From: Diadema antillarum
Taxonomy: Eukaryota
DNA: 64,000 nucleotides
Direction of reading: 5' to 3'
Assembly (NCBI RefSeq): GCF_040938485.1
Contig: NW_027272270.1
Coordinates: 310,001 to 374,000 of the forward strand
The notes beneath the pieces were generated by a model, which was given only the letters and a program-made list of their open reading frames with translations, did no database searches and was not told where the DNA came from. The translations under genes were made by a program, and so were the position numbers. Every line of letters starts with the position of its first letter. Within the stretch, counting starts at the first letter, position 1. Below are positions 1 to 64,000 of the stretch, one piece after another.

Positions 1-13230: not shown

Positions 13231-13740
13231 CTTGATTTCATTCCGCTCCTTTCATCGTTCAAAATATGGCGAGACATTCGTCGCATTGGACGATCTGATT
13301 CTTCAATCATTATCCAAGTGTTCCACGATTCCAAAATAAGAGTCCAGCTTGAGGTGGCTAGTCGAGAGACAAATAGGACGTGCCCAAGCAGGAGCCTGTA
13401 CAGGCAGATCAGCTAAGTCGCCATGACACTTCATCATCTGCGCGACAAAATCTGTTGTTCGTCAATATGGAGGAGGAATCGTTCTTGTAAACATCCACTA
13501 TCCAATGTGTCCTGCTGCGAGCGTGCTCCAGTGCGTACAGCTATAGCTCGCCGTAAAATTAACGAGATGAAAATATGCGGTCATTTCGTTAGCAACGTCA
13601 TACGCGGTTCCCTCGCTACCGTCTTGGTAACCTCACTCATTATCATAATGTATTTCTTCGGCCGCTCTCTTCTCGCGCGAGACGTCGCGCTGCTCGTCTG
13701 CTCCGCTGTCAGTGCTCCATGCTGGGACACAGTCAGTGAC
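13231..13740 (-). promoter_or_regulatory. Candidate promoter and 5' non-coding exon of the CNGB-like gene
   Basis: CpG/GC-rich patch; minus-strand donor AAG|gtacgc at 13231/13230; the ATG exon has a strong acceptor at 8761/8762, so it needs an upstream exon. No transcript evidence. Confidence 0.3.
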
Positions 13741-14806
13741 AGTAATCCAAGGAGATAGACAATAATGAGACTTGAAGCATCATTGTGCTTTCTATTACAA
13801 CGCCATATTGAGGACTAGGACAGTACACCATGCACAGCATAACTTATCAAGATTAGCGTTCCACTCTATGCTTATGAACCGTCCTGTTAACAGGATCATC
13901 ATCCTATAATCACGATAATCCTACCGACATTGGCTGTGTTGCCTGTAATACAGGAAGAGTTAAGAGGACTTAGAACAACTATTATACAATAAAAAAAATC
14001 ATTGAAGGTTTTATTTTTGGTCAGCAAAACAAAACAAAACGAAAAACAACAACACACACACAAACAACCAAAGGGAAAAAAAAGTGAAACACAGAACACA
14101 AAACTCACCACAAAACAAACACACGCATGAATACCAACAAAAAGAAAACAAACGGACAACAAATACATCAGCTTCGAAACTATATGTTTCGCGTTATATA
14201 TGGTTTTCGAGGTGCGCTTTCTGACGGTTTCTACGTTGAATCACCTTTGTATGCAAGCTAATATGCTCAAAACCAATTAAAGAAAATCAAACATAATCCA
14301 TTTTCCTAAAACAAAATTTGATGTAAAAAGAATTCGGTTTTTTAATTGATTTTTATGTTTCAACATTCAAACGTGTATAAAGAATTCGAGTCTTGTATGC
14401 CACATGACTCAGGGTGCATGAACAAACATTGTGATGATGGATGGGTCTACGACAATTTATCAAGAAGTGGCGTTATATAGAATATTGATGTCTGTATCGA
14501 ATCAAGGTTATTCAAGAGATGGAGTCACGACAGTCCTATTCTCTTCGGTCCCATGTTAGATGCCCCCTCCTGAAAATATTGGAAATAATAAGTCGGATCT
14601 GCCTCACACATAAGAAAACAACAAATTTATGTCTCATTGCATGATAACCAGGTACTTTCTAAGCATGCTAAGAAAGAGAATATGTTTTATGATGATCATT
14701 TCTTTCGCGGCATCCCTACTTAGAAAAAATGAGCGGTACTTATATAGTAAAGACAGTGGGATGCGCGAATAGAAATTGCGCAGGCATTGTCGGATGTCTT
14801 GACAGG

Positions 14807-14963
14807 NNNNNNNNNNNNNNNNNNNNNNNNNNNNNNNNNNNNNNNNNNNNNNNNNNNNNNNNNNNNNNNNNNNNNNNNNNNNNNNNNNNNNNNNNNNNNN
14901 NNNNNNNNNNNNNNNNNNNNNNNNNNNNNNNNNNNNNNNNNNNNNNNNNNNNNNNNNNNNNNN
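14807..14963. other. Assembly gap (N run)
   Basis: Run of N bases, directly next to a dispersed repeat copy. Confidence 1.
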
Positions 14964-14969
14964 CTGGCC

Positions 14970-15370
14970 ATGAATCTGACATATTGATTTATAAAGAACT
15001 GCACTTGACGATTATACCATATCAGTTCCATTTGTCGGTATTAATTGAAAATTTGACAAAATTGGGGTTCCAGGAGAGTACAATTTACACTTCCACAACA
15101 TACAGCTCAGATTTACACATTTGCATACGTTGTTTATGGACGGAATGACTTTTCTTTATATGCTTTATCATGTGATGAAGTTTCATTTCATTTTATGAAT
15201 AAACAAGCAACGTATATATCCGACATTGTGTTACATAATAACATATAGCGTTCAAAATGAATCTTCAGATTACTCAACATCGATGGCGTAGCAAACGCCA
15301 AGATCAAATGCAGCGGTGGAGTCCTATTGAGCATCCACGGAAAACCGACAGCTGTTTAAATAATCATAGG
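14970..15370 (+). repeat. Dispersed repeat, unclassified; second copy at about 55590-55970
   Basis: Shared blocks TACAGCTCAGATTTA, ATATGCTTTATCAT, AATAAACAAGCAA, GAATCTTCAGATT, CAGCTGTTTAAATAATCATAG in the same order and orientation. Confidence 0.75.
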
Positions 15371-18299
15371 CGATTGAATTAAATCTCTTGTGCCTCCTTG
15401 ATCGAATACGACAATCAATGTTTAGCAGTCTGTGATTCGCTACAACATCAACATTTCGATACCCAATCCCCATTGGCCCACCCCGCCTGCCATCCATACA
15501 CCTTCTTTAGAACGCCAAGTGAGTCAGTGTTCAATTTGATACAGTTACTATTGAATTATATTGACCCTAACCAGATTTAAAGTCACTCAGTAAAACACTA
15601 AAAAAGTATTGTGGATATGGGGCAAAAACATATTTTTAAAAGGGAAGATATACATGGTTTCGCGCGTTTTGCAAAACAGTGATATAACTGGTCACGATCA
15701 CATGATATAAATGTAAATAAAATTTATAGACGATAGATCTTTTTCCTCATAATATAGGCATTTCCCAAAGATGTTCACTCATTTTGCACTATTAGAATGT
15801 ATACTTTCTTTTCATTACAGTAAACAAAGGTTAACCGTATATACTACAAATGTATTCTAAATTGTAACGACTTGGGAAGGATGGAAGTGAATTGTGCTAA
15901 CGGTTCCAATCGCTCTATTAAATGACGAAAAAATAATCACTTTTAGATTTCTGTGTACAGATAAAGTAGATTGTGAGTTGATGACATTACTGCCTCCTAC
16001 ATGTATTTCCATTGTGACCGCTTTCATATATCGAGGCAAAATATGAGAAATTTATAATAAATAGTATGAGTGGCTACATATGTTCAAACTTGACAATAGA
16101 GAAGAAAATGGCAAGCATTTATTCACAAAACAAAACAAAAATCAAACATATGTCATTTCGGAAAAAAAAATATTCAGAAAAGTGTCCAAGCGATGATGTC
16201 TTACCTTGTTTTCCTTGTTTGTCTTTGAAAATGCGTTCTACGTGATTTGCGTTGAAATCTAAATCTCCCATCTCAACTAAAACTGTATCATCCCTTTAAT
16301 GAGTGTGTTATATTGAAAAGAGTATGCCTCCGATCCTGAAAAGCTTCGGGACACATTTACAACATACATAGATGCACAGTGTCCACAGTGCCCATTATTG
16401 TTCCATTTTATACACATTACATGCATTGAAGTTCAGTCACCTTGTTGTTTCTTTTTCCTTTTAATAAAAAAGAATAGATCTAACAATTATATTCAGGTCA
16501 CATTAATGATCTGACCTCGTTGATATCACACCTTGCCATTGTTAAAAGAATAATTTGGCATTCTTTGTGATGACGTCATTTGCGTGGGATCTTTCCATGC
16601 TCTTTCGCCTCATACAACAGACATATTGATGGTCATTTTGCTACACTATCTTACATATTGATTATTGGAAACATTATGATCGTCAGTAGCAGGTGTTTAC
16701 TTCCCTTTTCTAGCATGGATTCTCTCACAATGTGAACAAGAAGAATAAACCTCACTTTTATCACGCAACAATATAGGCTGTTGGCGTCAATTATATCACA
16801 ATTGCGGAGCACCTGATTTTTACTTTATCCCGTATTTAAATGTAGACACTGGACAGTTAATTGTTACCGTCATTGCTGGTTTATAGTTGCAACAGTTTGT
16901 GATGCCATAGGCTATACAATGGAAAGATATTATACAGCGAAAATTCATTAAAATGTTCATTTTCTGCATGGAATAATGAAAGAGCAGATGACTTGCCTCC
17001 TTCAGAAGGCAGGGGAAATAACATGACCCTTTAGATATCATGTCAGTGACAAGTCGTTTGGATGCGTATACGTTTTTTTTTGTCTCACCTCCCTGGTTTC
17101 ACTGAGCAAAAAAAAAAAAAAAATGCTTTTCTCTTTCTTATCAACCAATAACGGCACATGAATTTCATCACAACTTTTTAGATTCGATACTTTTCTTTGT
17201 CCTATTTTCTTCAAATTTGGTTGATGTGATACTTTATATTATAAAATCACGTGCATTCACCGTGAATCCAGTTATATCTTTGGAGTTCATTTCCCTTTAA
17301 CAAGACTAGAATAGTCTTTAGTCGCGATGCATGTCTGTCTAGCTTCAATAGCATGCAGGGTCTTCATGTTTGCGGGTTTTTTTTCCCCAGAGTGCCTGTG
17401 CGTGTGAGCAGTAATTCAACGTTATTGTTTGTGTGTTGTGTGTGTGTCTCTGTGTGTGTGTGAGTATGGTTGTGTGTGTGTGTGTGTGTGCGTGTGTCTG
17501 TGTGTGTGTCTGTGTGTCTGTCTGTCTGTTTGTCTGTATAACTTAGTGTGTTGTGTGTGTGTGCGTGCATTCTATAGTGTCAAATCAACGAGGGACGTGA
17601 TCAGATCTATTCCTTCCTAAATAATTATATGTGTATGTATTATCATGTTTCTTATTTCCTTTTTGAGATTCTGAGGCTGCCATCACAATCAAGCACGTGC
17701 TTAAAGACGGCAGGCTCTGCATTTTTTCTTCTTCCTCTTTATTTGGAAACAAGTAGGCCTATATCGTCGATTCCTTTGATCTCATGCATTGTTGTTATGT
17801 TTATGCTTTAAAGATTGTGATTGTGATACTATGAATGTAATATTGCTTTTTCCTATTCTGTTGTCAGATACACGTGTTTTCATTTTCATATATGATTTCC
17901 TTGAAAAAAATGCAGAAATAAAATCGAACTGAACTGAACTAAAGAGCATTGTCTCAACCTCTACTACATTAAAAAAAAATATGTGCTCCAATTCACAAAC
18001 ACCGCCCCTGATATAAGTGATTCAAAGATCAAACACCACCGTGTACCGGCCAGAACAAGCGGAGAACATTTGCCGTCACTATCATTATGCGTCCCCAGCC
18101 TCCTTGAGTCAACATCCAGAAGATAAAATACCCTAATCTCCTCTTATCGCTCTCGTCAGCGCGAATCTATCTGCATAATCCATTAGGTAGTGGTCATAGA
18201 GCGCATAGTTGTAATTACCATGCGGAGTCGGTACGAGGGCAATGTCGAATCATTTGTCGAGATATCTTTACAAATGTCTGAATAAAAGAGGTCGAAAGA

Positions 18300-18604
18300 A
18301 CAGCGAGCGATGTATGAATAAGTGGCATGTATTTTCGTATATTTTGTACGCTCGCATGCATGGTGGTTCGTTTTAATAAAGTACCATATTCCAGTGCACG
18401 TGAGCAGTACAGTGCGTGCTACCAAGCTTGCACGGACGAAAAGCCCGTAGCGAGGATAACGCGCACGTTCGCGACGAAGCGAAGATCAAGTTCATTACAA
18501 TGATGCAGACAGGGTCGAAGCACAACATTATGATGCAGAGGTATACCTACGGCATGGTACGACGGAGGCGACTTTCTGCGCAGCCAACAGCGGACGGATC
18601 ATAA
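18300..18604 (+). promoter_or_regulatory. Candidate promoter and 5' non-coding exon of the sialyltransferase gene
   Basis: CpG-rich patch ending in a consensus donor ATAA|GTAAGT at 18604/18605; a candidate acceptor TTTCTCTTTTCCAAAAG lies near 21950, upstream of ATG 22209. The 5' boundary is a guess. Confidence 0.3.
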
Positions 18605-19987
18605 GTAAGTGTTAGTGGAGAGATACCTCTATGTCCACTTGACGATTCTAGGTCGTGTGAAACACCGTTGCCTTGGCGTTTTGCATCCTTTTCTGTCTCA
18701 TTATGTGCTCGCAAGCCACGGTACTGTCTCAATCATCACAACGACACAAGAGCTTTGAGAGTATGCAGATTCGATGGTGATGGTGATGATATGAAAGTGG
18801 AGGCAAAGAACTTAACCTGATCTTCGATGACCACTATCAATAATTATTGTACTCGTTTATATCCCGTCTGATTTGATGCTCTCGACGCGGCGTTTCCATT
18901 CCCGGAACACAAGTCATCAGATTTCGCAGAACGATTGTCCGTGTAGTGGTGGTGTTCAGCAGCCTTGTACATTATCATGATAAATCACTGTCTTGTTCTC
19001 CCAGTGGGAATATAGGAGCCCCGTGAGTATATTACATTCAATACCGCTGCTACTATAACAAGATAAACAAGTCCACAATATAATTATTTCATTCAACTTA
19101 CCGGGTGGCTCTATAGTGCAGATAGTGGCATATCAATATGCCAGGATATATCATCATTGTATAGTTTTGTTACGTGTTATTAGTCACTGTATATGTTTAT
19201 ATTTGAGCTTGGCTCACACAGATTTCTGTTAGGCACAGTGGAATCACTAGGCCATGATCATTGTATAAGTGGTGTTGGAAGTATAGTAGCAGGAAATAGT
19301 GCTGTGTACCATCGGAAGTGTACGTTCTACGTCAGGACTACAATCGGTTTTGCTTAAAATTCGAGGCCGAGTAGGAAAACAGGGAAAACGTAGCAAAAAA
19401 AAAAAAAGAAACCCTCAAAAGCAATTTGATGTTTATCATTTTCCAGTGATATTATCTTTTCAGTTGCACGTCCATATATCTTTGTACAAAGAAATCAGAT
19501 AAATGATCCGCTGTACAGTAGTGTAGATGGGTGTACAAAGGGTTTCTCGCTAATTTTCGTCACCTAGCTCTTAATATTTCAATTTCATCAATTTCGATTA
19601 AGTTTCGTTCGAAGGAGCTTACTGCCCTCAAATCCTAGCTTAAATTTTTGTCAGTTGAAATGAACAATCAAGTTTGGTTTACATTAGTTAACTGTCACTG
19701 AAATCCGTTTCTGCGATTCTTGGCGAGTTATGAGTGAGATCAAAATCGTCATTTTTCAAACACATTCGTGATCTTGTCATTCAAATTCGTCAAAATATTA
19801 AATGGGCCTTTTTATTCTTTTCTATTGAGGGTGTTAACCGCATCTTCTATACCATGCTAGTCAAGTGTGAATATTTGAGTGATTTCCGTGAAAGGGAAAT
19901 GTCATATAATGTATGGGTAAAGCGACGTAGTAATGTGATCAGTATAGACGATTCGATTAAGGCAGTAATTACAGTATTAAACTGTAC

Positions 19988-20012
19988 CAGGGAGATGGAA
20001 TACACCTCCCTG
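19988..20012. mobile_element. Ultra-short palindromic insertion, 25 bp (copy A)
   Basis: CAGGGAGATGGAATACACCTCCCTG; flanks ACTGTAC / ATTATAC (5 of 7 match, decayed TSD). Confidence 0.6.
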
Positions 20013-22208
20013 ATTATACCATAATTATAATCTACCTGGGGAATGATTATGATCGAGTGAAAACTTGACGAAAATGAATGCCACTCAGAAGACGACATTG
20101 ATTCTGCTAAGGTGTGGTCCTCAGCTATATGATCGACGAATATGAATTCCAGTTGACGAAAACGAGAAACAAAGCACAAACCTGAACAATTTCTCATACA
20201 GTATTGATGAAGAAAGGACAAAATTCGCACATTGCAGATAGTCCGGGACTTCATCGAAAACTCACTTTCAATTATTGAATGCAAAGATGACGGAAATAGG
20301 CGGGAAAACCCTACTGTATTCAAACTGTCAGTGATGCCAAGGAGGTCGTTATGAAGTAAATTGTAGCATTTATAAGGTCAAACGAGATTGAAGTAGGAAT
20401 GTCTACAATATTTGCAAAAATTTGCATTTATGTCAATTAATAGCTCATTTACTTGAAAACAAAAAGTATATGTACAGTATTTGCTGAGCTTATGTAATCC
20501 CTTTGCAGTGCTCAGGAGCTCTCACTATTCAATTTCAAGAATTGTCATGGGGCATGCACTCAACGTTTTGTTGGTCTAGTCATAGCGGTCCATGGTCTAA
20601 TATAAATTTATTATGCTGCCAAGTTGCGTCATTGTTGATAATATTCTGTCGCCACGCCGACGAGAGCATTACATGGTCTTTTAGTTATCTCGTTTAATAA
20701 CGTATAGCAAGGGAGATAATTTGACGCACATGTGATACGTATCTAACACCATTATTAAAGTGTAGGCCCTACATGATAATGGCGCTCCGAGAGCCTGCAC
20801 AGTATGTAATTATAATGGACCGTACGGTATACACCCATTAGATTAGTACCCCCCCCCCCGCATTCATAAATCACACCTGCCTACGGCTACGATTCACATG
20901 GGTTACATGCAGCACTGCAAATTTATAGATTTTGTATATCAACATTTCCACGTTCGACTTCATGGCAAGCACGCAAACGTTGATCGTCCATGTACTATTT
21001 TTATGATCACGACAAGCATCTCGTCTCTTGGACGCCTAAGCAGCTCCATTGTTTATTCAACCGAAATTCAAAGTCAATTATGATAGTCAACTGTGATATG
21101 TTGCTGTGGTTTAAGTAGCTGAAACTGAAATCGTAACCCATTTGATCGTAAACACCTCCCTTTAAAAAAGAATAGTCCGTAGCAAATCGATGTACATTTA
21201 TTGTCACTTATTCCCATCTTTCATCAGAAAATCGATCTTGTTCTCATATGTGTTGTTTGTTCAGCTATGTGCTATTTTTGCCCGATGTGGTCACAAGCCG
21301 AGAGTTTACCATATTTCCTTTTCGTTTTTATTTCAATGTCATTCGCTCTTCTCAAATGGAGATGATGTTTCGATGTTACATAACATAATTATAATTATGA
21401 TAAAATTGATTTACGAAACTGAAACAAGAGTATAAGTTAATGGTGACATTAAGGCAATGATCGTGAACTGAACGAAATAAGAAATGCGATCAGGCCTGCT
21501 TGATACCAATTAACTGGTCCCGTAAACTATTGATGTTGAAAGCATATGCGGGAGATGGTAAACTAACTTTACAATATATAAAGGGGAGAAGTATAGCGGT
21601 GAGTGCCAATGAACAACATTACACGTGGGTGCAAAAGTCAACGCGCTGTCATGAAAGGGTATAATATGTCTTGATATTTTGAAACTCGGCAGCACGAGGT
21701 GTGCTTCAATAAGATAAAAGAGGCGAGAGTATATGAGATTAACCAAGAGAAGATATAGTCACTGCACATTTAAGCTATTTGCTCTGTTATAACCCGAGAT
21801 ACTTGTCAATGTTTCAGCGTCACTCGTGAGGGTATATATAAGCATACTTTGTAAAGGAGGAGGGGATGGAATGGGATTATCTTTGCCTATGGTTAGAATA
21901 CTATACTTGTGAACTTATGTCTCATTCTCTGTTATATTTCTCTTTTCCAAAAGATCTTCCAGCTGAACATGCCTCATGGAGAACTATGTCTGAAGGCGGA
22001 ACATTCACAAGACCAGTATTCAACTTCTCAACATCACAGGGAAACATGCCAGCGCCGAGTCAAATTTGATCATACAGACGTATTATACTCTCACCCATGC
22101 GGTTTGCCTAGCTTGTCATACTGTTCCAAGGAGAGGACTGCTAGATACCTTCGTGCAATATCACAAAAATCCGAGTGGATGACGACAAATTAGTTTCTTG
22201 TACCTTAA

Positions 22209-24664
22209 ATGAGCGATATGGCCAGGCCAACCGCTAGAACCACTGCAGCAGTTGCATCGATGTTGCTATTATGCGGAGTCGTGTACCGACTGGCGAACAG
22301 TGATAGCTACAGGACGATGTACCCGCAGCGAGTTAAACTGTCTGCCTCAAGACACACGCATACCGTTTCGTTGACCGCTGTCAGCCACGTGAACGCCACG
22401 CAGCCGACGTCGTGTCGACGGCTGTGGAAAAAAGGAACGTCGGCGTGGTTCGACAAGAAATTCCGGCCAGAACTGCTCCCCGTTTGGGTGAAGGAGAACA
22501 CGAAATTGCCGGATGAAGTGGCCAAGTGGTGGGTGGTAAGTCTTATGGCGGCGCCAAAAATCAAAACAAAACTTTTGATATTAGTTATAAAATGTTTGAA
22601 GTTTAACAGTTTGAAGGGAACACTCTCTGCAAGACGTTTTTTTTTTTTTTTCAAAATGGGAACAAACCAATAGGAAAAGGGAAAGGAATCTTACCGTTGA
22701 CACGGACTAGATTTTCTCGAAACAGTAATATGGGTGAGGGTGTGTCATTATAGTGCGAATAGGCGACAATTCAAGTTGCGATAATACTAGAGGGTTATAG
22801 ACAATCATCACTTAAAATAAAAACAGTACAGACAAAAGTCGGATCTCTGTCTGCCAATGCCTGGGTATCATCATGGACCTATATTTTTGTTGTAGGTCCA
22901 TGGTATCATTCAGCTGTTCGTTATACCGTAATATGGTTAAACACCGGCTACCTGTCATGGCATGGCATGATGGGCACGCCCCCTCGCTCTTAACATGCGA
23001 GTATTAAACGCAGGGTTCGACATTAGCGGTGGTCCAGGTGGCCTGGGGCCACTGAGAATTGATGTCGGGCCACCAAAATTTCCAAAAGGCTACCCCCCCC
23101 CCCCAAAAAAAAAAAAAATGCTATATTTCCGTTTATTTCGGGCCACCAAAATTTCAGATTGACAAGTTTTAGTGGCTCGAATGGGCCTCGAAAGGAAAAG
23201 GTTAGTGTCGAGCCACAGTATCACATGTGCTATATAGCTGGAACTACATGGGGCATGCAGAGTTAGATTCCTACTACCAAGAATTGGGCCTGTAGATGGA
23301 GATGATTATCGTCCCATACAGATTCCTGCCTTCAACTTAAAGGGATCGTATAGTTTTAGTTAAGACCTAATTTCAGGTTTCTAACGTTGTTTTTTTTTGT
23401 GAGATCATGAGAAACCTCTGAAATATGAAAGGGAATATAATTCTATGAGGAATTCAACGTTTATTTGATGAAAATCGGTTTTGAAATGGCTGAGATATCC
23501 GAAAAGACCGATTCTGATAAAATGTGGGACCCACACTTTTTTTACGATCGCTTTGTTTTACTTTGTTTTCTGGATGTTTCAGTCATTCCAAACCCGATAG
23601 TCATCAAATAAACTTTGAATTCCTCTTAAACTGGTATACTCTGTACTATATAATAAGTGTTTTCGTGGTATCTCGCAAAAAGTTAAAAGCCCAATTCTCA
23701 TCTCCACCAATACTGTACCATCCCTTTTGGAAACCTTTTGGTCCCAAACCAAACAGCTGGCAAAATCACGCGCCATGTTAAAACCCAGAAAACTGCTGCT
23801 GAATAATAATCATTAATTTACTTGCCGGTATTATCGCTTGTAGTTACTTACTGCCAGTGCTAATTAGAACAATTTAAGCGCCGCAAGTTCATAAACTCTC
23901 TTTCCAAGGGCCTTGATGCAGTATTGGAAAAGGTAAGACCTATAGGCTCAAGTAAATATATGTAAATATGTCTTGTTCTTATAGAACCAAAAGTGATAAA
24001 GCAAAGATAATACCATGAGTTTGTACATTGATAACTTTATTTCCAAGTTTTTCATTGCGAATTCAGGGTCCACCCCCCTTGGAGTTGGGAGGGATTCATA
24101 ATCATGTAGACCATTGTCCTAGATTAAGGAATACTCACAAGTATTCTTCTCTAGAATCAGAAGTGATAGAGCTTTAAGTCATTCTTTTCTTCCAAAATGC
24201 ATAGTCCAACCTTCTATGAAGTATATGTACAATGTACTTGGCAGGTATTTTTACCAGTGTGATAGAAAATGCAAATGGACATCATGCTCCAGCTCTCAAA
24301 GCTGCCCCCGCCCCAAGTTTCCAACGCTCCTAGGTACGAGCCTGCAAGAACGCATGGAAGGTGAACTTGCGATACTCAGGTGAGCGCGAGACCCCCGGGT
24401 CTCTTGCTTTGTTTTTTCCTGTCAGCCGATGAAACCCCGAGATGGCACCATAAATAATTTCCCCTGATGCACTGAGGTGTGAGGGAAGTTGGTAGCTGTG
24501 GGATATCAGGATACTAGAAGAGCGTTTATGACAACATCATAAAGCATCACTATCACTATAGAGATATTCTACCAATAAGTAGACACGGTGGGCGTGTACA
24601 CCACGGGGCTCTTGGGCGATATAATTTCACAATGTTCAATGTTTTGTGTGTGTGTGTGTATGTA

Positions 24665-24697
<33 letters not shown>

Positions 24698-27600
24698 TAT
24701 TGAGACAGTGCATATCTGCCTCATGATTTATAGTGTTGAATATGATATACTCCTTTCACGGAAGTCAGTGATATCACTCACTGATATTCCAGCCTGTTTT
24801 CCACTCCAATTCACCGGAGTTAACAATGCCAGCACTCTATACACGGTGCAGTACGCAAGAATAGGCAAAAGCATGGTGATAATAGAGTTACGTGTTGTAG
24901 CTCTATGGTGATGATAATGATAAGTATACTGTATAGGCATACTGTAGTTATTGGCGTGATAAAGTATGATAGCCCTAACTACATATCGACCACCCTCTTT
25001 TAAACCGACCGCGTATTAATTGGCGCACTGAACGCTTATTACGCACTTCACTGCGCGCAAAGCACATAAAAATGGATTGGCTTTGACTGTTGATGAGGAT
25101 GGTGTGGGGAAAACACGAAAATTCACTCATTAATGGTTTTAATCCAGGACAAACTTTCGAATGAATATTTTCACCGAATCGTAATGTAATGTCTATGGAA
25201 GTTTCTAAAAAGCTTCGTACAACACGGTGTTCAATACAACTCGGCTTGAGTGGATTGTCAATGCAAAAACAGCGGTCGATCCTAACAACGAGCGTTACCG
25301 CGGGGAGCTGAAACGAGGCCACGCAAGTTCGTCGGCGATATTTTTGCACTGAAACTTCGAATCGAAAAGGGAACAACGGCATTTGATAGAGCTGGATTTT
25401 CTCAATCACGTAGGTCAAGTTTTTTACGTGAATTTCAGTGTTAGATATTCTTATCAAGCAAATAGACATTAGGCGGTCGATGAGTAGTAGGTCCAACCAT
25501 ACAATTCGTATATCACCGCAACGCCTGAGAAAACGGTTACACTATATTTCAAGGTTGCTCACTTTGTGTCTTTTACCCACTGATCTCTATGTAACTTATT
25601 ACATAGAAATCAGTGCTTTTACTCCCACCCCGTTTCATTCCCTGTTGTTCTGAGTCACTGTTGTTTCCTTCATTTCTGTGCATGGGGGCGTTGCTCGTTC
25701 TTGAACATGGTGCACAGTGACTAGTTGGAGCTTTGCTGAACCATGATGGAGCTACGATAGCTCCTAAGGTTAAGCACGGGGAACAATCACTGTATAACTA
25801 TAAAATTTTTCTCTTTTTTTTAAGGGGAGGGGACCGACAAAATGATATAGGCCTACTTGGAAATGTGGTGTACTTCGAATTGACGGATCAAACGTTCGAA
25901 TTTGAGGGGCTTTAATCAGATTTGTGGAGAGCATGCATACTTTGGAGTTCAATAGACACATACGCTATTATCACGTCATTGCACCAGTTTACTGGCGAAT
26001 TTTCAAAAAGTTCGCACAAGGATTATCTGTGGTGAACTTTAATAGGCTCGCCAAGGTGATGGTTTTTCCAGTGCCAGTTATCGTTTGTTTTTTAGGCTAT
26101 CAGTAAAAAAAAAAAAAAAAAAAAAAAAAAATGAATTTGGAAAAAGCATGCAACAAAAGTCGGATACGGGCCAAAGAGTTTACTGTTATTCTGTACTTGT
26201 CCATAGCAAAGTTTGAATCCCTGATTACAGTTATCCCAGAGACATACTTGTCATATGCGAGGGGGGGGGGGGGGGGGAGAGGATTCTTCTATCTTGGCTC
26301 AAGATTCTGAGCTCGCGGAGCGCATTGCTTTTGCTGCAATTGAGTCATGACGGCTGTATGCGTGGTACCGTGACAGTTGCTGTTGTTGTTGCTGTATGCT
26401 TTTGTTTTGCCACTTAAAATAGGGGGTGGCTAGTAACTGATCGATGGGAATCAGTGGGAATGCTGGGGGATGATTGTTCCAGTCCTTTAGGGATACATTT
26501 AAGAGAACATTATATATCTATTGTTGTGTGGAAATTATTTGCTTCAGAATTGTCTCATATTGTCTCACATTTTTCACCAGACATTTAATTGCTAACTGTC
26601 TTGGAGGAGTCTGCGCCTTTGAATGTTTCTGTGACAGATATATGGCGCCATACAAATGCTGTGGATCATCATCATCATCATCATCATATTCAAGTAATGT
26701 GCAGTTTAATGCCCCGTCACTGTACAGGCATGTTAACCTGGAAACATTAAACTGCACATTACTTGAATAATATGAGACCATTCTGAAGCAAATAACTTTC
26801 ATACAACAATAGATTTATAATGTACTCTTAAGTGAATCCCACAAGGATTGGAGCAATCATCATCCAGCATTCCCACTAATTCCCACTGATCAGTTACTAG
26901 TCATACCCTTTAAGCGACACCATATCGTTCCGTTAAGATCAGCTGAATTTTGAATACACTCAGTTCCACATTCGTAATACGTGTTTATAGGCCTATCTCT
27001 TCGCCCTTTCATCGTACATATTATTGATTATAATGTTAAGAAATATAAAGTATCTCTCGACTCTATCGATGTTGTATGCCTTGCATATATCATCGCATCA
27101 TGCGTGTATATACATTTATATACTTTTACTTTTCTATACATACAAAAATCTATGTGTTTATATCTATGTGTGTGTGTGTGTGCGTGTTCGTGTGTGAATT
27201 TGTAAGCGAGTCCCCAAAGAGTGTGGAGATACGACAGTTCATGTATCACAGCAGGGAGGTGGCTTCCACCTCCCTGATCACAGTAAACGTGGCTCTGACT
27301 ACGTATATACCATAACAAACACACAAACACACCCGATTCTTACTCCCACACCACCCCCATAATGTGCTCTTCTTACAATGTAGGCCTACTTTTCAGACTC
27401 TATCAAATCATCTGTCCTGTGAACTGTAGCACAGCGGATACAATTTCTTACCGGGCCTTTTTATTACAGGAAGATTGTTTGCAATTCATGTAGCCACTGC
27501 GATAGAAAAGCTGGTATAAAAACCACACCCACCCACTCTTTGTTACCACCACCTTCTTCAATGCTCAGCGCACTGACGTACGACTAGAGCAGGGAGGTGG

Positions 27601-30600
27601 AACCTCTCTTCCACTTCCCTGACTAGAGTATGAGAAAAGGGGAGTTGGATAATTGTTCGAGTTATGTTCAAGCGAACTTGTTTCTCCCACAGTTCATAAT
27701 GAGGTTAAGTTTGAATAATGATAAACCCGCACAAAAGCTGACAGTCTGCGTAGAGATGAAGCTTTGAAGATTTTTGAGCGGCGAAAGAAACTGCAATTGA
27801 CGATCTGAACTGAAAGCTCAGATTAGAAATACAAAACAAAACAAAAACAAAACAAAAACAAAAACAAAAATAAAAACAAAAACAGAAAATGACGTTATCA
27901 TAATATAGCAGTGATCAAAGTACGTTCTCGAGGCTTGTCGATAATATCAATGTAATTTCCGGTATGGCTTGATGGTGCATTATAGCATTGATTCACTATT
28001 TCGCACAGAATAAATGAACCCAACAAAACAAACAAAGAAGCAACTACAACTAAACAAACAAACAAACGAACCTAACAGAGTTCGAGGATGTACGTCGAGT
28101 TTTGATCATGTGACTCGTGTTGCGTTGAGAAGGGTGCGTTGAGGCCGTCACTTCTCATACTAAGTATCTTCGCACCCGCCGCGTCTCTTGACTTTTTATC
28201 TGCCTTATCCAATAGAGCTACAACGAATGGACTTCTCATCAAATCCGCCTTTGTACACGGACCTAGTATACATATGTATACGTATGCGTCTACACATACA
28301 GCCTGACCTCCCCTATCCGGAAATGTCGGGACCGGCGCTAATTCGGATAAAGGATTTGGCCGGATATGGGAGACTGGATATTTTACACACAGATGCCTAC
28401 TTAATGGTAGCTTTAACGTGTGTATAAACATCAATTTTGGGTGAACATGTCCCGTCATCGTCAGCTAGTCTGCGTTCAGAATTCTCTGATAATTTGCTCA
28501 ATGAACGATTGCCTGTACGTACCATGCTCTGATTTAATGAAAAGTTTTCTGTCCATGTTTCTGCGGTGATTTGGAGGTAGTGAATGTCTGAATGCATGTT
28601 ATTTGATGATGAAAATTAGGTGTGAATATATCTCACTTTTGTTGAGGATAATATATGCAATCTGTGTGAGGTAAGGAATTTTGTTGAGTTTGAAATCCCC
28701 TTTCTCCCCGTAATTACTACACTGGGAAAACATCACGCTTAGACCGCATCCGGGTAATTGAGAGATTCGGATAGTAAATGAAGGCCGGGTAGGAGAGGTC
28801 GGACTGTACATGCATGAACATTAGTATTTTTTTTTAAATTGTAATCTACTAATGTTGGTGCTGTTGTTGTTTTCTGATTTCTGATAGTTTTTTCAGATTT
28901 CAAAAATACCTTAAAGCCATAGGATGATTATGCACAGGTATTATTTTGTACAGCTGTATTTTACATGTTTGCAAAACGATATTTCAAAGATACCTGAAAG
29001 CCATTTATATACGAACTGCACAGATATTTGTACAACTTTATTTTGTTTCTATGGATGCAAAACGATAAAAAAAAAACAGTTGACAGGCAAAATTATTATT
29101 CTCTTCTCCACCTTTAACAATGTTTGCTGACGACTTACGGATATAGGAAATGTGATCCATAACTATAGTAACGGACCAGCAGAGTTACGCCTTTTACCAC
29201 AATCAATAATACATGCCAGGTGTGTTTACTCTGACGTTGTTGAACCGTGTTTTTTGTACAGTATCGGATAAAATAAATCATGTATGTGACGTGTTTTCTT
29301 TTGTCATTAATCAATTCGCGCCATCACTCAATTCAGGAGAGTCCCTTTCTGTGCCTTGCAAAGAGCGTTACATCAGTTCGTTATTCCGAAGGTTCGTTCA
29401 TACCTGATTTAGGGTGCCTTGCAGTAGAAACCTGGCTACGATTCATATGTTGGTTTGTGTTTGTTTGTTTGTTTATTTGTTTTGAACAAATATGGTTTTT
29501 AGCCATCGTGAAATGTGAAAATATGCGTATCAACATTTGAGTTGGACAGTGACATCGGAAAACATGAAAATTATCTTATCGAGAATAATAAAGATGAATT
29601 AAGGAACCAGAATCTATCAATATTCACATTCACATTCACATTAAACAGACAGATATAAGATGATTTATGGGGAGGTACATTCTAGGATTTAAAAGCAGAT
29701 TAATCCTGTTGGAGTTCAGTTTTCATTTTTAAGCTAGGTATAAACGTTTGGACTATACGTATACCTCATAAATGAGCTAAAACTTTAATTTGCCCAGTCA
29801 TGTGTGAAATGCGAAAGAGAACGTTTTTATTGTCATTCTAAAGTTTTGGTAGGTGGGGTTTAGAGCGTGCGGTGCGCACTTGTATAGTTACATATGTTAT
29901 TATACTCTCTAATTTCATACAATATTATCCCAATATTAAATGGGTTAGTCAAATATCGGTTAGTGATTGGCTAAACACAGTCACGTGATGGAGGCATATT
30001 GGTTACGTTCGCCCATGGGCAGAACATTTTTATAATGTTCTCCTATGGGAAAACATTTTCACGTAACAAATCACAAACGATACCAAACGATTTCACGCAA
30101 TCGATAGGATAAATTTGCCTAACCCATGACTAACCCATATGATATTACAGATGATGACTTTTGTTGTCGGGAACATGTACCAAACGTTCCACCCTCAAGG
30201 TTTGAAATGTTATTTCGGGAGGCTATATGTCCCTCGACTTCGTCTCGGGACTTATAACCTCCCTCAAAACAATGGGTATGTTCCCTCCCCCGCCAGTCAT
30301 CATCTACTGTACACAAGTACGATGGTGGTCAGTTCTACCTGTTTATGCAGTGATGGCAAGATTTCCTCGAACAATGCTTAATCCTACCAGTGCATGCAAC
30401 GATGTTGAAAACTCTTCTCTTGAAAATGAGGAGACCATTCAAGGCTGACTATGGCCATGCATGGTCACATTATCCACCATTCCAGATTTTTTACATCAAT
30501 TTTTTATATCATAATAATATAGTAAATATCATAATCGTGTCATGAAAACTCGTAAAGTTACGCATCTTGTCTGCATTCACTTATGCAACTAGCCACTGTA

Positions 30601-33600
30601 CTGACACCTTTTCAAAATATTTTCTGGTTACCGCGCTTAAGTTTCCCTTCTATTCTTCAACTTCAATTAAAATTGTACATTAGCGAGTAGTTCAAATTTG
30701 CAGAGGCAATGTGACTGTTGCCTATTAATGTTTACTATTACATGCCGCCACGATGAACATCAACAAATTGTCAAATTCCTTTTCCTTGTAGTATGTTTGT
30801 TTGTTTTTTTGATCGGATACAAGCCCAATAAAATTTGTCCTGCTTGCACATTATGTGATATAATTATGTGTTTCGCAACTTATTAGATGATTCATGTGCT
30901 TATAATGCATGTTTGAAGCAATCATCATGGAATTATATTCTGGTAATATAATATACTGGTAATTTCTCTTGAGGTCTGGTGGCAACCGTTGTTTCACTGA
31001 GTGGAAAGAGAACTATCCGGGTCACTTTTATTGGAGGAAAACAGACAAAATGGCAGCCCAAGTGCTAGTGCTAACATTAGCGCAGCTGTGCATATCAACT
31101 TTGCAGCGATTATGATTACTCAGATAAAAAGCCGCATCATAAACCTCTATATGATTTATAGTGGTTTTGATTCAGATTGTGACGAAATCTGTTCGGATCA
31201 AGTGCTCAATCATTTTGAGCCGTATGGCACGGAAAAATAAGTTTTTACATTTCGGGATTCAATTTTCATAAAGCCAACTGGGGAGTTCGAGCGAAAACAA
31301 CTGTTACAATGTCTCAAAATGTGTTTTGTATGCTGTAACTTTTGAAGGTGATAGTAATTGTCTTCAATTGTATATGTATAGATGGATGCTGTATCTAATC
31401 TCGAAGCATCGATAAAAATGACGAATTCACTGTGTTTGCGTAGAAGGGGAAAAGGCATTGGGAAAAATGAAAAGAAAAGAAAAGAAAAGAAAAAGAAAAC
31501 AGATACTAAAAGAATACTGTTTATCTGTATTCGAATTCGTATCCCGACGATTTATTTCGTACAGCGTTATGTGCTGTAAACACTAACAAGTGTAATAAAG
31601 GCGTCATTAACTGGGAATGATGTGAATAACTTGTGCATGATTTTGGAACAACAACAAACAAACCCTGTGTACAGCTTCCATAATTAGGGGTAATCTTATG
31701 AGGGAAAGGGGAAGAGAAGCAGGTGGTATAGAGCATATAAGTAACATAACGCGAATTTGATGGGAAAATCTTCTGACTGCCTGTGTAGGAGGGTTACCAC
31801 CAGGATGAATTATGTTTTTCTTGCATAATACCGGGATACCCGATCTAGGCTATAACACACAGCACCACCCAGCAGAAATTTACAAATTTTTAATCGAAAG
31901 AAAGAAGACTAAGAATTTGAAAGACAACGAGATATTGCTACCATTTTGTAAGATGCCTTCAGGTTTCCAACATATTTGTGAGATAATGAGATTATGAAAA
32001 TAATATGAAAAAAAGATACAATTCTAAGAGGAATTCCAAGTTTATTTGTTTTTTAAAAAATGGTTGTGAAATGGCTGAGATATCCAAAACCAAAGAGGTC
32101 TTATCAAAAGATGAGACCCACCTTTGATTAGACCCACTTTGTTTTTGGATATTTCAGCCATTCAAAAGCCGAGTTTCATCAAGATAAACCTAGAAATCCT
32201 CTAGGAATTATGTTCTGTAATATTTTGTATATGGTTTCCCCTTATCTCGCCAAAGGTCGAAATCTGAATTTACCTTCTCAACCAAAACTATACCATCCCT
32301 TTAACCATTTCCATATGCAAGCCGATTACAGCAATATTTTTATTTTCTCCCATAAATATAATAATGCTCATGTTGTCGTGTGCTTTAATGGACCCATCGT
32401 CATGTGTCGTGCCGTGATATTTTCTCTAATTGTGTCCCTGTGCGTTGTTTTTATGACATCTGTATTTGACTGGTTATCTCCACTGGGCAAATTAGATTGT
32501 TTAAGGTGTATTGTCTGCGGAGCTGTTTATGATCTCGGCCCGTAAACTGCAGATGAATGTCTCTCAGTGCAGTGTTTGCTATATCAGGGAGGTGAGCACC
32601 TCCCTGGCTATATAGATGCACACGGCGTTGTATGGAAGAACTATTGGGCTTACAACACACACGGTATAATATATTAGGAGTGTTGGGTGCCTTAGACTTT
32701 TTCTTTTATAGACAAAGACAGAACAAAGATGATATCTACACCAAACAATTTCTCAGTCACACGAATACATTAAGCAGGTCATTCTTTTACATGTAATTCT
32801 TTGAACTAATCGCCATCTTTTCGATTCTTGTCACGTCCCGACTCGTAATCAGGATTGCGATGATACATCTGCCGAAATACACCTTCCCATGGCAACCAAG
32901 TGTAGGAACCATTTTAAACTTCGTGTTCATATTCGCGCCGATGAGAAGCCCGCATTCAAACAAGGCTAATAGCATGATGCATCGTGACGCGGATAACGAA
33001 ATGCCGCACGCATCATCGTCGAGAAGGCTAAATAAAACGTCGTTAGTGAAGGCATCAATCAGAAAACCTTGTATAATACCTGATAAAAACCGATGGTGAG
33101 GGTGTTGATTGATAAAAGCGTTTAGAATCTTGACTACCACCTCAGGAGGCTGGTAGTCTGGCCGAAAGAAGTCCGATACCGCTCTCGACGTTGTTTTCCA
33201 TATTGGACTGAAGCTCGCGTGAGCTTGTTGAGTGAGAGTCTCCCCAATCGTTGCGGGATTCCTGAATCATAATATTCCGACCTTCGCAATACATAGTCTC
33301 CCCATGATACAGGCCCTTTAAGAAACACTTGGCCTTTTTGGCAAATTCTATGCAGACATGGAAAATCTACTTACATGTGTACTAGTCTTTGTGTACACAA
33401 GTCAATACTTCGTAAACCGATGTATAGATCGAATATACATTGTACTGTGCTTTCGTTCTCCACACTTTCTCAACCTATCGCCTTCCACGCACAGCACGTG
33501 ACATGGTGGTGTGTAATGATTTCGAAGTAAACATTCCGCGCTATATGATTCATCATCGTACTTACACGTGTCCCCATGTACACATGTGTTCGTTTTTTGT

Positions 33601-36600
33601 TTTTTGTTTCGTTTTGTTTGTTTTTTCTTACATCGTTCTTGGTGAACTGAAACAACAACCAAAAATGTACAGGTGTGACAGAGAACTAAAGGTGACGCTC
33701 ACAACGATAAACTGTGTCAAATACAGGCATGACGTCATTAGTCTCATTTCTCAATTTGCCTATCTTTAAAGTCTAATCTCCTTCGTCACAAAGATTGTGT
33801 TTAAAGCAGGGTCCTATCAATGCACAATCATATTCGAGTAGAATCAAACAAACAGAAGTGTTTCTGTTTCACCAACATCGAAGAACAAGAAGTGGTATGC
33901 AATTATGTCAAGGCTTTACTCATTTCAACGAAATGAATATAATGAGTAGCAACCACTTAATGTAAATTAGATGACGTAATAATATCCAAGCCTGACAAGT
34001 ACAAGTCCCCATCTCCATCTACTTGACAGAGCAACGAACTCGAGCATCCCATCAGATCTCTATGCAGGCAAGCCCTCGAAAAACTGTTCAACTTTTATTT
34101 TAAAGCTGGGCAAATAATTTCAGCTGATGTCAATCGATAGTGAAGCCAAACCTTGCATCCTGTTACTCTTTCAGGAAATATCAGAATCGATTTGCGTAAA
34201 ATAATCGATACCTGCAACTAAGTGGACCACCTGAACTCGTGTTTAATAACATTATGACAATATAGATTCATGTGATCTTGTATAGCGCAAAATTGATAGC
34301 GCTGTTCTCCATTTTCATTAAATGCTCAAAGCGCTTTACTAACCAAGTAAAAGATCAGAAGAAATTCAAACTAATAAGAAAATAATAATTTGAGTATTTT
34401 GAGAGTCTGTTAATCTGTCAGTCTGTCACTCAGCGCACACAGATAAACAACACAATTATAAGACATAAGGAAGAATTGTTGGTTCTTCAGACACGGATGC
34501 GGAAGCGAGTTTCACATGTGTTGACCCAGCATGGCTAAAAGCCCCCCCCCCCCCCCCTTCTCCTGTAGAACGAATTATATACAAGACTGGAAGTGGAGGT
34601 TAATGTTTGTGTGGGGATGGTGATGAAAAAAAATGTAATATTCAACGATACTAATTATACTAGGAAGATGTTCCAATAATAATGTACACTGTGATTCTGT
34701 AGGTAGCTTCCGTAATATCAGAAAGTAGGCCTTTACCGATATCAAGTCTTGAGGAAACTAGCGGGTGGGGGATGTGTTTATAAGTATCTATTTCAACTCG
34801 GTATATTTCAATCTGCTATATTTTGCAATAAATAACGTAAAATACGCTTGGTAACTTAAAATGGCGAAATATATGACTGGTATGTTTGTATATTGTTTCC
34901 CAAGCCGGAAGTGCTCAGCTCAATGTGAAGATATGGTGACAGTGGTCTATCTCTGCCAGATCCTTAGGTACTTCCTCGTTCTCTTTTTGCTTGTGATGTG
35001 TCTAATACGGTGGTGTCTGATAGATAATTCGGGTATAATATGTCGGCAATATAAAAATGTGTCTCTTACACATACTAACTTGCAATGGCAATTCATTTTG
35101 ATGTCACCATACTGACAAAGACTGTTTCGATTTGTTTGTTGATTTGTTTTTATTGTTTGGCACTTACCATGATATGTTTCTGCCGTCTTCTCGCGCTCTG
35201 CAGGGTTTACAAGGCAACGCTGATAAGGATTACGTTGACGCATTGACCAAGGCATTCGAGGTGATCCCTGACCCCCAGCGGTTTATGACGCGGAACTTAT
35301 CAACATGCTTGCGGTGCGCCGTCGTCGGTAACTCCGGAAATTTGCGGGGCAGCGGATACGGCGAACTGATCGACTCACACGACGCAGTCATAAGGTATCT
35401 ATGGAATGCTAAACAGCTTCCACGCCGTATTGAAGTTAAAGGGGGAAGTTTTTCCTGCTTTCTTTTCATTGAATGCAGTAAGAGGAAAGAGGAGCGAAAC
35501 CCACCAGGAAGAGTTTGAGAAAAACTGAACAATCCATTTTTGGTGAACACAAACCAGAAACGATTGTATCGTGTAAATCAACAAACAGTCAAAGGAACTG
35601 AAACGACTTTAATAGCATAGGTCTAATAATCTTCATTATCATATTTGTCTATAATTCATCCTTATCTTATCAATCAGTATAGCATCACCGGCAATACTAC
35701 ATGTACTAATAAAATAGATAATAAAAGTGATGATAGTTCTGATAGTATTCATAGCAAGTGGTCGTAGAAGTTACTAAGTCGTTGTAGTACATTATCATAA
35801 CCATGATATTTGTTACCATCAACATCGAAATCGAAAAGAAATATGGCTGTTCTATTGTTGGTAGCTCTCATCATTATTTTGTCAGCGTAATCATGATATA
35901 CAATGATGAATTCTCCCTGCCAGAATTAACCAGGCCAAGACAAAGGGGTTCGAGAAGGACGTGGGCGGCCGGGAGGACTATCGCCTGATGTACCCGGAGA
36001 GCTACATGGACATTCCCGCCGAGAGTAACTTCATTCTGCTCAACTTCAAGATACTCGACATCAAATGGGCCACGAGCGCCCTCACTACGGGGGAGGTGAA
36101 ACGGTACGATGTTATTACTTCCTAACGCTGGGAGATTTAAACAAAAATAGAAAAATACGAATAGGGGCCTAGATGGAGAGTTTCATAGCAAAATGAGCTA
36201 AGCACCATTTATGAATATTTGAAAGTACCCGTAAATCCATCTTCGGACTGAGCGAAATAAAATATTTCCGGTAATACCTCATCTAAAACATTTAGGGTAT
36301 TTTTGAAGACATGATTAGAATTATCCCCCATTTTTTATCTTTTTTTTTTTTTTTTTTTTTGGGGGGGGGGGGGTCTTTTCAGCAGTATTTAATCGCAAAT
36401 ATCACAAATTTACTTAACAAGAATGGAGTCGGCGCGTTTTGCGATACATACATGTGATACATAAACACGCACAGACCAAGGGGGTTCAAGACGAACGTAC
36501 ACAAACATACACCCACACAAACATTGACAAACATAAGGCAAAAGACACTAGTTTTTCTTCATTTACATTTTCTTTCCATTTGCCCCAAATGAAGTGAAGT

Positions 36601-36964
36601 GAACTTTGTCAAAATTGTTTAGTCATCTCCTGTGTCTGTTTGAACTGCCAATCCATGTGGAAAGTACTTTGGAACAACGTTTGGGAGGACTTTTTTGATA
36701 GTTTGTGGCTGTTTTTATTTCCAGGATTTCTTTGATTTTACTTTTCACGGCAAAACACTGTTCATAAGTTTCTTATATCATTTAACAGTTACGAAGTCTA
36801 TAAAAAATGAACTTTTCATCTCAGTAGAAAATCAACAATACATTATTTTATTATCGTGCAATGAAATCGCCGTTATGAAATTTCAAAAATGTAAGGAATA
36901 TTTGAAAGGAAAGGCAAGACAGAATAGATTATAAATTGTGACTTCTGTCATCGCTAATTCTGAG

Positions 36965-37038
<74 letters not shown>

Positions 37039-40000
37039 TACCTACTTTGGCACAATCAAAGTACATAACGGTCAAAAAATGAACGCCAAAGTATGAACAG
37101 GATGGATCACTATTACTCAACTTTACATAAGATTTATGCAAGATACTTCAGCAGGGTTTGAAGAGAGGCACAAAACGGGTTCAAACTAATTTGTTCGGAT
37201 ACTAATTCAAGTAAACTGTGATCTTATAAGATCGTGCAGTGGTGACTAAAATTGTTAGAATACTTGCAAATTTGTGATTATATTTTCACCGCAAGTCTAC
37301 CAGAGAGAGATATATCTTCATTAGTGCATCCATTTGAATGTTGTCAAGGAATATGAAATTATAGTTATTAGTCTTGCTATAAATCTCAAAAACTAAATAT
37401 GAGTAATTAATCAATTGAGTGCCTACATACACTGTTCCCGAAAAAAAAAAATCGTGGTCAGTATTCGATTTTTGTGTTTGTTCCCTAGTTGTTCCTGATG
37501 ATTTCACAGATAGTGTTATGTGTATACTGTTCTCTGAGACGCTTCTACAAACAATTCCAATCGAAGCTAGACTTTATGACAGTCATAATGATATATTTAA
37601 TCAAATTAAATTGAAAAGTGATTTCGTTTCTTTCAATATTGCACATTACTGCATTTGCTTTTCTTCACTTTTACCTACTTCCTTTCTTATTGTTTTTTTC
37701 GTTTGTCTTTGCAGAACGTATATGGCCGTCAGATCAAAAATAAACGTTCCCCCGTCAAAGGTTAGTGAAACCCTTTTCCTCTTCCCCATGGGTACAATGT
37801 CGCAAAGTAAGATTAGAATGTAAGAGGTAGCAAATGCTTCTCGTTCGTAGAGAACGCCTGGCAGCCAAAATACACGTCTCTTATAAAGGTGTGGGGTTTT
37901 TTTTAGTAGTGTCCTTGTACCAATGAAATGGACTGAAGCTCTAAAATGACGTGCAGATGGTGATCCTTAACTTCGAGGATAAGCTAAGTACGAAGATAAG
38001 CTATGCTCTTAGTTAATAACGGTGCGCCAAGTGTCGTATTGTCTCTCTTTCGTCACGAAAAAACAATTTGTCATGTCGTGACGAAATTGACGTTGTCACT
38101 TGTCAACGGAGAACATCTCCGTCACAAAATTATCGTTTCGTGATAGAATGACAATTTTGTGACGAAAGAAACAATGCGACACTTGGCGATCCATGCTTAA
38201 CTACGAGCTTATTCTCGAAGTTAGCTTATCCTCGAACTTAAGGATCACAGTCTGAACGTAATCAAGTGTGGATATACACTGTAAAAACATCGGTGTTAGA
38301 TTTAACACCACGGGTGTTAAATCTAACACCGATCAAACTTCAATAAAGGACCACACCCACAGGTGTTAAAAATGCACTATGATGGTGTTGAAAAGTGTTC
38401 ACCTGACACTTCGTGGTGTTAATTTGACACTGTACCTGGTGTTATTTTGACACTGTACTGGTGTTAATTCAAAAATGACACCACATGGTGTTGATTTGAT
38501 ATTTGTTGGTGTTTATATCAATGGTTTAACACCCGTCCAGCTTCAATAAGAGACCACACCAGCTGGTGTTACTTTGGTGTAAATTTATTTTCACATTTTC
38601 TCGAAAATCTAGTATTTTAACGTAAAATTCTTGATCGTCTTGTTTAAATTAAAAATCAACAAGAAGTGCAGTTACTAAGAAACTCTTCAAAAAACAGTTT
38701 AAAATTTGGAAATGACACCCGGGGGTGTTAATTTAACACCATAAATGAGCACCGAAAAATTAACACCAGCTCGGTGTTCACTATTTAACACCGGACTTTT
38801 TGCAGTGTAGGAAGCAGATGAATGCAGAGTATCTATACGTGATGATAGACATGCAAATGACACCTAAATGACCGTATACTTCTTTTTTGACTGGCAGTAC
38901 CTGGTCATCCTTAAAAAGACGAAACTAAATCAAAATCAAACAACTGAAAACGGTTCAGATCAATTAGATATCAAAAGGCATATCATAAGTTTAGAGTAGG
39001 GCCTACATGACCGCGCAAGGTGATCGATAAGTGATAAAATCCGCGGATAGCTGTGACATCAAAACAAATGCGATTGAAGGTCTCGTTCATAATCATTGAT
39101 TGGAGTGAAGCCGGGAGGCATTTACGAAGTTTTGGGTGTTTGAATTCGTGCAGATGCTGTTCTTTAACCCTGAGCTGATGTGGCATATTCACCACGACTG
39201 GATCGACAAGAAGGGGCGATATCCTTCCTCGGGAACTCTCGGTACTTTCTTCGCCCTGCAGTTCTGTGACGAGGTAAGTAGGAATGGGTCATCCCACGAG
39301 CTGGACATCCACGAGTCGTACGGTACTCTAGCTAGACATTGAAAAGAAGGTCCACGAGTCATACAGCCCACGAGTCATACAGCCCACGAGTCATACAGCC
39401 CATGAGCTAGACAGTAAAAAAAGGTCCATGTGTCATACAGCCCACAAGTCATACAGCCCATGAGCTAGACAACAAGTAAAACAGGTCCACTAGCTGTAGA
39501 CACTAAGTTAAAACAGGCCCGTGGGGTAGACACCAGGCAAGATAGGTCCATAAGCTCGACATTAGGCAAATAAGGCCCACGAGCTCAAAAGAAAGGCCCA
39601 TGAGCTACGTACATTAAACCAGCCCCGTGACGTAACGTCGAACTCATGGATCTTTTCCCCCCTAGTGTCTAGCCTTTAAACAAGGCGACTCGCTCTGCGT
39701 GCCCCCGTATAGCGCGTTTACCCCACGAACCTGTTGGCCGGCGAGTGGAGCGAGCCACCTTTATCCACTCGTTCAGGGATGTGTACTTTTGTCGTTGTTG
39801 TTGCTTTATATTCTTTGACAAATTTGCGTACAAATTTGACGCAGAAAATACACACGGCACCAAGGCAAGCCTCGTTAATATTAAGTAACTATTCTTATTC
39901 TACTTAATATTAACGAGGCTTGCCTTGGTGCCGTGTGTATTTTCTGCGTCAAATTTGTACGTAAATTTGTCAAAGAATATAAAGCAACAAAAACGACAAA

Positions 40001-40153
40001 AGTACACATCCCTGAACGAGTGGATAAAGGCGGCTCGCTCCACTCGCCGGCCAACAGGTTTGTGGGGTAAACGCGCTATACGGGGGCACGCAGAGCGAGT
40101 CGCCTTGTTTAAAGGCTACCTAGTGTCGAGCCCCTGGGCTGTATTACTCATAT

Positions 40154-40191
<38 letters not shown>

Positions 40192-41064
40192 GCACACGCA
40201 CACACACTCGTGTTTTACTTTCATGGTTTGAAAGTGACTGCCTGCATGCTATTTTACATATGACGAATACTTTCTTTTCCATACTTTTACAAGACTTTCA
40301 TCTTGGGTGATTTTTCATACCTTCTCATATTATTTTGTTTGCCTACTTTGTATCCCCGATTTTTCTTTTAGGTTGGAAAGGAATGTAACCTAATCAACCC
40401 TCCCCCCCCCCCTTTGTTTGTAGGCCTACTTCTTGTAATTCCTCACCTCATCTCTCCTCACTTCTCTTTGCTGTCTTCTGTTCTGGTATATACTCTTCTC
40501 TCCTCTCCTTTTACCTCTGTTCTTGAGATGGATTTGTCAGGGAGGTGGTGTTATCATCCCAAGAGTAGAGTCTTTTCAGTATTAACATTGTTCCTCCAGA
40601 GGCCCCCAACAGCCATCACACCCCAACCCCATCAACCCCCCCCCCCCCCCTCATAGCATTACCAGTTTCCTAATTACTCTTCTGGTAAAGACGGGACTTA
40701 TAATGAATTTACACATCATGTCCGAAAGACTGAGCACGGGGGGGGGGGGGGGGACCGAACATAGGATCTAATACTTGAGAGCCAAGATCTTTATTTGCTA
40801 CACCACAGTGGTCCTGATTTTATTAATTTTATCCTTTTCTCCCCTTTTTTTCTTGTGTGCTCCGGCATTTTCCGAACGCAGGTGAGTGTATTTGGCTTCG
40901 GCGCCAACAGCAAAGGATTCTGGGACCACTACTGGCAAAAGGACGACGGCGCCAGAAATTCCGCTTTCCTCAAGACCAGGGTTCACGACTCCACCCACGA
41001 AATGGAACTTATCACTCGACTAGCCGAGGAGCAAAAGATCACCTTATTCAAAGGGGTCAGGTAG
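22209..41064 (+). CDS. ST3GAL1: CMP-sialic acid beta-galactoside alpha-2,3-sialyltransferase (GT29, ST3Gal I/II type), complete, 348 aa. Exons: 22209-22535, 35204-35394, 35924-36103, 37715-37760, 39154-39273, 40882-41064
   Basis: All junctions GT-AG with matching phases (1047 nt). Type II membrane anchor (TAAVASMLLLCGVVY); sialylmotif L ([41 protein letters not shown]), motif S (PSSGTLGTFFALQFCDEVSVFGF), motif III (HYW), motif VS (HDSTHE); family motifs MYPES and FKILD. It cannot be separated from ST3GAL2 and is probably co-orthologous to both. Confidence 0.93.
23011..23217 (+). mobile_element. Older, degenerate copy of the CAGGGCTCGACACTA MITE
   Basis: CAGGGTTCGACATTAG ... GTTAGTGTCGAGCCAC with GGGCCACCAAAA repeats; no clean TSD. 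Confidence 0.7.
23341..23725. mobile_element. Kolobok-like non-autonomous DNA transposon (TTAA|AGGGAT... termini)
   Basis: TTAA at 23337-23340 then AGGGATCGTATAG; right end CTGTACCATCCCT; internally palindromic core (AATGGCTGAGATATCC) shared with 31927-32300. Confidence 0.6.
24060..24407 (-). mobile_element. Partial copy of a second HINE-like family (see 42520-43189)
   Basis: Terminus CTGCAAGAA...GGAAGGTGAACTTGCGAT.CTCA..TGAGCGCGAGACCCC..GGTCTCTTG and interior TCTCTAGAA.CAGAAGTGAT are shared with the 42.5-43.2 kb copy. The left boundary is approximate. Confidence 0.6.
26418..26909. mobile_element. TTAA-flanked foldback MITE with ~130-bp inverted arms (Kolobok-like)
   Basis: 26430-26560 is the imperfect reverse complement of 26769-26900 (CTAGTAACTGATC ... 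GATCAGTTACTAG); TTAA at 26414-26417 and 26910-26913. Confidence 0.7.
27252..27276. mobile_element. Ultra-short palindromic insertion, 25 bp (copy B), 7-bp TSD ATCACAG
   Basis: ATCACAG | CAGGGAGGTGG CTT CCACCTCCCTG | ATCACAG. Confidence 0.8.
27590..27621. mobile_element. Ultra-short palindromic insertion, 32 bp (copy C), 7-bp TSD ACTAGAG
   Basis: ACTAGAG | CAGGGAGGTGGAA CCTCTC TTCCACTTCCCTG | ACTAGAG. Confidence 0.8.
31927..32300. mobile_element. Second copy of the Kolobok-like element
   Basis: Right end CTATACCATCCCT|TTAA; core GAAATGGCTGAGATATCC and its inverted counterpart GGATATTTCAGCCATT; left end decayed. A solo right end also occurs near 16284-16300. Confidence 0.6.
32585..32606. mobile_element. 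Ultra-short palindromic insertion, 22 bp (copy D), 7-bp TSD GCTATAT
   Basis: GCTATAT | CAGGGAGGTG AG CACCTCCCTG | GCTATAT. Confidence 0.8.
36965..37040. repeat. (TA)n microsatellite in sialyltransferase intron 3
   Basis: Seen directly. Confidence 0.95.
37947..38261. mobile_element. Foldback MITE, ~315 bp, imperfect palindrome along its full length
   Basis: Left GTGATCCTTAACTTCGAGGATAAGCTAA pairs with right TTAGCTTATCCTCGAACTTAAGGATCAC; inner CGCCAAGTGTCG / CGACACTTGGCG and TTTCGTCAC / GTGACGAAA. TSD not resolved. Confidence 0.75.
38277..38807. mobile_element. CACTA/EnSpm-like MITE, 531 bp, 2-bp TA TSD
   Basis: TA|CACTGTAAAAA ... TTTTTGCAGTG|TA; many internal GGTGTTAA/TTAACACC repeats in both orientations. 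Confidence 0.8.
39286..40150. mobile_element. Foldback element of the GGGTCATCCCAC / CACGAGTCATACAGCC family, interrupted by a nested MITE
   Basis: Starts GGGTCATCCCAC (reverse complement of the 50389-50400 end of another copy); ~16-bp CCCACGAGTCATACAG tandem units; right arm resumes after 40118 and is lost at a (CA)n tract. Confidence 0.75.
39670..40118. mobile_element. Near-perfect 449-bp hairpin MITE with 9-bp TSD CCTAGTGTC (Mutator/foldback-like)
   Basis: Arms 39670-39887 and 39901-40118 (218 bp each, 4 mismatches counted by eye), 13-nt loop; CCTAGTGTC at 39661-39669 and 40119-40127. Confidence 0.92.
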
Positions 41065-42519
41065 TAGTCGAGAACCAAAAGACGTCGACTGGTTCGCACG
41101 TCGTCATGGGAGTTTCGCACAACGACACCCAGATGAATTACGGAGCGTTTTAAACGTAAATCCTTCCTTTTATTCCTTAAGAATCTGGATCAAAGTTGAC
41201 CTTTGCGCACCAAATGGGGTGCAAGTTGGAGTTCGAAAAGTATCACGTAGTCTCACAATGAAGTCGTCTTGAGATGTATAGACGGACCGTACACAGTTGA
41301 ATATGAACACGGAACCATGAGGGAACCATTATGGCGAGAACTCAAGACTATGTGCGTATAGAAGAAGTTGTCAGTGGATCAACGGAAGCTTTTAACGCGG
41401 AAATTATCACAGCCCGTATGACCATTGACCATAAGGGGCTGTATCACTTACACTTACTAAACCAAGATTATCATTCATAGACGGACATATACGAAGTGGA
41501 AGATATCAACTTCTTTTCCACAAACAGCATACACTGCCGTGTCAGGCACACTGTTTCCATGTTACTGCATAATCTGTGATAGAGATTAAATGCAGCAATG
41601 CTTTTGGGTCACCGGAAGTGCTAGCAGGGGCATTATTTTTCGACTGCAGTACTTGACCTCAATTCAGCTCAAGTCAGCTGTGAACTCGTCGCCGAAATAC
41701 ACATACCATAGCCGCCATCACACTGGCAAAACTTGGAGAAGTTTGACTTTTGAGAACACTTCGCGAAGTTGGCTCGTCCAAACTTCTTTAAGTTTCAGTT
41801 TTTGATGTTTCAGTTCTCGATAAGTTTGGGTCACTGGTACACAGGCGCCAGCAACAAAGAAGACAGCGCGAGCCATCTGACGGGGCACCGCAATTAGGAA
41901 GTGAACGAGTCACTTGACAAATTTTGAGAATACTTGTGTGGGTTCGGGAAATTTCCCTTGTTTTGGTTGGCGTTTAACGAGAAGACATCCGGGGGGGGGG
42001 GAATTGCGTTCAGACTGGCCCAACTTCGAGAATTTAAAGTGCAAGTGAAGTTTTGCCAGCGTTACGCGGTTTCTGTATAACCATCACTATTGACAAGGCG
42101 TCGATTTCTGTGTATGCTATGTGCTTCATGCTGAGGGGATCAGGCAATGGCCCAAAGTATTAAATGTATTCGCAAGCATCACGTGCGCACATGTCCTATA
42201 GTGCAGGTCTCAACATCGTGCGATAACTGTGGGGTCAGAGCTCGCAACAGCTTACAGACACTTGATTTGACATTGTTGCATCAAGAAATGCCGGTAGAAG
42301 CCGTTTGCCAAGATTAACAAAGTTTGTTTTCAATTCAAAATCACGGACACGAGGAAAGTGTACCTATTGCTGCTGTTCACATATTTTAACTCTTGGCCTC
42401 TTTGACCAGGTGGCTGGAGGTCCAATGTCGGGTCGCATGAAATTCTCGTATTCAGTACTAAGTATATTTTTAACAGAGTAACATAGGCTGTAGAAATCAT
42501 GTTGTTGTTGGTGTTGGGT

Positions 42520-43189
42520 TTTTTTGAGCTCGTTTCGAAGGCTCAAGTGAGCTGTTGAGATCATTCGTCGTCCGGCGTCCGTCGTCCGTCGTGCGTGGCG
42601 CGTCGTTCTAAGTTGTAGATAAGCGACTGTGATTTCAAGTTTGTTCATGGCAGATTGTGGATAAGGCCCGGGAAGACCAAATTATGGCCAATTTTCACAT
42701 TTTTATATTCTTTTTGAAAACGCATGGTCAGATTTTATACCAAAGTTGGTAAGCATTATTGCTAGGGTTTACAGTATGTATCTATTCGCCACTTTAGGGA
42801 GCCCCAAGGGAGGAATCTTTCTCTAGAAACAGAAGTGATTAGCCTAATTAGTGCTATGAGTAAGGAAATCTGTGTCCGCAGTTTCTAGTCTGTTCAAGGC
42901 AGGTCTGGAACTATGCCATGTGTGTGTGTGTGGCGGGGGAGATGGGGATAACCAAATTTTGGCATAGTTTGTTCGGTTGTTTTGAAGCCACATATAATTT
43001 TTTCCACATATTTTGCGGGTATGTTTGTCAATGTAATATACGGAGTATACGTATACAAATTGATTACACCTCTTCCCCCAGTTTCCTTCCTATAATTTCA
43101 GGTACCCGGGTAAGAAATAGTCTGCAAGAATGCGTGGAAGGTGAACTTGCGATGCTCACTTGAGCGCGAGACCCCGGCAGGTCTCTTGT
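42520..43189 (-). mobile_element. Helentron-associated non-autonomous element (HINE-like), second family, reverse orientation
   Basis: Exact subterminal inverted repeat GCTCAAGTGAGC (42541-42552) / GCTCACTTGAGC (43154-43165); (CGTC)n tract at 42566-42595; short terminal hairpin GAGACC...GGTCTC; ends CTCTTGT (reverse complement ACAAGAG); T-rich flanks. Confidence 0.75.
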
Positions 43190-43384
43190 GGTGTTTTTTC
43201 TATGTTGGCTAATTATGTTTTGTCAATGCAAATGTGTCATTTTTTTAAATCAGTATCTAACGAGTAAAAGACAAAGAGTGGTTTCAGTATCCAAGGTATG
43301 TCTGGGTTGAGTACATGTATAAATCTATTGTGTAAGGAGAAAGGACTGAGTGCACAAAGGCTGCGTTGATCATCTTTCCCCTGT

Positions 43385-43587
43385 TTAAACGGCTTTCAAA
43401 AGCCGTTTCCAAAGCCCTTTAGAAACGGCTTCCAAAATAGTTTCGGAAAGCACAAATTTGCGGCTTTCGAAAAGGCTTTCCGAAAGGGCTTTCAAAACAG
43501 CTTTTGCGTTTATCAACTCGTAAAAATTCCTTGAAAGCTGTTTGGAAAACCTGTTTCTGCCGAGAAAAAGAGTTGATAAACGCACCC
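43385..43587. mobile_element. MITE remnant, possibly PIF/Harbinger-like
   Basis: Inverted pair TGCGTTTATCAACTC / GAGTTGATAAACGCA; right end CGCACCC|TTA; GGCTTTC(G/C)AAA repeats. Confidence 0.4.
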
Positions 43588-45804
43588 TTAGTCGTGTGAT
43601 CAGTGACCACGGACCTGCATGCCAACACAGCTCTCCATGTTTGACAGTGAGTTCACTGCGTGTGTTAGCATATATGCGTCGTATCATGTATATGTGAAGT
43701 ACCTTACGACCAAAAAAAAAGCGATAATGCCGTGGATCAGGATATCGCCCAAGTTCTGTCACTGTGTGGAGACCTGAACAGACATCGTCCATAGGAGGAA
43801 ACTTAAGTACGAGCTGCTCCGACGTTGCTGGAGGCATTATAATTTCAACTGAAATTGATTATAGTACAGTGTGCATTATTTGTTTTATTACAAAATTGAA
43901 AGAATATTCCTCATGACGTGATTCGCCATCAGATGTCATTCGGACATGTTGCCAACTAATCAAACAAACAGACAACTAAAACAAATCAAAAGAAAATAAT
44001 CAAAATTGAGGACCAAAGCAAGGGTTGGTCACTGGTAGAAATTGATATCAGTCGGTAACTAACGGTGTATGTTAGTTCTGTTTGTTTTGCGAAAAAAAAA
44101 ATGTCTGAATGTTTGGTCAGGTGTGTTTACTCTCAGATCCAAAGATCAAATGTTCAAATACTCAAAGAGCACTTTCATTCCAAATGAGAAAACAAGACAG
44201 TAGTTTGAGCCTCTGTTTAAATAGACATGTCCTCATAAATTGGGACGCGTTTGTTTTGCTGCATCTGGTGACTAAAAGTATTTAAATTAAGGATGGCCGT
44301 ATATAGAGAGAATTATGTTATATAATTATACATAATTATACTTGTAGTCTAGATTTTCATTTTTTCAGAGGTCTTTCAGGGTAAACGTACAGTACCTTAA
44401 AATGACTGAACAAACTGTAATGTTGATGCCAATGTCAGACTTTTTACGCTATCATATTTATTGAAAGCATGCATTTGTTTGTACTATCGAAATGTTGAAA
44501 TTGAAATTACTACGCATGATCAAACTAGCTACTACTGCAATCGAACTACTTTAGACGTCCTTGATGGCTAGTGTTTGTGCCAATTTGTGTTGTTGTTGTT
44601 TTATCTACCTGCCTGTATACAGAATGCAACTCTAATTCGTTATAACTATTATCGTGAAAGCAAAAGCAACGCCAAATGATTGTAAGCGTTGTCTTGGGGT
44701 GGTCTTGGTGTATAGAGGGATGCTTTGGATGTACATTAAGCATTGGGCCAAGTTATCATGTATAAGAGCGTGTGTTCATGGGTGTTATTAATATCATGTG
44801 AAGTTGTGGATGTGCGTGGGGTTTTTTAGGGGCGTTTTATGTGCTTGAGCTTGTCAATTTACGCCAATGTATCTTGCTATCTATGTTGTGTAAACAAAGA
44901 TCTACAGGTCACATAAAATGATGGTGAATGTGCTATTGTGACGTAGTCAGGTCATGTCTTCTGGTAGCGGAACGCAGGGTTTGTAGAGGTACTAGTGGCG
45001 GCGAGAAAAAAAAAAAAGATAGAAAAGAAAAAGTCTTTCCAGCATAAAAATATATTTGTGCTTGTAAAAAATACTGTATGCCTCGTAGCAGCCACAAATT
45101 TGCACGTACAGAAGAAGAGCCACCAGTGTAGTTTTCAGCCACAATAATGGAATCGTGCGCATCCGCGCACTTCACGTGACCTTCTGTCGTCAGGAGGGCG
45201 TGGCAAACTCCTTTTCTTTTTAATTAGCATGCTTGATGGCATCAGGGTTTTATACGAAATCTGGTAAAGAAAAGATTCCAAGGTGATAGTTATTCTTCTT
45301 TTGTCATTACAGCCAGTGCTTCAAGTTTCTTTAGAAGCTGACGAGATTTTTTTTTATCCGCATCCACAATCAAAATAATGTAAGTTCATCGGATGTGGTA
45401 ATATAATTTTATAATGTGGCAAATCGTACATGGCAAACGTCTCCATCGAATTCCGAATCGTCTCCATGAATAAATGCAATGATAATGTGAAACAATCACT
45501 GTCCTCACTTTCCTTAATTTCCATCTAACTGTGTATTTTGATACATGTATGATCTGTCCGAAGAGCTGTAACAATTCTAAATATGTCATTGGAAAAAAAA
45601 ATCGTTTACTACACAGTGCAAACATGGTGCTATGTAAAGAAAACTGACACAGTATAGCGAAGTAAATGCATGATCAGAATGTAGTGCTCTGCTACTTCTC
45701 TATAGCAAAGTGAGAGATATGACTGTGTATATTCCCCGGTGTCCCATGACCTTTTTTTTCCAAGAGTTTCTGCTATATACTTTATTATCCAGGGTGTTAC
45801 TTAA

Positions 45805-48800
45805 TCAGTCATTCCATGGGAAAATCTGGATTCCGAATGGTGCCGGGAAGCGGGTCAGGTCTAGGAGGCCTCCAAAGGAGACGGATTCGCCGGGCGGAAG
45901 TGAGAACTTGACCTGTTGCATGATGGTCGTAAAGAAGAGGAATAATTCCATCTTGGCCAGCTGCTCACCCATGCAGACGCGTTTCCCTTGAAAGTAAATG
46001 AAAAAACAAAGTACATGAAGCATATTAGCGAAATGAATAATTATGAAAAGCAAACCTCAAACAAAACTTCCTTCCTGCTATCAATGTGCGATGTGGCTTT
46101 AAATCGTATAATAAACAAACAAGTACAGGCCCGTAGCCAGGATTTTTAAGGGGAGGTGCGCAGGTCATCAAAGCGGACCTTTGATTACGGTGGCCCGATT
46201 GGGGGACGATGTTAAGGGTCAGTGTAACTCCCTCTTAAACAGATAAGTTTTTCACAAAAAAATCTAGCAAAAAGTATGAAAAGTGAATATTCGGGGAATA
46301 TGTGAATGACTTATTCGTTTTATCTGTCACTTCTTGATCTGCGTGTGCGTCTTCAATCTGTACTAAAGTTTATGGAGGTGGACCTCACGAGGAGAGTGTG
46401 GGAAGGGGTGTCCCGCTCTCTCTCGAGGGAGTTTTTGCATTCTGTAGAATTGAAATTGAACGATCAGGTGCACATTTTGATGAAATGGATCAGATGTCCA
46501 TACTTTTTGTCCATCAGATAGATCAATTGTGATCAGGTGGAGTCTGATTTTTTTTCAAGCACCGCATATAGTGATGGGGTAAAAAAAAACCCTTTTTATC
46601 AACTAATGGGACACTATCTAGAAGACAGAGAGGGGAGAGCGCGCGCGCACTGAGAAATATCATTCATTGATTCTGTACTGATTGGCCGCAGAAGACAGCC
46701 ACTGATATCAATTTTGTATCTCCATATGATTGAAACCCCTCTTCACATAAAACCCCTTTGAATTGCCATCTATACGAAGTGCATGAAGGGGAAAATGGCC
46801 ATTGGGAGGGGAGGGGGGCAATTTACCGGCAGAGAAGGGGAGGAAGTTCTTCGGTTGCTTGACAACAGTCCCATCATCCTCCAAGAATCTCTCAGGATTG
46901 AACTTATCAGGATCAGTCCATACAGCTGGATCACGATGCAGCGACCTTTCATGGTGAAAACACAACATTTTACTCATTAAAAAAAATCCAGAAATATTTC
47001 TTTACCTGCCAAGCTGAGTCAATGCAACTTTCTAATGTGAACTGAATACATGTAATTGAATACAATTGTACACAAATTAAACCACGAAAAAGCTTGTACA
47101 GAATAAAGAGACATGATTTCATTCGGTAGGCCTACATAAATTCCTTCTCGTTGCAATAATCAACACTGCATATCTAAAGGGAAGAAAAAAATGACAAGGA
47201 AACAATGAGGATCACACTTTCTCAGAAAAAAAAGATCATCCCCTTTCTGCGAGTTTGGAGCATATTGTTTATTCTCAGTAGTTCAGACTGGCCCTTTCCC
47301 ACCCCAACCCCTTTGCTATGAAATAGGGCCTGCGCAAATATCAGACAACCACGAAAGAGAAAATGGTTGGTGGGATGTATCTTTGATCTTCACGCACACT
47401 GCTGATATTTCGAAAAATTCACCACGCGCAAGCTGCGGCTGGCTCTTCGCTAGTATCTCTTATATTACTAGGTCGGGATATTTAGGGCTCTTAAAGCTAC
47501 AGTAAAGACTGCAATGATATTCCCGATGTGAAAATAAATCCAATTCAATTCAATTGAATTACAACAACAATGATGATTAGCAACAATAAACATGATTCTA
47601 TAATTATTTACTAGTATTATTGTCATCATTTCAATTGTATTGTATAATTGCGTCTATTGTCACCATTTATAATTATCATCAACATTATTGCTACTTGTAC
47701 AATCATTATGATGATTACAGATAAGGAAGAGTTCATATTTCTCTTTATCTCACTTAAAGCAGAGAGCCTAATTACCAAAGATTGAGCAGTACTTTTGTTC
47801 CCTCGGGTATGTTCTGACCGCCCGCCGAGGTGTCTTTGACCGTCATTCGGGGCACGACGGGCGTCACGGAGGCAAGCCGCTGGATCTCGAGCAGCGTCGC
47901 TTCGGTGTAAGGAAGCTGCCCACGGTGTGATATGGATACCTGCTGGTCTCCAACGATCTATGTGGGAAAAACGAAAAGAAATACAAACTGATGCTAATGA
48001 CGTAGGTCATAGGCATGTATGCTATACAGCTGTATGGCCTATATACAAGTCCTATACTTGTATATCTGTATTTCATACGAAAATTTGAGCTTGATTGAAA
48101 GTCTATTCGATGCAGAGGTAAACCATTACTAACAATCTTCAAATCTTTCGACACAAATAATCATCTTAAATATTACTGATCGGTCACAGGCCCTGTAATG
48201 GCAGAATTTGATACAACGTGAAAAGGTGACCCAGTAGGCTTACAAGTGGCAATTCAGTTGGGAGACGAAAATGATCTCGCATCTAATTCGGAGTTTAATA
48301 TGCTACCTTAAATTTCAGTTATGTCAATCAAGAGAAGAACATTATGGTGCCACGCCCACGGAGATTCCACGATCGAACAGTCATATATGGTAGTCGCATA
48401 GCTTCTCTTCACTCACTCCCGCCCCCTTCTCTTAAACAATTTTGGTGCTACGCCCATGAAAAATCCTCGGTAGGACAGTCACGTCGTAGTCACACAGTTA
48501 AACTCCACACATTCCCGTCCCCCTTCTGTTGAACAATTAATATTGCCACGTCCACGAATATTCCTCGGTCGCATTGTCCTGTTGTATAGTTACATAGCTC
48601 CACCTCACCCATTCCCCTCCCCTTTTGTCAAGCAATTATAGTACCACACGCCCGCGAACATTCCTCGGTCCACTTTACTCATTCCCGGACCCCTCACAAC
48701 CCCCAACCCCCCCCCCCCCCCCCACTCGATTCTACCTTCTTTATCTCGTCATGCACTTTCTGCTGGACGTCGGTATGGACGGCAAGATACTTGATGGCCC

Positions 48801-51800
48801 AGGAGAGAGTGAGGGAGATGGTGTCCGTGCCCGCCAAGAACAGGTCCAGCAGGTCGTAGTGGAGCGCCTCGATGGTAAACGTGTCAGGGTCAGACTTCCG
48901 GTGCACTAGGTAGGCATCGAGGAAATCATGGATTTCCGGTTCACCTGAATAGTTGAATATTGATAATGATATTTGATGAATAGTATTGATCATGCTCATA
49001 TGCACAAAGAAAGTGGGTAGGATATTATGAATGAATAGTGATGATAATGACGATAATGTTGACAACACCATTCTTCAGGATCTAGTGTATATCCTCCATC
49101 TATTATTTCTGAGATAGGCCTATATCAATATCTGACCTTGTTTAGCTTAAAATCTTCATTACATATTACTAGCAGAGGATACAGGTGTATTCTGTAAACG
49201 TTGTAAAGGTTCCGATACCAAAACTTGATTTCATCATGTTAAAGAAAAATTATATGAAGTATAGCAAAAGGATGACAACAAATAATCTAATTCTCAATGT
49301 TAATGAAACTAATCATATTACTGTATTTGGAACTCGAACTATACAGTGTGAATCAAAACAGGAAATCCAACCTTGAAGGGCTACTATTTCATAATCGTCA
49401 GCTATGGAGAGCGCAATATTGGTTGTGAGGAAAGGGGAACTCTACCTCTTTCTATTGATACCTAATTAAGTTGACAAATGTCATATTGTGTGACTGAGCA
49501 CATGAACTTAAGACAGCAATGGCAAATTGCACTTTTTCCTAATTTGAGGGTTATCATTGTGAAGGAACAATGCATGTCTCACTACATGGATGAGATATAT
49601 TAATGAAAGTAGTCAAATTAACAGGCCAGCTTGCATGACTGCAGGTTTGTGTTTAGGGTTTCTTCTAACCAAATTATCGGACATGTGGCCATGCATGTTA
49701 AAGGTTATGGACCATAAAATGTTAGAAAAAAAAAAACCTATACACACAAACAAGCCTGTATTCATACCGGCTGGCCTGTTTATTTGGCCACTTCGAGTGA
49801 CAGATCTCATCCATTCAATGAGACATGCATTGTTTCTCATGTCACATTAGATCACAGCTTCATCCCGACATCTCGACAAACCCATTTCATGAATTTGAAT
49901 GATTATGCAGTAGCCGCTGCATACTACGGAGATTAGAACCAGCACTTGCGATGTAGGGCAATTTGTCAATCACTTACAATGCACATTACACTTCGTAATC
50001 GGGCGGCGGCGGTCGCGGCGGTGATCAGTTGGGATCAATGAAAGATATCTGTTAGTAGTCCATGTGTAGTAGGGCCCTGTACTGACAATGCAGGAAGGTG
50101 TGCTCACCGGATGCACGTCATGAGACCGTCACCTACGAGTCGTACAGCCCAAGAGTCATACATCCCATGACTTATACAGCTCACGAGTCATACAGCCCAT
50201 TAGTTCGACACTAAGCTAACAAGGCCCACGAGACCGTCACATTAAGCCCGGCGTTGTATCTGTCGAACTCATGGGCTTTATTTGCCTAGTGTCGAACTCA
50301 TGGGCTGTATGACTCGTGAGCTGTATGACTCATGGACCTGTCTTCAATGTCGAACTCGTAGGCTGTATGACTCGTGGCTGTCGGTCTAGTGGGATGACCC
50401 CGTCTCACCATCTTCCTGCACTGACCTATAGGCCTACATTAAGTACGAGGAAGAAATTATAATGCTGACATCATTTAATCCAGCAGGACGCTTGGATGTG
50501 GACACTCGAATCACAAATAATTGTACTCACCAGTGGCAGCGTCCAACCTCGCCTGGTGACTCTGGATCTGTTCGTTGAAGAACTTCTCCACTGCCTCCCG
50601 TGACGAGAGCAAATCCCGCCATTTCTTGGAGTATTGCAGGATCGGCCAGGCGGATGGCACAAGCGTCAACAAGGCTCCCTCGCTGCTAACCATGAGGTGA
50701 CGGACGTTTTCCATGAGCTCGCTGGCTGAGTCCGACCCATGTTCTTCTCGTCTCTTCATGACAAGGGAGCAAATGACGTTGGAAGAAGTCACCCCAAGAG
50801 CTGTTCGAGGATCTATCACTGAACCTTCGGTGCTCTGTGGAAGAAATGGTTGAGGTCCCCACATGTAGCATCAATTCAAGTAACAACAGAATCATGTTGG
50901 CTCACAAGTCCTTTTTAAAGACACTATGGACCTGATGTACAAAAACGCTCTCCTTAACAATCTGAAGCAATTGGCGTCCTTAAGACCTGAAAATTAAAGA
51001 CAATGATGATTGATAAATACTGTTCTGTGACCGAACAATCTTTGAAAAACAAAATATATCGGAATACACTGCAGCACTGACAACTATAACGGAAACGCAT
51101 AGTAGCGTTAATTTATGGTCACTTTAAGCATAATTTAATCTTTTATGCCTATATTAGTGATTCTTCTTTTCTCCTCACCCTTCACTTGCACTTCTCGTCC
51201 TTCCTTTGTGTATAAATATTTTAGAACAGTTTATCCTTTCTTTCGTTTTATCACGAAAAAGAAGAGCTCTCATCCTATCAGACATCATTACGCAAAGTGG
51301 AACATATCTTAGAAGAGATGCCAAAATCGAACGTATTTTGCATCTACATGATCTATTCAATTTGTTTGCATATCTTGCTTTTTCGTTTTAAAAAATACCA
51401 CAATCTCTATTGCAGGGCTCGACACTAACTTTATTTTTCGGTGGCCCGATGGGGCTACCAAAATCATCAATTTCAAATTTTTGGTGGCCCGAGAGAAAAA
51501 TTTGGTGGCCCGAAAAAAAAATTAATAAAAGTCCATTTTTTTTTTTAATAAGTCGAACACTCACTGCATGCATTTATGCATTTCCGGCGCAAAAAGTTAC
51601 GAATTTATTGACGCACTTTTCAAAAAATTTTGGTGGCCCGAGGTGGGCCACCAAATTTGCCCTTTTCTGAAATTTGGTGGTCCGACTTTCATTTTTGGTG
51701 GCCCCGGGCCACCGGGCCACCGTTAGTGTCGAGCCCTGTCTATTGTTATATTTTCATTGTACATCGCATAAGGCTACATACTTGCAATTATTAATGCATT

Positions 51801-53400
51801 ACAAATGCTGGAGTTATTATAACTATTGCTTGGAAAAAAGTTGTGGAAAACTGACATTGACGATGTAACGACTAGAATATTTACAAGAATAACATAAGCG
51901 ATGATGAATATATACACAACAAATATACCCCCTCCCTATTCCAATTAAAGGGTAATGAACTACAACCTTGAAGTATTTGACGAGATGGTTGACTTCTTCC
52001 TGGATGAGTGGTTCAAGGGACACCTTTCCAAATCCCATACCTCTCAGGGTGGTGTGAGCGAACTTACGGTGCTGTTTCCACGTCTCGTCAGCTCGGCTGT
52101 CAAAAATACCTGGAAAATACCCACGAAAAATAGAAGAATACCCAACAAAGAAGGCCCACGAGTTCGACACTAGGCCAAGTTCGACACCTATAGGCCTTGT
52201 ACCCAGTGTAAGACCCGTGGGCCTTTATGCCTAGTGTCGGATCTATGGGTTTTATATGCCTGTTATCAAGCCCATGGGCTGTGTGACTCGCGGGCTCTAT
52301 GACTCGTGAGCGTCGAACTCTTGACGTGGTATCCGCTGTAGGCAGGTATAGGTATAACTAATACTACTGTCCTGATACATCACTGACTGTTACTAGTTGC
52401 CTGATACTTATCATAACATCAGATAGTGTAGTTGCATACTGTTGCTACTGTACCATAACTATCCCTGCACACCTATCATATTAGTGATGTAATGATACCA
52501 CAGTACAGTTGGGGAGACGGGGGGGGGGGGGGAGGGGTGACGCCCCCACTTTCTTGTTAACTCTATGCAATCATTAAGTGGACCCCTTCATTTTGCAAAA
52601 ACGTAGCACCTGCCCTCCACATACACAAACACCGAAATATGCATGAACGAACATGCATACACACACGGGTATGCAATAAATACTAACATGATTTATTCAA
52701 AATCAAATCTGCTTTTACCCGATTCATGTATAATTTAATTCTAAATTGTTAAAGAAAAAGAAATCCCCATGTTCTGTTACAACTTTTCCCACCCATTCCC
52801 CAATATTCTATTCTTGTTTGCTTTACTGGCAAAGTTTTACCATTTCCAGTTTAAGTTAACAGAGGGTCTGATCGTCTAAGCTTCTCTCACATGGAAAAAA
52901 AAAATACAGTCACGTAAAATGTTCTGTTCGTTTGCTTATCAATGGTGACGATCGAGTAGTAGCTATTGGATTTCTATACTCACCACAATCATTACCAATC
53001 ATACCACTCCATTCACACAACCAACATCGCGGAGTCGCCTACCGAGTCGCTTCGAGTTCATCTTCATGAAAATGACGGTCTCCCCTCGGTCAATGAAATC
53101 GTTTCCCGCTATCATTGTGACCTCTTTGATCGCCTCCCATCCATTGACCACGACAGCGGGTCTGTTTCCAAGATAGATCGTGTAAACGGGCCCGTACTCT
53201 TTCCCAAGCTCATTCAGCATGTTGAGAAAGGCGTCGTTTTCTGGAAACGACAACAGGTTCCCGAAGAAAGGCAGAGGTCGAGGACCTTTCGGTAGTCGAC
53301 CTCTTGCCCTTGGCTTTAAGATGGTCCAAATGACCACTAGAGTGAGGCTGAACAGACATAACGTTGTCCAGTTTGACTCGAGAAAGCTCAGGGTCTCCAT
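45805..53400 (-). CDS. Cytochrome P450, CYP2 clan, complete, 498 aa. Exons: 53400-53043, 52109-51967, 50834-50531, 48944-48736, 47957-47776, 46945-46827, 45986-45805
   Basis: All junctions GT-AG with matching phases (1497 nt). N-terminal anchor, basic linker and PKGPRPLPFFGN hinge; C-helix WKQHR; I-helix LFLAGTDT; K-helix EIQR; PERF; heme motif FSAGKRVCMG followed by EQLAKMELFLFF, typical of CYP2-family enzymes. Subfamily not assignable by eye. Confidence 0.95.
46126..46500 (+). mobile_element. Probable DNA transposon fragment in CYP intron 6
   Basis: Starts CAGGCCCGTAGCCAGGATTTTTAAGGGG, a CAGG-type terminus; absent at the equivalent position of the paralogue intron; right end not found. Confidence 0.35.
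48343..48672. repeat. Diverged ~100-bp tandem repeat, 4 units, CYP intron 4
   Basis: Motif T(A/G)GT(G/A)CCACGCCCACG.A.ATTCCTCGGT at about 48343, 48443, 48541 and 48639. Confidence 0.7.
50131..50400. mobile_element. Copy of the GGGTCATCCCAC foldback family (CYP intron 3)
   Basis: ACGAGTCATACAGCCCA pairs with TGGGCTGTATGACTCGT; right end GTGGGATGACCC. Confidence 0.75.
51413..51738 (-). mobile_element. MITE, same CAGGGCTCGACACTA family, 326 bp, opposite orientation, 7-bp TSD TCTATTG (CYP intron 2)
   Basis: Perfect TIRs CAGGGCTCGACACTAAC / GTTAGTGTCGAGCCCTG; TCTATTG at 51406-51412 and 51739-51745; interior is the reverse complement of the 5691 copy with a different middle. Confidence 0.9.
52152..52334. 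mobile_element. Truncated copy of the GGGTCATCCCAC foldback family (CYP intron 1)
   Basis: GGCCCACGAGTTCGACACTAGG ... CCTAGTGTCGG ... CCCATGGGCTGTGTGACTCG. Confidence 0.65.
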
Positions 53401-54030
53401 GTTGCGTGTACAACGAGAGACTCAATATCTTTGCTTGGTTTATCTATTGGGCTTCAGCTCGTCCGAAATGACGCTCCGGCGAGTCGCGGTGGACAACGAA
53501 GTAGGACCTAACAAATGTTGACCTTTCATGCATGAAAAACTATAGAAATGTCTGATCAGAGAAGTGACCTTCCTCGTCTGACCAAGGAGCTGGACACTAC
53601 ACGGCCCAGTGAATTTGTACAAATAATGCGTTAATAGCTATACAATATCAATCTCTGCCTCGGCAGGAGAGACTCCCGAGATTTGTTGAGTTGGTGAAGG
53701 GATTTATGTTTGAAAGCAGGCACAGCAATCTTTTCATTCACCGTCGTCGACAAATGTTGACACGTTTCCGAAGAACATGTTTTTCTTTGTTCAGTTAGAT
53801 AAATTATACTTTATTATAATTAAACAAAAGGTACTACTGTATACAATAATTAAGCCCACAAAGGAGAGGCCCAAGGGCCATAGTGATTTGGACTGCTATT
53901 GTCCAACCCAGCAACAATAGGGAACCGCTCCAGGGAAAGCTTGACGTTTTTTATTTTCTTGTATTTTGCTTGTTTTGTTCGTTTATCTGTTATCACTTCC
54001 TTTGCCTTGCAAATGCCGAATAGATAATGG

Positions 54031-54056
54031 TAATAATAATAATAATGATGATGATG

Positions 54057-54099
<43 letters not shown>

Positions 54100-54106
54100 T
54101 AATAAT
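54031..54106. repeat. (AAT/GAT)n microsatellite
   Basis: Seen directly. Confidence 0.95.
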
Positions 54107-55589
54107 ATACATTTGTCAAAATATCTTGTTACACAATGTGAAAGAAGTTCCTGCTAAAAGAAGTTCCTGCTATAAAGTGTAATACATGTACAATATTCTC
54201 TATGGTACAAATTACTCATCAAGTCTTTCTGATAATCGACGATGATAATGATGATGTGTTCATGGTAACATAAAAAATAATAATGATGATGTTGCTGTAA
54301 TGCTACTTCATTAATGCTGATAATAACGATGCTCATAATGACGAACGTGAATCATATTGTGCCATTTTCTGTACGGAACCCTCAAAGGCGCCATATGACA
54401 GTGATAATGATGACAACAATAATGACATGGCCTATAATATTGATATAGTAATAATCATCAAAGCCTTCATCATCGTACTGATAAGTTGTAACACTTATAG
54501 TCTTCAGCAACACAATATGAACCTATTAAACTGTACAGAATTGTATGCATTGCATGTGTGCTTATTACTATGCATGGACTTATAATGACTTGTGCTTGTT
54601 CGAGATATTTGTATGTCCTAAACTTTCATTTGACAGCAATATAAAAAGTCTGTGCAGGGGCCCTTGTATGGCACGCCAGAAAGGAATCAAATGCATTGTG
54701 TATTACACTATTCGTTTTTTTCTAATAAAAACAAAATGTACAATCATATCGCTTTTAAGAAAACCATTCCCCTTTCACATTCGTCTTCTTGTAGCATCTA
54801 GTTGCAACATCTAGTTGCAAACAATTCACAATTTGTAAAACATTCACTCATTCTTTTCGAAATTTTTCTTCTTTTTGCAAATCATTCACCTTTTTTTTTT
54901 TTTTTTTAACTGTGTGGATTTTTTTTTTCATAATCATTCTTCATTTAACAAGTCATTTGTCTTTGCAGAGAGCATTCGTATGTTTCAGCATGGTTTGAGA
55001 GACATTGGGGTATTCGTCTTTGCACATAACCGGCGCCATGATTCGTCTCTCCACGCCATTCTTCTTGCAACTTTCTTTCGCTCTTTGCGAGAATTGTTTC
55101 TCCTGCGAAAAACGTTTCTCTTTTGACTGTCACTTCTCTTTTGAAACATATTCGTTTCTCTTTCATTTTAGGGCATGCGCACGCGCGCGTGAGCGAGAAA
55201 TCTGCTGGCGTCAATCACTGTGCTGTCAATCAGTGAGCTCGACTCTTATAAAAAGAGGTTTAAGAGACTGAGTAACAGCAGTCTTTGTTATTCCCTTTGA
55301 TCCCATGTTTAATACCTCCATGCAGATATATTTGAAGTATATACGGCTGTACCTAAACTGGGGCTGCCCAACAGATAGGAAGCCAAGTGATCCGTGTGTC
55401 ATTGCATCATGACTACCGTAGTCACACTCTGAGGAAGATAGGTCTTTATGAATTCAAGGTAAATACGTCCCAGGAAATATGACTGGTACGTGCAGGTACA
55501 GACACGGAGATGTGGGAATAAAAATTGCGCAGAACTGATGAAAAACCATCAAAATTATTCGACTTTACATGATTTTACACTAATTAACA

Positions 55590-55970
55590 TTATAAATGAA
55601 TAGAGAACTATACTTGAAGATTATACCATATCAATTCGATTTGTCAGAAGTGATTGGAAAGATGATAAAATCGGCTTTTCAGTGAGGGTAAAACACTTTA
55701 AAATACTTCCACGACTACAGCTCAGATTTATATACACCTTGGCACACATTTCTGGACTGGATTTACTTTTGTTTCATATGCTTTATCATTAAGATAAATT
55801 TTATTTCATTTCATAAATAAACAAGCAAAATATAGCCGACATTATGTTAGTGTTAAAAAAAAAAGAATCTTCAGATTGATCATAAAGACAGCAGCATTGA
55901 AGGCAAAAATGCACCTGTGGAACTTCTTTGTACATCAATAGAAAACTGATAGCTGTTTAAATAATCATAG
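55590..55970 (+). repeat. Dispersed repeat, same family as 14970-15370
   Basis: Same conserved blocks in the same order. Confidence 0.75.
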
Positions 55971-56769
55971 CCAGTAGGAACTCCTCTCTTATACATCTTT
56001 GGTCTGATTCACTGATCACTATCTTTCAGTGCAGTGCGTGCGATTCTCTACTCTTTGTATGGCGGTTTTTGTTCTTATTAGTGGTTATTGTCAACTCCCA
56101 GAAAAAAAAAGATGTCTATAGACATTGTTATAAACTAGTCATATAGCTACGTCACAAATCGTAATCCACCTCTCTCATACTTACTACAGAGTACATAGAA
56201 TATGATCAAAGTAACGCATAAATAGTAGTGCATGACACCTCCGTATAGATGAACAATTCTTTTATTATACAAGATTGCATGCACACATTACAGCTTTGGT
56301 CTGAGATGGGCATAATTACATAATTATGAAAACTGCTTCCTATTACACGAAAATATTACTTTGCCGACGTCACAACCTGGCCTAAAAAGTGGGATTCCTT
56401 GTATCACCAACTCTTTCTGATGTGCATTATAATACAGCACAATGTTGATAAAGACTAAAACACATTCAATACAATTCAGTTATCAACATCAGCCATCCGA
56501 GTTATATTACCATGTACAGTATTACTATATACTCCCCTTACTCCCCTTCACCACACCCAGGAAATATACAATGTATCACTAAATGTCATCAAGTAAATTA
56601 TAAAGGGATTACTACACAGTGCAAATGTGGTGTTATAAAAATCTATATAAAGAGCAAACCGCATGAGCGTATTTTTTCTGTTTGTGCCTCTTAGATAGCA
56701 AAGTGTGAGATAAAACTGGTTATCCGGTTTCCAAGCAGGACTTTCTGCATAATCAAGGATGTTATTGAA

Positions 56770-57147
56770 TTAGTCATTCCAGGGATAAATCTGGATTCCA
56801 AACGGTGCTGGGTCGCGGGTCAAGTCCATGAAGCCCTCGAAGGAGACTGATTCGCCGGGCGGAAGTGAAAACTTGACCTGTTGCATGATGGTCGTGAAGA
56901 AGAGGAATAATTCCATCTTGGCCAGCTGCTCACCCATGCAGACACGTTTCCCTTGAAAGAACAAATAAAAGAGTATTGTCAATTATTAGAATAAAAACAA
57001 AATCAAATAAAACTTTCTTTCTCCTGTCAATATGCATGTAATGTGGCTTTAAATCGCAAATATATCATTGTGGCTTTAAATCGCAAATGTATCCTTAAAT
57101 TAACGTATACACTTGTGGATTTGCTTTTAGATTGTGAGAGGTTGTTG

Positions 57148-57192
<45 letters not shown>

Positions 57193-59195
57193 TTTTTATT
57201 ACGATATACGAGGATGTATGTGCACTTGATGTGATAAATATGAGTGAGTAAGGCTCTGTATTAATTCATGATCCCGGGACTTTAAAGATAGTTTCGAGCT
57301 TTGCAAAGTGATACAAGAGAGCCAAAAATGACCATCTCATTTACAAGCGAGAGACTTGAGAAACGCCATTCCATCCATTATCGCTGCAGAAGGCCGCAAA
57401 CTGCAGCCATCAAAACGAAAGTTTTATCTCCATGTGTTGAAACGCCATGTTAAAACTCCTGTACACTGTCATCTAAACAAAGAGCATGGAGGGGGTACCG
57501 CCCATGGGAGGGGGGGGGGGAGGGGAGGGGAGCTAGGTCAATTCACATTTTTACCGGCAGAGAAGGGGAGGAAGCTCTTCGGTTGCTTGACGACAGTCCC
57601 ATCATCCTCCAAGAATCTCTCAGGATTGAACTTATCTGGGTCAGTCCACACATCTGGATCACGATGCAGCGACCTTTATAAAAAATATTCATTAAAAATA
57701 TCCAGAAATATTTTGTTATCTGCCAACCTGTGATGAGTCAGTGTGACTTTCTGTGCAATGAGAACTAAATAATATACATAATGTATATGTACACAAATGC
57801 AATCACGAAAAAGTTTGCACAGCATGAGGTACGAATATAATTTCATCCCGTACTTCAATTTCTTCACGTTTCAATTACACAGTAATGGGAAGAGAGGACA
57901 TCACTACCATTGGTTTGTACATACACACACACTTACATACACAATGTTACAAAGTCATGCTCTTGATCGATGATTCAGTAAATTGCACGTGAAACTTCAA
58001 CTTACCTAGAATTTGCTCGGAACGGATAAAAGAAAACGACGAGAAACAAATTCAATAATACACATAAGATTGTATCTTTATCGGGATGTTTTGTTGTACA
58101 TAGATCTTGATCTTGTTTTTATGGATTTTTGACAATCACATTTCACGATACACAACCATAAATATACAGAAATCAATGTATCTTAGCGGAATCGCTTCCT
58201 GATCTCGAGAAACCACTATCACTGTGCCATATAAAGAAGAAAGATTTATATCCCAGGAAAAAAAATACAAGGAACAGAAATAAACAACTAGTTAGGCAAA
58301 TAACTGAAGAATACAAATTCATGTTGCGCGGAAGCACAAAAAAAAAAAATACTTTCCGCAATGAATTCACTCAAAATGTGATAAGCACGTAGTTTTTTTA
58401 TTTCACTTATGTTTGATAGTTTGTTTGATAGATACTTTATTTTCTGCAAATCAGTATACATAAGTTACATAATCATGAAGATGCAGGAAATATACAAAGT
58501 AAATTTAAAGCAGAGTCGTTTGACTTGCATAAACCACGATACATATAAGTACATAATCATGAACATGTAGGAAATATATAAAATATATTTAACACAGTCT
58601 TTAGACTTGCATAAACAACGATATGAAAGAAATATAATATACAATATGCATGTCTATGCAGCAGTGATAAGAATAACATTTATAGTTAAGAAACGATTAT
58701 GCGGAGGGCCGCCATTATAAGCATTGCTTGAAAAGATGGCCGGCCCGAGGAAAAGATAAGGACGTACTAGATTCGTAACAATATAAATTCTGCTGCGAAG
58801 GTAGCAGGGGAAAATAAACTCTAGTGTGTGATGGTAGTGGTGGTGAATGTGTGTGCAGGTGCTTGAAGGTGCACAATGGCAGATAGGCTGGAATTCAGAA
58901 TAATAAAATTGGTTTACTGAAAGAGGGGACGATATGCGTTGTTGCTATCGGGAGACCAACATTAGTTGTATAATTTGTTTGTTTTTAGTTCGTATTTATG
59001 ACAAAGAGCTTACCAAAGATTGAGCAGGACTTCTGTTCCCTCGGGAATGTTCTGACCGCCCGCCGAGGTATCTTTGACTGTCGTACGGGGCACGATTGGT
59101 GCCACGGATGCAAGCCGCTGGATCTCGAGCACTGTGGCTTCGGTGTAAGGAAGCTGCCCACGGTGTGACATGGATACCTGCTGGTCTCCAACGAT
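56770..59195 (-). CDS. Second CYP2-clan P450 (tandem paralogue), last three exons only: 59195-59014, 57673-57555, 56951-56770
   Basis: Exon lengths 182/119/182 and phases are identical to the downstream gene; the frames are open with EIQR, PERF and FSAGKRVCMG intact. Exons 1-4 were not found between 59196 and 64000. Confidence 0.88.
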
Positions 59196-61084
59196 CTATA
59201 TACGTGGGATGAAATAAAGGCAATCCAAACAGATAATGAATACAGCTTAAGTCAAATCTGTTGCCGCTGGAGGATAACACTGTGGACGTGTGTACTATAA
59301 TAACTATACAGCTTGATTGGAGGTTTGTTCGATGCAGAGGTAATCTTCACTACAATACTAACGTGTGTCACTCCCTTATATCTTCTTCATGTAGGTATGT
59401 TATATTGCAATTGCTGGCCATGCTGGCCAAATGATAATAATAATGATGATAATAACGATAATAATAGTCATCGTCATCTTAAAATCTCATGACACAAATA
59501 ATCATCTTTATTAATACAGGTCATAAAACCTGTACTGTCAAGATTTGAGACAACGTATAATCATGATTATGTATATAAAAATACCTAGTAACCATAAAAA
59601 TATCCATTCAGTGACGGTGGGAGAAAACAGTGTTTTCTAGCCAAGTCGGGGCCTAATTCTACCATAAGTTTCAATTCTGTCAAACAAGGGAACAACATTA
59701 TGGTGCCACGCCCACGGAGATTCCTCGGTAACTAAGTCCATGTGGGAGTCACGTACACACTAAGAAAAAAAGGTTCAATAAGGGAGCTAGAAGGGTTGGA
59801 AGTCGCGAAAATGGGTGCAAACTACACGATTTGAGAAAATGGTGGAACTTTGCTTCTTATATGGTTCATTTTGGGTTCGATCTTGCCACGGTCATTGACG
59901 GTGCAATATTACGCCCCAAACTAGTCTCAAAACAAAGGCCATCCTATGGTGTTGCTCGGTACTAAAATGCAATATTACATATCCTTGTGCTGATATTATG
60001 AACATATATTTTTTGATATCAGGAAACTTAAATTTCTTTCATATTCTTTAATCATTCATCGAGAGTATATTTTCAAATTAAGTTGACTCCATGATGAAAG
60101 GGGTCTACTAAAAAAACAAAAGTAGAATACCTGATTGCTTGTCTGGTATTGACCAATCACATTGTACACATAACCTAGGAGGTTTAACAGATGAAGTTCC
60201 AACTGGATGTAATTATTCAAATAGTCGTCAGATTTCTTTTGCTGTACAAAACAATTCCACAGGTGCATTTGTGCCTTCGCCGATCGGGATTCAATGCCGC
60301 CGTCTCACTGAGCAATCTGAAGATTCATTTTGGACGTTTACATAATTTTGGCTATCTCTTGCTTAAAATGAAATCCTATACTTTAAGATAAAAGCATATA
60401 AAACAAAAGTCAATTCTGAACAGAAATATTATTGTGCAAAAGTGTTAATCAGAGCTGTTTCATGTGAAAGTGTTTAAACTGTACCCTGGATAGCCGGTTT
60501 ATTTTATCACTTTTCCTCATGATTCTGACAAAGCAAACTGATATGAATCTTCAAATAGAATTCTCTATCAATAGAAACATCAGATTATTGCCCAGGCATG
60601 CCTATTAGAATAATGTTCGTTTTATTTCATTTTTTGAGCAATTTCTATTCGTGTATCCCCGTGTCTTTAACATTCACCTAACCTATTTATTATTGGTTGG
60701 GATGTCGAAACGTAATTACCATTACAAAGACATATCTTCCTGTTTGTGGTTCATTCTTGCTAAGGTGCACATTGAGCCCATAACAAGTCTCAAAGAAAGA
60801 CCCATATGGTGTTGATCGACACTTGAATACAATATTGCATACCGTCGTGGTGCTACTATGTACATGTTTTTTTAAAGACATCATAAAACTTGATGTTCTC
60901 CCATAATTTCATAATCATTCATCGGAGCATTTTTAAATGAAGTTGAGTCTTTGATGAAAGGGCCTGCGAACAAGCTAACGAAGAATACTTGACTGCTCGT
61001 CTGGTATTGACCAATGGAAATGGAATATGTCACAGCATTCCCTGCATGCTTACTGTGCGATGATGGAATAAAACCCTACTACAC

Positions 61085-61260
61085 GCTAAAGATTTTCGCT
61101 GCGACTCGATCTCGGGACAGAAAAAAAAAGTCAGTATTTTTTCAAGGCCCTCAAATCTGGAATTCCATCCACTCTAATGTGAAATGTCAGTTAAATGTAA
61201 GAAAACGGTACAAAGTTTTAAGGAAGCTTTCAAACGTATTTTACTTGAAAGGTTTTCTGG
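61085..61260 (+). mobile_element. Possible decayed LINE ORF2 C-terminal fragment (L2/CR1/Crack-like)
   Basis: TRSRDRKKKSVFFQGPQIWNSI resembles the RT...S..Y.GP..WNSLP tail seen in these LINE clades; judged by eye only. Confidence 0.4.
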
Positions 61261-64000
61261 AAGTTACCAATATCATTTTACGAATTTATAAGAGACTAGC
61301 AAGATAGGGTGTGTTTGTGAAAATGACATCTTGTGTATTGCTAATATGCGCTGGTCCATGTTTTTGTCTGTGTATGCATGTGTGTGTATGTGTGAGTGTG
61401 TGTGTGTTTGTGTGTGTGTGTGTGCCGATGTTTTTCTCTGTATGATATACAATGTATTTACTTTTCCGGGATTAGTTTTAGATAAGGCCAATTGCCTTCT
61501 CACTCACCCCTTCACTTGATATCTTTTGCTGTTTGTTTGCTTTGTTTGTTTGTTTGTCACATTGTCATTTTATTCATATCATTGTTACATTTTATATATG
61601 CATATTTTATTAAGTGAACGTAAAGGAAATGATAAACTAAAATCATTTAGAGAGCAAACTCGCGGATGTAATTACAAGGGTGCAAACTACACGATTTCTT
61701 TGTAAGGGTCGATTCCCCCCCCCCCTTTTTTTTTTCATGGATTCATGCACGGTAAAGCCTAAGGGTAAAATGCATGCACATGAAAAATGTAAGCACATGT
61801 TTCCGTGTCCTGGCAAACACCACATTTTAGAATGAATAAAGACTAGCTGTGATAATGGAATTTCTCATGAATAAATAATAAAGCATTAAAACCCTGGCTA
61901 TTGTTCAACACCATTGTCAGGGTGTTAACCACATACTCCCATACACACCCATTGACCCCTGTGCAAAGTGAAAATTTTGTACAGAGGGTTGGAAATAGAG
62001 CAAAATCTGTAACCTTACTGTGAAATTGATCATGGATTTCATGAAACTGATTTGTGTTTTAAACCACCTCCAACGAAATTGTACACTATACAACTATCTC
62101 CCATATCAATGATAGTGTTATCTGATATATAGTTACTGAATTATTAAGAATCAAAAGTGGATTTTTTTTTAAACGCCTATTAATCCATAGAATACATTCG
62201 ATGCAAAATAATGACATGGATGTTTCCTAGAGTGTCAATTCACGGACCCAGTAGTTTGGTCACCTGGTGTGGGCATGTTCATTCTTTTCTTGAACATGAT
62301 TTATGAATTCAATGAATTGTTGAGTCGTGCGAACTTATGTGCACATAAGTTGACTCCCAGATGGCTCTTTGTACAGCTCGTTCATGCGTGTTTGAGCTGA
62401 GCATCTAACGCAAATTCCATTTCCATAGCAGATCAGCTCTTCTGAGGCTCTTCGTAGCGGCTTACTGCAACTCTGACTTCAAAATTATTTTGTCCACTTC
62501 ATAATATCAAGACCCCGCAGATTCCTACCACGTGGAAAATGGTGAGTTAAAACATCATCGTAAAGCATGATTTGAAATATCCACAATGTTCTCGACCAAG
62601 GCCTTACTCTCGATATTACCCTTCATCAAATTTCTTGTATCTGTTATGTTTTTGGTTGTATAGCCATGTCTTATAATGTAGGTTTGCAGGCAGTAATATT
62701 GAAATGTTCATTTTAGAGTACTGTTAAAACTGGCTAGTTTTATGCGTGCTGTTTTCTGTTCTATTTTGTTTTGTTTCGTAACCATTCTGTGGAATTAGAG
62801 CAGCTTTAGCGATAAAATGTCTTGCTAAAGACGTCATGGCATTCCGATTTCCGATTTCCGATTCATTTATTGTTCATTTAGGAAATTCTTTTTGTTGGTA
62901 CATGGGCGTGCACATAGGAATATCTACATACATGCATAAACTCACATATATTCATGTACATGTACACATTATAAATGTTACAATTTTCACTACATACACA
63001 ATTATACAAGCATAATTTATACTCACAATACAGTGAACACATACATAATCACAAATTTCAAGTAATTCTTTATATTTACCGATTAACAACAAAACAAAAT
63101 AGTTAAGAAAACGTGGAATCGGATATTCCTATATAGGAAGTGTATCCTTAACATAACCTTTACGCCACCTCCCCCCCCCCCCCCCCCCCACGCACACAAA
63201 CACACATCCCCAAGGATAATACATCGCGTCGTGCCATACCACTTTTGATTAATAACGAATAAAAGGAACGGAACTGAAGTTGATGAATAATTGTTGATAA
63301 ACTTATGGATAAATAGACTAGTGTACTAACTAAACTTATAATGGCAAACATTGCACGCTCATTTTTATGCTGGGATAATTCTCTGTAGTCAGGTAGTGTT
63401 AGTGGTGGACTTGGGTACACCCTGTATGCAGCAGGGCAGCGCATAAGAATTGAACTATACATTAAGCTGCCATGGAGAGAGTTATGTAGTCACATTTACA
63501 TAAGTTAGCTCTTCTGCAAAATTATTACACACGCATGAACAGTGGCCTTGAACTCATGACACTTGATTTTCCTTTTCAGGTATTCAAGCAAGATACAATA
63601 ATTTGCGCGCATTCTCCTGATCACGTAAACTGATATGCAATTCTGAAGGACAGAGTGATTCCTCGACAGAATATGTAAGTTTCATTAATGGATTAATCCG
63701 TAATACATGTACACTTGTATATGTATTTTCAGGTTATTGATTCATCTAGATTTTCAGCATGTGATATCCGTGAAGTATATTAAATTAAAGCGTATTATTA
63801 CACATGAACGCAGTTTTATCAGTTACTATAACGTAGCCACCATTTAGTGGGTTGCGGAAAATTTGATAAGACTATAGTGCAATTTTTGATACCATCTATA
63901 ATCGAGAGATATGTTACTCAAGTGGACCATTGCGATCATTCATTCTTGCCTTTTCCGTTCTACGTCTTCTCAGTTTTTTTGGACTTTTTCCTGAAAACTC

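Follow-up and report, generated by a model that had tools for sequence, protein, structure and literature searches.

A stretch of 64,000 nucleotides from the urchin Diadema antillarum (contig NW_027272270.1, positions 310,001 to 374,000; hereafter the window) contains four palindromes of 22–32 bp that consist almost entirely of two inverted tips and lie between direct 7-bp repeats. This raises the question of whether units this short are transposons in their own right or the remains of longer ones. A sequence-only reading of the window had offered both answers, namely an unusually small mobile unit, or longer elements that had collapsed to their tips by internal deletion or abortive gap repair. 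We examined the palindromes in the window and searched for their tips across the genome, a partly diploid assembly of 1.75 Gb.

Palindromes and related tips in the window, termed scars according to the interpretation reached in the text
Feature	Position	Length	With flanks	Strand	Make-up	Flanking duplication
Scar 1	19988-20012	25 bp	19981..20019	.	13-nt left arm (GGAA-type tip, one G>A), TA filler, 10-nt right arm	decayed, ACTGTAC / ATTATAC (5/7 positions matching)
Scar 2	27252-27276	25 bp	27245..27283	.	11- and 14-nt arms of GGAAG-type tip, filler-free	exact ATCACAG on either side
Scar 3	27590-27621	32 bp	27583..27628	.	13- and 18-nt arms of GGAAGAGAG-type tip, 1 nt separating; one mismatch in right tip	exact ACTAGAG on either side
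Scar 4	32585-32606	22 bp	32578..32613	.	12- and 10-nt arms, GAG-type tip (subfamily of the living 1.56-kb element)	exact GCTATAT on either side
One-sided scar	17078..17095			-	single 18-nt arm CAGGGAGGTGAGACAAAA	
Lone 10-nt tip	40538..40547			+	CAGGGAGGTG, partnerless	

All four palindromes were confirmed as first described, and each remnant lies between two retained copies of its target duplication, exact in three of the four cases. Of two solo half-sites that had been listed with them, the minus-strand one is a real one-sided arm, which runs into a poly-A/T tract and lacks the opposite arm as well as the other copy of the duplication, while the other amounts to a 10-nt tip only. Given that the 10-mer occurs ~20-fold above chance genome-wide, this lone tip probably represents a one-sided remnant too, although this cannot be proven for the individual copy. 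Within the window, CAGGGAGRTG with at most one mismatch was matched 22 times, in comparison to a mean of 3.85 and a maximum of 9 in shuffled sequences. The haplotig C933 carries scars 2, 3 and 4 as well, with scar 2 unchanged, and no presence/absence difference was detected at these three scars. Six ORFs in the window, each 150 aa or longer, had no Pfam match and thus gave no sign of scars within coding sequence. The window also includes two runs of N (9039-9277 and 14807-14963).

Our genome search revealed 4,192 forms with perfect 10-nt tips and a length of 20–40 bp (CAGGGAGRTG-N0-20-CAYCTCCCTG) versus 0 for the reversed control, in agreement with the high genome-wide count that the sequence-only reading had predicted. 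The 10-mer CAGGGAGGTG by itself had 27,087 matches versus 1,375 for the control, and by a rough estimate the total number of scars in this partly diploid assembly is above 10,000. The predicted enrichment of duplications was also observed, as the 7-bp duplications are exact in 8 of 15 copies sampled outside the window and match at 6/7 positions in a further 3. Longer forms of the same tip pair numbered 264 at 41–70 bp and 37 at 71–100 bp, and these classes are mostly two adjoining scars, or one 48-bp form inside another repeat. Among the first 50 forms listed, 47 measure 20–34 bp; in the genome listing, palindrome lengths are continuous from 20 to ~34 bp with varied centres, and scars occur clustered and nested.

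The tips comprise several subfamilies that have CAGGGAGGTG in common and then diverge (GGAAGAGAGAC, AGACAAAA / AGAGGAAA, GGGAAGAG, TGAGAGAG and TTAGAAAAGG); the consensus CAGGGAGGTGGAA proposed earlier represents one of these subfamilies only. Scars 1–3 belong to the GGAAGAGAGAC subfamily and scar 4 to the AGAC/AGAGG subfamily. Three candidates for a longer element were rejected. The recurrent 48-bp form has conserved flanks and is a scar carried in another repeat, most of the 764 matches to the 20-nt GGAAGAGAGAC tip share the flank cgtacgtcaggc and are passengers, and ~160 tip pairs spaced 240–270 bp apart, an apparent family of ~245 bp, likewise have conserved flanks and are internal to a larger repeat. 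A 300-kb scan of retrieved loci yielded no long tip pairs with duplications.

For the subfamily of scar 4, whole elements are present in the genome, as expected if the palindromes are remnants of something longer. We identified ~70 copies of a ~1.56-kb element with the ends CAGGGAGGTGAGAGGAAAAGGAGTGGGCACT and CAGGGAGGTGAGACAAAAAGGAGTGGGCACT, terminal inverted repeats (TIRs) of ~31 nt and the same tips as the AGAC/AGAGG scars. The scars pair one AGAC-type with one AGAGG-type arm, which is expected from the two ends of this element. Its flanks vary by site, and the 7-bp duplications are exact at 28/28 loci with both flanks read. The preferred target is RTNNNAY, with T at position 2 and A at position 6 in 38/49 sites each, and with G and C the commonest nucleotides at positions 1 and 7, respectively. 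At all three loci tested, the insertion was heterozygous with an unoccupied allele, and the 1.56-kb family has therefore probably been mobile recently. One unoccupied allele shows the 7-mer cleanly and just once, and the second looks empty (its right flank being unread). At the third locus (C42/C116), a 5-nt difference (GTTAC) separates the alleles at the insertion site, which explains why the predicted right junction of the C42 element had no match. None of these three loci was found to pair a whole-element allele with a scar allele. Longer variants of the element look like nested insertions, because same-site alleles differ in length. For scars 1–3, the search for whole elements with the exact 20-nt GGAAGAGAGAC tip gave two candidate ends and no whole element.

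The arms of the scars correspond to the outer 10–20 nt of the ~31-nt TIRs, and the retained length is bounded, at 18 nt in the AGAC and at 20 nt in the GGAAGAGAGAC subfamily (these arm lengths, like the element lengths and target-site counts above, come from inspection of match listings by eye and not from a genome-wide computation). The AGAC tip is present over 14 nt at ~2,400 sites, and ~240 non-element sites reach 18 nt, 78% of them ending exactly there. The few arms of 19–20 nt are as frequent as expected from chance extension by A/G, and all 81 sites with 21 nt of the tip are ends of whole elements. In the GGAAGAGAGAC subfamily, at least 45 independent scars end at exactly 20 nt. We infer a cleavage offset of 18–20 nt, because arm lengths stop there. 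Rare forms keep 23–30 nt per arm, past the inferred cut, and need a second route.

The junctions between the arms differ from copy to copy, most being unique (genome listing, read by eye). The commonest forms match 1–2-nt microhomology between the two tips, and others hold filler, copies of a neighbouring arm, or telomere repeats. Certain forms of 21, 22, 23 and 25 bp are found in identical copies at many loci, between differing duplications.

Based on scar anatomy, the arm-length limit, the living parent family and the polymorphism of parent insertions, all of them observed directly here, we consider it very likely that the palindromes are excision scars. That the longer cut-and-paste transposon behind them has a P-type enzyme is the full explanation that we favor with moderate confidence. 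According to this explanation, a DNA transposon would insert with a 7-bp target duplication and later excise. The enzyme would cut the transferred strand at the element tip and the other strand ~18–20 nt inside the ~31-nt TIR, which would leave both flanks with a long 3' tail consisting of the TIR tip. As the two tails would be identical in sequence and not complementary, the cell would trim them and join the ends. The predicted product consists of the two duplication copies and, between them, the left and right tips, each of up to 18–20 nt, with or without filler at their junction.

Footprints of the Drosophila P element share this anatomy (PMC2895639): both duplication copies are retained, the outer parts of the two TIRs lie between them, each no longer than the single-strand tail, and junctions recur at 1–3-nt microhomologies or contain templated insertions. 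The sequenced junctions of P{wa} excisions look like the urchin junctions (PMC2895639). For P transposase, the cut lies 17 nt within a TIR of 31 bp, a long stagger that is atypical and particular to P (PMC7776569), and the excision products of P have 17-nt non-complementary tails. The P cut falls directly 5' of AGGTGG (PMC2895639), and the cut inferred in the urchin falls directly 5' of AGGAGTGG, likewise an AGG..TGG motif inside a ~31-nt TIR. In contrast to P, the urchin duplication is 7 bp instead of 8, the inferred tail 18–20 nt instead of 17, and the TIR sequence is unrelated except for this motif; furthermore, the fly events come from the laboratory, whereas the urchin scars number thousands in a wild echinoderm genome. 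Duplications of 7 bp are made by Galileo and 1360 (PMC4168063, PMC3698922), whose palindromic GT...AC targets (consensus GTANTAC for Galileo) resemble the urchin RTNNNAY, although Galileo TIRs are very long and foldback-like and the urchin TIRs measure ~31 nt. Miniature inverted-repeat elements (MITEs) are likewise abundant non-coding sequences with inverted termini and target duplications, but their families share internal sequence and a characteristic length and amplify as units, whereas the urchin forms lack internal sequence, span a continuous range of lengths and look like separate events.

Scars of this kind are already textbook knowledge for the fly P element, and the urchin family adds thousands of them in a wild deuterostome. 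They constitute a natural excision record that allows the cut site of an uncharacterised enzyme to be read from sequence alone, at a depth of 18 nt into the TIR for one subfamily and of 20 nt for another. The scars suggest conservation, far outside insects, of the long and unusual stagger made by P transposase. The probable recent mobility of the 1.56-kb family makes the system a candidate for experiment. In addition, such scars amount to a concealed supply of small palindromic insertions, overlooked by repeat finders and liable to be taken for tiny transposons.

The enzyme most likely belongs to the P / THAP9 superfamily, judging by analogy with the fly products, and the 7-bp duplication of the 1.56-kb element falls in the 7–8 bp range of that superfamily. 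The genome contains at least 84 matches to the P-transposase RNase-H-N profile (PF21787), some in long open frames. When PF12017 and PF21787 matches were mapped for a link to the element, none fell within any mapped element; this includes the 84 PF21787 matches and the ~70 long element copies. Among 12 P loci examined, no tips were found within 1.5 kb and no TIR-plus-duplication pairs were present. The nearest public P-type relatives with flanking sequence include one with a 30-bp inverted repeat that starts with CACTGAACTG and has no duplication; this repeat carries no information on the scar family.

The missing P transposase in mapped elements would fit scars made as described by a different enzyme, hAT-like or from an undescribed superfamily that cuts far inside the TIR, a possibility that we regard as unlikely. 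The CAGGG tip resembles the CAG-type termini of hAT elements (Ac/Ds, Tol2, Hermes), and hAT targets show a comparable T...A preference, with T in second place and A close to the end. However, hAT duplications are typically 8 bp, against exactly 7 bp at 28/28 loci here, and during hAT excision the hairpins form on flanking DNA, the duplication changes only slightly and no TIR sequence stays behind, so that arms of 18–20 nt could not result. The P-specific long stagger and the agreement of the 7-bp GT...AC target with Galileo also argue against a non-P enzyme.

The hard stop of the arms at 18–20 nt disfavors the route by which the sequence-only reading had derived remnants from longer elements, even though its longer elements do exist, as ~1.56-kb parents with ~31-nt TIRs and 7-bp duplications. 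Whole elements would have collapsed to their tips by internal deletion, or by abortive gap repair in which synthesis templated by a sister copy halts prematurely from either side before annealing of the ends; P-type and other elements form internally deleted derivatives in this way (PMC4168063), and both a single 659-bp deleted copy of the 1.56-kb family and the rare forms with 23–30-nt arms are consistent with it. Collapse predicts arms of any length, but 0 of the ~240 arms reaching 18 nt continue to 21–27 nt, and forms of 41–100 bp are nearly absent after setting aside hitchhikers and adjacent pairs. We therefore find collapse improbable, and excision is the better-fitting route, with one strand cut 18–20 nt within the TIR and the donor site then repaired by end joining.

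The proposed small mobile unit, in which the short palindromes would themselves be moved by the family's transposase as the smallest known transposons, is very improbable despite their inverted tips, 7-bp duplications, recurrent forms and clustered, nested arrangement, since lengths are continuous, junctions are mostly unique, recurrent forms are expected from 1–2-nt microhomology like the recurrent fly junctions (PMC2895639), the scars lack the inner TIR half (positions 19–31) contacted by the helix-turn-helix (HTH) domain of P transposase (PMC7776569), every larger family (48 bp, ~245 bp) proved to be a passenger in another repeat, and local reinsertion of whole elements explains the clustering equally well. 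Under the excision explanation, there is a very slim chance that some recurrent 21–25-bp forms, besides being scars, were picked up again by the family's transposase; if true, no smaller mobile DNA would be known, and their reuse would account for some of the clustered and nested arrangement. The 22-mer of scar 4 was itself found again at other loci in the genome-wide listing.

The four palindromes reported by the sequence-only reading, together with their flanking repeats, are present in the window (table), three with exact 7-bp repeats and one with a 5/7 match, and all fall within 12.6 kb. When one mismatch was allowed, the tip motif (the outer end of the terminal inverted repeat, TIR, of type CAGGGAGRTG) matched 22 times in the window versus 3.85 expected, far above chance. 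The assembly (1.75 Gb, 2,963 contigs) holds both haplotypes, in the window's region at least, and genome-wide counts therefore include allelic duplicates. Compared with the window region, haplotig C933 has 12 mismatches plus some indels in 4 kb and 3 mismatches in 3.8 kb, and three of the window's palindromes are present there too.

Positions of the palindromes (probable excision scars), transposon copies and other features
Feature	Position	Description
Scar 1	window 19988-20012	flanking 7-mers match 5/7
Scar 2	window 27252-27276	ATCACAG on both sides, exact
Scar 3	window 27590-27621	ACTAGAG on both sides, exact
Scar 4	window 32585-32606	GCTATAT on both sides, exact
Scar with filler	C58:2447184-2447244	~3 telomere-type repeats (TTAGGG) between arms
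Foldback element	window 39670-40118	two 218-nt arms, 98% complementary, 13-nt spacer
Parent, occupied allele	C42:950361-951972	GTCAGAC-element-GTCAGAC-CCATG
Same site without the 1.56-kb element	C116:134728-134798	GTCAGAC-GTTAC-CCATG
Second long element type	C2:2317345-2319870	2,526 bp, ~30-nt TIRs starting CAGGGAGGTGTTAGAAAAGGAGAG
More CAGGGAGGTGTTAGAAAAGGAGAG-type ends	C1:634880; C2:856570	
Continued tips, window's subfamily	C9:3774366 (L062); C490:306929	
P-type transposase copies	C400, C643, C91, C99, C224, C518, C984, C1246, C527	open frames 637-658 aa
Closest P-type relative	L094:7559-15142	30-bp inverted repeat starting CACTGAACTG
129-bp stretch	window 26555-26690 (L078 vs L079)	bounded by 7-bp direct repeat TCATATT, ends in CAT microsatellite
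Low-complexity tracts	window 40400-40760	homopolymer runs (C12-14, G14 or longer) and (CA)n within a few hundred bases

Two tips separated by 0-20 nt (total 20-40 bp) were counted 4,192 times genome-wide, with 264 further pairs at gaps of 21-50 and 37 at 51-80; the reversed pattern gave 0 in every class. The 10-mer CAGGGAGGTG alone occurred 27,087 times (reversed control, 1,375). Among the first 50 distinct sites listed, 47 scars were 20-34 bp long. In a sample of 100 10-mer occurrences read by hand with their context, two-armed scars held about two thirds, one tip often being imperfect, which suggests, as a rough estimate, an assembly total above 10,000 scars. The longer classes are no tail of the 20-40-bp distribution. 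Many 41-70-bp matches are a single 48-bp form, rejected as a longer relative since its copies share conserved flanks and the scar is thus carried inside another amplified repeat. Most remaining long matches are two scars, adjacent or one within the other, some of them bearing a separate 7-bp duplication; random scatter would give ~0.3 close pairs, and local reinsertion is therefore indicated.

Other candidates for longer relatives were likewise rejected: the window subfamily's 20-nt tip (764 occurrences) mostly has one conserved flank and is a passenger, and ~160 tip pairs 240-270 bp apart lie within a larger repeat. In all, old scars ride inside at least three high-copy repeats, which have copied them hundreds of times (L016-L035 and further sites of the assembly). 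These passengers (the 48-bp form; a 27-bp form with a solo tip ~245 bp away; a 20-nt arm following cgtacgtcaggc) inflate motif counts and mimic MITE families. The window's foldback element was excluded from the family, its tip-like motif CAGGGATGTG lying well inside the arms.

Real long elements were revealed by reading the context around the 10-mer, and one family, of ~70 copies bounded by CAGGGAGGTGAGAGGAAAAGGAGTGGGCACT at one end and CAGGGAGGTGAGACAAAAAGGAGTGGGCACT at the opposite end, was mapped completely. By paired coordinates ~55 of 68 copies measure 1.48-1.70 kb, one 659 bp and a few 1.9-13 kb. Nesting of insertions probably accounts for the long variants, given that the two alleles of one site can have unequal lengths (6,680 vs 1,612 bp; 8,819 vs 13,164 bp; 4,763 vs 1,587 bp). 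The first 67 nt are near-identical across copies, so the family is young. Flanks differ at each locus, and an exact 7-bp duplication was found at all 28 loci with both flanks listed. Among the 7-mers duplicated at 49 loci, 38 have T at position 2 and 38 have A at position 6; position 1 is mostly G (23) or A (15) and position 7 mostly C (28) or T (10), giving the palindromic consensus RTNNNAY, commonest as GTNNNAC; scar flanks share this bias. All three insertions tested against the other haplotig were heterozygous. At C165/C104 the unoccupied allele is a single TGCGAAT with the right flank directly after it, and at C42/C116 the alleles show a 5-nt difference (GTTAC) exactly at the insertion site, perhaps a scar devoid of tip sequence or else a small deletion that accompanied insertion. 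No whole element was found with the exact 20-nt tip seen in the window's subfamily. A second long element type and more ends like its own were also observed; contig C2, which carries it, gave no P RNase-H-N match.

Scars of the AGAC/AGAGG subfamily, that of the parent element, pair one AGAC-type arm with one AGAGG-type arm, as from the two ends of one element; one 33-bp scar has arms of 18 and 15 nt with no letters between. The AGAC tip extends for 14 nt or more at ~2,400 sites (corrected for a 3/4 filter), and in the first 100 the arms are 14-20 nt, the next class being the whole-element 31-nt TIR, with none between. Genome-wide, ~240 non-element sites reach 18 nt and 78% of them end exactly there, the rare 19-20-nt arms having about the frequency of a chance A, then G, while all 81 sites reaching 21 nt are whole-element ends. 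In the window's subfamily (tip, then GAAGAGAGAC) arms stop at 20 nt, where at least 45 independent scars end and unrelated sequence or the partner arm begins. Two tips (C9, C490) continue with sequence like that of the inner TIR half in the other family and may be decayed or diverged ends.

A fixed cut position would produce such a wall: a staggered cut, 18 nt inside the TIR in one subfamily and 20 nt in another, would excise the transposon, and end joining at the donor site would leave a palindromic scar. Drosophila P transposase leaves 17-nt non-complementary 3' TIR tails on both flanks, and its donor repair junctions keep both duplications with up to 17 nt per end, include templated insertions and recurrently join at 2-nt microhomologies (PMC2895639; PMC7776569); the scars resemble these products in arms, duplications and junction features. 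Their junctions are mostly unique; recurrent forms (21, 22, 23 and 25 bp) are the ones that 1-2-nt tail pairing (AC, CA, C) would give, and others hold a few extra letters or short copies of the neighbouring arm. The scar on C58 looks as if the break had been repaired with telomerase or from a telomeric template. Internal deletion or interrupted gap repair would also reduce longer elements to their tips, but predicts arms of any length, instead of a wall, and many 40-500-bp products, which are missing. The wall, the match to P repair products and the missing deletion products lead us to interpret the palindromes as excision scars. The earlier suggestion of remnants of longer elements holds as to origin, with excision and end joining replacing internal collapse as the probable route; that the palindromes are themselves micro-transposons is very unlikely.

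The enzyme would belong to the P superfamily, the long stagger having been described as particular to P (PMC7776569). The TIR is ~31 nt in both P and the parent family, and P is cut just 5' of AGGTGG, the cut here presumably lying just 5' of AGGAGTGG. Galileo and 1360, of the same superfamily, also make 7-bp duplications, with GTANTAC as the Galileo target. The tip and the T...A target are hAT-like as well, yet hAT duplications are 8 bp rather than 7 and hAT excision leaves no TIR sequence, whereas arms are kept here. P elements reinsert nearby (PMC7776569), which would fit the clustered and nested scars and the window's own four. Many P-type transposase genes in the genome contain all the domains, and for some the open frame is long; none of the 84 genome transposase matches lies inside a mapped parent element. 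About 11 copies with near-identical scores resemble a young P family of many copies, from which the enzyme might come. The P-type relative that comes closest (69% identity) is encoded on a public metagenome-assembly contig; its inverted repeat encloses 7.6 kb that include the gene and lacks a matching target duplication.

Scars of this kind are already known; this analysis adds the parent family, still living, together with its duplications, target motif and heterozygosity, and the wall in arm length. Elsewhere in the window, the 129-bp stretch, absent from haplotig C933, reflects either insertion, accompanied by a 7-bp duplication, or deletion between short repeats, and a 29-bp indel lies near it. 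Long homopolymer runs and a (CA)n tract were also observed (table).
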